Assembly (NCBI GenBank): GCA_963674705.1
Contig: OY771506.1
Coordinates: 4,672,001-4,736,000, forward strand
Direction of reading: 5' to 3'
Source: Phycisphaeraceae bacterium
GTDB taxonomy: Bacteria > Planctomycetota > Phycisphaerae > Phycisphaerales > Phycisphaeraceae
Length of the DNA stretch: 64,000 nt
The notes under the pieces: generated by a model
Told to the model about the DNA's origin: nothing
Seen by the model: the letters and a program-made list of their open reading frames with translations, nothing else
Databases searched by the model: none
Made by a program: the position numbers and the translations under genes
Part shown: one piece after another, positions 1 to 64,000 of the stretch
How positions within the stretch are numbered: position 1 is the stretch's first letter
How the letters are laid out: each line of letters begins with the position of its first letter

Positions 1-1105
1 CCAGGGCGACGACTATAGATGGCCTGATACCCCCCATGAAAGCGAGCAGAACCAAGGCCACCAAGGCGATACCTTGAATCAATGCGTTGCGCACCGTGTG
101 GACTGATGACTGAACCAATTCACGTTGCTGATAATACGGGACGATTTTGATGCCTTCGGGCAGTGCGTTCTGGACTTCTTTGAGTTTGGTCTCTACTCGT
201 TCGATGACGGTCGACGCGTTGGTGCCATATAGTTGGATCACCAGCCCGGCAACAACCTCGCCCTGCCCGTTAAGCGTTTGCAGGCCACGGCGGATAGCAC
301 CGCCCACCTCTATCTCTGCTACATCACTGAGGTAGATCGGTCGGCCATCGTCGGTCTTGACTACGATACCAGCGAGGTCTTCTATGTCGTGTGCCAATCC
401 CTCAGAGCGAACAACATACTCCTCGGCATCTACCTCAAGGAACTGCGCCCCGACACTGACATTGTTTGATTCGATCCGTTCGATCACATCATGCAGAACC
501 AGGTTGTAGCGTAGAAGTGCTTTGGGATCGATATTAATATGATACTGCTTCTCGTATCCGCCAATACCGAGCACCTCGGTCACGCCGGGAACCGTTTGGA
601 GCTGATACTTGACGATCCAGTCCTGGATGGTTCGCAATTCTTCAAGCGAATAGTTGCCGGTCGTATCGTCAAGATAGTAATACAGTATCTGTCCCATACC
701 GGTCGAGATTGGTCCCATTTCCGGTTCACCGAAGCCCTTGGGGATCTGCTCACGTGCTTCCTGCAGCCGTTCGCCCACGAGTTGGCGAGTGAAGTAGATA
801 TCCATCCCATCTTCAAAGTAGATATTCACGACGGACAACCCGAAGTTTGAAATGCTTCTGACTTCAACCACACCAGGCAAACCTGTCATCGAGGCTTCAA
901 CAGGATAGGTGACGTACTTCTCTACCTCTTCGGGGGCTAGGCCTTCGGTGATCGTAAATACCTGTACGAGGTTAGGCGACACATCGGGAAACGCATCGAC
1001 TGGTAGTTGGCGGTATGACCAATAACCAGTGCCGATGATGACCAGAACCAGAAAAACAACCAGTAACCTCGCACGCTGCGCTGTATCAATAATACGCTCG
1101 AGCAT
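1..1105 (-). CDS. czcA: CusA/CzcA-family heavy-metal RND efflux pump, N-terminal part (runs off the window)
   Basis: Manual translation from ATG at 1105 (RBS AGGAG): MLERIIDTAQRARLLVVFLVLVIIGTGYWSYRQLPVDAFPDVSPNLVQVFTITEGLAPEEVEKYVTYPVE, the typical HME-RND N-terminus. Lies downstream of the MFP and OMF genes. Confidence 0.9.
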   Translation of the reverse strand, partial: MLERIIDTAQRARLLVVFLVLVIIGTGYWSYRQLPVDAFPDVSPNLVQVFTITEGLAPEEVEKYVTYPVEASMTGLPGVVEVRSISNFGLSVVNIYFEDGMDIYFTRQLVGERLQEAREQIPKGFGEPEMGPISTGMGQILYYYLDDTTGNYSLEELRTIQDWIVKYQLQTVPGVTEVLGIGGYEKQYHINIDPKALLRYNLVLHDVIERIESNNVSVGAQFLEVDAEEYVVRSEGLAHDIEDLAGIVVKTDDGRPIYLSDVAEIEVGGAIRRGLQTLNGQGEVVAGLVIQLYGTNASTVIERVETKLKEVQNALPEGIKIVPYYQQRELVQSSVHTVRNALIQGIALVALVLLAFMGGIRPSIVVAL

Positions 1106-1131
1106 GATTGTGCGACTCCTTAATATCTGAA

Positions 1132-2502
1132 TCAGTGCACATGGCCAGCGTGCTCAAGTTCGGCACGATTGAATTCGGCTTTCAAAGCAAGAACATTCCG
1201 GGCTACATAACGTTCACCCGGCTCAAGACCAGACAGGACTTCGACTTGGTCTTCACTAGAATTTCCAAGTTGCACTTGCCTTTGCTCGAAAGCCTCACCC
1301 TCCTGAACAAAGACAACCGTTTGACCCTCAAGCTGTGTCACGGCAGAACGGGGCACAACAACTGATTCAGACAATTGCTCGGTAGATAGATGGGCTGTTA
1401 CAAATAGACCCGGGCGCCAATGGCCTTGTGGATTGTCCAGTACGACACGCGCAGTTGCTGTGCGTGTTTGTTCTTCGAATGATGAACTGACAAACGCAAT
1501 CGTGCCGGAAGCGTCTGGGATGCCATGCCCGAATGTGATGCGCACGGTTTGCCCGCTACTCAGATTAGCGATGTCCCGTTGGTAGACTGTCAGGTCGACC
1601 CAGACACTAGAGATATCGGCGATTACAAAGGGCGGTTCAGCGGTTTGTTCGCTGATAAGTTCGCCTCTTGTCAGATGCCTTTCAATGACAATCCCGTCGA
1701 TGGGGGCACGCATCTTGTATTCGGACAGAGTCGTGTCTTCGATACTCTGCAAAACTTTCAACGACTCGTGACTTTCCCCAATCGCATGAAGGTTCTGCTC
1801 AGCCAACCTTAAAGCGATCTCAGCCTCACGCATCGCCTGCTGTGATTCGAGCATCTGTCGCTCGGTACCGATACGATCCATAACGAGTTTTTCGTCTCGA
1901 CTGAATATTTCACGCGCCAATTCCAAACGAGCATCCGCCGCCAAATAGGTGCTGCGCGCTTCGGCCAGGTCACGACTGCTTAACGTTGCCATGACTTCTC
2001 CTGCCTGAACTCTTTCGCCGACACTGTATGCCACTGATTGAGTGATGCCCGATACACTTGGCATTACATGAGCCACACGGTCTGCATTAAAAACAACTTC
2101 TCCAGGCAACTGCAGGTCCGTACCAAGCGAATCGACGGAAGCCGTTTCTATCACAATCCCGAATTCTAAAAGTATTTCGGGGGAGATCCGTAACGGTTCA
2201 TCATCATGGTCGGCATGACTTTCGTGCGAATGTTCGTCATCATGATCAGCATGATCACTATGAGCGTGTTCATCTTGCTCATTATGATCTGCGTGCGAAT
2301 CACTTTCATCATGAGGTCCATGATCATCGTCATCTTCCAGCTCATCATGATGCTCGTGCGATTGATCCTTCTGTTCTGCATGTAATCCTGAGTGATTATG
2401 CAGATCACTTTGTGCGTATGCCTGGTTAAGATCATCAAATATCAACAAGCACACTATTGCTGTAACAAGGGATGCTATCTCTATGGATTTGTATTTATTC
2501 AT
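1132..2502 (-). CDS. czcB: CzcB-like RND periplasmic adaptor with His/Asp-rich N-terminal extension
   Basis: GEVVFNADRVAHV, RAPIDGIVIERH, TRTATARVVLDNPQGHWRPGLFV and VEVLSGLEPGE motifs; His-rich tract after the signal/anchor. Confidence 0.9.
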   Translation of the reverse strand: MNKYKSIEIASLVTAIVCLLIFDDLNQAYAQSDLHNHSGLHAEQKDQSHEHHDELEDDDDHGPHDESDSHADHNEQDEHAHSDHADHDDEHSHESHADHDDEPLRISPEILLEFGIVIETASVDSLGTDLQLPGEVVFNADRVAHVMPSVSGITQSVAYSVGERVQAGEVMATLSSRDLAEARSTYLAADARLELAREIFSRDEKLVMDRIGTERQMLESQQAMREAEIALRLAEQNLHAIGESHESLKVLQSIEDTTLSEYKMRAPIDGIVIERHLTRGELISEQTAEPPFVIADISSVWVDLTVYQRDIANLSSGQTVRITFGHGIPDASGTIAFVSSSFEEQTRTATARVVLDNPQGHWRPGLFVTAHLSTEQLSESVVVPRSAVTQLEGQTVVFVQEGEAFEQRQVQLGNSSEDQVEVLSGLEPGERYVARNVLALKAEFNRAELEHAGHVH

Positions 2503-2504
2503 GG

Positions 2505-3929
2505 CTACTGATCCTCCACTTCCAGAGGCTCCATCTCGTTAACATTCTGGTCTGTACCAGACTTGATTGTGGTAAATAATGGTTGTCCTATGAGGGCTTC
2601 GACCTCAGCCACAGCTGTGTGGTAGTCCGTTATCACGTCCAGGTAACGGGAATGCAGTTCGATCAGTGTCCGTTCTGCATCAAGCACATCGATATACCCA
2701 AGGTTCCCCTGCTCGAATGCCTGATGGATGTCATCATATGCATTGGTTGCGGCAGGGATTGCATCATCACGCAATGCGATGGCTTCTTCATATGCATTGA
2801 TCAGTTGTGAATAAGTCAACACGAGCGCCGCTTCGATCCGCAACCGAACAGCCTGCTGCCTGTTTTTGGCTGAGACAACACCGAATCGTGCTGCAAGTAT
2901 ATTGCCTTGGTTTCGATCATTGATTGGCAGGGGAAAAGAAAGACCAGCCACCAGCGCACCATCGTTGGATTCGCTAAACCAACGGTACCCAAGTGAACCG
3001 GTAATGTCGGGGATCGCCTCGGCCCGCGCAAGTTCGATCTCAGCCTGTCGGCTGGCAACTTCAACAACCCAACGGGCCACATCCGGATTCTGGTTGATCA
3101 AATGTGCCAGATCGTTCATCGATGGCACAGGCTGAAGTTGATTCAGATCGCCCTTTGCTTCTGTGAAAACGGGCTCTGTACTGCCCCAGATGAGGGCCAG
3201 TTGGACTCTTACCGCTTCAAGGGTTCGCCGGGCGCGAGCCAGTTCGATTTTTGCTTCGGCCAAAGGTACCGCGGCTCGCGATAGTTCAACAATAGCAAGG
3301 TCTCCTGCATCAATCCGCCGTTGTATGACGTCCGCTATCTCCTGCGCCAGGTCCAGTGAATCCCGGGCGAGTTCAACACGCTGCTGGACGGCAACCAGTG
3401 CGACATAGCGTTTGGTTGTTTCTGCAAGTAATGCGATCCTGGCTGATTCGTAATCCCATCCCGCTGATTGACCTGCTAATCGTGCAGCTTGTTGCCTGCG
3501 TGTGATATCCCCCCCCAAAGGAAAGTTCTGACTCAGAACAAAAGTAAACTCAGCGCCATCAAAGTCGCTCAGTTCATCAGAACCAGCAAAGTTCTCCACC
3601 ACGAAGTCCAACTCGGGATTCTCGGCAGCACCTGCCTGAACGACGCGCGCCTCCGCTGCTCTGACTTCGTAGCTGTAAGAAGCCAATTCCGGATTACCAA
3701 GTAAAGCAGCAGATAGCGCGTCGCGTAGTGTAAGATCACCCACCGGACTCTGTACCTCCGGCACAACAGAATTCTTATCCATCCCGAGCTTATTGGGGGC
3801 ATGATAGGATTCGGTCGCACTACCAATTGGCCGAGGCGATGAATCAAGTTGATCATAGAGCGGGTGCGGCTGACATCCGGCAATAATGACGGCCGATGCC
3901 ACTGCCACATATTGGGGCAAGCGGACCAT
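2505..3929 (-). CDS. czcC: CzcC/TolC-family outer membrane factor, probable lipoprotein
   Basis: LTLRDALSAALLGNPEL, PLPINDRNQGNI and GYIDVLDAERTL motifs; IIAGC lipobox if started at ATG 3929 (the ORF track starts at 3995). Confidence 0.85.
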   Translation of the reverse strand: MVRLPQYVAVASAVIIAGCQPHPLYDQLDSSPRPIGSATESYHAPNKLGMDKNSVVPEVQSPVGDLTLRDALSAALLGNPELASYSYEVRAAEARVVQAGAAENPELDFVVENFAGSDELSDFDGAEFTFVLSQNFPLGGDITRRQQAARLAGQSAGWDYESARIALLAETTKRYVALVAVQQRVELARDSLDLAQEIADVIQRRIDAGDLAIVELSRAAVPLAEAKIELARARRTLEAVRVQLALIWGSTEPVFTEAKGDLNQLQPVPSMNDLAHLINQNPDVARWVVEVASRQAEIELARAEAIPDITGSLGYRWFSESNDGALVAGLSFPLPINDRNQGNILAARFGVVSAKNRQQAVRLRIEAALVLTYSQLINAYEEAIALRDDAIPAATNAYDDIHQAFEQGNLGYIDVLDAERTLIELHSRYLDVITDYHTAVAEVEALIGQPLFTTIKSGTDQNVNEMEPLEVEDQ

Positions 3930-4015
3930 GGTTGGTTCTCGTGAATGTATATATTGTAGTACAGCGACGCCTATGAATTCGCATAGCGGCGTCACACACA
4001 GATATGTAAAAAATG

Positions 4016-4441
4016 CTAAATAATAAGTACGGTGCTGCTCAAAGATCGGTCGATCTGCTGAACGGCTCCAGCACTTAAAGTGTTAAGGCTAGGTGAAGCA
4101 ATGGTTGGTCGCAGTGGCTCGCCAAGAGCCACGTGATATAGAGGAACATCAACATGCTCGTGACTGACGATTTGTCGCTCTTGGTTTGAGCGGATCATCG
4201 ATACGGGGGGAAACGTCGTATCGATGCACGAACTATGACAATGCCCAAGGGCCAGCATCTGCACGTGCTCATCTGTTCTTGATTCAACATGGCCACAATC
4301 TTCACCCTGATGTGCCCACTCGACAGACGAGTGCCCGTCAATATCCATGCAGACAACCACAAACGAATTAGATATTGAAGCTGTGAAAGCAAATGCAATA
4401 ACACAGAACCAACGGAACAGGATATTATTGTAAGCCCGCAC
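4016..4441 (-). CDS. Small His/Cys-rich secreted or membrane protein (CzcI-like position)
   Basis: N-terminal hydrophobic helix; VVCMDIDGH, HQGEDCGH, GHCHSSCID; hydrophobic C-terminus STVLII; first gene of the czc operon. Confidence 0.6.
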   Translation of the reverse strand: MRAYNNILFRWFCVIAFAFTASISNSFVVVCMDIDGHSSVEWAHQGEDCGHVESRTDEHVQMLALGHCHSSCIDTTFPPVSMIRSNQERQIVSHEHVDVPLYHVALGEPLRPTIASPSLNTLSAGAVQQIDRSLSSTVLII

Positions 4442-4726
4442 GGGGGAAATGTAGCCGCATACACAGCCAAAGACAAGTCTAACATCTATCGACTTTATGC
4501 TCTCCTATTGATATGGTTCATTCATATTCCCGATCTCAGGAATAATTACCATAGTTGTAGTTCGCACATATGTCCGTGGATTAATTGATAATGAAAGTTC
4601 ATCTGCGGTATGGGCTGTTATCAATTGTTAGCACGGAGGTTTCATGGTAAGTTTAATACATCTGAATGTGACTGCCCGAATCTTACGTAGAGGTATATTG
4701 AGACCGCAGCCGTCAGATTCAAAACA

Positions 4727-6292
4727 CTACATACTATCCTGACGGAATTGCGTCCAGACGATACCGAGTTTTCGCATGCGAGCTCGGAGCGTATGCGGAT
4801 TGATATCAAGCATCTTGGCGGCCCCTTTTGCACCTTCGATCCTGCCTTGAGTCTGCTGCAACGCCGTCTTGATATGCTCGCGCATGGCGTGATCAAGCGT
4901 GCAGACCTGATTACGCTCCATCTTTGCATGATGAATCGTGTGTGTTGAAGTAACCTCCGTGTTAGACAGCGGGCCCAAAGCTTTAACCACTTCAAGACGA
5001 GCGCCGTCCCCCAGTATCGCAGCCCGGTCAATCACGGAAGCTAACTCACGGATATTGCCCGGCCAGGCATATTCCATCAGTAACCGCAGATCTTCTTCGC
5101 TTGGAGCACACATACGCAAGCCAAATCTTCTGGCTGCACGTTTGGCGAAGTGCATCGCTAACGCCGGGATATCCTGTTTACGTTCACGAAGTGGAGGTAA
5201 AACAATCGGGAAACTGGCGATGCGATACCATAAGTCCTCGCGGAAGTCGCCTTCCTGAATCATGTTAGGCAAGTCACGATGAGTTGCCGCAACGATCCGA
5301 ACGTTGACACGGATAGGCGATTCCCCTCCAACCCGCTCGAAGCTGCCCTCTTGGATCACACGTAACAATCGCACCTGTGCCGCCAACGGCAATTCACCAA
5401 TCTCATCTAAAAGAAGCGTGCCCTTATCCGCCCTTTCGAACCAGCCACGGCGCAGGGACGTCGCCCCGGTGAACGCCCCTTTCTCGTGGCCAAACAATTC
5501 TGAATCAATGAGCTCCGAAGGTATTGCACCGCAGTTGACACGTATAAACGGACCCTTGGCACGCGGTGATTGGTCGTGTATGTTGCGGGCGATGACTTCT
5601 TTTCCGGAGCCGGTTTCACCAAGTATCAACACCGGCAGGTCTGATCGAGCAACCAGTGAAACACGGTCCATAACAGCCTTGAGCCCCCCATCCGCGCCAA
5701 CCAGGGAATCAACCAAGTCTTCCCTACCAAGACGCGAAAGGGCTGAACGTTTGTCTGCCTCAGCCGCTTCGCGCAGAGTACTTAGTTCATGCAATCGTTG
5801 ATCGTTTTCTAAAGCAACAGAAAATGGTTCGAGCAATAACTCGACCATCTGCAAGTGCAATGGATCAAGTACTTCAGATGATGCAACGCGCACCAGTAAC
5901 GCCCCCGCCACGTCATGTTCATCCATCAAAGGGCCAACGATCCAACTGCCGTCAGTTGTTGTCGATTCTAATAACAGTGCCATGACAGGATCGGGATCAT
6001 CACCAGCCTGAAGTAGAGAAACCATTTGACGGCTACCCCACTCCCGCAGCAATCGCCGATCTGCAGGTTTGATTGCGCTCGGGGTTTGCAGATAGTTGCC
6101 CGCCCCTTCGGTCATTCCATTGGCCCGAGGCAGCAACTGGTTCTGCGTGAAGTCGATAGCAACGACGATCAGACATTCAATAGGCAGTCGTTTACTGAGG
6201 ATATGTGTGATCGTCTGGGCCGATCGCTCAATCTCGATATGACGACAGGCTTCTCGCCAAACGTCCAGCAATAGGGCTTGAAATTCATGCAT
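4727..6292 (-). CDS. Sigma54-dependent enhancer-binding protein (GAF-like N-terminus, AAA+, Fis HTH)
   Basis: GETGSGKE Walker A, ELFGHEKGAFTGA, LLLDEIGEL, WPGNIREL, C-terminal HTH AAKMLDINPHTLRARMRKLGI. Confidence 0.95.
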   Translation of the reverse strand: MHEFQALLLDVWREACRHIEIERSAQTITHILSKRLPIECLIVVAIDFTQNQLLPRANGMTEGAGNYLQTPSAIKPADRRLLREWGSRQMVSLLQAGDDPDPVMALLLESTTTDGSWIVGPLMDEHDVAGALLVRVASSEVLDPLHLQMVELLLEPFSVALENDQRLHELSTLREAAEADKRSALSRLGREDLVDSLVGADGGLKAVMDRVSLVARSDLPVLILGETGSGKEVIARNIHDQSPRAKGPFIRVNCGAIPSELIDSELFGHEKGAFTGATSLRRGWFERADKGTLLLDEIGELPLAAQVRLLRVIQEGSFERVGGESPIRVNVRIVAATHRDLPNMIQEGDFREDLWYRIASFPIVLPPLRERKQDIPALAMHFAKRAARRFGLRMCAPSEEDLRLLMEYAWPGNIRELASVIDRAAILGDGARLEVVKALGPLSNTEVTSTHTIHHAKMERNQVCTLDHAMREHIKTALQQTQGRIEGAKGAAKMLDINPHTLRARMRKLGIVWTQFRQDSM

Positions 6293-6310
6293 ATTTGATT
6301 GAATTATCCA

Positions 6311-6365
6311 TTATATTTCATAGTTGTCTATTATATTTAATGACTCTACCCTTTATATTTGATAG
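6311..6365. promoter_or_regulatory. Three phased TTATATTTnAT repeats, candidate enhancer (UAS) for the adjacent sigma54 activator
   Basis: TTATATTT at 6311, 6331 and 6353 (spacing 20 and 22 bp), about 80-130 bp upstream of a -24/-12 element. Confidence 0.45.
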
Positions 6366-6438
6366 ATCTATCCAGCCTCATCGCTTAAATATTTCTTATA
6401 TTACTGTTATTATTGAACTTACACGTATCCATGACGTC

Positions 6439-6454
6439 TGGCACATAAATTGAT
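6439..6454 (+). promoter_or_regulatory. Sigma54 (-24/-12) promoter of the sbp-cysTWA operon
   Basis: TGGCAC-ATAAA-TTGAT versus consensus TGGCAC-N5-TTGCW (one mismatch at -12); divergent from a sigma54 activator. Confidence 0.6.
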
Positions 6455-6598
6455 AAACCTTATGGCATGTCAGCATTCCTGAACTCGACCCATGGCTCCG
6501 CATCTTGCATATCCAAGGTGCGGCTTAACCACCAGAAGCGGTTCTGGACACGGCTGTTGAACACAACCAGGACACACTAATCCATAAGGATCCCTGCC

Positions 6599-7660
6599 AT
6601 GACGTATTTAAGAAACATTCTGCTAGCCGCTCTTCTCATCGTTCCCCTATTTGTCTGCTCTACTCGGGCAGAACAACCCATAGAGCTATTGAATGTCAGT
6701 TACGACCCGACGCGCGAGTTTTATAAAGACTTCAACGCCGAGTTTGCTAAGTTTTGGAAAGACAGCACCGGCCAAAGTGTGACCATCAACCAGTCGCACG
6801 GCGGCGCAGGCAAGCAGGCACGGGCGGTGATCGACGGTCTGGAAGCGGATGTCGTCACACTTGCCTTGGCGTATGACATCGATGTGATCGCTCAGAAGAC
6901 CGGCCTGATGCCAACAGCCTGGCAGTCACGCCTGCCTTACAACAGTTCGCCTTACACCTCAACGATCGTCTTCCTGGTACGCAAAGGGAATCCCAAAGGT
7001 ATCCATGACTGGGACGATATTCTCAAACCGGGCGTTGAGGTGATCACACCGAACCCCAAGACTTCCGGCGGAGCGCGCTGGAATTACCTTGCCGCATGGG
7101 CATTCGTACTCAAGAAAGAACTCGGCGATTTAAACAAGCTGAATGATCCGGATCATGCGGATGAAGTTGCCAAGGCTCAGGATAAGGCAAAGGCGTTTGT
7201 CAGTGAATTGTTCAAGCATGTTCCCGTGTTGGATTCAGGCGCACGTGGATCAACCAACACCTTTGTCCGTAACGGGATAGGCGATGTATTCCTGTCATGG
7301 GAAAATGAAGCATTCCTGGCGATCGAACAACTCGGCCCGGATCAGTTTGAAATCATCGTGCCCTCGATCAGTATCCTTGCCGAACCACCCGTCACGGTGA
7401 TCGATGGCAACGCTGAGAAGCATGGCACGCTGAAGGTGGCACAGGCCTATCTCGAATATCTCTACTCGCCGATCGGTCAGCGATTGGCGGCCAAACATTA
7501 CTACCGCCCGAACATCCCCGAGCATGCCGATCCCGATGACTTGAAGCGTTTCCCCGATGTAACACTGGTTAGTGTAGATGAGGTCTTCGGTAGTTGGCAG
7601 AAAGCTCAGCAGATGCACTTCAACGACGGCGGCGTGTTTGATCAGATCTATGCACCCTGA
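6599..7660 (+). CDS. sbp: Sulfate ABC transporter substrate-binding protein
   Basis: [56 protein letters not shown]. Confidence 0.95.
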
Positions 7661-7754
7661 TCTAGAAGCTGCCCAATAGCATTCTGGATCATCGTCACCA
7701 CTGCATAAGTCACCCGTATGAATATTGAGAACAAACCGAGTCAACATCTAATTG

Positions 7755-8603
7755 ATGAGTAGTTCAATGATAAGCCACCCCAAACAACCCAGAGTATTGC
7801 CCGGATTCGGTCTGACGATGGGTTACACGATCTTCTACTTGAGCATCATCGTTCTATTGCCGCTGTCAGCGATGTTTATCCGGGCGGGCTCACATGGCCT
7901 GGGTGAATTCTGGCAGGTGATTACCGCACCGCGTGTGATGGCGGCATACAAGCTGACCTTCGGGGCCTCGCTGATCGCAGCACTGATAAACGCAGTATTC
8001 GGATTTATGGTCGCATGGGTGCTGGTGCGATACGCATTCCCGGGCAAGCGATTGATAGATGCGATGGTCGACCTGCCTTTTGCTCTGCCTACCGCTGTCT
8101 CGGGGATCGCATTGGTCGCGATCTACTCACGCAACGGCTGGTTAGGACAATACCTCGAACCGATGGGCATTAAGGCAGCGTACACACCCATCGGTGTAAC
8201 GATAGCCCTGACATTCATCGGCCTGCCTTTTGTGGTCCGTACGCTACAGCCCGCACTTGAAGACCTGGATGCAGAAGTCGAAGAGGCCGCGGCAAGCCTG
8301 GGTGCAACACGATGGCAGACGCTGTATCGGATCATCGTGCCCACCATCATGCCTGCAATGTTGACGGGTTTTACCCTTGCGTTCGCACGAGCTGTCGGCG
8401 AATACGGGTCTGTCGTCTTCATCAGCGGCAACATGCCTATGAAAACCGAAATCGTGCCTTTATTGATCATTGCCAAGCTCGAGCAATACGACACGACCGG
8501 TGCAACCGCGATCGGCGCATCCATGCTGATCATTTCGTTCATCATCCTGCTGTCCATCAATCTGCTTCAGTGGTGGTCGGCCCGTCACAAGAGAGGAGTT
8601 TGA
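7755..8603 (+). CDS. cysT: Sulfate ABC transporter permease CysT
   Basis: [46 protein letters not shown]. Confidence 0.95.
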
Positions 8604-8605
8604 TC

Positions 8606-9520
8606 ATGGCAGGAGCAACCACAACACTCAGACCTGCGGTCGGTGCGATGAGAAAGCCTGTGATCGGCGAGGGATCGTTAATCCGCTGGGTACTGATCGT
8701 AACATCACTCGGTTTTCTGGCACTGTTCTTGTTTCTGCCGTTAGCGGCGGTATTTACTGAAGCGTTGCGCAAGGGTGTCGGTGAATACCTGAGCAGCTTC
8801 AATGACCCGGCAGCTATCGCAGCGATCAAACTGACGTTGTTGGTAACGGCTGTATCACTACCGTTGAACCTGGTGTTCGGCCTTGCCGCTGCGTGGGCGA
8901 TTGCCAAATTCGAGTTTAGGGGCAAGCATCTGCTTATCACGCTGATCGACCTGCCCTTTGCGGTGTCCCCCGTCATCAGCGGATTGATCTATGTGCTGCT
9001 ATACGGTGCACACGGCTGGCTTGGGCCGTGGCTGATCGAGCACGATATCCAGATCATTTTCGCGGCACCCGGCATCATCCTGGCAACAATCTTCGTCACG
9101 TTCCCGTTCGTGGCGCGTGAAGTCATTCCACTCATGCAGGAACAAGGGACGGAAGAGGAGCAGGCGGCCATGACGCTCGGCGCGGGCGGATGGCAGACGT
9201 TCTTCCGCGTGACGTTGCCGAACGTGAAGTGGGCGGTGCTCTACGGCGTGATTCTGTGTAACGCCCGAGCGATGGGTGAATTCGGTGCCGTCTCGGTTGT
9301 GTCCGGCCATATCCGTGGCAAGACCAATACGATGCCGCTTCACGTCGAGATCCTTTACAACGAATACAACTTCGTCGCGGCATTTGCCGTAGCATCATTA
9401 TTAGCGCTTCTGGCACTAATCACACTTGGATTAAAGAGCTTAGTTGAATGGCGCAGTCGTGTGTCTTTAGCCTTGACTGAATATGTCGAACCAACCTTGC
9501 TTGAACAGGATAAATCATGA
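8606..9520 (+). CDS. cysW: Sulfate ABC transporter permease CysW
   Basis: [33 protein letters not shown]; real start probably ATG 8606 (RBS GAGGAG), not 8312. Confidence 0.93.
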
Positions 9521-10593
9521 GTATTGAAGTACGTAACGTAACAAAACACTTCGGCGGCTTCAGGGCGCTGGATCATGTAAACCTGAACGTCCCGACAGGT
9601 AAACTCGTTGCCCTCCTGGGCCCGTCGGGTTCAGGCAAAACGACCCTCCTGAGGATTATCGCCGGCCTGGAAAGAGCAGATGACACATCTGCAGATGGTG
9701 AGTACGGATCGATCCTGTTTCACGATGAAGATGTCGCCAGCCTGCCTGTAAGACAGCGGCGTGTCGGCTTTGTGTTTCAGCATTATGCGCTTTTCCGTCA
9801 TATGACGGTATTCGATAACGTGGCTTTCGGTTTACGTGTCCGGCCCCGCAAACATAGACCAATCAGGCGCCAGATCGCTGAAAGAGTTCAAGAGCTGCTA
9901 CGGCTGGTGCAACTCGACGGCCTTGCCCAGCGATATCCAAGCCAGCTTTCCGGTGGGCAGCGACAGCGTGTCGCACTCGCACGTGCGCTGGCGGTGCAGC
10001 CGAAGGTCCTCTTGCTGGATGAACCATTCGGGGCGCTTGATGCAAAGGTGCGAAAAGAATTACGGACCTGGCTGCGTCGATTGCACGACGAGATTCATCT
10101 GACAAGTGTGTTCGTGACGCACGACCAGGATGAGGCGCTGGAAGTTGCGGACGAAATAGTTGTCATGAACCAGGGCCACATCGAGCAGGTCGGAACACCC
10201 GACAACGTGTTTCATCATCCAGCCACTGAGTTTGTCATGCGGTTCTTAGGTGATGTGAACGCGTTCCACGGTAGAGTCAACGAAGGAACCGTTCAGTTCG
10301 GCTCACTTGAACTGCCCTTTCCCGAAAACCGCCGGCAAATTGCGGGTGACGCCCGTGTTTTTGTCCGCCCGTATGACGTTACCATCGACACGAAAACAAA
10401 CGGGTTGCCTGCACTTGAGTCTACTGTTGAGCGTGTTCATTCAGCGGGACCACTCGTACGAGTCGAATTGCTGACCTGTGCCGGCCAGCGTCTTGTGTCG
10501 GAAGTCTCACAAGAAAGGTTTGCCACTATGGGACTGGAACCGGGCAGCCGCGTGTATGTCCGTCCCCGACATATCAGAGTGTTTGCTGGATGA
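9517..10593 (+). CDS. cysA: Sulfate ABC transporter ATPase CysA
   Basis: [37 protein letters not shown]-terminal TOBE. Confidence 0.95.
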
Positions 10594-10659
10594 TAGGGAT
10601 AATGAGATCCCGCAATATACGATTAAATCCCAACTCAAGGCTACATGAGTCGATTCGCA

Positions 10660-12195
10660 TCACTCATCATTAACCGTGACCTGGAAAGGTGACGCGGGGA
10701 TACCGCTGGCATCAGTCAGATTGGCAACCGGTGGATTATCAGCCCATGCGTAGCGAACAGTAACGGGCCTTGCTATCTCCTCGTGCCAAACGGAGACTTG
10801 ATTATTACCAGTAACTTCAACATGAGCCCAGCGCCACTTCTGGTCAGCTCCGGCAATCGCGAATCCGCCAATTGGCCGATCGTCCGACGAGATTAGGGCA
10901 CCAGCGTCAACCGAAAATCGCAACTCAACCCGATCGTCAACAATTTTCGCATCTTCAAGTACAGGCCCGTGCCCAACCTTAGGCCCCTCGTAGACTTCAT
11001 CTAAAGCCCAGCGTGCGAGTCGCTCACCCACATCACGCTTATTCTGCGGATGTCCATTTTCAGCATCGCCTAGATCGATCGTCACGGCTAAACCCGTGTC
11101 CGGCAATGATCGAGCAGCTAACCGTTGTGCTTCGCGCAAGGTAGCCCACTCTGAGTCCCCAGGATCGATAGCCACGGGTCTGTAATTCGGCAACTGTACG
11201 ATTCCATAGTAATACTGCTGCTGCCCCCATGCAGACCGCCAGGCTTCTATCATCTTCATCAACATGGGTTGATATCGATCAGCACCACCGACATTGCTCT
11301 CGCCCTGATACCAGACAGCTCCTCGCATCGCAAAAGGTACTATCGGGTAGATCATCGAATCATAAAGACTGCCGGACTGAGATTGTGGCCGTAATGCTAC
11401 CGGCATACGGGGAGGTTGTGGCAGCTTCTTTCCTGCTGCTTCCGCAGCATCTCGATCTTGTTTCCACTGCGCCACCTTTGCTTCATACTCAGACATCATG
11501 CGCGGCTGCTCGCGTTCACGTATCCTGTCACGCTCCCGGGTCGAAGCGAAAGCCTCACCATCTCGGATTACTTCGATCGGCGTCCACGACTCAATTGTGG
11601 TTGCGCCCCACGCACTACTGATCAGACCAACCGGCATGCCCAGTTCTGCTCTCAACTTCAGTCCGTAGTAATACCCCACAGCAGAAAACTTCTCAGCAGA
11701 TTCAGGCGTACATCCCGCCCATGCCCCTACCGCGTCTTCACCACGCTCTACAACATGATTCTCGATACGCAATAAACGTAGCAAGGGATCATCTGCTTTC
11801 GCGACCTCTGCCTCCCCATCCTCGGCATGCGATAAACCGAACTGCATATTCGACTGCCCCGCACACAACCATACCTCGCCAACCAGGACATCCTCACATG
11901 TGAGTATTTTGCCATCACACTCAACCTTGAGCACGCGAGATGATATGCTTGCAGGCATAGGGTCCAGATCGACCCGCCAGCGGCCATCGGCGTTAGCAGT
12001 CGTTTTTTTAAACTGATCCGCAAACGTAACCACAACCTCTTTGCCGGGTTCTGCCGTGCCCCAAATCGGAACGTTGGCATCGCGCTGTAATACCATATGA
12101 TCGCCGATCACCATCGGCAAACCCAGTTCGGCTCGTGCCTGCATAGTAATTGCTGATACTAAAGCAACACCCAAAAAGCCAATGATACGTATCAT
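10660..12195 (-). CDS. Sialate O-acetylesterase (SASA) family carbohydrate esterase, secreted
   Basis: GDHMVLQR, GEVWLCAGQSNM, WYQGESN, GHPQNKRDVGERLA, VRYAWADNP; start uncertain (12195 or 12246). Confidence 0.88.
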   Translation of the reverse strand: MIRIIGFLGVALVSAITMQARAELGLPMVIGDHMVLQRDANVPIWGTAEPGKEVVVTFADQFKKTTANADGRWRVDLDPMPASISSRVLKVECDGKILTCEDVLVGEVWLCAGQSNMQFGLSHAEDGEAEVAKADDPLLRLLRIENHVVERGEDAVGAWAGCTPESAEKFSAVGYYYGLKLRAELGMPVGLISSAWGATTIESWTPIEVIRDGEAFASTRERDRIREREQPRMMSEYEAKVAQWKQDRDAAEAAGKKLPQPPRMPVALRPQSQSGSLYDSMIYPIVPFAMRGAVWYQGESNVGGADRYQPMLMKMIEAWRSAWGQQQYYYGIVQLPNYRPVAIDPGDSEWATLREAQRLAARSLPDTGLAVTIDLGDAENGHPQNKRDVGERLARWALDEVYEGPKVGHGPVLEDAKIVDDRVELRFSVDAGALISSDDRPIGGFAIAGADQKWRWAHVEVTGNNQVSVWHEEIARPVTVRYAWADNPPVANLTDASGIPASPFQVTVNDE

Positions 12196-12242
12196 AAATA
12201 TTACACGAACCGGCATTGCTACTACATAATCTTTCATCATTA

Positions 12243-13808
12243 TCACTCCGGCAGTACCTGCCCGTCATGCAACAGTCGATCACGTAACAGATCGTACTTC
12301 ACTTCTTGAACTGGTATACCCTTGTCGATCGCGAGGTCCGCAGCGGTAGCTGCGCTCTGCCCAAGAATCATGAATACCGGCTCCATGCGGATCGAGCCAT
12401 AGGCAATGTGCGAACTAGACACCGCACACACTACAAACAGGTTTTCACACTCTTCCTGTTTAGGCGTGATCGCGCCGTAATCAATCGGGTAAGGCCCGCC
12501 CGGGTTCACCTGAACGTCCCCCTCGTTACGCACGAATCCATTCGCATCGACGTAACGCTGCACATTATGCGAATCCATGTTGTACGAGCCCATCCCAATC
12601 GGGCGTGGGGTCGGCAGCTTTCGGCGAAGATGATTTTCGTTCACGACTAAGACGCCCACCATCCGCCTCGCTTCACGCACATATATCTGGTAGGGCCAAT
12701 GACCGTTATCGACAAACTCATCTTTTGCCAATCCCCATTCGCTGTACCATGCTCGCACATCCTCTGGTACGCGGGGATCATTCGCCAAAAAGTAACAATA
12801 CCCCATCTGATAGACACGATGTTCTTCAAGAATCTCCCGGCGACGCTCGTAACCCGCCTCGGGATAGTCGTAATTCATACCGATGTTGTCTGTCGAGAAT
12901 GATCCATTGTTGTTCGTATCTGTCTTTCCATTAGGCAACTCGACAAAGCCACCGGTGTAGTGTTTCGATCCTGCAAGCAGATCACGTAACAATAATTCAT
13001 ATTGTGATGGGTCGTACTCAACCGGCTTCGGAAACGGCACGCGATTCTCCGGCACGCGCGTCAGGCACATCCGGTAGTTGTACGCTTGTACACGATGGTC
13101 TGCCTCGCCCTGCTCACCCGGCTTCTCGCTGGATACCCGCGGCAACAAACCGCTATCCGGATCACCCTGCACAACATACGCACTGATATCATTCTTAAAC
13201 TGATGATAAACCGCGTTCTCGTGCTGTACGCCGTTGAGCGTCTCGTTGTATTGGCTATTCGCCTCTCGGCCAACGGTATAACTCACCCCAGCCGCCGCCA
13301 TCAGATCGCCTTCATACGTCGCATCAATATAGACTTTCCCACGATATCGGTTCCCCGACAGCATCGTGATCGATACTATCCGTCCATTTTTCAGCTCTAC
13401 CCCTGCTTCCGGCGTGCGGTTTAACCATTCATCACGACATACAGGGATGTCGTACTCTTTCACCCAATCTTCAAACACGTACTCAGCAACATGCGGCTCA
13501 AACAGCCAGCTTGCCTTGCCCTCATGTCCATAGGCCTTACCGAGCCGTTTGTAAAATTCCAAACTTAGACCACCGACAGCGGACTTCTTCCCTGAATCGG
13601 TCGCACCGAGTCCGCTAGCGCTCATGCCTCCGATATGTTTTTCGGAGCACACGATAACGACATCCAAACCATCTCGACTTGCCTGTACCGCTGCGGTGAT
13701 CGCCGCCGATGTTCCACCGTAGATCACCAGATCATACATATGCTCAGTCTCCGCCATAGCATGTGTTGATATCAGGATGCCCAGTAACACAGCCAGGATC
13801 TGCTTCAT
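12243..13808 (-). CDS. Secreted FAD-dependent oxidoreductase (PF12831-like)
   Basis: Signal peptide; YDLVIYGGTSAAITAA, IDATYEGDLMA, YVREARRM, SSSHIAYGSIRMEPVFM. Confidence 0.88.
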   Translation of the reverse strand: MKQILAVLLGILISTHAMAETEHMYDLVIYGGTSAAITAAVQASRDGLDVVIVCSEKHIGGMSASGLGATDSGKKSAVGGLSLEFYKRLGKAYGHEGKASWLFEPHVAEYVFEDWVKEYDIPVCRDEWLNRTPEAGVELKNGRIVSITMLSGNRYRGKVYIDATYEGDLMAAAGVSYTVGREANSQYNETLNGVQHENAVYHQFKNDISAYVVQGDPDSGLLPRVSSEKPGEQGEADHRVQAYNYRMCLTRVPENRVPFPKPVEYDPSQYELLLRDLLAGSKHYTGGFVELPNGKTDTNNNGSFSTDNIGMNYDYPEAGYERRREILEEHRVYQMGYCYFLANDPRVPEDVRAWYSEWGLAKDEFVDNGHWPYQIYVREARRMVGVLVVNENHLRRKLPTPRPIGMGSYNMDSHNVQRYVDANGFVRNEGDVQVNPGGPYPIDYGAITPKQEECENLFVVCAVSSSHIAYGSIRMEPVFMILGQSAATAADLAIDKGIPVQEVKYDLLRDRLLHDGQVLPE

Positions 13809-13837
13809 GTGTATTCCTCATATTAACGAGAGAACAA

Positions 13838-14812
13838 TCAGCCTTTAACCGCGCCGAGTTGGATACCTTTGACCAGGTACTTTTGCAATACGACAAACAA
13901 TATGAGCATCGGCACAACCGACAGCGTAATCGCCGCCATCAATACGTTTGTCTGCTGGCCCGACGAAGAGTCGAAGTACAGCAGGCCAACCGGTAGTGTA
14001 TATCGGTGTGTGCTCTTTAGCATTACCAACGGCCAGAAGAAACTGTGGAAGTTGCCGATGAATGTGAAGATCGTCAGCGTGATCAATCCCGGCCGACTAA
14101 GAGGCAGAATCACATCCCAGAACAGTCGCCACTTGCTCGCCCCGTCGATGAGTGCTGCTTCATCAAGCGAACCGGGTATTGTTAGCATGAATTGCCTTAA
14201 CAGGAACGTTCCGAACGCGCTGAACGCAGCCGGCAGAATCAAACCCCAATACGTATCCACCAGCCCGAGCGATATCATCACTTGGTAGTTGGGAATCATC
14301 ATCACCAGCATCGGCAACATCATCGTGCCCAGATACAGGAAAAACACCTTGTCCCGCCCGGGCCACTTCAGCCTTGAGAAGCTGAATGCCGCCATCGAAC
14401 TTGTTACAACTTGGAGATACGTCACGCAAGACGCAACAAACACGCTGTTCCAATACCACCGTGCATAGCTGATCCCCTGAGCTTCTTGCTCCTCGTTCAA
14501 TACAATCAGATTCGTGCCAAACCATTGATTCCATAAACCTTCAAGCCATTCAAGCCTAAGAAGGGGTTTATAGTTCTCCCATCTCAATTCACTTGGCAAC
14601 CACGTATCCAGCCCCACCTCGTTGATTGGCTTCAGACTTGTCAATACCATCCAGATGAACGGCAAAACCATCGTCAGGCTCAACGCCACCAGCAGCAGGT
14701 GCAGCAACGAAACACCCATCAGCTTCGCAGAAGCCCAGGGTTTACGGTAAGTCTTCTCTGACTGAGTCGACTTATTCGAGTTGGATTTAATCGTTGACAA
14801 AACGGTTGCCAA
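13838..14812 (-). CDS. Carbohydrate ABC transporter permease (MalG-like)
   Basis: FLLRQFMLTIPGSLDEAALIDGA EAA motif; QKYLVKGIQLGAVKG terminus. Confidence 0.92.
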   Translation of the reverse strand: MATVLSTIKSNSNKSTQSEKTYRKPWASAKLMGVSLLHLLLVALSLTMVLPFIWMVLTSLKPINEVGLDTWLPSELRWENYKPLLRLEWLEGLWNQWFGTNLIVLNEEQEAQGISYARWYWNSVFVASCVTYLQVVTSSMAAFSFSRLKWPGRDKVFFLYLGTMMLPMLVMMIPNYQVMISLGLVDTYWGLILPAAFSAFGTFLLRQFMLTIPGSLDEAALIDGASKWRLFWDVILPLSRPGLITLTIFTFIGNFHSFFWPLVMLKSTHRYTLPVGLLYFDSSSGQQTNVLMAAITLSVVPMLILFVVLQKYLVKGIQLGAVKG

Positions 14813-16283
14813 ACTTCCAGTTAAACATTGTGATCACAAACACTAGACCAAACAGTGTCCACGTTATCGCTGCGGCGTAGCCTAATCGCCCGGTTTCGAA
14901 GCCTTCGGTGTATACGTAATAACTAAGTGTCGTCGTCGCCCCTGCCGGCCCGCCCTGCGTCATGGTACGCGCCATCTCGAAACCGCCCTGCAGACCATAG
15001 ATCATGCTCATCACCACGATGAAGAACGTAATCGGGGCAAGCTGAGGCCATGTCACATGCCAGAACTTCGCGAACCGTCCCGCCCCATCGATCGATGCCG
15101 CCTCGTACAACTCACCCGGCACATTACTCAAACCCGCCAGGTATAAAAGCATGTTGTTAGATCCGACCGCCGCCCACAAAGCCATGATCATCAACGCAGG
15201 CTTCGCCCATGCCGGGTCGCTCAACCATTGAGGTGGTTCCAAACCGTTGTCGGTTGCCATCTCCGGCAGATGATGCATCACCGATCCAAGTCCGATCAAT
15301 ACAAACATCCCCACCATTAATACCGCCGAAAATATCATCGCCCCGCCAAGTCCTTCATCCGCTGACGCTTTGAACGGCCTATCACCAAACAATAATCCCA
15401 AGATCAATCCTGCGAACAATAATCCAGCCACCGCAAGCAGCAACACACCCGCCGCTAGCACAGGCAGCCAGTTCCACCCCGTCGCAATTGGTATCGTCAG
15501 AAGCACCACCGCGATCAACAGGCCGATCTGTCCAAGATCCCCCTGCCGCCACCAGTCAAATAATCGGTAATAACCAAACGCAAACAACACGATAACTAAC
15601 AGTACCGCCAGCCATAATCCTGCCTGTACCACTCCCGGCGGCAGGCTGTTCACAGCGCTACTCACATTATCCAGCACAGGTGATAACACCGCGTTGATCG
15701 GTCCGCTGTACGGGCTGTACAGCTTCTTCCATAGGATGTACGTTGCCACACCCGCGCAGAAGTGCGGCATATAAAACAGTGTGCGGTACACGGTCGATCC
15801 GCCCATCGTCCCGCCGGTCAATATTAAGCCTACCACGCCGCCGATCAATAACGTCATCGCCGCCACACCGGCGCCAAGCATGGCCAGTATCCCCACGCCA
15901 GAGACAAACACTGCACCGACCACGAGCAACCACTTGCTCCTGCACGATCCCCCATCCAGGTCCTGGCTCAGCAATACTGCCGCCAGCAAAGAACCAGCAA
16001 TGCTGAATGGGATCGCCATCATCAGGAACAGCGTGTTCCCCATGTACTTCCAGAAGTCATCGGAACTCAACAGCCTGCTGAAGTTGTCCAAGCCGACAAA
16101 CTTCAATGGCTCATCACGGAACATGTTGTGCAGCCGCAGGTCCCAGTTACTGAACGCCAGCAAGAGCGACAGCACCAGTGGCAGCAAAGTGAACGCAAGG
16201 AATCCCAGGATATTCGGCGCAAGGAATAACAATCCCGTCGCAACTTCCCGCCGTGATCGTTTTCGCTGGCTTGCTCTACTCAA
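14787..16283 (-). CDS. Carbohydrate ABC transporter permease (MalF-like) with extra TM insertions
   Basis: FLAPNILGF, FVGLDNF, LYLAGLSNVPGELYEAASIDGA; 498 aa. Confidence 0.9.
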   Translation of the reverse strand: MSRASQRKRSRREVATGLLFLAPNILGFLAFTLLPLVLSLLLAFSNWDLRLHNMFRDEPLKFVGLDNFSRLLSSDDFWKYMGNTLFLMMAIPFSIAGSLLAAVLLSQDLDGGSCRSKWLLVVGAVFVSGVGILAMLGAGVAAMTLLIGGVVGLILTGGTMGGSTVYRTLFYMPHFCAGVATYILWKKLYSPYSGPINAVLSPVLDNVSSAVNSLPPGVVQAGLWLAVLLVIVLFAFGYYRLFDWWRQGDLGQIGLLIAVVLLTIPIATGWNWLPVLAAGVLLLAVAGLLFAGLILGLLFGDRPFKASADEGLGGAMIFSAVLMVGMFVLIGLGSVMHHLPEMATDNGLEPPQWLSDPAWAKPALMIMALWAAVGSNNMLLYLAGLSNVPGELYEAASIDGAGRFAKFWHVTWPQLAPITFFIVVMSMIYGLQGGFEMARTMTQGGPAGATTTLSYYVYTEGFETGRLGYAAAITWTLFGLVFVITMFNWKFGNRFVND

Positions 16284-17809
16284 CGATCACCGCCTTCCGT
16301 CGCGTCTTCCGCCCAACCCATCTCGACATAGTACTTGCGGTGGAATGGATTCGTAATCCATTCAAGTGGAACCTTTTGTCCTGCTGCCCGACGCTGATCG
16401 ATTTTCTCCTGAATCTTGCACAGTTCTTCGTATAGAATGCGTCGGCTTTCATTTTCTGTCAGCGATAGCTGTACTTCATCGTTGATCGCCTCGGCCGCCT
16501 CCCGTGCTGCTTTTTCTGATGACGCCATCTGCGGATCTGTCATCACCTTGTCACGCGCATCACTGATCAAGCGAGTCACGGTCACAACCGGGACGAACGG
16601 GCTTTCATCATTGGCAACGCCGAACTTTTCGACCGCTTCGCTGAATACCTCGTGGGTGCCCCATTCGTTCGGATACTTGGCCGGCTTGCGGTACGCTTTG
16701 ATCTGTGCAAATGCGGGATTCGGCGGCAAGGCATCCGCGTCTTCAACGATCTGCATGTTGTAGTCTTCGCTGGCGAGGTAGGACAGGAACAACGACGCCA
16801 GTTCTTTATTCGGGCTCCCTTTGTATACCGCCGCCGCACGCGTGCCTACAAGATTATTGGCATAACCATCTTCTGAATTTGGGAAGTGGCTGACACTTAG
16901 CTGCATCGGCTTTTCAAATTCACGCAGCCGGATCAGCGACCACCGGCCGTTGAAGATCATCCCGTAACGCCCTGTATAAAACATCGACAGCGACGCCCCG
17001 CTGAATCCTGACGCCGCCGACATCGACGCTTCTTCCGCAGCCGATGGCATCAGGTTGTCTACATACACCCACTGCCGCAACCTATCCAAGGCAAACGCAA
17101 ACCGCGGATCGTCCAACGTGCACCGCGTCATCGTTTCATTGAACACACTCAATCCCTGGCTGCGGATCATGTTCAACGAGAACACATAGGCTCGCCAGCC
17201 GGTCGCGCTATCACAAAAGAAAACCATCTGCCTTTCGCCAGGCGTGTTTGCCTTTGCAACGAATTCTCTGCCGATCCGCTCGAACGTTTCGTAGTCCCAC
17301 TCGCGAGGGGGCATCTCGACGCCGAGTTCCTTGAATCGTTCGACATTCACCCAGAAGCAGATGACTGAAACATTGCACGGAAAACCATACTGCCTTCCAT
17401 CACGAACCAATTCCGGCTTCAGCGAAGCGTACGTCTGAGACATATCAAAGCCAAGCCCCTCCGCCTCTTCCGTCATGTCTTCAAGCACGCCCAGCGAGTG
17501 CATCTGTCCGATCGAGCAATCCATGACATCACTGGCGACCCCCGCCACACTCTGCACAAGCTTCTTGGAATTGTCCGATCGACCAATCAGATCCAAACGC
17601 AATTCAACGATTGGCTTCCCGTCTTCCGTGGTGTGGCCGTTTTCAACTAACCACTTTTGGAACTGGTCCCGCTGCCTGAAACGAGCATTACTCAGATCGG
17701 TTGCCCAGTAGATCACAGGCACCTCACTGCGCATATCAGGCTCGGTCATGACCGTCACGGCACCGGCCACAACGAGGATGATCAGAACGAGCAGGAAGAG
17801 ATACTTCAT
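16280..17809 (-). CDS. Sugar ABC transporter substrate-binding protein
   Basis: N-terminal anchor; DGRQYGFP and FYTGRYGMIFNGRW; operonic with two permeases. Confidence 0.85.
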   Translation of the reverse strand: MKYLFLLVLIILVVAGAVTVMTEPDMRSEVPVIYWATDLSNARFRQRDQFQKWLVENGHTTEDGKPIVELRLDLIGRSDNSKKLVQSVAGVASDVMDCSIGQMHSLGVLEDMTEEAEGLGFDMSQTYASLKPELVRDGRQYGFPCNVSVICFWVNVERFKELGVEMPPREWDYETFERIGREFVAKANTPGERQMVFFCDSATGWRAYVFSLNMIRSQGLSVFNETMTRCTLDDPRFAFALDRLRQWVYVDNLMPSAAEEASMSAASGFSGASLSMFYTGRYGMIFNGRWSLIRLREFEKPMQLSVSHFPNSEDGYANNLVGTRAAAVYKGSPNKELASLFLSYLASEDYNMQIVEDADALPPNPAFAQIKAYRKPAKYPNEWGTHEVFSEAVEKFGVANDESPFVPVVTVTRLISDARDKVMTDPQMASSEKAAREAAEAINDEVQLSLTENESRRILYEELCKIQEKIDQRRAAGQKVPLEWITNPFHRKYYVEMGWAEDATEGGDR

Positions 17810-17883
17810 GAGCAGTCAGCGTAAGCAATTGCGCGGTGTGGCGTATAAACGGGGTACCGTTCCAAGTGGCTGATGAAAGTTAA

Positions 17884-20800
17884 TCATAGCAGGCTTGTTA
17901 ACCAATCGGCCGTCTCGTCATCGACACCAGAGCGGTCGACCCTTGTATCCCACCCATGCCTGTGTCTGATGGTGGTTGACAGCCTGATTTCCATCGCAGG
18001 CAGCGTGAAGCATGAGCGTTGCACCTGCTCCTGCCTGTTAAGTCGTCCCCAGATCGCAGCCATCGAGAGGCTGCTTTGAGCCGATTGGACTTCTTGTTGA
18101 ACCTGGGCCTGCTGCCGATGTTGCTGCCTCTGGCTAACCGACTGTTGCTGTGTAGTCTGTGTTTGCTGTATCGGTGTATCAATCGTTACAACTGCATCTT
18201 TGTGTTCGGAAGAGTTCGGCACTACTTCCTCCGACAGGCTCGCGCTTTGATCTGCTACAGGCTCCTCAACCAACTCACCGACAACGACCTCCATCACGGG
18301 AGGCAGTTCAACACTATCAGCATATGTAAACCGATTCACGGTCCATAAATCCAAGTCTGCCTGATCGACCATACCATCGTAATTAAAATCAGCGTCTGAC
18401 CAGTTCCCGCTGCTGTTGCGGCTCAGGTTCCACCGATTGAAGTCTGAGCCATCGACACTGCCGGACAGGTTCGCATCGCCATAGAGGGTGTGGCGAATCA
18501 ATACCGCGGTCGCATCAACAGAAACACCCATGAAATCGCCACCGGTTGTACCAAGCACATCTGCGCTCTCTGCATATCCGACCGCCGACTGGATCGCATT
18601 ACCCAAGCTCGTGGTGATCCCGGCACCATCCCATTGACCCGAATTGTAGGCACGTATGATCGTCGACTGGATCGTAGCTAAAGGCGATATTCCGCTATAA
18701 TCAACAATCAAACCATTGTTCATCAGGTCCAGTGTTGCACCTGTGCCCAGCGCCAGAGATTCGACAAGTAACACACCCGATGTCGTATCGGACGAGATGA
18801 TATCTACGTCGCCATTGACGATCAGTGCTCCGATCCGCGATCCGGTAAGGAAATCGATATCAGCCGAAGCGCCAACCGTGACTAAGGGGCCGCCGTTTTC
18901 ACTATCTACAAACAGGGCGAGGCTACCGCTATTGATCGTGATCGAGTCCTCAGCTTCTGCACTCTGGATAGTCAGCGTCTGCCCCGTCATGCCGCTAAGC
19001 GTCACAGCATCTGCACCATACCCACCGCTGACCACGACATCATTGATGTCAGCTAATGCGAAACCGTGTGATACGCCATTACGTGTCACATTCAATGTTG
19101 AGCCTGATGCAGATAAACCCAGTACATCGGCTGCATCTGTACCAACCACGTATAGCGTGCCATCAACCACGAATGCAAAATCACCGGTGCGTGTCTCGTA
19201 CAGGCTCGCGCCGATCGAACGGGCCGCATCGACCATTTCGGTGTAAGGCGTATCCGTGATACTTACGAAGCCGAGGTTGCTGTTGTTGTTATTACTGTTG
19301 AGCTTGCCGGAGGTCGGGAAGTCCCAGTATTGCAGCCAGTGCATGCCGATGTAGCGATCGTCGTTCAATGTATCGAGGGCATAATCGGTGAACTTATCCG
19401 CCCTATTCGCCTGGTCCGTAGCAGTGCGCAAGCCGTCGGACAACAGGCCGGTGTCGTTTGCGCTGTAGTGGTATTCGCTGGCGATCAGGGGGACATCGCC
19501 TTCTAATCCGTTCGGATAATTTGCCGCGTTGGCACTGTATCGGTTGATGCTTACGACATCACAGTACGACATCGCCGCCGCTGCCGCGTTCTCACGTACG
19601 CCGCCCGTGAATCGTGCACCGAGATATAAATGATTGGGAGCCGCTTCTCTCATCGCCTGCTGCGTTGAGCTGAAGTACTGCTCAGCATACAACTGATCGA
19701 ATGCGATCAGGTCCGCCTCGGCTCCAGTCATATTTGGCGTCACGTTACGCTTATTCAGGAAGTCCCCCCACGATGTATAGGATGTCTGCCACTGAGTATT
19801 GAGCGCGGAGATCGTGCCGTATTTTTCCATCAACTGGTCACGGAAGGCGATCTTGGCATACTGCGTTGAACTTGCCGCCAGAGCAGCCAGCCCTGCATCG
19901 ATATCTTCAACCAGTGTCCGCGTCCAGGTAAGCTCATTGTGAATAAAGTATCCGATGTTGTATGAGTCATTCAGACTCTTGCCTGTCTCTTCGTAGATCC
20001 GGTCCTTCACATTCTGCAGATAGGCCGGGTCAAAGTAATCCGGGAACGACCCGTTACCGTTAATCAGCGACGGATTATCCGGAAACAGCACGATCGTGTA
20101 GGGCGTCTTACTTTGCAGATATACATCTTCGTCGGACCAGCCGCCGATGGTGTTAAAGCCCCAACTCTTGAGCCGCTCGTGCGCGATATCCTGTGAGATC
20201 GATTCCCAATCTTCACCGTATTTGGCCAGCGCATTAGCAGCGTAGAAGTTCATCGTCAGCGGGTATGAGCCCTGGTAATAACCGCTGGTGACAATGCTTG
20301 ATTCGACGGTTAGGAATTCAGAAGCAGGATCATTCTCATCGGGCAGATACGTAAAGTAGTCTTCTCGTCCTGACACGCCTGTCTTCACCGCAACGCCGGT
20401 CGACCCTTCTCGATCCGGATCACTCACGCCTGTAATGCCGTTGGAGAAGAACAGGTATCCATCCGGATCGACGAACCACCACTTGCCATCGACCTTGGCT
20501 GTATAGAAGTAGCCCGTCGCTTCGAGTTGTGGCCCGGCAAGCCATCCGCCGTATTCATCCAGATCAGATGCGCCAGGATTTGTCGCAAGGTCTGCCGTTT
20601 CATCGGCAGCCGACTGAACTAACTCTTCCAGTGAATCGATCTTATCTTCCCAGTCCATGTATCGGTACTGCCCGAATTCATCAATGAACGGGAAGAAACC
20701 GCTCGGATACAGCCCGTCGCCAGTCGGTGATTCCGGATTTTCCTGCATCGCAACAATCGTTTGCGGGTTCTGCAAAAGATCCAGCGCCGCAGCATCCGTC

Positions 20801-22305
20801 ACAGACGACCAGTTCTGCCCGAACCGCAATTCATCGAACTGTGTCGAACCGCTTCCGCTGTAGCGGGTGAACGCCAGCCGATCGAACGCGATGTCATAGT
20901 ACGTGATCTGCGCGTCCGGCGTCGTCTCCTGCGCTCCCACCACCGGGTTCTGCCAGATACTGATCGTGTCATTACCATCAGCAAAGTCGATACGAACGAC
21001 GAACAGGTTCGTCCCATTGTTTAACGTATCAAGTTCAACTGGCGTGCCATCGGTCCCAGCAATCGCAGTGAAGTTTGTATTCCCCGGGTGATACAGGATT
21101 CGGAACACCCGATTGTCACCTGTGACACCATCGTTGTACAAAGAAAACGTCGACGCCGGCGGGGTCGAGCCGTCCACCTGCATCAGGAACGAGAAGTACA
21201 ACGATGAACCGCTATATGAAACACTGACATCACCGTTGCTATCCAGGTAATCCGCAAAGGCGGTGTTATTTCCATCAAGGATCAGCCGTGAAACCACATC
21301 TGTCCCGTTAAGCTGTATGTGATTCGCCCCCGCGTTGCCAAGCCCACTATATGTCAGGCTTCCCGCCTCGCTCGTTGTCATCCCCAATGAAGACCACGCC
21401 CCGTCATACCCCGCGATGTAGGACCACAAGCCATCGATCGATTCACCGCTGACATACTCCACATCATTAAAACCGTCCGCGGTGATCGGTGACCGCAATA
21501 TCAAATCCAGTGCGGCTTCATCTGTCACCGCAGACCATTCACTCCCCAGACGCAACTCATCAAACTGTGTCGAGCCCACTCCCAAGTAACTTGAAAACGC
21601 TACCCGATCAAACGCGATGTCATAAGTTGCAATCTGCGCATCCGGTGTCGACTCAGTTACCCCCGCCGTCGGATTCTGCCAGATGCTGATCACATCGTTA
21701 CCCGACCGGAAGTCGAACTTGATTACAAACAGGTTCGTGCCATCATTAAGTAGATCGAGATTAACCGTCGTCCCGCTAGGTCCGACAATCGCCTGGTATG
21801 TCGACTTGGAACTCGAATAGCTGATCCGAAATACACGATCCGTCGACGAAGTCCCGCCGTTATATAGTGAGAACGTCGATGTTGGCGGCGAACTGCCGTC
21901 CACCTGCATCAACACTGATAGATAGAGATACGATCCATCCAGCGAATCCCCGATATTGCCGTTCGTATCGAGGTAATTTTCAAGCGGGTCTCCAGCCGAG
22001 AGGGCGAACTCGCGCGAGACCGTGATCGAACCATTGAGTTGAACCCGATTATCCCCCGCTTCGCCCAATCCTGCATAACTCAGGCTGCCGGACTCGATTG
22101 AAGCCGACCCGGACCCCGCCCACACACCCTCAAATCCCGATACCGACGTGTCCGTACCATCCAACTCGGTACCAACGGCATACAGGCTGTCATCAAAGCC
22201 CTCAACGACTAGCGGCGCCGAGCTCAACAACAAACGAGACTCAAGTTCTTCAACCAAGTGGTGCATAGGGCGTATACAGGCTGGACGATTACGCAACGGG
22301 TCCAA
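17884..22305 (-). CDS. Large secreted multidomain GH50 beta-agarase-like glycoside hydrolase
   Basis: [11 protein letters not shown] (LEPRxLL-type motif); two tandem N-terminal repeat domains; GH50 motifs [73 protein letters not shown]; dockerin/EF-like [14 protein letters not shown]; Gln-rich tail. Confidence 0.85.
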   Translation of the reverse strand: [1473 protein letters not shown]

Positions 22306-22354
22306 CCTGCTACAGCAGTATGTCGCTGTCCCTGCCAGAAAGCAATACCGTTTC

Positions 22355-22370
22355 GCGCAAAAGTATTGAC
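22355..22370 (-). promoter_or_regulatory. Candidate regulator site G(A/T)CAAT-N4-TTGCGC, copy 1
   Basis: GTCAAT-ACTT-TTGCGC on the minus strand, upstream of the GH50 gene. Confidence 0.5.
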
Positions 22371-22439
22371 CATTTGAGACATCTCCCTATCGGCAGATCT
22401 TTGTATTATTACGAACCAACACCAATCTCGGCGTGTAAT

Positions 22440-22455
22440 GACAATTTCTTTGCGC
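22440..22455 (+). promoter_or_regulatory. Candidate regulator site, copy 2
   Basis: GACAAT-TTCT-TTGCGC, 107 bp upstream of the 22563 start. Confidence 0.5.
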
Positions 22456-22562
22456 ATGCAGCCATTTTCAAATCACTTTCAGAAGGTACTCTAAGAATGC
22501 AGTTATGAGTCATTTAAAACGTCTCAAGTGACATATCAATCCTGAGCACTGGAGGAGAGAAC

Positions 22563-23564
22563 ATGAAGGTATTACCCAATTTCACAAAGTACGCCACGGG
22601 TTTAGCTGCTGTAGCGGCCCTTAGCGTATTCAACATCGTTCAATCATCTGACGCCGCACTCATCGCCACCGATCACTTTCTCACCGGCAACCCCGCTGAC
22701 GCCTCGATCGGTGAATACTCACCCACGTATATCCGCAGGGCACAAACCAGCGGTGCCGGCCAAGACCCGATCATTGACGGCTTTGTCGGTGCCTGGACCG
22801 GCAATGTCACCAGCGGATCACTCGCCGTCGCCCAATGGACTGCGGAAAACGACCCCACAGGCTCGCTCATCCCCTACCAAGAAGGCGGCCGCGCTCGTTT
22901 TGCGGGCTCCAGTGCTGTCAATGCACTGCAGCGTCGTGTCCAACGTGAACTCGATACCTACACACCTTCCGACACCTATTACATTTCTCTCATCACACAG
23001 ATCGCCACAGGTGATCTTGCCGGCGCAGATGGTTTCGTTGGTGCCGGTTTCACCAATACTGGCGCTACCGTCACTCAAACCGATGCCAATATCGTCGGCG
23101 GCAGTGATCTTCGCGGCGTCCTGATCGGTGCAGCTTCCTCGGATGGTCTGACCACCGACTTCGTCATCCGTCACGTCGGCTCAAGCGGTGTCGTTCAGAA
23201 TGATGTACTCGCTTCAGATATCGCCAGCGTCGAACCGACCTTCACCATCCTGAAGATCGAGTTCAATGACGATCCGTCCAATCCCAACGGCAACTCCAAA
23301 ATCACGGTCTGGCACAACCCAACAGCCTGGGAGACCGAAGCCGAGGCCACTGCCGATGTGACACCGCTTGTCTTCCGCACCTTCGCACTACAGTCCAACA
23401 CGGATATCACGCACCTGACGCTCACCGGCCTGAATTATTCCAAGGCTGCCAGCTTCGATGAACCACGCCTCGCCACCACTTGGGAAGAAGTCATCCCGGA
23501 ACCCGCAACCGTCTCACTAATCCTGGCGATGTCGCTCGGTCTGGTGGCTCGCCGCCGAAGTTGA
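22563..23564 (+). CDS. PEP-CTERM secreted protein
   Basis: Signal peptide; C-terminal IPEPATVSLILAMSLGLVARRRS; paralog of 23793..25043. Confidence 0.88.
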   Translation: MKVLPNFTKYATGLAAVAALSVFNIVQSSDAALIATDHFLTGNPADASIGEYSPTYIRRAQTSGAGQDPIIDGFVGAWTGNVTSGSLAVAQWTAENDPTGSLIPYQEGGRARFAGSSAVNALQRRVQRELDTYTPSDTYYISLITQIATGDLAGADGFVGAGFTNTGATVTQTDANIVGGSDLRGVLIGAASSDGLTTDFVIRHVGSSGVVQNDVLASDIASVEPTFTILKIEFNDDPSNPNGNSKITVWHNPTAWETEAEATADVTPLVFRTFALQSNTDITHLTLTGLNYSKAASFDEPRLATTWEEVIPEPATVSLILAMSLGLVARRRS

Positions 23565-23595
23565 TGGACGTGACCAGCTTTTGTTCATACCTCCT

Positions 23596-23623
23596 GCGGT
23601 GGTCTACGGACCACCGCTTTTTT
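23596..23623 (+). terminator. Intrinsic terminator
   Basis: GCGGTGGTC-TACG-GACCACCGC followed by TTTTTT. Confidence 0.85.
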
Positions 23624-23649
23624 GCTTATTTTTTTATATGACGCATACA

Positions 23650-23665
23650 GACAATAACCTTGCGC
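23650..23665 (+). promoter_or_regulatory. Candidate regulator site, copy 3
   Basis: GACAAT-AACC-TTGCGC, 127 bp upstream of the 23793 start. Confidence 0.5.
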
Positions 23666-23792
23666 GATCAGACATTGTTTCAGGATGCCTATGTTGTACT
23701 CTTGAACGTAAGAAGGACTCGATCTCTAACCGTTTATCGCACACTAACCTTTCTGACACAAAGAATTAGGTTCAACCATTGGAGGAACACCC

Positions 23793-25043
23793 ATGTTATT
23801 AAAGAGCAATGGTCAGGCGCAACAAACTATCTTTAGGTCGCTCAGGTGGTGGTCGTCCGCTGCACTTGCGGTCTCCATCCTGGCAGGTACCGGTTCATCC
23901 GCCAGCGCATACCTCATCGCGGCCGACAGCTTCCTCGGCGGCATCCCCGGCGATCCCTTGCTGGGCGAGTACGACAACACTACTTTCAAGAACCAATTCC
24001 GTCGTGGTGAAACCAACGGCGGTGGGCAGAACCCAACTATCGCCGGCTTCATCAACCCCTGGTCCGGCAACGTGACCTCCGGTTCACTAGGCGTCGCACA
24101 ATGGACGGCTGAAGTCGATAGTGTTTACACGGAATACAACTACGAAGCGGGCGGCCGTGCACGCTGGAGTGGCGTCGACAACCTCCAACGCCGTGTCCAA
24201 CGTGAGCTTGATACCTATACACCCTCCGACACCTACTTCTTCTCAGTCACAGCCCAGGTGCTGACCGATGAACTCGATCTCGACGGCTTCGTTGGTATCG
24301 GATTCACCAATACCGGCGCTACCGTCACGCTTACTGATGCCAACCTCGTCGGCGGCAGTGACCTTCGTGGCTTCCTCATCGGTGCGGCTGGTGATGGTGT
24401 ATCTGGAACAGACTGGGTTGTCCGGCACGTTGGTTCAACCGGCGCGGTTCAGAATGACGTAATCATCGACAATATGGTGCAGAACAATCCGGAAACCGGC
24501 ACCCCCTACCTGCGCTACACCGTCGTCAAGATCGACTTTAACGATGATCCTACGAATCCCGATGGCAATTCCAAGCTGACGATCTGGCAGAATCCTACCG
24601 TCTTTACCTCCGAAGCCGACGCGACAGCCGATACCGCTCCGTTGGTCTTCCGCACCTTCGCGCTGGGTACCAACGCCGACATCACTCACCTGACGATGAC
24701 CGGTATCGACTACTCCAAGGCCGCCAGTTTTGACGAACCAAAGCTTGGTACTGCGTGGGAAGACGTCGTTCCCGAACCATTGATCGAAGGCGACCTGAAC
24801 GGTGACGGCTTCGTCGGCCTCGACGACCTCGACATCATCCTCGGGGCTTGGAATCAGAATGTACCGCCAGCCGATGAAGCCGCAGACCCCTCGGGTGATG
24901 GCTTTGTGGGTCTTGATGACCTCGACATCGTGCTGAACAACTGGAACGCCGGCACACCACCGGCCGCTTCTGCCGTTCCCGAACCGGCATCCGCGCTGCT
25001 GCTGGCAACCGGTACGGTGCTGGCATTACGTCGCCGCAAATAA
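23793..25043 (+). CDS. PEP-CTERM protein with dockerin-like repeat pair
   Basis: Shares W(T/S)GNVTSGSL and LQRRVQRELDTYTPSDTY with 22563; GDLNGDGFVGLDDLD-type repeat twice; VPEPASALLLATGTVLALRRRK. Confidence 0.88.
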   Translation: MLLKSNGQAQQTIFRSLRWWSSAALAVSILAGTGSSASAYLIAADSFLGGIPGDPLLGEYDNTTFKNQFRRGETNGGGQNPTIAGFINPWSGNVTSGSLGVAQWTAEVDSVYTEYNYEAGGRARWSGVDNLQRRVQRELDTYTPSDTYFFSVTAQVLTDELDLDGFVGIGFTNTGATVTLTDANLVGGSDLRGFLIGAAGDGVSGTDWVVRHVGSTGAVQNDVIIDNMVQNNPETGTPYLRYTVVKIDFNDDPTNPDGNSKLTIWQNPTVFTSEADATADTAPLVFRTFALGTNADITHLTMTGIDYSKAASFDEPKLGTAWEDVVPEPLIEGDLNGDGFVGLDDLDIILGAWNQNVPPADEAADPSGDGFVGLDDLDIVLNNWNAGTPPAASAVPEPASALLLATGTVLALRRRK

Positions 25044-25199
25044 CAACCTTGATCCACGTACGAAAGTGCGTGTCATGTTCCCCAACCGGGCGGCACTCGT
25101 AAATGGGTGCCCCCGGATTACAACCCCCGGATTACATCCCCGGAAGTTATCGAAGCTTTCGGATTGTCCATCAAGTGTTTCGATCGTGAGTTTTGTCCG

Positions 25200-25895
25200 A
25201 TGGCGTTTACGAGAGTTCTGCATACCGTGTTAATCAGCTTGGCATGTCTAACCATGACATGCGTGGTTTCTGCGGATACCTCGCCAGTATTCATCTACGA
25301 CGCACAGACCGGCATTCTGAGTGTAAACGCCGATCTCGATGCTGGAACAACACTCGTCAGTTGGCTGATCCCCGGACCGCAAGCAACAAACATCCTTGCT
25401 TTTGAAGACGGCACTAACAGCCAGGGAAACGACTGGATCCAAGGCTACTTCGATAACAAAGAACAATGGATCGCCATCACAGGCAATGGCATCACAGGCA
25501 GTTGGGATATCGCGCAATACACAACCGAACTCGAACTCGCTGTATTCGGCCAGGTTGAATACGCGCTGCGATATGAAGCGGGCGGCGGTATCACTGAGTA
25601 CACCACGGTGTCTGCACCCATCCAGTTGCAAGGCGATTTAAACGGCGATGGCTTCGTCGGCCTCGATGATCTTGATATCGTCCTCGGTCATTGGAACCAA
25701 AACGTCACAGCAGGTGACCTGCTGTCCGGCGACCCAACCGGCGATGGCTTCGTCGGTCTTGACGATCTTGATGTGGTCTTAGGCAACTGGAACGCATCAA
25801 CTTCGCCCTCATCAACAATGATAGTCCCCGAGCCTGTGTCGGCTTGGTTTGTTTTGTCTGTCGTGTTCTTAGCCCGACGCTCATTAAAGGACTGA
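25200..25895 (+). CDS. PEP-CTERM protein with dockerin-like repeat pair
   Basis: Signal peptide from ATG 25200; GDLNGDGFVGLDDLD-type repeat twice; VPEPVSAWFVLSVVFLARR. Confidence 0.8.
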   Translation: MAFTRVLHTVLISLACLTMTCVVSADTSPVFIYDAQTGILSVNADLDAGTTLVSWLIPGPQATNILAFEDGTNSQGNDWIQGYFDNKEQWIAITGNGITGSWDIAQYTTELELAVFGQVEYALRYEAGGGITEYTTVSAPIQLQGDLNGDGFVGLDDLDIVLGHWNQNVTAGDLLSGDPTGDGFVGLDDLDVVLGNWNASTSPSSTMIVPEPVSAWFVLSVVFLARRSLKD

Positions 25896-25923
25896 CGCTT
25901 GATCGGTTATCAGGAGTTTTGTT

Positions 25924-27585
25924 TTGCCTGAACAGATAACACCAAATAATGGTCGCGTTGGTATCGATCCGGCCCGAGCGGCTCAATCGCAATACGACGT
26001 GCTGGTCTACGGCGCGACCGCCGGCGGTTTGATCGCCGCTCTCGCTGCCGCACGCGCCGGTTCATCTGTGCTTGTGCTCGAACCCGGCAAACATCTCGGC
26101 GGCATGGTGACCGGTGGACTCAGCGCAACCGATGCCGGCACACCCTCCGCCATCGGCGGGATAACACGCGAATACTTCGAACGTATCGGTGCTGTCTACG
26201 GCATCGACGGCCCTACCTGGCAGCACGAACCAAAGGTCTCTGAACAAATTTTCCGAGAAATGCTCGAGGAGCAGAACATCTGCGTTGCCTTCAACGCAGC
26301 TCTCAAGGAAAACGATGCTGTTGAGAAAGCCGATCAAAGCATCCAGTCTGTCACGATCGAGTCTGGCCAAATCTTCCGCGCCAAGCAGTTCATTGATGCA
26401 ACCTACGAAGGTGACCTGATGGCACAGGCCGGCGTGCGCTACACGGTCGGCCGAGAAAGCACGGAAGAATTCCAGGAAGCTCGTGCGGGCATACGTCCGC
26501 CGGTCTGCTTCGGATATCCGGGTTCCGCATACGACGAAAATGGCTTGCTCCCCGACATCGATGACGGACCGTACGGCAAGGTCGGAGAAGCGGATCACAG
26601 GATCATGGCCTACACCTTCCGGCTGTGTCTGACCAATGATCCCGACAACCGGATGCCGATCGAAAAACCGGAATGTCACGATCCTAGGCGTTATGCCTTG
26701 CTTAAGCCTGTCTTTGAAGCGCGACCCGATGCCAAGCTCGAAGACATGATACTTCCGGTCGACCTGCCGAATAAGAAGATCGACGTTAACAACAGGCCGG
26801 GCCTGATCGTCTCGACCAACCTGCATAACGGGAGTTGGGATTATCCTGAAGCAAGTTACGCAGAGCGGCGAAAGATATGGCAGGAGCATCTTTCATACGT
26901 GCATGGCTTCTTCTACTTCCTCGCAAACGATCCATGTGTGCCGCCGACTTTACGTAAGGAAGTCAAGACGTGGGGCTTGCCTGCGGATGAATTCCAAGAC
27001 ACCGGCGGTTGGCCCCATCAGCTTTATGTCCGTGCCGGCCGCAGGATGATCGGTGCTTATGTTTTATCAGCTAATGACCTGCTAAGCATGCGATCCAAGT
27101 CCGATGCAATCGCTATGGGCACTTACTTCCTGGATTCACACCGCACAAGGCGTGTTGTTCTTGAGAACGGCGATGTCGCAACCGAAGGTGGCGTCGGCGG
27201 TGAAGTCGATCCCTACGACATCCCCTACCGCGCGATGACACCCAAGGCCAAGGAATGTGGCAACCTGCTTGTTCCGGTATGTTTATCGTGCTCAGGCGTG
27301 GCCTGGTGTTCGCTTCGGATGGAACCGGTTTTCATGGCGATGGGCCACGGCGCGGGTGTCGCGGCTTCGATGGCGGCTCGTTCGAATTGCATGGTTCAAG
27401 ACATCGACACCGACAAACTCAGGCAGAAGCTGCTGGTCCAGAAGCAGGTGTTAGGCCAAATCGATCTACCTGCGATGAAGGAACACCAGCACTCCCAACT
27501 ATTAAAGCCGAAGCTGACGCCTGTCGTGGAGGCTAAAAGCATCCGTGCGATGAAACGCAAAGAACAGAAGCACATGCCCTCCTGA
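25924..27585 (+). CDS. FAD-dependent oxidoreductase (PF12831-like)
   Basis: YDVLVYGATAGG, FIDATYEGDLMA, LYVRAGRRM, SLRMEPVFM. Confidence 0.88.
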   Translation: MPEQITPNNGRVGIDPARAAQSQYDVLVYGATAGGLIAALAAARAGSSVLVLEPGKHLGGMVTGGLSATDAGTPSAIGGITREYFERIGAVYGIDGPTWQHEPKVSEQIFREMLEEQNICVAFNAALKENDAVEKADQSIQSVTIESGQIFRAKQFIDATYEGDLMAQAGVRYTVGRESTEEFQEARAGIRPPVCFGYPGSAYDENGLLPDIDDGPYGKVGEADHRIMAYTFRLCLTNDPDNRMPIEKPECHDPRRYALLKPVFEARPDAKLEDMILPVDLPNKKIDVNNRPGLIVSTNLHNGSWDYPEASYAERRKIWQEHLSYVHGFFYFLANDPCVPPTLRKEVKTWGLPADEFQDTGGWPHQLYVRAGRRMIGAYVLSANDLLSMRSKSDAIAMGTYFLDSHRTRRVVLENGDVATEGGVGGEVDPYDIPYRAMTPKAKECGNLLVPVCLSCSGVAWCSLRMEPVFMAMGHGAGVAASMAARSNCMVQDIDTDKLRQKLLVQKQVLGQIDLPAMKEHQHSQLLKPKLTPVVEAKSIRAMKRKEQKHMPS

Positions 27586-27646
27586 AGCATGTGATCTTAG
27601 GGTGATCCGCGTGAAGTATTGATACTCATAAGAACAGGGGCTTACT

Positions 27647-28405
27647 TTGTGGCACGCATTTGACATCATCGCCGACGCCATGCAGATCGAGCAAGGCCTG
27701 CGGGAGTCAAAACCAACAGACATACAGAAGCTTGTGTACTGCGAGCGGGTCGTGCGATGGTTCAAGGATAAATCCGGCACTGGCCAGTGGCCCGCCGTGG
27801 TTGATGAACGGCCCGGCATTTCATATGAGATGGTTCCCGCATCTGCAACCGACAGTAATAAAACCTTGAATATCGAACACGTTCGGATCCAAGGCACTCC
27901 TGTCCGCTTGAACTTGAAACTCGTCCATGCCAATGATGGATGGCGGACCCCGATTGCTTGGAATCTCACCGAAAAACTCGGCGATAACCAATTGAAATCA
28001 GAGTTACAAAACACTACCGAACAAGGCCTGTGGGATGGCAAACAGGTCACACGCAGCATCACCGGTTCAGCCAACCGCATCATTAAACACACATATGCCT
28101 CCAGCCAACCGGCATGCTTCTACGCCCTGCTCTGCTCGTTCCCAATGAACGATATCGCCAAACTTACCGATTGCGATGCGCTATTCACCGAAGGCATGCA
28201 GCAGATGGGGCAAGCCGCCTTTGCCAAAGGTGCGATGGGTAACGCTGCTGAACATGATCTCGCCGAAGGCTTGACTTGTTACAACCTGAATCCCTCGATG
28301 GGTTTCCCGCTTGAGTTCTGGGTGAATGAACACGGCATGGTTGTGTACCTGATCGAAGGCGCTACACGTGCTTGGGTATTGCAGAGCATGGAGGCCCGGT
28401 CATGA
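27647..28405 (+). CDS. Hypothetical protein
   Basis: 252-aa ORF filling the gap and overlapping the sulfatase start (ATGA); start uncertain. Confidence 0.55.
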   Translation: MWHAFDIIADAMQIEQGLRESKPTDIQKLVYCERVVRWFKDKSGTGQWPAVVDERPGISYEMVPASATDSNKTLNIEHVRIQGTPVRLNLKLVHANDGWRTPIAWNLTEKLGDNQLKSELQNTTEQGLWDGKQVTRSITGSANRIIKHTYASSQPACFYALLCSFPMNDIAKLTDCDALFTEGMQQMGQAAFAKGAMGNAAEHDLAEGLTCYNLNPSMGFPLEFWVNEHGMVVYLIEGATRAWVLQSMEARS

Positions 28406-29751
28406 ATAAATATTACGGATTGACCCGCCGACGTTTCCTCCAGACCTGCGCAGCCACCGGCGCAGCCGCGAGTGTTTCGCCCTGGCTGTTCGGCCAGGCG
28501 CCTGCTGCTCCGCGTAACAGGCAACCAAACATCCTTTTGATTAGCACCGACCAGTGGCATTCTGAAGCGTTCAGTCATCTAGGCTCGCGTTACGTGAACA
28601 CGCCACATTCTGACCGTATCGCGGAGCGTTCTGTGCACTTTAGGTGTGCATATGCTGCCGACCCAGTCTGTGCCCCCTCCAGAACGAGTTGGATCACCGG
28701 ACGCATGCCCGTCGAGCATGGCGTGATCGGGAACCAGAACCGCGTCATCCCGAACATCATCGACATGGGCCAATGGTTCGGTCGTCATGGATACGAGACC
28801 GCACACTTCGGTAAGTGGCATACGCCCGGACGCGATCCGAAAGGTTCGTTCGACTACAACCACGGCATGCACCCGGCCGGACAATACGGCGACGCAAGTG
28901 TCGCACAGATGGCTGCGGCGTATCTGTTGAACCGCAATTCACGCAAGCCGTTCATGGCGCACGTTGCGTTCATGAATCCGCACGACATCTGCCAGGTGTC
29001 CTGTTTCCACACAGCACAAAATCAGCTCCCCGTCAAATCGGCGCGCGATTTGCCAGAGTTACCCACCAACTTTCATGCGCAAGAAGGCGAGCCGAATACG
29101 CTTGTGCGCAAAGTTCGGAACTCCCCCAGGCGCGCACAATACAAGTCATGGAACGAAACTGACTGGCGTGTTTACATCTGGATGTACTACCGATACTGCG
29201 AGCTTGTCGACGCCGCCATCGGCAGAGTACTTGATGCCCTGGATGCAAGCGGCGAGGCAGACAACACCCTCGTGATCTACACCTCAGACCACGGTGAAGG
29301 ATTGGGACACCATGGCCTTTTCACCAAAGCCTTTATGTACGAGTCTGCCGCGCGCGTGCCGTTTTACATGATGTATCCCGATCATATGCAGCCCGGCACA
29401 ACGAACGAATCGATCCCGATATCCGGCGTTGACCTGATGCCGACATTCTGCAACGTCGCCGGCATACCGATGCCCGAACACATGTGCGGGCAAGACTTTA
29501 TCAAGCAATACGAACAAGGCGCCAGCACACGTGAAGCACTGGTCACCTCAGCATCCTTCGGCGGTCACATGGTCCGTGACGAGCGCTACAAGCTGATCCG
29601 CTACGACGACGATCCGGTTGTGCAGTTGTTTGACCTGATCAACGATCCGCATGAGATGAACAACCTCGCAAGTGATCAGCCTGGTAAGGTCGCTGAGTTA
29701 TGGCGGCATGCAGAGAAGTTCCACGCGACACTTATTCCTGCAAGTGTTTAA
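28402..29751 (+). CDS. Tat-exported sulfatase (formylglycine type)
   Basis: LTRRRFLQ Tat signal; PNILLISTDQ, CAPSR, FGKWH, YTSDHGE, LFDLINDPHEMNNL. Confidence 0.93.
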   Translation: MNKYYGLTRRRFLQTCAATGAAASVSPWLFGQAPAAPRNRQPNILLISTDQWHSEAFSHLGSRYVNTPHSDRIAERSVHFRCAYAADPVCAPSRTSWITGRMPVEHGVIGNQNRVIPNIIDMGQWFGRHGYETAHFGKWHTPGRDPKGSFDYNHGMHPAGQYGDASVAQMAAAYLLNRNSRKPFMAHVAFMNPHDICQVSCFHTAQNQLPVKSARDLPELPTNFHAQEGEPNTLVRKVRNSPRRAQYKSWNETDWRVYIWMYYRYCELVDAAIGRVLDALDASGEADNTLVIYTSDHGEGLGHHGLFTKAFMYESAARVPFYMMYPDHMQPGTTNESIPISGVDLMPTFCNVAGIPMPEHMCGQDFIKQYEQGASTREALVTSASFGGHMVRDERYKLIRYDDDPVVQLFDLINDPHEMNNLASDQPGKVAELWRHAEKFHATLIPASV

Positions 29752-29785
29752 CGGCAACATTATCAAGTAATAAGAATCGCGCCCT

Positions 29786-31003
29786 TTAACCAAAGCGATG
29801 CTTGCGTCGGTATGTGATAGGCGTCTCGCCTGTTTCGCGTTTGAAGACTCTGCAAAGGTGATACATGTTGCCAAACCCCGACCGATCAGCGACTTCCTGC
29901 AACGTTGCGTCCGTCTCGGCAAGCAAGGACTTTGCTTTGTTCAGATGCGCCCGGCGGATCTCCTGAAGCGGGCTTCGGCCCAGGTGTTCACGGAACTTAC
30001 GCTCGAGTTGCCTGCGTGAAACGGGTACGATATCAAGGATGTCATCGACGCTGATCGGTCGATGCGATGCACTTTCAACGAACTTCACCGCTGCGGACAG
30101 GTCCGGATCATCCACTGCAAGTACGGATGTTGATTGACGGGGCGAGATACCAAGCGGGGGAAGTTTGACCCATGCATTGTCGACATGTTCGCCTTTCATG
30201 CGTTTATCAAGCATAACACCGGCTTCGTAACCGATGCGTGACAACGGGACTTTTATGCTGGAAAGCGCGGGTGTTGCCATATCGCAATGCAGCGAATCAT
30301 CGTTCACGCCGATCATTGCGACGTCTTCCGGTACACGAAGTCCTGCCCGATGTGCGACTTGCGTGATCCACAAGCCCCACTCGTCATCCCCTAGCAGCAA
30401 TCCGAACGGCCTTGGGATAGATGCAAGCCAATCAGCAAGCACATCATCTGCAGACGTCCATGCTTGCGACATATCCAGGCGAGGCAAGGGAGGCGATGCG
30501 CTGACTTCACAGCTTAGGCCATTGTCGATGATTGCTTGCTTGTAGCCTTCGAGCTGTTGATCGCACGATTCCCAGGAACTATCGCCGAAGTAAGCGAAGT
30601 CACGGAAACCCAGTTCGATGAGGTGATTTGCAGCCATCCGCCCTACTGCTGCGTGATCAACACCTACACCCGCAAGACTACCGCTTGTTCGGTGGTTAGA
30701 GACATCGATCACCGGCACATCCAACTGGCGCAGCGTGTTTTCCATCTCCGCGTCGGTGATGTTGGCGATGATTCCGTCGGGGCGCCAACGGCGAAGACGG
30801 TCGAGGTGGTCGAGTGTCAGGCCGCGCACGCCGTGCAGTTCCCATTCGGAGCGAGCGAGTTCGAGGCTAAGCAGGCCGCGCAATACCCTGCGCCAATAAC
30901 TATGGTCGCGATTGAACGCCAGAGCAATCCGCTTGTATGGCCGAGTGGGCATGAAAGTCACCTCGGGATGCACCTTGAACGTACAAGGCGTTTGGTACTT
31001 CAC
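29786..31003 (-). CDS. XylR-type regulator (periplasmic-binding-like domain plus AraC HTH)
   Basis: RVPEDVAMIGVNDD, PALSSI, RRQLERKFREHLGRSP, FKRETGETPITYR; start 30952 or 31003. Confidence 0.9.
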   Translation of the reverse strand: MKYQTPCTFKVHPEVTFMPTRPYKRIALAFNRDHSYWRRVLRGLLSLELARSEWELHGVRGLTLDHLDRLRRWRPDGIIANITDAEMENTLRQLDVPVIDVSNHRTSGSLAGVGVDHAAVGRMAANHLIELGFRDFAYFGDSSWESCDQQLEGYKQAIIDNGLSCEVSASPPLPRLDMSQAWTSADDVLADWLASIPRPFGLLLGDDEWGLWITQVAHRAGLRVPEDVAMIGVNDDSLHCDMATPALSSIKVPLSRIGYEAGVMLDKRMKGEHVDNAWVKLPPLGISPRQSTSVLAVDDPDLSAAVKFVESASHRPISVDDILDIVPVSRRQLERKFREHLGRSPLQEIRRAHLNKAKSLLAETDATLQEVADRSGFGNMYHLCRVFKRETGETPITYRRKHRFG

Positions 31004-32322
31004 TCAACGAGGAACGGCGCATTGGCGGTCCCGAGTTTCCCCGCGGGGCTATAGCCATAGAAGTATAGCCGATACGCACCGGGCTCATTGGGTGTCGTAA
31101 AGCGGATCGTTTTGTCATCAATGACTTCAAGCCCGACAGCCAGGCCGGTATCCGTGATCGCCTGGCTTCCCTGCGCTTCCGTGACCCTCTGCTCGGGCAG
31201 TACTTCCCAACGCACATCGAGCGTATCAGGATCGGCGTGCGTGTAGCTGACTTTTGCGGTGACGGTTTGTCCGGGCTTGAGGTGGATGCTTGAATCGAAT
31301 GCCTGGCCGTTGATGTCCAGCGCAGTAACCCAGGGCGAACGTTTTTCGGGCCATGCGCCGGTCCAGATGTACTGCATCATATCTACAACGGCATTGGGTT
31401 CGCCGTTCTCATGAAACAGGCTGAACCAGGTAGAGGTGCCCTTGGGAACGTAACCCCACTTGAATGGGAAAACACCAAGGCAGTGATTCTTATCCTGCAT
31501 CAGGTATTCGTAACGTTCACGGTAGATATCAGCCTTGATCCCGCTTGGCGGTTCGATCGGTACTTTCCAGTCGGTGCGGTAACTCGTCTCCCATGTCCCG
31601 TTGATACCGATCTCGGTAATCATGTACGGGCCCGTCCAGCCGGCTTTTTTCACATTCAGCGGAACGTTCTTGTATGAACCATAAGTATTCATCCCGAGGA
31701 TGTCGATCTCCGGGGCGCGTGTGCGTACAGCGGTGATGCGCTCGACCGCGGAGCCGGCAAGCACGGTCATCGTCGGATGGTTTGGATCTACCTTGTGGAT
31801 GAACTTGGCGATTTCGTTCATCGCTTCGTAAGGCTGGCCGCCGCGTGCTTCGGCTTCATTGCCGACGGCCCAGATGAGCACGGCCGGGTGATCCTTGTAC
31901 TTCAGGATCTCCTTGGTCAGCTCTTCATACTGCTTGGCGACCATCTGCGGGTCAGCATAATCAAATCCGTCACGCTTGTGCCCGAGCCAGAGGCCGATGA
32001 CAACGCCCATGCCGCGTTTGTGTGCTTCATCGAGGATACGGCCATTGTCCAAATGTTGGATGGACCATGTACGGATGGTATTAGCACCGGCTTCGATCGC
32101 GGCATCGAGTTCATCAAAACCGGAGATCGGATGCACTTCGAACGGCTTACCGTCACGCAGGAGCATGTATTGACCGTTGTGCTGGACCACCTTGACCGGG
32201 ATGGGCCCCTCTGCTTCCGCTTGTACTGAAGGTGCGAGAGCAAGCAAAGCGACGATGCAAATCACAATCAGGTCAATTCCACGATTCAAATATTTCAAAC
32301 GCATACCTCCAAATTCACACAT
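31000..32322 (-). CDS. GH2 TIM-barrel-like secreted glycoside hydrolase
   Basis: GANTIRTW, YKDHPAVLIWAVGNE, DPNHPTMTV, PYMITEIG (both clan-A Glu present). Confidence 0.85.
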   Translation of the reverse strand: MCEFGGMRLKYLNRGIDLIVICIVALLALAPSVQAEAEGPIPVKVVQHNGQYMLLRDGKPFEVHPISGFDELDAAIEAGANTIRTWSIQHLDNGRILDEAHKRGMGVVIGLWLGHKRDGFDYADPQMVAKQYEELTKEILKYKDHPAVLIWAVGNEAEARGGQPYEAMNEIAKFIHKVDPNHPTMTVLAGSAVERITAVRTRAPEIDILGMNTYGSYKNVPLNVKKAGWTGPYMITEIGINGTWETSYRTDWKVPIEPPSGIKADIYRERYEYLMQDKNHCLGVFPFKWGYVPKGTSTWFSLFHENGEPNAVVDMMQYIWTGAWPEKRSPWVTALDINGQAFDSSIHLKPGQTVTAKVSYTHADPDTLDVRWEVLPEQRVTEAQGSQAITDTGLAVGLEVIDDKTIRFTTPNEPGAYRLYFYGYSPAGKLGTANAPFLVE

Positions 32323-32338
32323 CCTCTATACAGATGAT

Positions 32339-33163
32339 TTAATTCGAGCCTTCAACTTCACGATCTTTCGGCGACCAGAGTGTGTTGTATCGGCTGATGC
32401 CTTGTGAGCGGTCAACCAACTCGTCATCGTTTGTTGTAGCGGCATGCCCATCGACATAAGCGAAGTTGATACTGCCACGTGCTTCGGTAGGTGTATCACC
32501 TGAGGGACGGTGGCGTGAGTAATCCAATCTGCTTTCAGCGGCCGGACTGAACTGGATACCTAGTGAAGTACCCGGCTCTGGTCGATCGACGAAGTTTTCA
32601 TAAGGTGTGAAATCACCATACGCCAACATCGGACGGGCATAAAGCAAACCGTCCGTTCGATAGATTGACCATGCCTCACCCAAAAGAAGTGTCTCGGAAG
32701 ACTGGGGCACGCTTGCATCGAAGCGCTCTCCCGCGGTGGAAGGCACATAGGTTTCACGTATATCACCACTGGCGGCCCAGACATTCATGGCGTAAGACCG
32801 CGCCGAATCTTCATCACTTGGGCAGGCAAGGATCGAACCGCCGAGGTTACCGGCATTCGTGTTTTCATTGGTAGGCAGATACGGCCCAAGGACTTCGATT
32901 TCGTGCCACATGGGTTTATTGGTATCACCCATCGGGAACAGGTCTTTGTTGCTCGTGGCATAGCTGGCAAAAGCGACGCCCAACTGACGAATATTGCTCA
33001 GACATTGCATATTCTGCGCCGCCTTGCGTGCCGCACCAAGCGCCGGCAGCAGGATACCGACCAGCAGCGCGATGATACTGATCACGACCAACAGCTCGAT
33101 GAGCGTGAAGGCTCGTATCGCACCGGAAGTGTTTGCCGGCATGGTTGACTTTGTGCTTAACAT
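32339..33163 (-). CDS. DUF1559-type prepilin N-terminal cleavage/methylation protein
   Basis: [39 protein letters not shown]-terminal NFAYVDGHA. Confidence 0.9.
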
Positions 33164-33237
33164 GAGAACCTATCCTCCAATAGTAGCGTGCGTGTAACAG
33201 GTTGGCTTCATGCCGGTCCCGTCTTTATGCAAATCGT

Positions 33238-34911
33238 TTACTTTCCGACCAATGCGGCGGAGACGCCTTGTTTATGACTCTTTTTCTCGACCCACTGGCT
33301 TATCCCGGTGGTTATTGGGCCATCGGACCACGTGAGTATCTGGTGGTCAGTGAGTAGTTGTTGCTTCAGGTTTTCGTATGGCAGGTCCTGTACGGCCAGG
33401 TTCTGATCGATCGACAGGCTTGCAGCAGTAGCAGCGGACTGGCCGAGGATCATGCCGACCGGCTCCATGCGGATCGAGCCGAACGCGATGTGTGATGCGG
33501 ACACACACCACGGCACGAGCAGGTTTTCACATTCACCCTTGCGAGGCACGATCGCGCGGTAGCTGACGCGATACGGTGCGTTGGGCTCAACCTCGACATT
33601 ACCTTCGTTGACCAAACGCCCATCGACCACGAGGCGACGGCAGTTGTGTGAATCCATGGTGTACGCAGCAAGCCCGATCGGGTCTTCGACCACTTGCTGG
33701 TGTCGGCAGTGATGTTCAGTCATGACAATGTCGCCGACCATGCGTCGGGCTTCACGGATGTAGAGTTGATTGGGCCAACCGCCGGTATCCATGAATTCAT
33801 CTTTCGGCAAACCCCACTTGGCGACTTCCTCGCGGATCTCAGCGGGGACACGCTCATCGTTGACCAAGAAGTAATACATCCCCTGGTTGTAGGTAACGTG
33901 GTCCTGGAAAATGCGTTCGCGCGTGTGGTAATCACCTTCTGGCCAATCGTAATTTGCGCCGATGTGGTCGGATGAGAATCCGCCGAAGTTATTGGTATCG
34001 GTTTTCTGATTGGGGATCGGCAGTGTCAGGAAAAGGGCGTCCCAGATGCCGGCGTTGATGTAACGAAGTAAGAGTTCATATCGCTGCGGGTCATAGTTAT
34101 TCGGCTTGGGGAAAGGCAGTTTGTTGTTGTCGACGTTGGTCAGACACAGGCGGAAGTTGTACGCCTGGATGGACGTATCTGCTTGTCCGTTGTGTCCGAG
34201 AGGCAAGTCCTGTACGCCAGGAAGGAGGCCGGAGGATGGATCGCCTGGCACGACGTAGGGATCGACCCATGCCTTGAAGTTATGTCCCGGGTGGCCGAAG
34301 TGAATACCGTTTAGCGTTTCGTGGTATTGGCGGTTGGCTTCGCGGCCGACGGTGTAGGTAACACCGGCCTTGGCCATCAGGTCACCTTCGTATGTCGCAT
34401 CGATGAACATGGAGGCGGCGTAAGTTGAGCCGCATTCCATTGTGATACTCTTGATGCGATTATCTTCGGTTGCGACATCGGCAAGCCGCTTTTCGTAATG
34501 CACCTCGATGTCGGCATCGTCGAGCATGCTTTTAAAGATGGCTTGGGCAACGTGCGGCTCGAAGCGCCAGGACAGTGGTTTGTTGTAATGCCTTCCGATG
34601 CGTTTGTAGAATTCCCGAGAGATACCGCCGATAGCAAGTTCGTGACCGACGTCTGTCGCACCAAGACCCGCGGTGGTCATCCCACCGAGATGACTGTTGA
34701 AAACGAGCAGGACGACGCGCTTACCCATCCGGCTTGCCTGGATGGCGGCGGCGATACCGGCGGGGGTTCCGCCGTAGACGACGATATCACATCGGACATT
34801 TCTCGGTTCTCCGGGCGTCGCAAGCGGGTAGTAATAGTGCAAGCCGGGCACCTTGGCGGCTTGCTCCGGCTGTGAACCATTACGATTTTTCGGTGAACTG
34901 ATCATCGTCAA
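33238..34911 (-). CDS. FAD-dependent oxidoreductase (PF12831-like)
   Basis: DIVVYGGTPAGIAAA, FIDATYEGDLMA, LYIREARRM, SASHIAFGSIRMEP. Confidence 0.9.
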   Translation of the reverse strand: MTMISSPKNRNGSQPEQAAKVPGLHYYYPLATPGEPRNVRCDIVVYGGTPAGIAAAIQASRMGKRVVLLVFNSHLGGMTTAGLGATDVGHELAIGGISREFYKRIGRHYNKPLSWRFEPHVAQAIFKSMLDDADIEVHYEKRLADVATEDNRIKSITMECGSTYAASMFIDATYEGDLMAKAGVTYTVGREANRQYHETLNGIHFGHPGHNFKAWVDPYVVPGDPSSGLLPGVQDLPLGHNGQADTSIQAYNFRLCLTNVDNNKLPFPKPNNYDPQRYELLLRYINAGIWDALFLTLPIPNQKTDTNNFGGFSSDHIGANYDWPEGDYHTRERIFQDHVTYNQGMYYFLVNDERVPAEIREEVAKWGLPKDEFMDTGGWPNQLYIREARRMVGDIVMTEHHCRHQQVVEDPIGLAAYTMDSHNCRRLVVDGRLVNEGNVEVEPNAPYRVSYRAIVPRKGECENLLVPWCVSASHIAFGSIRMEPVGMILGQSAATAASLSIDQNLAVQDLPYENLKQQLLTDHQILTWSDGPITTGISQWVEKKSHKQGVSAALVGK

Positions 34912-35096
34912 AATTCATATCCTACATGTGTCACTTGACTTATGACAGACAGGAGCAAATGTCGTCTCCTATCCGCCCACACTAATTATGCCGATCGAGG
35001 CTTGCTTCTCAATGCGCAATAGCGTATTATTTTTATAATATCACGTATTTCTATGGAGACGCTTTTCAGGTATTGCGTTCGGGACAGGAGCGGTCT

Positions 35097-36272
35097 GTGA
35101 GTGAATCTAAACTGCCAAGAGTGGCGGTCATGCTGGACCTGGCCAGCGCGTACGGCCGATCCGAGGCGATGGGTGTGGCGCAGTACGTCGCGTCGCATCA
35201 GCCTTGGCGCGTCGAGTTATCCGTAGCTACACAGTCGACACGCAGCATTCGGCAGATTGATGCCGATGGTTTGATCATGCCTGTAACGACCGAGGCGCAG
35301 CGCGATGAGGTACTGAAACTGGGTATCCCGACAGTGAGCATCGCGGGCAATCTGACGGATACAGGTTTTCCCGTGGTGACTGCTGACCATGAAAAGATCG
35401 GCAGGATGGCGGCGGAGTTTTTCCTGAAGCGCGGATTTGAGTTCATGGCGTTTTGTGGGATCAGCGATCGTTACTATTCACCTCGTCGTGGTAACGGATT
35501 CACTCAGACATTACAGAAGGCGGGTATTCGATGTTATATGCACGAGAAGAGTGCACCGACGGCGCGCCGCAACCGTACGAGTGACCAAAAGCAAAGGCTG
35601 GCGCAATGGCTGGTGAGTTTGCCTAAGCCGTGTGGATTATTTGTTTGCGATGATCTGCAAGCTGTTGAGTTGCTGGACGCGGCAAGGCAGGTGGGCGTAC
35701 GTGTGCCGGATGAAGTGGCGGTGTTGTCGGTAGATAACGATGAACTGTCGTGCAATCTTTCCGATCCGCCGTTATCGAGTATTGACCACGGCACACAACA
35801 GATCGGATATCAGGCGGGGAACCTGCTGGATCGAATGCTGCGTGGCGAATCGGTATCACTGAAACCGGTTGTTGTGCCGCCGACGACGATCGTATTGCGG
35901 CGGAGCACGGATGTGTATCCACAAAGCGACCCGCATATCAATCGTGCGTTGGCATTTATGCAAGACAACTTGACACGCAGGATACAGGTTGAAGATATCG
36001 TGGAAGCATCGGGTGTGTCTCGGCGGTTGCTGGAAAATGCGTTCCGGAAAGTCATCCATCGGTCTATTCTGGATGAGTACCATCGTTTACAGATCGAGAT
36101 GATCATGCACCTGTTACGTGACACAACAATCCCGTTGAAGCAGATAGCCATGCAGATGGGATTCAATAATGTCTACTACTTCAACGCCTTTTTTAAGCGA
36201 ACAGTGGGTATCCCGCCGGGTAAGTACAGGAAAACGGCACAGATGCCCAGCCAATCAATGTTGATGCAGTAA
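35097..36272 (+). CDS. XylR-type regulator (periplasmic-binding-like domain plus AraC HTH)
   Basis: RVPDEVAVLSVDND, PPLSSID, SRRLLENAF, FKRTVGIPPGKYR; GTG start at 35097 after AGGAG. Confidence 0.9.
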   Translation: MSESKLPRVAVMLDLASAYGRSEAMGVAQYVASHQPWRVELSVATQSTRSIRQIDADGLIMPVTTEAQRDEVLKLGIPTVSIAGNLTDTGFPVVTADHEKIGRMAAEFFLKRGFEFMAFCGISDRYYSPRRGNGFTQTLQKAGIRCYMHEKSAPTARRNRTSDQKQRLAQWLVSLPKPCGLFVCDDLQAVELLDAARQVGVRVPDEVAVLSVDNDELSCNLSDPPLSSIDHGTQQIGYQAGNLLDRMLRGESVSLKPVVVPPTTIVLRRSTDVYPQSDPHINRALAFMQDNLTRRIQVEDIVEASGVSRRLLENAFRKVIHRSILDEYHRLQIEMIMHLLRDTTIPLKQIAMQMGFNNVYYFNAFFKRTVGIPPGKYRKTAQMPSQSMLMQ

Positions 36273-36289
36273 TGAGCGACAGCCCTCTA

Positions 36290-36433
36290 TTACCTTCTGA
36301 TTTTTAATCCCGTCACAGCGCCGAATGTAAACACCAGCAGCGATGCGGGTTCGGGTATTGCTACGATGTCGGAAGATGGCGCTGCGGTGTTCAAGTTATT
36401 GAGATCCCTGTAAAGCAAGCTTTTAAACTGCAC
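36290..36433 (-). pseudogene. PEP-CTERM sorting-signal stub (47 aa), remnant or mini-protein
   Basis: Manual translation VQFKSLLYRDLNNLNTAAPSSDIVAIPEPASLLVFTFGAVTGLKIRR*; its GTG overlaps the pilT stop codon. Confidence 0.65.
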
Positions 36434-37488
36434 TACGCGGAACGCTTGGTAATCTGCTCGGGGTATCGGGCAAGGCTCACAGCCGTGTCATAACTGATAT
36501 CTCCCTGTTGATACAGCTTCAGCAATGAACGATCCATGGTGGTCATATCGTGCTTGCCGCCGGCCTGCATCTCCGAGTAGAGCCTGTATGACTCATTATC
36601 GCGTACTTGTTTGCGGACACCCGGGGTGCCGACGAGGACCTCACAAGCGATGATCCTGCCGTCACCGTTAGCACGCGGTATGAGTTGTTGAGAGATCACC
36701 CCTTGCAGCACGTTGGCAAGCATAAAGCGGACCTCGTCCTGCTGGCCCTCAGGGAAAGCCGAACTAATTCGCTGGATGACTTCTGCCGCGCCCGGGGTGT
36801 GTAGTGTGGCGATGACGAGGTGGCCCGTCTCCGCAGCCATCAATGCTGTATAAATTGTTTCGGGATCGCGCATTTCACCAATACAGATTACATCGGGGTC
36901 CTGACGCAAAACATGTTTAAGAGCGTTGTTGAAGTCAAGCACATCGGTGAGTACTTCCTGTTGGATAACGATAGATCGCTTGTACTTGTGCGTGAACTCG
37001 ACCGGGTCCTCGATAGTTACGATCTTTCTGCGGTATTCGACATTGATCAAGTCGACCATGTAGTGGAACGTGGTGGTTTTACCGGTGCCCGTCGGGCCAG
37101 TGATAAGAACCAGGCCGTTGGGCTTACGTGCCAGGTCATCGACTATTTTCGGCAAGGCTAGATCTTCCCGGCTGCGGATATGTTGTTCGCTTAACCGGAT
37201 AGACATTTCCGGGATGCCGTTGCGGAAGTACAACGCAACACGTGCGCGGTCTTCATCTTTGCCGAACCGTGTCGAGAAGCACAGCGCCAGGTCGCGGTCG
37301 AATTTGGACCGTTGCTCATCATTGAGTAGTTCGTAGGCCAGCGTACGAGCCGTTTCGGGCGTGATGCTGTCGCCCTTGGCGGTCACGATCTGCCCGTCTT
37401 TGCGGAAGATGGGTGGCACCCCAACAACGACATGCAGATCGCTGGCGTGGTGGTGTCTTGCGGTCTGCAACAAGGAAAGAAGTTTCAT
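36433..37488 (-). CDS. pilT: PilT/PilU-family ATPase
   Basis: ASDLHVVVGVPP, GPTGTGKTTT, TIEDPVEF, LRQDPDVICIGEMRD, AETGHLVIATLHT; ATG 37488 overlaps the TPR stop. Confidence 0.9.
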   Translation of the reverse strand: MKLLSLLQTARHHHASDLHVVVGVPPIFRKDGQIVTAKGDSITPETARTLAYELLNDEQRSKFDRDLALCFSTRFGKDEDRARVALYFRNGIPEMSIRLSEQHIRSREDLALPKIVDDLARKPNGLVLITGPTGTGKTTTFHYMVDLINVEYRRKIVTIEDPVEFTHKYKRSIVIQQEVLTDVLDFNNALKHVLRQDPDVICIGEMRDPETIYTALMAAETGHLVIATLHTPGAAEVIQRISSAFPEGQQDEVRFMLANVLQGVISQQLIPRANGDGRIIACEVLVGTPGVRKQVRDNESYRLYSEMQAGGKHDMTTMDRSLLKLYQQGDISYDTAVSLARYPEQITKRSA

Positions 37489-38276
37489 CGGAGCCTCCAT
37501 AAACAAAGGGGAGACAGCAACCGTGCCAACAGATGGACACGGCCGGTCGAGTTCAACGCTTCAATCGCCAGACTAAACTCCGGCGACAGTTCCAGCGAAC
37601 GACGGTAACTTTCACGCGCGGCGCCCCACCACCCCAGGCCCTGCTGGCATCGACCCAGCATGTACCAGTTGTATGCGTGCTCCGGGCGTTTGCTTAATGC
37701 CAGGTGAGTTTGCTTCATAGCCGAGGCGAACCTGCCATAGAACTCGAGAATCTCTGAGATCAATATGTAATCAAACCAGTCGAATTCTGGCTCACACGCA
37801 GCCTTTGCGAAGCACTCTTCATAATGCGACTTCCTGCACGCAAGCAAAACCTCTCCGCGCGATTCCCAGCGCCATGCGGATTGGCCCGGAGCACCCACTG
37901 CCATATCCGAATAGGCCATCGCACTCTTGCGGTCGCCTAACCGTGCCGATGCCTGGGCTCGACAAGCAAGCAAGTCGCCGTGATATGGGAAGACCTCCAA
38001 GGCCTTGTCAGCCCATAGTAGCGCCTCCTCGTATTCAGCTAACTGCACCAGCATCTGGACCTGGCCGCACCAGGCAGCAACCCGGCCCCGGTCCTCGCCA
38101 AGGGTGCGCGTGTAATACCGTAGCGCCCGCTCGCAGTCGCCCCACGACCTTGCCTCAGTAGCGATCGCGAAGCAACGGTCTGCACCGTGTTCTTCCAGAT
38201 CAAGCATCGGCCTCGTTTCAGACTGGCTCTCCTGTGGCTTTCGTAGTTCTAAGCGTCCGAATCGTCCTTCCATCAT
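37485..38276 (-). CDS. Tetratricopeptide-repeat protein
   Basis: TPR patterns AWCGQVQMLVQLAEYEEALLWADKALEVFP and NWYMLGRCQQGLGWWGAARESYRRSLELSP. Confidence 0.8.
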   Translation of the reverse strand: MMEGRFGRLELRKPQESQSETRPMLDLEEHGADRCFAIATEARSWGDCERALRYYTRTLGEDRGRVAAWCGQVQMLVQLAEYEEALLWADKALEVFPYHGDLLACRAQASARLGDRKSAMAYSDMAVGAPGQSAWRWESRGEVLLACRKSHYEECFAKAACEPEFDWFDYILISEILEFYGRFASAMKQTHLALSKRPEHAYNWYMLGRCQQGLGWWGAARESYRRSLELSPEFSLAIEALNSTGRVHLLARLLSPLCLWRLR

Positions 38277-38278
38277 TT

Positions 38279-39277
38279 TTACTCCACTGCCCCGAATCGC
38301 GAGAATGGACGCAACCGCCACAACGCAAGCCCGGATATGTCTGAAGCATTAACCTGGCAGTCACGATGCAGCATTTGTCTGATCAATTGCCCGACGTTAC
38401 CGCCGTGTGCCTCCCAATTCAGGTTCGAGGGCAGGATCAGATAATGTCCTTGATTAACTGTGAATTCAAGATCCGGAAAATGTCGGACACCGTTCAACGG
38501 CATCGCCTCGGCAGGTAGAGGCTGACCGTTAACTAAAATCCGTCCCGATACGATAGAAACCGATTCCCCCTCAAGAGCGACGATACGATCCACCCCGTAG
38601 CCATGCTCTAGCTCATAAATCACTAAATCACCACGCTCGTACCGATCGGGGCGAAGCCACCTGCCGGTATACACGATAGTATCACCGTTCTGTACGATGC
38701 CAGTATCTGCAACGTTGTTGATCTGCAACGCACCGCAAAGACCCGTGGTGGTCCACGAGAGCGCCAGGTAAATCGTCAGGTTCAGTACGATCACAAACCA
38801 GACACCCACCATCAACCGACCCCGCCACGACAAACGCGTCATACCAGGCCTGATCGCTAGCGCAATCGCCGTGGCATGCACCAAGATCGCCAAGGCCCGC
38901 CACCAGCTTCCCGCTACCGAGCCATACGTCAAGAAACTCAGCGCCATCAACACACACCAGCCTGCCAATATGGACCAGCCCAGGATTCTTTGTCCCAGTA
39001 CCAACTGGCCCAGCCCCGGGACCAATGACATCACGAGCGAACCCAGAGGTGCACCGCCTGAGATTCGTGGCAGCCTTAGCCTCTGGATTATGCCTGAAAA
39101 ATTGAAGCCGATGCGATGCGTCGACCGGATCACACCGAGGCGGGTACGACGCAGCGCGACCGGGCCCGTCGCACGGGGCGGCTCTATATCGATCTGCTTC
39201 AGGTTCAGGATCGCGTTGCAGCGCGCACAACGCTCCAGCCCCGGCATGTTCTCAAAGTCACATGAACTGCACTTCAT
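38279..39277 (-). CDS. Zinc-ribbon, multi-TM and S26 signal-peptidase-like domain protein (catalytic residues apparently absent)
   Basis: CSSC..CARC ribbon; SLVPGLGQL TM motif; RGDLVIY, DRIVALEGESVSIVSGRILVNG. Confidence 0.75.
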   Translation of the reverse strand: MKCSSCDFENMPGLERCARCNAILNLKQIDIEPPRATGPVALRRTRLGVIRSTHRIGFNFSGIIQRLRLPRISGGAPLGSLVMSLVPGLGQLVLGQRILGWSILAGWCVLMALSFLTYGSVAGSWWRALAILVHATAIALAIRPGMTRLSWRGRLMVGVWFVIVLNLTIYLALSWTTTGLCGALQINNVADTGIVQNGDTIVYTGRWLRPDRYERGDLVIYELEHGYGVDRIVALEGESVSIVSGRILVNGQPLPAEAMPLNGVRHFPDLEFTVNQGHYLILPSNLNWEAHGGNVGQLIRQMLHRDCQVNASDISGLALWRLRPFSRFGAVE

Positions 39278-39292
39278 GCTACAACCCTGTGG

Positions 39293-39520
39293 CTAATGAT
39301 CGGTTTGGTCACGGACTCGACCGTGCTGCATACCTTGGATATGCACCGACCCGTCCTGGCTGTAGTACTCGGCCGTCTTCTGACGCGATTCTTCGTGACC
39401 AACAATGTCTCTGATAAGGTCGGCTAATTCGAAACACTGCTGCCCCTGCGAACCGACAACCTCAACACGGACCTGGCCATCATTCGTGATCTCAATTTTG
39501 TATTCAGGTATCTTCGTCAA
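39293..39520 (-). CDS. DUF2997-like small protein
   Basis: IEITNDGQVRVEVVGSQGQQC..L..I..IVG.EE.RQKTAEYY; probable TTG start at 39520. Confidence 0.75.
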   Translation of the reverse strand: MTKIPEYKIEITNDGQVRVEVVGSQGQQCFELADLIRDIVGHEESRQKTAEYYSQDGSVHIQGMQHGRVRDQTDH

Positions 39521-39536
39521 CTCATTAGCCCCTTGT

Positions 39537-40004
39537 TTATATGGATGAGCCACCGAAACGGATGCGCATTTGGATCGATGCATCCTCTGTCATATGCTCT
39601 TCGACGACCTCGAAACGGCGCTGCTTCAGCTCCGTAACCAGTTTGTGATAGGTGAACTGCTGGATAAGCCTGCCGGAAACCTCATCGCCGAGGGCTTTCA
39701 TCTCGGCCTTGCTCAGGTTGTCCGAGGTCACACATACCGTGCATCGGCCGCGTTCGTCACGGCCGATCCGCACGGTCGCGTCGTCGCGTTGAATTGTGAT
39801 CGATTGCCCGTGAGACACGCCTTCGGTGATGACTTCGCTGTCAGCCAACTCGGTCTCGACGGTGTTACCCGTTTTCTTTTGCTCAACTTCATGGCCGCCG
39901 GTGGCGACGCTGAAGCCCAGCGATGCGGCTACCCCGCCGACCGCGGTCGCGATCATCGGCCAGGATCCAATAACAATCGGTGTCAGAACACAGACAGCAC
40001 TCAT
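39537..40004 (-). CDS. DUF1257 (Ycf35-like) protein with N-terminal hydrophobic Gly/Ala segment
   Basis: LIQQFTYHKLVTELKQRRFEVVEE..EDASIQMRI C-terminus; lies between AAA+ and DUF2997-like genes. Confidence 0.7.
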   Translation of the reverse strand: MSAVCVLTPIVIGSWPMIATAVGGVAASLGFSVATGGHEVEQKKTGNTVETELADSEVITEGVSHGQSITIQRDDATVRIGRDERGRCTVCVTSDNLSKAEMKALGDEVSGRLIQQFTYHKLVTELKQRRFEVVEEHMTEDASIQMRIRFGGSSI

Positions 40005-40027
40005 GACAAATCTCCTTGATCGGGTGC

Positions 40028-41620
40028 TCAGAACTCCAGTTTGCGCCTCGGCTCGTGTGCGGTCTTGACGTCGCGCAGCGATGCGAAACGCGCTCTTCCT
40101 TCCGCCCAGGCACGAAGCTTCGCAACGTTCTCACTCATAGTCCGCGACAATGGCACGGTCTCCTTAAGGCTTTTCAACAAAGTGTTGGTGTCAATATCGT
40201 GATCCACATAAAACGCCTCATAAAGAGCACTGATCACGGCCTGCTCCAGTTCTGCTCCGCTGAACCCGTCGCTGGCGTCGACCAGCATGTCCAAATCAAA
40301 ATCAGTTGCATCACGGCCGCGGCGATTGATGTGGATCTCCAGGATCCTTCGTCGCTCTTCCATATTGGGTAGGTCAACAAAGAAAATCTCATCGAGCCTT
40401 CCTTTGCGCAATAGTTCAGGCGGTAAGCGGCTGATGTCGTTGGCTGTAGCGATCACGAACACCGGCTTGGTCTTTTCGCTAAGCCATGTGAGGAACGTAC
40501 TCATGACACGTGAGGTCGTCCCGCCATCGCTACCGCCTGAATCTTGAGCACCGGAAAATGCCTTGTCTATCTCGTCGGCCCACAGGACGACAGGGGCAAT
40601 GCTCTCCGCCACAGCAATCGCCCGACGGATGTTCTCTTCGGACGATCCAACAAGGCTCGAAAACATCCGACCCATATCAAATCGCAGCAGCGGCATCCGC
40701 CAAAGATTACTGACCGCTTTAGCACATAAGCTTTTGCCACATCCCTGCACACCAACGAGTAAGGCGCCGCGCGGTGCCGGGAGTCCAAACTGCCTGGCAC
40801 GATCGGTGAAAGCAATCGATCGCTTCTCCAACCAGTCCTTGAGTGTCTCAAGCCCGCCGACTTCACCAAGATTTGTATCAGTATCACAATACTCCAGCAG
40901 GCCGTTCTTGCGTATGATCTGCCGCTTTTCCGAGAAAACGATAGAGATGTCGTCTGCATCCAGCTTGCCATCGTTCACGATCGTCTTGGCAAAAACATTC
41001 TCTGCTTCTTGCAAGGTGAGGCCCATCGCTGCCTGAACGAGTTTCTCACGGCTGCTGTCGTCGATGTTCAACTCGAGTTCGGAGTTCTCCGATACGTCCC
41101 GTGCGATCCGTTCGAGAAGGATCGTAAAATCATCCGGTCCGGGCAGCGGGTAATCCAGAACGGTGATGTCTTTCTCCAGGTCCGGCGCAATATCAATAAC
41201 GGGAGCAGTAATAATCAGCGTCTTGTAGCTGTCCGTCAGTGCATTGGACACTTCACGCAACTTACGCACGACCGCAGCGTTATTGGCTGCCCCCGATGTG
41301 AATCGATGCAGGTCCTTGAAAAGGTAGATGGCAGGCTGCTTATTCTCAATGACGGTGTCTAGCGCCTCCACCGGGTCCGCAACTTGCCCCTTGCGCGCAG
41401 ACCTCTTTGCACCTCGCTCTTGCAAGCCGGAGGTCAGTGTCCATGTGAACAGGTCTTTGCTCCGCGATTGGGCGATGATGGAAACGTGATCTTCAACACG
41501 CTGCTCCTCCCACGTCACCACGTAGATGATCGGGTATCGGGCCCGGATCAATGTTTCAAGTTCGTCGGGGGGAGGTTGTTTGGTTGCCGCCACACTTACT
41601 TGTTCAGTATGAGGTTTCAT
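40028..41620 (-). CDS. Ycf46-like AAA+ ATPase
   Basis: LIRARYPIIYVVTWEEQR, FKDLH, EKRQIIRKNGLLEY, GVQGCGKS, LWADEIDK, LPPELLRKGRLDEIFFVDLP. Confidence 0.9.
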   Translation of the reverse strand: MKPHTEQVSVAATKQPPPDELETLIRARYPIIYVVTWEEQRVEDHVSIIAQSRSKDLFTWTLTSGLQERGAKRSARKGQVADPVEALDTVIENKQPAIYLFKDLHRFTSGAANNAAVVRKLREVSNALTDSYKTLIITAPVIDIAPDLEKDITVLDYPLPGPDDFTILLERIARDVSENSELELNIDDSSREKLVQAAMGLTLQEAENVFAKTIVNDGKLDADDISIVFSEKRQIIRKNGLLEYCDTDTNLGEVGGLETLKDWLEKRSIAFTDRARQFGLPAPRGALLVGVQGCGKSLCAKAVSNLWRMPLLRFDMGRMFSSLVGSSEENIRRAIAVAESIAPVVLWADEIDKAFSGAQDSGGSDGGTTSRVMSTFLTWLSEKTKPVFVIATANDISRLPPELLRKGRLDEIFFVDLPNMEERRRILEIHINRRGRDATDFDLDMLVDASDGFSGAELEQAVISALYEAFYVDHDIDTNTLLKSLKETVPLSRTMSENVAKLRAWAEGRARFASLRDVKTAHEPRRKLEF

Positions 41621-41817
41621 TGTGTTTTCTCCGGCAAGTGATCCGCAGCTTGCAACCGTTGGCGTAGAACTTCATCGTTGGGACAGAGCTGGCAAATGAT
41701 CGGCAGCAGGTCAGGCGTCAGATCATGCAGAAATACTCGACCATCTGAAGCCAGCCTGATCGTGACCGACTGCCCGTCGTCCACATTATTCCGATCGCGA
41801 CTATTCACTGTACGCAT
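41617..41817 (-). CDS. Small hypothetical protein (66 aa)
   Basis: ATG 41817 with GGAG RBS; overlaps both neighbours. Confidence 0.6.
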   Translation of the reverse strand: MRTVNSRDRNNVDDGQSVTIRLASDGRVFLHDLTPDLLPIICQLCPNDEVLRQRLQAADHLPEKTQ

Positions 41818-42673
41818 GAACGGCTCCATGTCTGGTATGCAAACCCAACGAACAAACCCAGGATGTTGCCTCTTCCAACTCATCGATGTTGCAGGTACGC
41901 CCCATCTGAGGGTCCGCTACTGCACGCCACGCAGGTAGGTACCCCGGCATCAGCTCAAACACCGCCTCTGGAAGGTTCGCCGCCACCCATTCCGCCACCG
42001 GTTTAAAACAGCAATCCAGATGGCCCGGCATCAACAGGTGCCGGATGAACAAGTCACCACGTTCTGCGACGATCCGTAAGTTCCGTGTGAGCACATGCGT
42101 GTAACGGTCGACGCCGGCAATACGCTTCGCGCAATCATCCCTACCGAACTTGAAGTCCACGAGGTATATCCGTACCACCGGCTCAAGCAGGTCCAGCGTT
42201 TGAGGTGTGATGTAAAGATTGGTCTTCAGTGCGATCGGCAGTTGTCGGTCCGACGCAGCGGCTAGCTCAAGGATCGTGTGGGGATGCAGTGCCGGTTCGC
42301 CCCCGATAAGCGTGATCGTCTTCGCGCCGTACTTCACAGCATCGGTGATCTCTTGTGATAAAGCTCGGGGATTGATAAGCTCGCCACGGCATGGATCGAA
42401 ACATTGCGGCGCCTGAATACAGAACCGACACCGCATATTGCATCCGCTTAGGTAGACCATGTAAGCGGGCAGCAGTTCGACTTCTTCGGCGAGACTCAGA
42501 TGACGTTTGTAGGTGTAACTGTCCGCACCGAGTCCACACGGCCCAACCTCGCCGCGCAGTCTGTTTGCCCCGCAACGCAACTCGCAGACTTCACAAGACG
42601 CCAGGGCCGACTTTGCACGTTCGACCAGAACGCACAAGTGGCGTCGATCCGTTTGTATGCGCGTCGTAGGCAA
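41801..42673 (-). CDS. PflX-like radical SAM protein
   Basis: N-terminal CEVCELRCGANR..G.CG; SGCNMRCRFC (CxxxCxxC); IGGEP, DFKFG, IRHLLMPGHLDCC. Confidence 0.88.
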   Translation of the reverse strand: MPTTRIQTDRRHLCVLVERAKSALASCEVCELRCGANRLRGEVGPCGLGADSYTYKRHLSLAEEVELLPAYMVYLSGCNMRCRFCIQAPQCFDPCRGELINPRALSQEITDAVKYGAKTITLIGGEPALHPHTILELAAASDRQLPIALKTNLYITPQTLDLLEPVVRIYLVDFKFGRDDCAKRIAGVDRYTHVLTRNLRIVAERGDLFIRHLLMPGHLDCCFKPVAEWVAANLPEAVFELMPGYLPAWRAVADPQMGRTCNIDELEEATSWVCSLGLHTRHGAVHAYSE

Positions 42674-43115
42674 GACTGGCTCCGTGTGATCCTTAAAGAA
42701 CCGTCTACTACCTATATGACGTAGACGTCACGGGGCCGTTTCAGAAATTGATCTGACTTGATCTATCGTACGAATCAGTACGCAAAATGGCACATGAAGC
42801 GCTTATTCAGCCGGCATCACACATGATTTTTATATGTACCAACCCCTGAAGGGCTTAATCTTATCAGGCAAACACCCATGATACGCGTAATTCTCTTTAT
42901 ACAAGCAACTTAGCTCACCATGCGATATGGCGCTCTTTCGCAATGGGTCTTGTTCTCACGCCATAGGAACGATGGCCAACCTGCCAGCTGGACCAGATTG
43001 ACGAAATAAGATCATCTTGTCCTCGTTATGCTTGTAAGTGTTATCTCGATTGCATGCTGTGTTTACAAATATTGTCCAGACAATTGGTTAGGCACGCCAT
43101 CCAGATGGAGTTGTT

Positions 43116-44666
43116 ATGCGCGCCCTGCACTACGTGGTTATCACAATGATATTGGTTATGGCCTCATGCGCCACACTGTCAGGCAGCACCTCTCAACCAA
43201 TTGCTCCCTATGAACAATCGTCTGAGTTTGAGCCGGCCAATCACATCGATGAGATTGTGCTTGAATCACTGACAGCATCTGATCTGGAACCCGCGGGATT
43301 ATGCAGTGACGCCGTCTTTGTTCGTCGTGTCTACCTGGACGTCATCGGGAAACTGCCGAAACCAAATGAAGTCAGATCGTTTACTCGAGACAAAAGACTC
43401 GACAAGCGTGCTCGACTGATCGACAAACTGCTGGAAAGAGATGAGTTCGCCGACTACTGGTCGATGAAGTGGTGCGACGTGCTGCGTGTCAAGGCCGAAC
43501 ACCCGATTAATCTCTGGCCGAATGGGGTGCAGGTGTATCACCGTTGGGTGTATCACAGCATCGCGAACAACAAGCCATACGATCAATTTGCCCGTGAACT
43601 ATTGACAAGCAGCGGCAGCAACTTCCGTGTTCCGCAGGTCAACTTCTACCGGGCGATCCAAGGGGAGTCTCCATCCTCGATCGCAGCAGCGGTAGGGCTG
43701 ACATTTATGGATCAGCGTATCGAGGACTGGTCCGATGATGATCGCACTGATATGGAGGTGTTCTTCTCATACGTGGCCTATAAACCGACTGCGGAATGGA
43801 AAGAACAGATTATCTACCTTGATCCAACGCCCCGGCCGGTGATCGACGCAGTGTTGCCGGATGGATCCCATGTGCGTATCGAACCGGATACTGATCCGCG
43901 ACAGGTGTTCGCAGATTGGTTAATCCGTCCTGGTAACAAACAGTTTACTGCCACGATCGGTAATCGTGTATGGACTTGGCTGATGGGACAGAGCATCTGT
44001 CAGGATTCACCAGCAAGTCAGCCGGCACTACTGGCGTACCTGCAGAAGGAACTGATCAAAACTCACTATGACTTGAAGCACCTGTATCGGCTGATACTCA
44101 ATTCTCGAACATATCAGCAGTCATCGATTCCACGCAATGAAGATCCACATGCTGCTGAACACTTCGCGGCCTATCCAGTGCGCCGCCTTGAGGCTGAAGT
44201 ACTGATCGATGCGCTCGTGGAGTTGTTTGGTCCGGCGGAGAGTTATGAAAGCCCGATACCGGAGCCGTTCACATATGTTCCTGAGTCGGAACCGACAGTA
44301 TCGCTGGCAGACGGCAGCATCACCAGCCCATTCCTGGAACAGTTCGGCCGACCATCACGCGACACGGGCCTCTTGACCGAACGTAGTAACGAATCGACCG
44401 TCCAGCAACGGCTGCACATGCTCAACTCCTCGCACATCCAGAAAAAGATTGAAAGCAGTTGGCGCCTGAATCAACTGATGACTCGTGAACGCGGCAACCG
44501 AGGGAGGTTGGTCAACGAGTTGTACCTGATGACCTTGTCACGCTCCCCGACCGATGCGGAGAAAGCCGCCGCCAAATCGTATCTAAATGATGGAGATCTC
44601 AGGCAAGGCGTAAATGACCTGGCATGGGCACTGATCAATAGCAAAGAGTTTCTCTACCGGCATTGA
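43116..44666 (+). CDS. DUF1549/DUF1553 domain protein
   Basis: NHIDEIV, DAVFVRRVYLDVIGKLP, NKPYDQFARELLT, LILNSRTYQQSS, RRLEAEVLIDAL, DLAWALINSKEF. Confidence 0.9.
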   Translation: MRALHYVVITMILVMASCATLSGSTSQPIAPYEQSSEFEPANHIDEIVLESLTASDLEPAGLCSDAVFVRRVYLDVIGKLPKPNEVRSFTRDKRLDKRARLIDKLLERDEFADYWSMKWCDVLRVKAEHPINLWPNGVQVYHRWVYHSIANNKPYDQFARELLTSSGSNFRVPQVNFYRAIQGESPSSIAAAVGLTFMDQRIEDWSDDDRTDMEVFFSYVAYKPTAEWKEQIIYLDPTPRPVIDAVLPDGSHVRIEPDTDPRQVFADWLIRPGNKQFTATIGNRVWTWLMGQSICQDSPASQPALLAYLQKELIKTHYDLKHLYRLILNSRTYQQSSIPRNEDPHAAEHFAAYPVRRLEAEVLIDALVELFGPAESYESPIPEPFTYVPESEPTVSLADGSITSPFLEQFGRPSRDTGLLTERSNESTVQQRLHMLNSSHIQKKIESSWRLNQLMTRERGNRGRLVNELYLMTLSRSPTDAEKAAAKSYLNDGDLRQGVNDLAWALINSKEFLYRH

Positions 44667-44696
44667 CCACCGCCTCTTGCCGCAGGAGTGGATGAT

Positions 44697-46049
44697 ATGA
44701 AACCAAGCATACAAAACCACTGGATTACACGCCGTGAGGCGTTAAAGGTGGGTATCGCCGGCGCGGCTTCACTGGCATTGGGTGCCCATGAACATCTTAT
44801 CGCTGCGCCCGCAGCAACTGCATTATCATCTTCAAATGCGATGGCCAAGTCAGTGATCCAAATCTGGATGTGGGGTGGACCATCACACCTTGATACGTTC
44901 GATCCTAAGCCCGATGCAGGACGTGATTACACAGGCCCACTAGATAAACCTATCAAAACAAATGTAGATGGCATCCAGATCGGCCAACTTCTGCCGGAAT
45001 TAGCCAAGCAAGCGGACAAATACTCGATCATCCGCAGCATGACCCATGGGATCAACGCTCATGAGACCGCATCATACCTGATGCAGACAGGTCGGATGCC
45101 TGATCGGATCAGTTACCCGAGTGTGGGAGCAGTTGTATCGAAGTTTCGCGGCTATGACGCAGGATATAACGGGCCGATTGCACCATACGTTGTCCTGACT
45201 GAACCGCAGGGCAGATTCTCAGAAGCAGGCTGCCTGGGGCAGAAGTATAAGCCGTTTGCAACTGGTGGTGATCCGAATCGCAATCGGTTTGTCGTTGAAG
45301 GAATCATAGCAGAGGGTATCAGTGATGAGCGTCAATCTGCTCGCCGTCAGCTGATGCACGATCTTGACACCCTTGGCAAGGTGATGCAAGACGAGCCACA
45401 GTTTCAAAAGCATGATGAAACCGAGCAACAAGCCTACGACACAATGTTCGGCAAGGCGAGAGAGGTGTTCGACCTATCCAGTGTGGATAAGGCGCTGCGC
45501 GATCGCTACGGCCGCAATACGTTCGGTCAATCGTGTCTGATGGCTAGACGGTTGGTTGAGGTCGGTGTTCCTTACATCACCATCAATTACAAAGGCTGGG
45601 ACACACACAAACAACATTTCCAGTTGATGCAAAGAAAACTGCCGGAGATGGATGCGGCCATGGCTACGCTGCTGAGTGACCTGAGCGAGCGTGGTCTGCT
45701 CGATAGCACAATCGTCTGGTGGGGTGGAGAATTCGGCCGCACGCCGAAGGTGCTATGGGAGCCGCCGTGGAACGGTGGACGGGGCCACTTCGGCCAATGT
45801 TTTTCTGTGGTTGTCGCCGGTGGTGGATTTGTCGGCGGGCATGTAGTCGGCGCCTCCAATGCCAAAGGCGATGATGTTGCCGAACGCCCCGTGTATCCGA
45901 TCGACCTGATCGGCAGCATGTACGAACTACTTGGTATTGATACCACAGGCTCCTTAACGAATCCGCTCAATCTCGATCTGAACATACTTCCAGAAGTCAG
46001 TGGCAACGTGAAGTCAGCCGGTCGGCTGAAGGAGATCATGTCGATATGA
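44697..46049 (+). CDS. Tat-exported DUF1501 protein
   Basis: ITRREALK, WMWGGPSHLDTFDPKP, YGRNTFGQSCLMARRLVEVGV, WDTH, GEFGRTP. Confidence 0.92.
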   Translation: MKPSIQNHWITRREALKVGIAGAASLALGAHEHLIAAPAATALSSSNAMAKSVIQIWMWGGPSHLDTFDPKPDAGRDYTGPLDKPIKTNVDGIQIGQLLPELAKQADKYSIIRSMTHGINAHETASYLMQTGRMPDRISYPSVGAVVSKFRGYDAGYNGPIAPYVVLTEPQGRFSEAGCLGQKYKPFATGGDPNRNRFVVEGIIAEGISDERQSARRQLMHDLDTLGKVMQDEPQFQKHDETEQQAYDTMFGKAREVFDLSSVDKALRDRYGRNTFGQSCLMARRLVEVGVPYITINYKGWDTHKQHFQLMQRKLPEMDAAMATLLSDLSERGLLDSTIVWWGGEFGRTPKVLWEPPWNGGRGHFGQCFSVVVAGGGFVGGHVVGASNAKGDDVAERPVYPIDLIGSMYELLGIDTTGSLTNPLNLDLNILPEVSGNVKSAGRLKEIMSI

Positions 46050-48412
46050 CCCGCGCCGCCCCACTGTTTATGTTGTTTTTCGTTTTGTTCACAGCGGCTC
46101 CGACCTTGGCCCAAGAGGGAAAGCGTGATCCTGGCATCGGGTATCTATATCCAGCCGGTGCCCAGCGAGGCACCACCGTTCGCGTGCTGGTTGGCGGGCA
46201 GTTCTTGCGGAGTTCGGAATCGGTATATGTCAGCGGAGAAGGTGTCAGCGGTAAAGTGGTGGAACATTATCCACCATTGCGCAATATCGATAAGGAGCAA
46301 CGTGCCGTATTACTCAGCCGTATGGCTGATTGTGCCCAAGTGAGATGGGATGAACTTGTCGAATTGGGTCTGGTCAAAGGAAAGCCGCCTTGGAACCTTA
46401 CCCGTAAGCCGTCTGTGAATTCCGAAGACGCCAAACCAGTAGAACTGCCCAGGCATTTTCTGTTGAACGACTGGGAACAAATGTCGCTAAGACAATTGGC
46501 ATCCATCCGCGACCGGCTAACTGATCGTAGCATGCAACAGCTTAACACTCAGATCGCTGAGACAGTGCTGGTCGAATTGACCATCGATGCCGACGCTGTC
46601 CCGGGCGATCGTGAATTGCGCCTTAGGGGAGGCATGGGCTTGACCAACCCAATGTTATTCCAGATTGGTCAATTGCCTGAGGTGCAAGAGGTCGAATCGA
46701 ATGATCCTCGTGAATGGGATCCACTGCCACCCGAACCCCCCGTTGATCTGCCAGTAGTAATCAACGGGCAGGTGCTTCCGGGTGATGTCGATCGCTTGCG
46801 TTTTCACGCCGAGGCGGGCCAATCCCTGGTGATCATAGTGCAGGCGCGTCACTTGGTTCCTTTCCTCGCGGATGCGGTCCCCGGTTGGTTCCAGCCGGTT
46901 GTCACGTTATATGATGTGAATGGCCAGGAGCTGGCTTTCGCAGACGACTACTTCTTCGATCCCGATCCTGTAATTCATTTTGACGTACCTGCAACCGGTG
47001 TATACACGCTTGAGATCTGTGATGCGATCTACCGCGGCCGAGAGGACTTCATCTACCGGATTAGTATCGGCGAGTTACCTTTCATTACTTCCATGTACCC
47101 GCTGGTTGGTAGTACCAATGAATCAACATCCACGACAATCAAAGGATGGAACCTGCCTTCCGATGTTTTAGCTTTACCTGGTCAGCCTGTAGGTGTTTAC
47201 ACAGTTTCATTAGACCACCCATTGGGTCTGAGCAATCCAATGATGTACATTGTCGATGATGCACCTGTTCAGCACGAGGATGAACCTGATAATCCGACAA
47301 ATGCAGTACAGAAGTGCGAATTACCACTACTTATTGAAGGACGCATTAATTCACCCGGCGATGTGGATATCTATAGATTTGAAGGACTAGCTGGCCAGCA
47401 TCTGGTAGCGGAAGTGATCGCACGCAGGCTTCATTCACCACTCGACTCGCTGTTACGTGTGACTGATTCTCAAGGTAAGACTATCGCCTGGAATGACGAC
47501 TGCACCGATAAACGAGGTTATTTGCACCGTGGTTATGGTGTATTGACTCACCAGGCCGACTCTCGTCTCGAGGTCGAGTTGCCTGAAAACGGTATTTACG
47601 ATGTATCTGTCACGGATGCAACGTGTCACGGCGGTCCGGCTTATGGTTACCAACTCCGAATCGGCCCTCCCGAGCCGGACTTCGAACTATACATCGGCCC
47701 ATCGTCGGTTAACGTGATCACCGGTCACTCCACACCGTTGACGGTGCATGTCCTGCGCCGCGATGGATTCGACGGTCCGATCGAATTGCAACTCGTGGAA
47801 CCACCAGCGGGTTTTACACTCGACGAGGCTACCGTTCCCTCCGGTGTCGATTGCATTCGCGTCACTCTGACAGCGCCAACAGAGCGTATCATCAAACCAT
47901 TCGAATTGAATATCCAGGGCCAAGCCGTAATCGAGGGTTCTACGATCACAAAAACAGCAATGACGGTCGACGACGTTATGCAGGCGTTCCTCTGGCGTCA
48001 TCTGGTTCCGACCAGGCAGATGCTCGTATCCAATAACGGACGGCGGCGATCACCTACGCCGCCAAGGCGCATTGGCGATAATCGAATACAAGTACCAGCC
48101 GGCGGTTCGGCAACTGTATCTTTCCGGGCTGAACTGCCTCGCAATCCCAATAACATTCATCTTGATCTAAATGAACCGCCGGACGGGCTTTCGATCGGTC
48201 CGGTTCGAATCAATAACGATCAAATCAGTTTTGATCTCTTCGCTACCAACGAGGTGAACGTTGGAATAACAGACAATCTGATTATCGACCTTTCGATGCA
48301 CTTAACCAGGAAGGAGAAAGACGGAACGGAGCGATCGATACAACAGCCGCTTGGCTCGCTTCCGGCTGTTCCTTTTGTGATTGTGGAGCGACCCACTCAT
48401 GAATCCGACTAA
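46046..48412 (+). CDS. Secreted PPC (pre-peptidase C-terminal) repeat protein of DUF1501 modules
   Basis: YLYPAGAQRGTTV, EVESND, INGQVLPGDVD, GDVDIYRF, SPLDSLLRV. Confidence 0.8.
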   Translation: MTRAAPLFMLFFVLFTAAPTLAQEGKRDPGIGYLYPAGAQRGTTVRVLVGGQFLRSSESVYVSGEGVSGKVVEHYPPLRNIDKEQRAVLLSRMADCAQVRWDELVELGLVKGKPPWNLTRKPSVNSEDAKPVELPRHFLLNDWEQMSLRQLASIRDRLTDRSMQQLNTQIAETVLVELTIDADAVPGDRELRLRGGMGLTNPMLFQIGQLPEVQEVESNDPREWDPLPPEPPVDLPVVINGQVLPGDVDRLRFHAEAGQSLVIIVQARHLVPFLADAVPGWFQPVVTLYDVNGQELAFADDYFFDPDPVIHFDVPATGVYTLEICDAIYRGREDFIYRISIGELPFITSMYPLVGSTNESTSTTIKGWNLPSDVLALPGQPVGVYTVSLDHPLGLSNPMMYIVDDAPVQHEDEPDNPTNAVQKCELPLLIEGRINSPGDVDIYRFEGLAGQHLVAEVIARRLHSPLDSLLRVTDSQGKTIAWNDDCTDKRGYLHRGYGVLTHQADSRLEVELPENGIYDVSVTDATCHGGPAYGYQLRIGPPEPDFELYIGPSSVNVITGHSTPLTVHVLRRDGFDGPIELQLVEPPAGFTLDEATVPSGVDCIRVTLTAPTERIIKPFELNIQGQAVIEGSTITKTAMTVDDVMQAFLWRHLVPTRQMLVSNNGRRRSPTPPRRIGDNRIQVPAGGSATVSFRAELPRNPNNIHLDLNEPPDGLSIGPVRINNDQISFDLFATNEVNVGITDNLIIDLSMHLTRKEKDGTERSIQQPLGSLPAVPFVIVERPTHESD

Positions 48413-49616
48413 CATGATCGAACAGAATTCAACGAGCATGAAGTGTCGCCGAATTGATTGCACGGACCTGCCTGTGTGTGTAAGGATGTCGTTGTTCAAG
48501 GCTGATTCGGATGTCACAGAGATCCACTTGTCGGCCGCGCCAACCGCGCCGGGTGATATCGGAGAGCAACTCAGTTGGCTCAACGATGCGTACCACGCAG
48601 CCTTAGACGCGATCGATTGCGACACGCGATCGGCCGTGTTCCGCAGACTTTTTTGCAGCGATCCAGCCAACCAATATGACGAAGTAATCGCCGATCCACT
48701 GGGACAAACCGGCTATAAGGATCAAGCCTGCGCCGTCAGTATTGTTGGCCAATCACCCGCACCACCAGCCAAAGTCGCTCTATTAGCCTACCACGTGCAT
48801 GATCCAGCAGAACATCTTGTCAAGTCTCACGACGGATCAGCGCTGACTTTGCGACGCGGCCGTCTTAAACACCACTGGACCACGGGGATGTCCGCCCCCA
48901 CTGAAGTCGACTCACGCCAACAATCTCGTAGTATTTTGACCGATTACGAGCGTTATCTTCAAGCCAGTCAAATGTCCCTGGCAGACAATACCATACGTAC
49001 CTGGCTTTTCCTCCGAGACATCGATGTTAATTACCAGGGTATGGTACAGGCACGCAGAAAGCTTTTTAATGAACAAGGTCTCAATGCAGACACTCACTAT
49101 ATCGCCAGCACAGGCATCGGCGGTCTCAACCCTGACCACCATGCTCTGGTGACCATGGACGCATGGTCAGTTGCAGGCTTAGACCCAAGCCAGGTCCGCT
49201 ATCTCAAGGCCGGTGACCATCTCAGTGCGACAGATGTGTACGGTGTCACGTTTGAGCGTGGAACGGTAGTCTCATACCGTGATCGAGAACACATAATCAT
49301 TTCAGGCACCGCAAGCATTGACCAACACGGCCAAATCATGCATCCCGGCAACATATACCGCCAACTCAACCAAACGATGAACAATATCATGGCCCTGCTC
49401 AATGAAGCCGGTGCAAGCACTTGCGATGTGGCATATTGGATCGTCTATCTGAGAGATGTCTCTGACTTGACAACGCTTAATGGTCAAATACATAAATGGC
49501 TTGGTAATGCACCGATGGTCCTTGTGCAGGCGCCTGTCTGCCGCCCGGGCTGGCTCATAGAAATAGAGTGTCTGGCTATCTCCCCTGCTCATCTGCCTGA
49601 TCTGCCAAACTACTGA
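48399..49616 (+). CDS. Long Rid/YjgF-family (chorismatase-like) protein
   Basis: IRTWLFLRDIDVNY, HYIASTGIGG, YGVTFERG, ISGTASID, VYLRD, APVCRPGWLIEIE. Confidence 0.82.
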   Translation: MNPTNMIEQNSTSMKCRRIDCTDLPVCVRMSLFKADSDVTEIHLSAAPTAPGDIGEQLSWLNDAYHAALDAIDCDTRSAVFRRLFCSDPANQYDEVIADPLGQTGYKDQACAVSIVGQSPAPPAKVALLAYHVHDPAEHLVKSHDGSALTLRRGRLKHHWTTGMSAPTEVDSRQQSRSILTDYERYLQASQMSLADNTIRTWLFLRDIDVNYQGMVQARRKLFNEQGLNADTHYIASTGIGGLNPDHHALVTMDAWSVAGLDPSQVRYLKAGDHLSATDVYGVTFERGTVVSYRDREHIIISGTASIDQHGQIMHPGNIYRQLNQTMNNIMALLNEAGASTCDVAYWIVYLRDVSDLTTLNGQIHKWLGNAPMVLVQAPVCRPGWLIEIECLAISPAHLPDLPNY

Positions 49617-49933
49617 TTGTGAAAATAGCCATAGCCCTGCAAGATATTCATTAGCCAACGAGTTTCACAAATGCATGCGACTGTCAGCCGATAGCCTTGG
49701 TTGGATACCGCGAATACTCTTCTTGAAGAATGACATAACGACGACAACCTCGCTACTGCTGTAAAGTGCGATCCGGCTGTTGCACCAGGTCACTATCGCG
49801 AGATTAACTCACTCGGGTTACTACACTTCCACGCCATCAGTATCTCTTACTGATGGCATGGCCTGTTCGTAGTGATTCACGTGATACCGTATCAAGTTCT
49901 TGTGTGATTCATTCGGAATTAAGGTGCACATCC

Positions 49934-49961
49934 TTGACAATTGAATGACTTGATTTATACT
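49934..49961 (+). promoter_or_regulatory. Sigma70-type promoter
   Basis: TTGACA-16 bp-TATACT, conserved in copy 2. Confidence 0.6.
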
Positions 49962-50029
49962 GGCCGGTGGTGAAAGTGCATATGCGGCTGCCACAGGCAG
50001 CCATAATCAAGTCAATCGGAGGAAGTCCC

Positions 50030-50140
50030 CAGCATATAATTCCCAGCCACTGAACATTCAGGTTATTAACGGTTACTTTGTAGCTGCTGGGCAAGAGATA
50101 CTAGAGAAAGCCCTCGCAACATTGATTGTGAGGGCTTTTT
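50030..50140 (+). ncRNA. Candidate attenuator leader RNA (GlpP-type antiterminator/terminator), copy 1
   Basis: GGGC-AAGAGATACTAGAGAAA-GCCC stem-loop whose 3' arm is the 5' arm of terminator GCCCTCGCAA..TTGTGAGGGC-TTTTT (50107-50140). Confidence 0.65.
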
Positions 50141-50441
50141 GTATTGTGACTCGAACTAAAACCATTTGGAGGGCGCATATCGAGACAGGTTGAAAATAAC
50201 ACAGCGAGTCGTTTCTTTTATGACTTCTGACACCGCGTGTTAGAAGGTTGTGTGTACTTACACACATCTGTGGCTGTGAAATGAGAAGAATTGAATTATG
50301 TGGGCGAGTAGTCGGTGCGATGAGAAGTGCCAGTCCTTCGTGAAGCTTACCGATTCCCGCAATGCCCGGATTCTGCCTGCGACTTGGAACAAACAGTGTC
50401 TGCGAAGTTGGACTACAATTCACTTATATAGGAGGAAGAAA

Positions 50442-51161
50442 ATGTTGAAGACAACACCCTGCATACTGACGCTTGCACTGGCTGCCGGCGCAGTCCACGC
50501 GGACCTGATCAATGAGTTCAGCCCCAATCCTGATGGCGCTGATCCGCTCACCCAGACAATCGAACTGCTCGGTACGCCCGGCGCTTCGTTCGATCTGTGG
50601 TTCCTCGAGATCGAATCGGACCTCCAGGCGTCAATGGGGACAATTGACCGCGCCGAACCCATGGTAGGCACGTATGATGCCAATGGTATTGCTACCATAG
50701 AGATTGCCGATCTGGAAAACCCCAGCTCGACCTATGTGCTTACCTCCGGCTTTGATATCAACAACCTGGGCATCGATAACGACGCCGACGATGACGGTAT
50801 TTGGGATGACATCGCCCTGCTCGGCACCGTGATGGATGCGGTCGGCCATTTTGATGCACCCGAAGACTTCGTCGACTATGCAGGCCAGCTCGGTGGTGTG
50901 GCCATGGCTTTCAGTGCCAGCCTCGGCGACGGCGAAGCGGAGCTACTCTTCCGTGACCGCGTCACCCTTGACTGGTACGCCTCCGATGTGGGTATCCCCG
51001 GCCTGGCTGACGCCAACGGCAACGATGTCGACCCAAACCTCTTTGACCTCGATCCATTCACGGCAACCTTCGGCAGCGCTAACCCGACCGTTATCCCCGA
51101 ACCGGCCATGATAAGTCTGTTTGGCTTCGCCGGCCTTGCAACACTGCTGCGCCGCCGTTGA
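50442..51161 (+). CDS. PEP-CTERM protein with lamin-tail-like INEF domain
   Basis: ATG 50442 after GGAGG; signal peptide; LINEF..IELLGTPG; IPEPAMISLFGFAGLATLLRRR. Confidence 0.85.
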   Translation: MLKTTPCILTLALAAGAVHADLINEFSPNPDGADPLTQTIELLGTPGASFDLWFLEIESDLQASMGTIDRAEPMVGTYDANGIATIEIADLENPSSTYVLTSGFDINNLGIDNDADDDGIWDDIALLGTVMDAVGHFDAPEDFVDYAGQLGGVAMAFSASLGDGEAELLFRDRVTLDWYASDVGIPGLADANGNDVDPNLFDLDPFTATFGSANPTVIPEPAMISLFGFAGLATLLRRR

Positions 51162-51199
51162 TATAGACCCGGTCAAAAATGAAACATGCAGATAATATG

Positions 51200-51230
51200 C
51201 GAAGACCCGTCACCAAAGCGGGTCTTCGTT
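51200..51230 (+). terminator. Probable terminator hairpin
   Basis: CGAAGACCCG-N9-CGGGTCTTCG followed by TTACTTT. Confidence 0.65.
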
Positions 51231-51562
51231 ACTTTGCATTGATAAGCATAATGGTGTGAACCGGAGTTAAACGAAAGATTGAGGATGACGAATCTATATT
51301 ATATCTTCACACTGTAATCTGACGTCACTTTTTGTGTTTGTTTTCTGTTAACAACAGATTGTGTGTGATCCCCACAGGTCAATCATTATCTGGCGATAGT
51401 GACCACGTTACCGCCACATCCTCAACCCAGTCGGCTTTACTATTTATGCATGCCATATAAATCCCATCCCGTATTCATGGTGATCCTGGAGTAATTGGGA
51501 AGCAATAATTTTGGAATACGTATTAATATCATTGCGTTAAACCCGCACGTAAAGCTAAGCGA

Positions 51563-51870
51563 ATCAAGATCCAGCACAATTCACGCGGAATTAACAGGCA
51601 TATCCTTGACAAATGCATGACTTGATTTATACTGGCCGAAGGTGGAAGTGCGTATACGGCTAGCCTAGGCAGCCGGACCCAAATCAATCGGAGGCGTTAC
51701 ACAGCATATAATTCCCAGCCACTGAACATTCAGGTTTCTAACGGTTACTTTGTAGCTGCTGGGCAAGAGATACTAGAGAAAGCCCTCGCAACATTGGTTG
51801 TGAGGGTTTTTTGCATTGGGACTCGGGGCTCAAACTTTATGGAGGTTGTATATCGAAACAGATTGAGAAT
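51563..51870 (+). repeat. Duplicated promoter/leader region, copy 2
   Basis: TTGACA at 51606, TATACT at 51628; core nearly identical to copy 1. Confidence 0.9.
51702..51812 (+). ncRNA. Candidate attenuator leader RNA, copy 2
   Basis: Same GGGC-AAGAGATACTAGAGAAA-GCCC and terminator GCCCTCGCAAC..GTTGTGAGGGT-TTTTT. Confidence 0.65.
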
Positions 51871-51974
51871 GGAGAGTTGGATTAGTTCAATCCCGACGTG
51901 AAATCGGGTTCTTACGAAAATGTATCAATCAGACGTCTAACAAACTTTTATTCAGCAAGAAGGGAAGGTTCAGA

Positions 51975-52832
51975 ATGAAGGCTTATCAGAAACTGATCGG
52001 AATGATGACGGTTGCAAGTATCGCGACCCTGACCGCACAGTCCGCAAACGCGGTGGCGATTAATGAGTTTCGTGTAGATCACGCAGGCGCCGATACCGAT
52101 GAATTCTTTGAACTGGCGGGCACCCCCGGCGAATCACTCGATGGTTTGACATACATCGTGATCGGCGACGTCCCGGGCGGCGGCGACTTCACCACCGGCG
52201 CGATTGAAGTCGCCATCTCCTTAGACGGATTATCAATCCCCGCCGATGGTTTCTTCCTCGCGGTGGAATCTATTTTCGCTGGACCGGCCGGCGTCAACGC
52301 GGACCTGGTGATCGACCTGAACTTCGAGAATTCCGACACGGTCAGCCACCTGCTTGTCAGCGGATTCACCGGCCAGGATGGGGACTTAATCGACTCCGAT
52401 CAGGATGGTGTGCTTGATGCGGTTCTACCCTGGACCAGCATTATCGATGGCTTGTCTTTAGAGGAACTGGTGAACACTACAGAGATCAACTACGGGCCGC
52501 AACTTGGTATCCCCACATTATCAGCACAACCATCAACCGGTGAAAATTACATGCACGCTTATCGTGAAGTCGACATCACAGGCGCCTGGATAGGCGGTTC
52601 TGATTATCTCTTCCTTGATACTGAGACGCCGGGCTATTCCAATGTCGCTGCCGCGATCCCGGGCGATATCAATGAAGACGGCTTTGTCGGCCTTGACGAT
52701 CTTGACATTGTTTTGAACCATTGGAACGAAGGCACACCTCCCTCCGGCGGTACTCCGTCAATCCCCGAGCCGGCGTCGTTGGCTTTGCTTGGCGTAAGTC
52801 TCACAGCCTGCCTGCGCCGCCGTGGTGCGTAA
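51975..52832 (+). CDS. PEP-CTERM protein with lamin-tail-like INEF domain and one dockerin-like repeat
   Basis: AINEFRVD..DEFFELAGTPG; GDINEDGFVGLDDLD; IPEPASLALLGVSLTACLRRR. Confidence 0.88.
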   Translation: MKAYQKLIGMMTVASIATLTAQSANAVAINEFRVDHAGADTDEFFELAGTPGESLDGLTYIVIGDVPGGGDFTTGAIEVAISLDGLSIPADGFFLAVESIFAGPAGVNADLVIDLNFENSDTVSHLLVSGFTGQDGDLIDSDQDGVLDAVLPWTSIIDGLSLEELVNTTEINYGPQLGIPTLSAQPSTGENYMHAYREVDITGAWIGGSDYLFLDTETPGYSNVAAAIPGDINEDGFVGLDDLDIVLNHWNEGTPPSGGTPSIPEPASLALLGVSLTACLRRRGA

Positions 52833-52960
52833 ACGGGAGACATCCCTCCCGGTGCTAGGTGGCCGGGCCTCCTCGGGACGGGGGCCCGCGCCGCCTGAGC
52901 GCAAGTGTTGGCGTACGTGAGTAACTATGGGAAGGTTAAAAACTTTAAGGACGAATAATT

Positions 52961-53857
52961 ATGACGACAAGATTACCGGCTAAGCGCATCGGTGCATTCA
53001 CCCTGATCGAATTGCTGGTCGTGATATCCATCATTGCTTTACTCGTTGGCATCCTGCTGCCTGCATTAGGGGCGGCGCGTAGATCTGCTCAGAAACTTAG
53101 CTGCCTTTCGAACATGCGGCAGATCGGATTGGCCGCAGCCGCACGCGCAACTGATGATAAGTATGGGATTCAGATGCCCACGTTTGACGGAACTGATGAC
53201 GGCTTGGCGCATCTCTATCCGAATTACCTGCAAGCAGTCGAACTGGGTGTATGCCCCAGCACTGATAACATTTGCCGCTCCGACAACATGAGGCCGGCTG
53301 GCCTTCAGATCCCCGGCTTGCCCCCGGGGTCTCAGTATGACCGCGAGGTGCCTTCGGATTGGACACGCGCCGCATTAAGCGCATCTTACAACAAGGGTGG
53401 ACAAAGCTATGAAGTCTTTGCGTGGATGAGCGGCCCCGTCATCTTCCCCGATGGTAAAAAAGTCGATGGAAGAATGCTTGGAACAATCAATGACCAACGC
53501 GCAAGCGAACCTCGCCTCAATGGTCCGCACTGGAACAGTGTCACAAGCAGCGTGCTAAAGTCAACTCACAACGTTGACAATACCAGCAAGGTCATGCTGG
53601 TGCTTGATGCGGATATTGGCCATGGTGACGATGACCGAAACAACATCCCGGATGTCACGAACAATCACGGGGATGAAGGCATCAATATGAACTTTCTCGA
53701 TGGACACGCCAGTTGGGTACCTGCCGGGGAAGAGTTACTCAGGACTTACCTGGATGGGTATTCAACCGCGGCCTTGGACAATTCCACCTTCATGGAATTC
53801 ATCCCCAACCTGAGAATATCCTCGGAAAATGGCTTCACGAGATACAGCTACGATTAA
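52961..53857 (+). CDS. DUF1559-type prepilin N-terminal cleavage/methylation protein
   Basis: [51 protein letters not shown] (H-X9-DG). Confidence 0.9.
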
Positions 53858-54043
53858 GCCGTTTCATTCATTATGGTACGGCTAGAGGTGAACCTGCTCC
53901 GTGCAATTGACATGGGTAGATACAGACTAAGTTGAATGTCTAATTTGTGTGAATTAAGAACGTATGTACTAGTGTGCTTATCAATATCAAGAGGAGTTGA
54001 AATGAATCGGGCCGGCTGCCCGTGCGGGATCTTGAAGTGTGAA

Positions 54044-54625
54044 TTAACGATTCAACTGCCACAAGCGTGAATTTGATGTGCTGACTGCCTGACAACCCGC
54101 GCGCAGGATCTGGCCCGCAGTGTCACCGCTGCGGATCAATCCCCCCGCGATGTAAGGAATCGAAATCTGCTTCAGATCATCCGCAATGAGTGTGGTCGCG
54201 ATGCCGGGCAGCATCTCAATCGCATCGGGTTTGGAGTGTTCGATGATAGACAGGCCACGCCTGACCGCCCGGCCATCTTGAAGGAATAAGCGTAGAACCG
54301 TGTAGAGATTGAGTTTTCGGCTGAGTCGAATCAAATGATGTTTTGTAGTAATAATCCCGCATACCCGGTCAAAGCCCGCAACGAATCGGAGCCCGGCTTC
54401 GTCGTTATTCAGCCCGCCAATGAGGTCTATATGGAGCATAACCGGGATATTACGCGTCAGTTTCTTGTTCAACATATTCAGTGCGTGGGGGATATCGGAG
54501 ACTTCGCCGCCACTAAGGAACAAGACATCTGCGTATTCCAGCAACTCCGGGTCGGGTATGGACCAATCGGTGACGTAAGGGATGATTGGTTTACCCAGGA
54601 GTGATCGGATGCCCTTGGCATTCAT
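54044..54625 (-). CDS. glpP: Glycerol-3-phosphate-responsive antiterminator GlpP
   Basis: LHIDLIGGL, GIITTK, RLFLQD, PDAIEMLPG, PYIAGGLI, GCQAVSTSNSRLW; 193 aa from ATG 54625; divergent from glpD. Confidence 0.88.
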   Translation of the reverse strand: MNAKGIRSLLGKPIIPYVTDWSIPDPELLEYADVLFLSGGEVSDIPHALNMLNKKLTRNIPVMLHIDLIGGLNNDEAGLRFVAGFDRVCGIITTKHHLIRLSRKLNLYTVLRLFLQDGRAVRRGLSIIEHSKPDAIEMLPGIATTLIADDLKQISIPYIAGGLIRSGDTAGQILRAGCQAVSTSNSRLWQLNR

Positions 54626-54656
54626 GGCATGAACCTTGTAAATAAAAGTAGTTGAT

Positions 54657-57113
54657 ATGCAAGTAAGTATGATAGAAGGTGAACAGGTAAATTCCAAACA
54701 GTCTACGGACGCCCGGGTCGATCCGGACCGTTTGCGGCAGGTCCGCCACCTTGCGCTGGACATGGATGGCACGCTCTATCTTGGCGGCACCTTGTTCGGA
54801 TTCACGCTTGATTTTTTGAGTTCGCTTCGTGAGATGGGGATCGGCTATACGTTCTTCACCAACAACTCCTCAAAATCCACACAGGAATATATCGAACGTC
54901 TCGGTAAGATGGGGATCGAGACGACGCCCGATATGTTCTACAGCTCGACACACGCGACGATCGACTATATCCGCAAGTCATACCCGATGGTCAATAAGAT
55001 TTTTGCCCTGGGAACCACAAGCTTCCAGGAAGAACTTATTCAGAATGGTTTTGAGATCAGCGCAGCACAGCCGGACATGGTTGTTGTCGGATACGACACG
55101 GAACTGACATACGCCAAGTTGTGCCGTGCTGCCTATTGGATCAAACAAGGCAAACCATACATTGCCACACACCCGGACCTGATCTGCCCAACCGATCAGG
55201 CTATTGTATTGCCGGATTGCGGGGCGATCTGCAAAATGCTGACCGCCGCAACCGACCGCAATCCTGATGCGATCTTGGGCAAACCCAACACACTCATGCT
55301 TAAGGGTTTGTTGGACCGTCACGACCTGGAGCCGTTTCAAGTCGCGATGCTGGGTGATCGTCTCTACACCGATATCGCGATGGCGAACAACGCCGGCGCG
55401 CTCAGTGTGCTCGTACTGACGGGCGAAACGAAATCGGAAGATATCACCGGCGCTACTCAGCAGCCTGATATCACGGTCGACAATGCTTGGAAGTTCCTTG
55501 AGTTATTGAGGGGTAGCCTTGCGGGTGTTAATGTTGCTCAGCCATCTGCCGTGAGTATCAAACCCGTTACCAAACCAAGCGGTGATGAACCGACTACCTC
55601 AGATCAGGATGATGTAGACGTCTTGATTATCGGTGGAGGGATTGTCGGCGCCGGCATCGCGCGCGATGCGGCGATGCGTGGGTTGCGCGTGGTGCTGGTT
55701 GAACAAAACGACTTTGCCTCCGGCACAAGCAGCCGATCGAGCCGGTTGCTGCACGGCGGATTGCGCTACCTTGCACAAGGCCGCATAGGCCTGGTGCGTG
55801 AAGCGAGCCTCGAAAAGCAGGTCGTGCAGAAGATCGCTCCACATTTGGCGGAATCGCTACCGTTTATCTTCCCGACCTACAAAGGGACACAGTGGAAACG
55901 CTGGAAGCTGGGCATCGGTGTGAAGATCTATGACCTTCTCTGCAACGGACGAAACTTCGGCAAGTCGCAAACACTCGGTGTAAACCGTGTACGGGCGGAT
56001 CTGCAAGGCATCAAAGCCGATGATTTGACCGGTGCGGTAAGGTATTTTGATGGGCTGACGAATGATGCACGCCTGGTGATTGATACATTGCGTTCCGCGG
56101 CATCCCATGGGGCCCAGCTTCATAATTACACACGATTTGAAAACGCATCCAACAAGGGCGGCGTCTGGCAGTGTGAGTTACATGACCGCCGAGCCAATCG
56201 TCATTACAGCTTACATGCCAAGACCGTCGTCAACGCGTCGGGGCCGTGGGCCGATCGTCTGGCGCATAGCCGAACATCGCTGCGCCTGACCAAGGGGGTG
56301 CACCTGGTTATCGACCGCGATCGATTACCAATCCCCGATGCGGTTGTCATGACGGAAGGTGATCGTATCCTCTTCGCGATCCCCTGGGGCAAACGTGTGA
56401 TCCTCGGCACCACGGATACGGATTATGATGGCCCGCTGGATTCGCCAACGTGCGATGTAGAAGACGTGCAGTATGTACTTGCTATCACAAACAAGACTTT
56501 CCCGGAGGCATCGCTCCAAAGTGAACATGTCATCGCTGATTGGGCCGGCATACGCCCGCTGATCGCCAATGGTGACGAGGCCGGAACCCCGTCAGATACC
56601 TCACGCTCCCACCAGATACGGATGACCGAGCCCGGATGGTTCGATGTCGCGGGTGGCAAACTGACCACGTATCGCTTGATGGCAGAGCAAACCGTGGACA
56701 TGGTTGTGGATCAATTGGGCTGCGAAGCGCTGGATTGTCAGACCGCGAAGCATCGGTTATTAAATCCCGGGGAGGAGCGTGGCAGCGGTATCCTTCCCCC
56801 TGCGGTTTCGCGTGACCAGGTTGTACACTATTGTCAGAATGAGTGGGCAATACACTTGGATGATGTTATGCTCAGACGCTCCAGCTGGACGTATTATCAC
56901 AGCAACGCGATGGATATCGCCCAGCGGGTCGCGGCCTGGATGGCGGATATCTATCAATGGGATCGATCAACCACTGCTGCAGAGTTACAAAGATACTTTG
57001 CCAGCTCAGGCGACAATAACCGTGATTCGATTCAAGATGTTACCGTCACCTCGACACCGAATGTATTTCTCAGGTCGGTTCTCAAAGGCCAACCGCAACA
57101 GATCGAGATGTAG
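54657..57113 (+). CDS. glpD: Fusion of HAD-IIA (NagD-like) phosphatase and FAD-dependent glycerol-3-phosphate dehydrogenase
   Basis: DMDGTL, TNNS, GKP, GDRLYTD, then DVLIIGGGIVGAGIARDAAMRG, ASGTSSRSSRLLHGGLRYL, AGGKLTTYRLMAE in one ORF. Confidence 0.88.
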   Translation: MQVSMIEGEQVNSKQSTDARVDPDRLRQVRHLALDMDGTLYLGGTLFGFTLDFLSSLREMGIGYTFFTNNSSKSTQEYIERLGKMGIETTPDMFYSSTHATIDYIRKSYPMVNKIFALGTTSFQEELIQNGFEISAAQPDMVVVGYDTELTYAKLCRAAYWIKQGKPYIATHPDLICPTDQAIVLPDCGAICKMLTAATDRNPDAILGKPNTLMLKGLLDRHDLEPFQVAMLGDRLYTDIAMANNAGALSVLVLTGETKSEDITGATQQPDITVDNAWKFLELLRGSLAGVNVAQPSAVSIKPVTKPSGDEPTTSDQDDVDVLIIGGGIVGAGIARDAAMRGLRVVLVEQNDFASGTSSRSSRLLHGGLRYLAQGRIGLVREASLEKQVVQKIAPHLAESLPFIFPTYKGTQWKRWKLGIGVKIYDLLCNGRNFGKSQTLGVNRVRADLQGIKADDLTGAVRYFDGLTNDARLVIDTLRSAASHGAQLHNYTRFENASNKGGVWQCELHDRRANRHYSLHAKTVVNASGPWADRLAHSRTSLRLTKGVHLVIDRDRLPIPDAVVMTEGDRILFAIPWGKRVILGTTDTDYDGPLDSPTCDVEDVQYVLAITNKTFPEASLQSEHVIADWAGIRPLIANGDEAGTPSDTSRSHQIRMTEPGWFDVAGGKLTTYRLMAEQTVDMVVDQLGCEALDCQTAKHRLLNPGEERGSGILPPAVSRDQVVHYCQNEWAIHLDDVMLRRSSWTYYHSNAMDIAQRVAAWMADIYQWDRSTTAAELQRYFASSGDNNRDSIQDVTVTSTPNVFLRSVLKGQPQQIEM

Positions 57114-57149
57114 TTGGAATCAGTTTTCATCTATCAGGACAATATATTT

Positions 57150-58754
57150 ATGAAGAATATAGCCCGTACGCCGTATACCTTACCAAGTGTCTTGGCCTTT
57201 CTTTGCTTGTGCTTGGTGAGTTTGATGTATGTTCAAGTTGTCTATGCATCAGAAGACAATCCCTACGTCGATGCGGTGCTGGCGGATAAGCCGGTTGGCT
57301 ACTGGCGTTTTGAAGAGGCATCCAATGCGTCTGTAGCTGTCAATCTTGCAGATAAGTCTGATGCGACCCAAGGCTCGTACAACATGGTGACGCTTGGAAT
57401 TCCGAGCGCAACAAAGGCGCTCGGTAACGCGGCAGCGTTTCATGGAGCCGATGCGGACAGCTACATTGATCTCGGCTCGCCGGAATCTCTTATGATCCGT
57501 GGTGATCTGACGATCGAATGGTGGCAGTATGTAACCAACAGCAATGTCGAGGATCAGGCTATCATCTGCTGGGCTAAGCCGGGTGATAGTGCATCGGACA
57601 ATGTGCTTTACGAAGTTGTTTTGCGCTATGATGAGAAGCAAAAGGAGCAAAAGTACCCGCGCCCCCAGATCGTGCTCGGTCACGAGTACGGCCAAGGCAC
57701 AAACGTCCGGATGCCTTCACAGGCAACGGTCCACTTCAATCGTTGGTATCACATCGCCGTCGTGCGAGATGCCGATGCACGCACCGTCCAGTATTACATC
57801 AACGGCTTCCCCTCGGGCGAGCCGATCAGCTATGCGACGAATAACAACAATCCCACGGGTGGCGAATCCGCCGGCGTCACGATTGGCCGCCTGGGACAGT
57901 TTGATAGTCGTTACTTCCAAGGGTATCTGGATGAGGTCGCTGTTTACAACCATACATTAACCGCGGATCGCATCCTGAAACATTACCGCACAGCACTTAA
58001 AGGCGCCGACATGAAAGAACGTTCAATAGTCGTTGCACACCGAGGCAACAACCGATTCGCCCCTGAAAACACGATCGTTTCGTACAAACAAGCAATCGAA
58101 GCCAAAGCACCGATGGTCGAGATGGACCTCCAGTACAGCAAGGACGGCGTTATTATTCTCATGCATGATAAAACGCTGGATCGGACTACCGATGGCACAG
58201 GTGAAGTCAAAGCTAAAACACTTGACGAATTGAAAACGCTCGATGCGGGTACCTGGAAAGGCACACAATACACAGGCGAGCCGGTCCCAACATTTGCCGA
58301 GGTCGCAAAGGTCTGTAAGGGGCAGACCATCATCATGCTTGATTTAAAGACTCTCGTGAAAGGCGATGATATCGCAAAAGCCTTGTCTGAAGCAGACTTC
58401 CCCGAGGACCAGGTTGTTGTCGCACCTTGGCAGATCGAGCATGCCACATCCATCAAGCCCTACCTGCCGGACGCAAACATGATCTTGTTGCACAGCCAGC
58501 TGCCAGAAGAATACACGGGCGATGATGTTTTCTTCGACAACATGAAACAACTCGGATTCAGTGGATTCTCCCTGAATTGGACGCACCTGACTGAATCTTT
58601 TGTACGAGCGGCACGACAGAATGGTATGAAAGTCTATACCTGGACGATTAATGATCCTGTGGATATCAGTGGCGCCGTGTTGATGAAGGTCGACGGGATC
58701 ATCACGGATGACCCCAAAGCCACAGCGGTCTATATTAACGACGTGATCCGCTGA
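57150..58754 (+). CDS. glpQ: Secreted LamG-domain plus glycerophosphodiester phosphodiesterase
   Basis: PVGYWRFEE..WYHIAVV..GYLDEVAVY (LamG); VAHRG..APENT, EMDL..SKDGVIILMHD.TLDRTT, YTWTIND, VDGIITD (GDPD). Confidence 0.88.
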   Translation: MKNIARTPYTLPSVLAFLCLCLVSLMYVQVVYASEDNPYVDAVLADKPVGYWRFEEASNASVAVNLADKSDATQGSYNMVTLGIPSATKALGNAAAFHGADADSYIDLGSPESLMIRGDLTIEWWQYVTNSNVEDQAIICWAKPGDSASDNVLYEVVLRYDEKQKEQKYPRPQIVLGHEYGQGTNVRMPSQATVHFNRWYHIAVVRDADARTVQYYINGFPSGEPISYATNNNNPTGGESAGVTIGRLGQFDSRYFQGYLDEVAVYNHTLTADRILKHYRTALKGADMKERSIVVAHRGNNRFAPENTIVSYKQAIEAKAPMVEMDLQYSKDGVIILMHDKTLDRTTDGTGEVKAKTLDELKTLDAGTWKGTQYTGEPVPTFAEVAKVCKGQTIIMLDLKTLVKGDDIAKALSEADFPEDQVVVAPWQIEHATSIKPYLPDANMILLHSQLPEEYTGDDVFFDNMKQLGFSGFSLNWTHLTESFVRAARQNGMKVYTWTINDPVDISGAVLMKVDGIITDDPKATAVYINDVIR

Positions 58755-58833
58755 TGTATGCACTTGCGCCCGAGCGAAGCTGACTTGATGCCCCGCTCTT
58801 TATAACCAATGATGGACTGGACGGTACAAACGA

Positions 58834-60183
58834 ATGGCCAAAGGCACCTTCAAATTCCTGTCCCCCGCCCCGCATGCCCCCAGACTTCCTGACGACCAGG
58901 TCAAACGGCTTTACCCCCGTTATCGCTGGCAAATCATGGAGTCGACCTTCCTCGGGTATGCCATGTTCTACCTGGTCCGCAACAACCTCTCTCCGGTCGC
59001 CAAGGAGATTGAGGGGGCGCTGCACTACGACCATTCGATGATCGGCAGCATCCTGGCGGTCACCGCGATCTCCTACGGGGTCGGCAAGTTCATCATGGGT
59101 TCGATTTCCGACCGCAGCGATCCTCGCAAGTTCATGGCGCTTGGCCTGTTATTGACGGCCATATGCAACTTCATGTTCGGCGGCGTTGCGAACTATTACC
59201 TGCACATGGCGCTGTGGTCGATGAACGGATTCTTCCAGGGGATGGGCTGGCCCCCGTGTGGCCGATCCATGGGACACTGGTTCAGCGCCCGCGAACGAGG
59301 TGTTTTCTTCAGCACCTGGAATACCTCGCACAACCTAGGCGGCGGTATCGCCGGCATCCTCGCTGCGTATGCCGCGGGGCACTTCGGTTGGCAGGCCGCG
59401 TTCTACTTCCCCGGGGCTATCACGTTGGTTGGCGCACTCTATTTGTTCTGGCGTCTCCGTGACACACCGCAATCCGTGGGCCTCCCGCCAATCGAAGAAT
59501 ATAAAAATGATTACACCGAAGATGAACTCGAGCACGGCCTACACGAAGAAGAACTCGGTACCAAAGAGCTGCTTCTCGATGTCGTCCTGACCAACAAGTA
59601 CGTCTGGATGCTGGCGATCGCCAACTTCTTTGCATACATCGTCCGTTACAGCATGCTCGACTGGGGGCCGATGTACCTGCGCGAGATCAAGGATGCAACA
59701 CTGCACGGCGGAGGTTTTGCCGTCCTTGTGATTGAGTTCGGCGGTATCCCGTCAACGATTTTCTTCGGTTGGGTCTCCGACAAGCTCAGCGGCCGACGCG
59801 GGATGGTCGGGACGTTGTGCATGCTGCCGATCGCGGTCGCTTTCGCCGTGATTGCTCTGACACCGCCCGGTTATCTCTGGCTTGACATGTGTATGCTCGC
59901 GGTGATCGGTTGCTTTATCTATCCGGTCATCAATCTGATCACAATCGCAGCACTCGACCTGACTTCCAAGAAAGCAATCGGATGTGCCGCGGGTTTCATC
60001 GGTCTCTTCGGCTATATCGGCCGGACCGTACAAGCCAAGGGCTTCGGTTGGATGGTGGATTACTTCTCTGAGATTTATTCCTTGCATACCGCCTGGCTGA
60101 TCGTCATGTACACGATCCTTGCCAGCGCCATTGTCACGATTGTGTTGCTTGCCACCATGTGGCGGCTTAAACCAAAGGCATAG
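58834..60183 (+). CDS. glpT: GlpT/OPA-family MFS glycerol-3-phosphate transporter
   Basis: FLGYAMFYLVRNN, SYGVGKF, QGMGWPPCGR, WNTSHNLGG, RDTPQSVGLP, AAGFIGLFGY. Confidence 0.92.
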   Translation: MAKGTFKFLSPAPHAPRLPDDQVKRLYPRYRWQIMESTFLGYAMFYLVRNNLSPVAKEIEGALHYDHSMIGSILAVTAISYGVGKFIMGSISDRSDPRKFMALGLLLTAICNFMFGGVANYYLHMALWSMNGFFQGMGWPPCGRSMGHWFSARERGVFFSTWNTSHNLGGGIAGILAAYAAGHFGWQAAFYFPGAITLVGALYLFWRLRDTPQSVGLPPIEEYKNDYTEDELEHGLHEEELGTKELLLDVVLTNKYVWMLAIANFFAYIVRYSMLDWGPMYLREIKDATLHGGGFAVLVIEFGGIPSTIFFGWVSDKLSGRRGMVGTLCMLPIAVAFAVIALTPPGYLWLDMCMLAVIGCFIYPVINLITIAALDLTSKKAIGCAAGFIGLFGYIGRTVQAKGFGWMVDYFSEIYSLHTAWLIVMYTILASAIVTIVLLATMWRLKPKA

Positions 60184-60205
60184 GTTTTATGTGAGTGGGG
60201 AAAGG

Positions 60206-62191
60206 ATGTTGACAATGTCTTGCAGACAACTGGGCCTGTTATTCTTAGTTTTATTGTTCAGCTGCTGCAGGGCTGAGTACGCACACGGTCAAATCCGAAT
60301 AGTCACCTATAATACCGCCAACGGAACCGGCATCGAAGGGAATACCGCCATCCCACGCACCGGGATGGAGGTCGTGCTCCAGGCTATCGGCGACGAGTCT
60401 ACCGGTGGGATCGCAAAGCCAATCGATATCCTTGCACTGCAGGAGCAGGACGATGTCGCAACCACGACACAGATCTTTGTGAATATGCTTAACGCGATCT
60501 ATGGCCCGGGCACCTATGCACGAGGCTATGTACTCAATGACGCAACCACACAAATCCACACAGGCATCGTCTATAACACGACCACGGTAACGCTGCTCGA
60601 AGAGCATGCCTTCGGCACCGCAAGCGGTTCCACCTCTGCCAGGCAACCGATGCGTTACAAATTCCGCCCCGTCGGTTACACCAGCTCAGCGGACTTTTAC
60701 GTTTATAACAGCCACTACAAAGCAAGCACGGAAGCAGCCAGCCTGGTCCGCCGAGCATACGAAGCCGAGATCATCCGCGCCGATGCCGACGCGCTGGGCC
60801 AAAGCAAACACATCATCTACGTGGGCGATTACAACATCCAATCCAGCAGTGAGGATAGCTATCAGATATTGCTGAGCCCCGGCAACGGGCAAGCGTTCGA
60901 CCCGATCGACTCGCCCGGCAATTGGCACAATAACTTCGGATTCGCGCCGATCCACACGCAGAGCCCCCATGATGGCAGCGACAACTTAGCCGAAGGCGGC
61001 ATGGACGATCGCCTGGACTTCCAATTGGTAACCAGTGAATTCCTGGACGATGAAGGACTCAGCTACATCAATGGCTCGTATCACGCGTTCGGCAATAATG
61101 GCACGACTTATGACCTCCCAGTCAATTCAGTACTCAATACCTACCCGTTAACACAGGCAAAGTTGGATGATCTGGCGCATGTCAGCGATCACTTACCCGT
61201 CGTGGCTGATTATCAACTCCCCGCCCGGATGCAGGTCACGGTAGACCCTGTCCCGCAGCGGGTGATGATAAACTCGATTGTAAGCGTGTCGGCAACCGTA
61301 ACAAACACAGCCCCGGTCGTCGCTTCCAACGGTGCCGACGAACTGGATTACACGATTACTACACTGGGGCTGCTTAGCGGTGGCGGGTCAGGCAGTGTTG
61401 ATGCACTTGTTGCTGGAGATGTCTACGAATTAACGCTGAACACGTCTGTTGTGGGAACTAGGAACGGGCAAGTCAACGCATCAAGCAACAGCCAGGCTGT
61501 GGCGAATGGCTCCTTCTTCAAAGGTGTCAGCAGCACCATCCTCGATCACGCCAGTGCATCATTTGCCTCCGGCTTGGATCAGAATACGCTGACGATCGAC
61601 TTCGGCACACTCACAACCGGCGGGGCCATTACCAGCGATTTCGATCTATTTAACCTCGAACTGTCCTCGCTCTTCACTTCTGCCCTCGATCTCGACATGA
61701 TCGTAGGCCAGGGGGATACCGGCATACTCCTCAGCAACCTTGCGACGTTCAACAACCTGGCAGCCGGTGATTCACACGGATTTATAGCCAGCTTCAACAC
61801 CGGCACGGCCGGTTCATACTCAGCAACCTATACCCTGCACCTGTCCGATGAAGATGTCCCTGGCGAAGCCGGCCAGACACTCACACTACAACTGCTGGGT
61901 CAAGTCATCGAAGACCTGGTCGGCGACCTGGATAACGATGGGTTCGTCGGTCTGTCGGACCTGGACATCATCCTGACGAACTGGAACAAAACCGTTCCAC
62001 CAGGTGATCCGTCAGCAGATCCGACCGGTGACGGGTTTGTCGGTCTGGATGACCTGGATATCGTGCTCAATAACTGGAACAGCGGCACCCCGCCTCATGC
62101 ATCAGACAATATCCCTGAACCAGCAAGCATTATCTTGCTCGGGCCAGGCCTCACGTTGTATCTGCGTCGCTGCCAAATAGTCGAATCTTGA
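60206..62191 (+). CDS. Secreted endonuclease/exonuclease/phosphatase-domain protein with dockerin-like repeats and PEP-CTERM
   Basis: RIVTYN, DILALQE, HYKA, VGDYN, RLDFQ, SDHLPV; GDLDNDGFVG-type repeats; IPEPASIILL. Confidence 0.85.
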   Translation: MLTMSCRQLGLLFLVLLFSCCRAEYAHGQIRIVTYNTANGTGIEGNTAIPRTGMEVVLQAIGDESTGGIAKPIDILALQEQDDVATTTQIFVNMLNAIYGPGTYARGYVLNDATTQIHTGIVYNTTTVTLLEEHAFGTASGSTSARQPMRYKFRPVGYTSSADFYVYNSHYKASTEAASLVRRAYEAEIIRADADALGQSKHIIYVGDYNIQSSSEDSYQILLSPGNGQAFDPIDSPGNWHNNFGFAPIHTQSPHDGSDNLAEGGMDDRLDFQLVTSEFLDDEGLSYINGSYHAFGNNGTTYDLPVNSVLNTYPLTQAKLDDLAHVSDHLPVVADYQLPARMQVTVDPVPQRVMINSIVSVSATVTNTAPVVASNGADELDYTITTLGLLSGGGSGSVDALVAGDVYELTLNTSVVGTRNGQVNASSNSQAVANGSFFKGVSSTILDHASASFASGLDQNTLTIDFGTLTTGGAITSDFDLFNLELSSLFTSALDLDMIVGQGDTGILLSNLATFNNLAAGDSHGFIASFNTGTAGSYSATYTLHLSDEDVPGEAGQTLTLQLLGQVIEDLVGDLDNDGFVGLSDLDIILTNWNKTVPPGDPSADPTGDGFVGLDDLDIVLNNWNSGTPPHASDNIPEPASIILLGPGLTLYLRRCQIVES

Positions 62192-62579
62192 GTCGGTTCC
62201 CCGAAAGAGTGTTAATCTGGGCAATTTGCGAATTGGCGATCATATACCTAATTGGCAACCAGTCCGGTATCACAAGGTTCTAACAATGAATAGTATGCAT
62301 TTCCGGAGCCCTTGCTATACTAGACTTGGTCACCCCTGCTGGGTGTGACCGACACATCGGAGTGCGGGGAAAGCTTGTGGTGGGTTTGCATTAACCACAG
62401 CCGAGGTTCCCGCAATCAGGCTGACAATCCGAACCTATCCGAGGAGGCTACGCCGCTGTATCGCGAGCGACCAATCATCGCGAAATCGCTTGGGATGCAT
62501 CGGTACGTCAATATGAACGGTATGTTTGTTTGTAGTGGGTGTGGTACTCGTTAGTACTAGTATTCTGGAGTTCCGGAAA

Positions 62580-64000
62580 ATGGGGCATACACAAATTCGT
62601 CTAGGGGCTGCGGTTAGTTGGGGCATGTTTTGGGTGTGTCTTCTGGCGTGTAATTGCCTGGCGGGATCGGGGTTGAAACTTAATGTAGCTCCGCTTGAAG
62701 ACGAGCAGGTCACATCATTTAAGATCATGCCGGACAGTAGTGGCGTTGTGTATGAATCCGGTGATTGTCCGAATTGCGACTACAGGGATGTTTTCCTGAC
62801 GCCGATCCGGGGAGGGACGACAACTCACCTTAATGCGTCTCTTAATCGAAACCGATCTCTGTTATTCAGTTATGACGTCACACCCGACGGTAAGTACATC
62901 TTGTTGGGTGTCACTTCATCACCCAGTTCAAACTTTCATGAAATCTATAGCGTGCCGACCAGTGGTGGGCAACCCGTGGCAATTCTGCCATCCTCAATCT
63001 ACAAATTACGGTTAGATCTTATCAGCCCCGAGAGCCCGTACCTGATCTATACCGGATACTGGGCTTCGACGGTCAACCTGATGCGTGTACCCTTAACGGG
63101 CGGCACACCCACCGTCCTCTCAGCACCTATTGGATTGGATAAATCCGGTGGTATTGATGGATCGTCTGCAGTGCTTCCGCTTGGTGGGTGGCAGCGTTTA
63201 GCCTATATCGAAGGCCGTCGCTATCAGGTAAGACCATTGGTATCGATCCCGATTAATGGTGGTGACGTTATTAATTTATCGCCGGAAGGTTGGCAGTTAG
63301 AAAATAGATTTTATGCGACGCCGGATCAGCAACAAGTCTTGTTCGCTTCATCGAACCGGGTCTACGCCAACGATTATAACGGTGGAGAACCACGACTGAT
63401 CTACGAAGCCGATGCTGGTTCTACCGAACCGGGCAGACAATACAGTTACTTGGAATCTGGATTCTTACTCACGCTGCTCTCCGACACACACGCCGTTTTT
63501 GTAACACGAGAATCCAGAACCATCAACAGCGCATGTGCTTTGATCAGTGCGCCGCTGGATGGTGGAGAGCCGGTTGTGATAGACCAAGTCGATTGGTCAA
63601 TCACGACAGGTGCGATCAATTCCAACTACACACAAATGCTTTACTATGCCCGGTCGTTCAGTTCAAACGACAGTGAATTGAAGATCGCTCCCATGTCGGG
63701 GGGGACACCCATCAGCCTGGCAATAGACACCCCCCAGTATCCGTCACAGAGCCAGCGTGCCCAATTTGCTGAATACGATGGTCGGACACGCGTCGTATAT
63801 CAGGCAGGTGGCAGGATTTTCAGCATCAATTCTGATGGGACCGACCGGGTAGGGTTGGATGAATCTGTATATGCCAGCGGTGATGAAACCTCGACATACC
63901 ATGTTACTGATGATGGGTATTTTGTTGTTTTCGGCATGGGTTCGAAAACGCTATCAACAACGAACCGAATATATTCCGGACATGTACAGGGCGGCACACC
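62580..64000 (+). CDS. Secreted beta-propeller (TolB-like repeat) protein, partial
   Basis: Manual translation from ATG 62580 (RBS GGAG): signal-like segment, repeats TPDGKYIL, YSVPTSGGQP, RVPLTGGTP, SIPINGG, APMSGGTP; the same frame reads GGTP at the window end. Confidence 0.75.
   Translation, partial: MGHTQIRLGAAVSWGMFWVCLLACNCLAGSGLKLNVAPLEDEQVTSFKIMPDSSGVVYESGDCPNCDYRDVFLTPIRGGTTTHLNASLNRNRSLLFSYDVTPDGKYILLGVTSSPSSNFHEIYSVPTSGGQPVAILPSSIYKLRLDLISPESPYLIYTGYWASTVNLMRVPLTGGTPTVLSAPIGLDKSGGIDGSSAVLPLGGWQRLAYIEGRRYQVRPLVSIPINGGDVINLSPEGWQLENRFYATPDQQQVLFASSNRVYANDYNGGEPRLIYEADAGSTEPGRQYSYLESGFLLTLLSDTHAVFVTRESRTINSACALISAPLDGGEPVVIDQVDWSITTGAINSNYTQMLYYARSFSSNDSELKIAPMSGGTPISLAIDTPQYPSQSQRAQFAEYDGRTRVVYQAGGRIFSINSDGTDRVGLDESVYASGDETSTYHVTDDGYFVVFGMGSKTLSTTNRIYSGHVQGGT

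Follow-up and report, generated by a model that had tools for sequence, protein, structure and literature searches.

Putative GlpP-type attenuators duplicated ahead of surface-protein genes in a planctomycete glycerophosphate locus

In Bacillus subtilis, GlpP bound to glycerol-3-phosphate (G3P) disrupts the terminators of the glp leaders, and induction is lost in a glpP deletion strain, according to one report (PMC9604022), whose supplementary Table S4 gives the glpD 5' UTR as a GGTC/GACC stem around two GAGA units in which GACC opens the terminator. Excerpts of a second report (PMC10573289) describe terminators located by Term-seq in the B. subtilis glpF and glpT leaders. Two further systems bear on the locus described here: the N_methyl plus SBP_bac_10 (DUF1559) proteins, presented in part of PMC8567305 as an expanded Planctomycetes family adjoining genes for exported proteins, and the Staphylococcus aureus noncontiguous operon menE-menC-MW1733-ytkD-MW1731, covered in portions of PMC7154746 and PMC11034616. 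Our search of the literature on GlpP, the surface proteins and noncontiguous operons, which took in few subscription papers, returned neither a consensus for the GlpP site nor a GlpP regulon in planctomycetes.

A duplicated leader with competing hairpins

We analysed a 64,000-nt stretch of planctomycete DNA (the window), whose positions serve as coordinates throughout. A sequence-only reading had singled out two noncoding leaders, at 50030-50140 and 51702-51812, and its count of 4 differences in 111 nt was exact (sites 50065, 50066, 50125 and 50135). Pairwise comparison of the copies revealed that the repeat is larger than first described, extending over 283 nt at 84% identity with promoters included. 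A pattern scan placed a TTGACA-N16-TATACT promoter, matching the consensus at 11/12 positions, before each leader, giving predicted sigma70-like promoters at 49934..49961 (leader 1) and 51606..51633 (leader 2) on the + strand; of the 9 copies known from the genus, 8 have a comparable promoter 151-171 nt upstream. BLAST, nhmmer and a site-finding script returned just these two copies in the 5.5-Mb genome, with none in reversed controls. Both are also present in a second species (genome G004), so the duplication is not an assembly artefact. Rfam 15 gave 0 matches in the window at the gathering threshold (best E 0.47, with resemblance confined to the terminator), and no family, unrelated or otherwise, matched the leaders by gathering or E-value thresholds. 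A likeness to purine riboswitches, noted by eye, was dropped because it had no Rfam match and lay in a region that is not conserved between species.

As the first reading had proposed, an intrinsic terminator is predicted before each gene, with a hairpin of about -20 kcal/mol and a U tract in both leaders (50107..50140 and 51779..51812, + strand), whose folding z-scores are -4.3 and -3.8. The proposed alternative pairing was likewise borne out: GGGC at 50089-92 can pair with GCCC at 50110-13, which is the 5' arm of the terminator, enclosing a 17-nt purine loop. The predicted GlpP-type antiterminator hairpins (50089..50113, with a 4-bp stem in copy 1, and 51761..51785 in copy 2, both + strand) represent an element with a stem of 4-5 bp and a loop holding two GAGA units; the 3' stem strand doubles as the terminator's 5' arm, and the small GGGC/GCCC hairpin alone is worth -4.4 kcal/mol. 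The two differences within the terminator keep or extend pairing, one (50125) lengthening the stem and the other (50135) turning a G-C pair into G-U. The claimed pairing of an upstream CCCAGC fared less well: this strand (50042..50047, +) can pair with GCTGGG and could sequester the 5' side of the antiterminator stem, but the pairing is predicted in 7 of the 9 genus copies and absent in 2, and conservation between species is confined to the final ~75 nt of the 111 (G003, G006 and G007 match over that part), making this helix optional. A small genus-specific hairpin directly 5' of the antiterminator (50071..50085, +) is weakly supported, with 96% of cells paired in 9 copies and no two-sided changes.

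The site recurs beside glpP

A GlpP protein search yielded 26 loci: this genus contributed 4, Bacillaceae 3, and the remaining 19 were of planctomycete type. Model R1, built solely from the 9 genus copies, matched every one of the 19 non-genus planctomycete-type glpP loci (E <= 0.17), at which the site lies 104-273 nt from the start of the glpP match, on the opposite strand and heading a glp operon; the downstream operons contain HAD/GlpD homologues, and genome G016 has the same arrangement. A stricter script passed 17 of 20 (the 19 loci plus G016), and R1 and the script separated glpP loci from controls in the same way. The site finder matched 0/32 pattern-match loci from genomes with no glpP match and 0/39 loci holding other homologues of the surface genes. 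In Bacillales, the same architecture with other stem sequences was present at 10/33 glpP loci (8/30 plus 2/3 Bacillaceae; reversed control 0), and no site was found at the other 23, 30 of the 33 having just 1.5 kb of flanking sequence. The 43 distinct cores comprise 15 stem sequences and loops of 14-18 nt, with two GAGA units in 42, a diversity of stems that is partly built in, since the script demands stem pairing and a GAGA-type loop. Matched stem changes (GAGCC/GGCTC, GAGCT/AGCTC and GGGCA/TGCCC) were also obtained with a degenerate pattern that is independent of pairing.

Among 100 relatives, strong DNA matches to the leaders occurred in 4, all of the same genus and all with glpP ~2.2 kb away; glpP itself scored above cut-off in 7/101 genomes and in 0/400 other genomes sampled across the phylum. 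A loose version of the pattern matched 64/400 genomes of the phylum sample, and 30 of its ~80 sites were examined; judged from the table, the reversed pattern matched at a similar level, so the loose pattern is not specific without the terminator. Kin genomes in these comparisons are not independent of one another. G005, a fragmented assembly whose glpP is at the end of a contig, yielded no site.

Comparison with known GlpP leaders revealed that the element matches the architecture of the B. subtilis glpD leader, as given in PMC9604022. This likeness, together with recurrence beside glpP, suggests that the leaders are likely GlpP targets, and the proposal to that effect is strongly supported once the negative controls are added. 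We consider it very probable, from comparative sequence and by analogy with B. subtilis, that the two leaders are GlpP-dependent transcription attenuators that would switch on PEP-CTERM and prepilin-like genes in response to G3P.

One related locus (L066:2209-5094) carries a second site ahead of a glycerol-1-phosphate (G1P) dehydrogenase-like gene and an MFS transporter gene. G1P dehydrogenases recur in related glp loci, a hint at use of both glycerophosphate stereoisomers; one query found no homologue in the window's genome.

Surface proteins behind the two leaders

The proteins downstream of the two leaders are indeed strongly diverged, at 26% identity. Their description as PEP-CTERM proteins held for the second (21.3 bits, cut-off 20.7) but not formally for the first, which at 16.5 bits falls below the cut-off. 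PEP1 (50442..51161, +) is a secreted protein with a PEP-CTERM-like tail, likely monocistronic, and is followed by a hairpin with a T-rich tail at ~51200-51236. PEP2 (51975..52832, +), assigned with Pfam, combines the PEP-CTERM signal with an acidic, lamin-tail-like domain that is predicted by structure modelling to form a beta sandwich (pLDDT 93.5) and contains many invariant acidic residues. The best fold match was the DUF4876 protein BT_1938 (Z 9.8, rmsd 3.8, 172 aligned); the lamin B1 Ig (lamin tail) domain gave Z 7.6 and rmsd 3.0 over 101 aligned, and Foldseek returned no match at E <= 0.001. The fold gives no function, and a role in glycerophosphate capture is suggested by the predicted regulator. 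After PEP2, at ~52850-52900, a GC-rich hairpin without a U tail is present in 5/5 genus genomes folded, and may stabilise the upstream part of the mRNA.

The third gene (52961..53857, +) encodes a protein with a prepilin N-methylation motif (PF07963, 22.9 bits, cut-off 21.2). It had been called a DUF1559 surface protein. At E <= 0.05 the product has no PF07596 match, whereas a homologue of it, at L247, exceeds the cut-off for that family. We therefore describe it as DUF1559-like rather than as a member of the Pfam family.

The glp cluster and two possible routes to glpD

The glpP gene (54044..54625, -; PF04309, E 4e-43) belongs to the glycerol-3-phosphate-responsive antiterminator family, of which 3kts and 1vkf are relatives with solved structures. 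Its end lies 2.2 kb from leader 2, the distance first noted. A predicted glpP promoter (54669..54697, -) overlaps the HAD reading frame at the 5' end of the latter, and its position is constant, at +72 to +74 relative to the glpP start, in 5/5 genus genomes. On the + strand follow a HAD-IIA phosphatase fused to a GlpD-type glycerol-3-phosphate dehydrogenase (54657..57113), a LamG domain plus glycerophosphodiesterase of GlpQ-like type (57114..58754), a GlpT-like MFS transporter (58834..60183; best NCBIfam match glpT, E 2e-124, below the equivalog cut-off) and, as the last cluster gene, a secreted EEP-family phosphoesterase-like protein with a PEP-type tail and a weak PF03372 match (60119..62191), which occupies the same place in G003, G004 and G007. 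The HAD-IIA and GlpD parts form one 818-aa frame in the window and G004 and two genes in G003, G005 and G007. A paralogue of the EEP-like protein, 64% identical, lies at G000 C1:3705127-3706071, where no site was found.

The short glpP-glpD gap had been described as having no terminator; it spans 31 nt and holds no site either. From this arrangement the first reading inferred that the switch controls surface proteins rather than glpD. Probable control of surface genes recurs in independent genomes, as described below, but the bypass of glpD is not established: in 19/19 other glpP loci and in G016, the site stands in front of the operon for glp catabolism. On the operon strand, from leader 2 to HAD, we found no U-tailed terminator in any of 5 genus genomes and no strict promoter shared across the 5. 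This absence is weak evidence, because both scans are insensitive, detecting + strand terminators in just 36/250 convergent gene pairs and promoters at 266/816 divergent gene starts. It nonetheless fits a noncontiguous operon of the S. aureus type, as do the interspersed glpP on the opposite strand with its own promoter and a gene order kept in 5/5 genomes. The sequence comparison gives slightly less than an even chance that the leader-2 transcript continues via the prepilin gene across antisense glpP into HAD-glpD-glpQ-glpT, in which case glpD would stay under GlpP control.

The principal alternative retains the same attenuators and disputes the read-through step alone: given that GlpP is the regulator, HAD-glpD-glpQ-glpT would have a promoter of its own within glpP or in the gap, and GlpP would control only the surface genes in this genus. 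This arrangement too falls just short of an even probability, and other arrangements make up the remainder. It would account for the missing site in the 31-nt glpP-HAD gap, and candidate promoters can be named. With relaxed criteria, glpP itself contains a promoter-like match at -67 in 4/5 genus genomes (10/12 in G003), compared with any such match at 3/19 non-genus glpP 5' ends, and TTGACA-N15-TAAGTT occurs in the gap after the prepilin gene in G000 and G004. In addition, an antisense RNA left untranslated over ~580 nt would be prone to termination by Rho, which counts for a separate promoter. However, the -67 match follows from the encoded residues, with synonymous positions that do not converge on the consensus, and the operon strand shares no strict promoter, whereas the promoter of glpP is conserved in all five genomes. 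The lack of a U-tailed terminator between leader 2 and HAD in the 5 genomes scanned, and the operon's place downstream of the site in each of the 20 other lineages compared, also argue for read-through.

Extra copies precede surface genes elsewhere

A pattern search of 22 glpP-bearing genomes detected 15 sites outside glp loci. Eleven of these, from 7 genomes, are full leaders with a terminator, scoring 17-45 bits with R1, and 10 of the 11 pass the script; the other four (L249, L223, L225 and L231) failed. The first gene behind the 11 leaders is prepilin-type in 6 cases and PEP-CTERM in 2; one leader is followed by a small membrane protein and then by prepilin and PEP-CTERM genes, another by a secreted protein with dockerin-like repeats (by reading of the sequence) and then a prepilin gene, and the remaining one by a secreted protein without a family match. 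Thus in 10/11 at least one of the two leading genes is of the prepilin/DUF1559-like or PEP-CTERM class. With a background for these classes of ~10% in the window's genome (405 regex matches among 3874 rough gene calls), the binomial chance of 8/11 first genes is ~1e-6, a figure that is overstated, since related genomes do not count as independent. Behind the site in G488, G498 and G504 lie homologues of the window's prepilin protein (31-35% over the C-terminal domain); PEP2 homologues take this place in L121, and L152 has a related protein there. Genomes without glpP also contain homologues of both surface genes, indicating that these families are not dedicated to glycerophosphate.

Recurrence of the extra leaders before prepilin and PEP-CTERM genes, together with the negative controls, makes it likely, on comparative grounds, that surface-gene control is a real feature of the GlpP regulon. 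An improbable alternative is that the surface-gene sites have no function and were carried along when promoter and leader were duplicated, or that they end the transcript of an independent small RNA, as might be suspected from copies that adjoin the glp cluster, a duplicated block that includes the promoter and 165-300 nt between terminator and start codon. Against this, the core is intact while the flanks diverge in 9 copies from 5 species, and in 7 other genomes the same classes of gene follow 11 distant copies, of which some show compensatory changes in the stem.

Within the genus, G003 and G007 (L031:259-2040 and L032:4570-5899) carry the two leaders divergently, and the second precedes a PEP-CTERM-type gene other than PEP1, indicating that the site persisted through an exchange of the regulated surface gene. 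At three sites (L245:1057-1593, L126:323-838 and L134:392-964) the gene that comes first encodes a small membrane-anchored protein with Cys-x-x-Cys-like motifs; the L245 copy has no NCBIfam match, and a prepilin gene follows wherever the contig shows one. A metagenome pattern scan gave at least 120 matches, dominated by one repeat family from a single assembly. Among 16 site-like loci chosen by eye from the matches listed, 6 have glpP on the contig, 4 a first gene of prepilin type (L169 duplicates L244), 2 a small membrane protein and 2 a lamin-tail-like secreted protein, and 2 run off the contig. Tandem prepilin genes at L115 (1595 and 2783) each have their own site-like leader. L114:134-225 holds a site with a long terminator, with neighbouring genes that look non-planctomycete by inspection and the downstream gene off the contig. 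The record L076 is labelled Thermoleophilia and may be mis-binned; its leader is nearly identical to that of planctomycete locus L073.

Discussion

We interpret the duplicated leaders as probable GlpP targets. The alternative offered by the sequence-only reading was a novel riboswitch, which would sense G3P or a related small molecule directly and without a protein. Rfam returned no match and the genus has extra upstream helices, both of which a riboswitch would explain, but the conserved core is ~25 nt with a freely varying stem and that weak -4.4 kcal/mol hairpin, the upstream part is not conserved between species, the element travels with glpP, and the matching B. subtilis leader needs GlpP (PMC9604022). 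We regard a riboswitch as very improbable. Least probable of all is another RNA-binding protein as the antiterminator: the role of GlpP is deduced from association, and other regulator-like genes lie near some loci (for example, L086), but no other regulator recurs at the loci and the association with glpP spans two phyla.

With GlpP as regulator, transcription would by default end at the leader terminator, as in B. subtilis. By the same analogy, G3P-bound GlpP would bind the loop and hold the weak hairpin, allowing polymerase to read through; the terminator needs the hairpin's 3' strand. The ligand is assumed to be G3P, and the G1P dehydrogenases in related operons mean that it could be G1P. 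Comparison of loci suggests a planctomycete regulon with two arms, a catabolic operon (HAD, glpD, glpQ, glpT and sometimes G1P dehydrogenase) and surface modules, which would be induced jointly. The surface modules, in which a prepilin-like partner accompanies proteins tagged with PEP-CTERM or dockerin, would probably, if speculatively, help to capture glycerophosphate-containing material, and antisense feedback on glpP is a speculative addition. A broader synthesis is unlikely as a whole: that GlpP-induced prepilin plus PEP-CTERM/dockerin modules capture glycerophosphate polymers (phospholipid head groups and teichoic acids), replacing the outer-membrane capture systems of other bacteria, and that in this genus the induced RNA additionally crosses glpP in antisense to reach the catabolic genes, as a noncontiguous operon damping its own antiterminator.

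The GlpP switch itself was already known; the proposed planctomycete surface-gene regulon is the addition. The comparison also defines the GlpP RNA site, for which Rfam holds no model, in a compact form that can be searched for and applies across two phyla. If the GlpP-target reading is true, it ties unexplained cell-surface and pilin-like proteins to glycerophosphate use, and offers a small-molecule handle on two large planctomycete protein classes, as specific prepilin-like and PEP-CTERM genes should respond to G3P. Predicted induction by G3P also points to what these proteins might bind. Should leader 2 read across glpP, the locus would form a noncontiguous operon regulated by the very gene that interrupts it.

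Set beside B. subtilis antitermination at the glpD, glpFK and glpTQ leaders, as described in excerpts of PMC9604022 and PMC10573289, the window shares a PF04309 protein, a promoter followed by a short stem around two GAGA units and an overlapping intrinsic terminator, and linkage of glpD, glpQ and glpT. It differs in belonging to another phylum, in targets that include PEP-CTERM and prepilin-like surface genes, and in a longer leader, with ~125 nt ahead of the site. Unlike in the B. subtilis system as covered by those excerpts, the glpK present in the window's genome has no site; in this genus no site lies directly before glpD, and glpP runs antisense between the regulated genes. The prepilin-like protein resembles the DUF1559 proteins of PMC8567305 in its prepilin motif and in adjoining genes for exported proteins, but lacks PF07596 and is preceded by a predicted metabolite-responsive site, whereas the excerpts of that paper name neither a regulator nor a substrate. 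Like the S. aureus noncontiguous operons, as portrayed in the consulted portions of PMC7154746 and PMC11034616, the locus consists of co-oriented, functionally linked genes broken by one oppositely transcribed gene with its own promoter. In contrast to S. aureus, co-transcription in the window is a prediction, and the gene set between the others would encode the activator of that same operon, which would create negative feedback.
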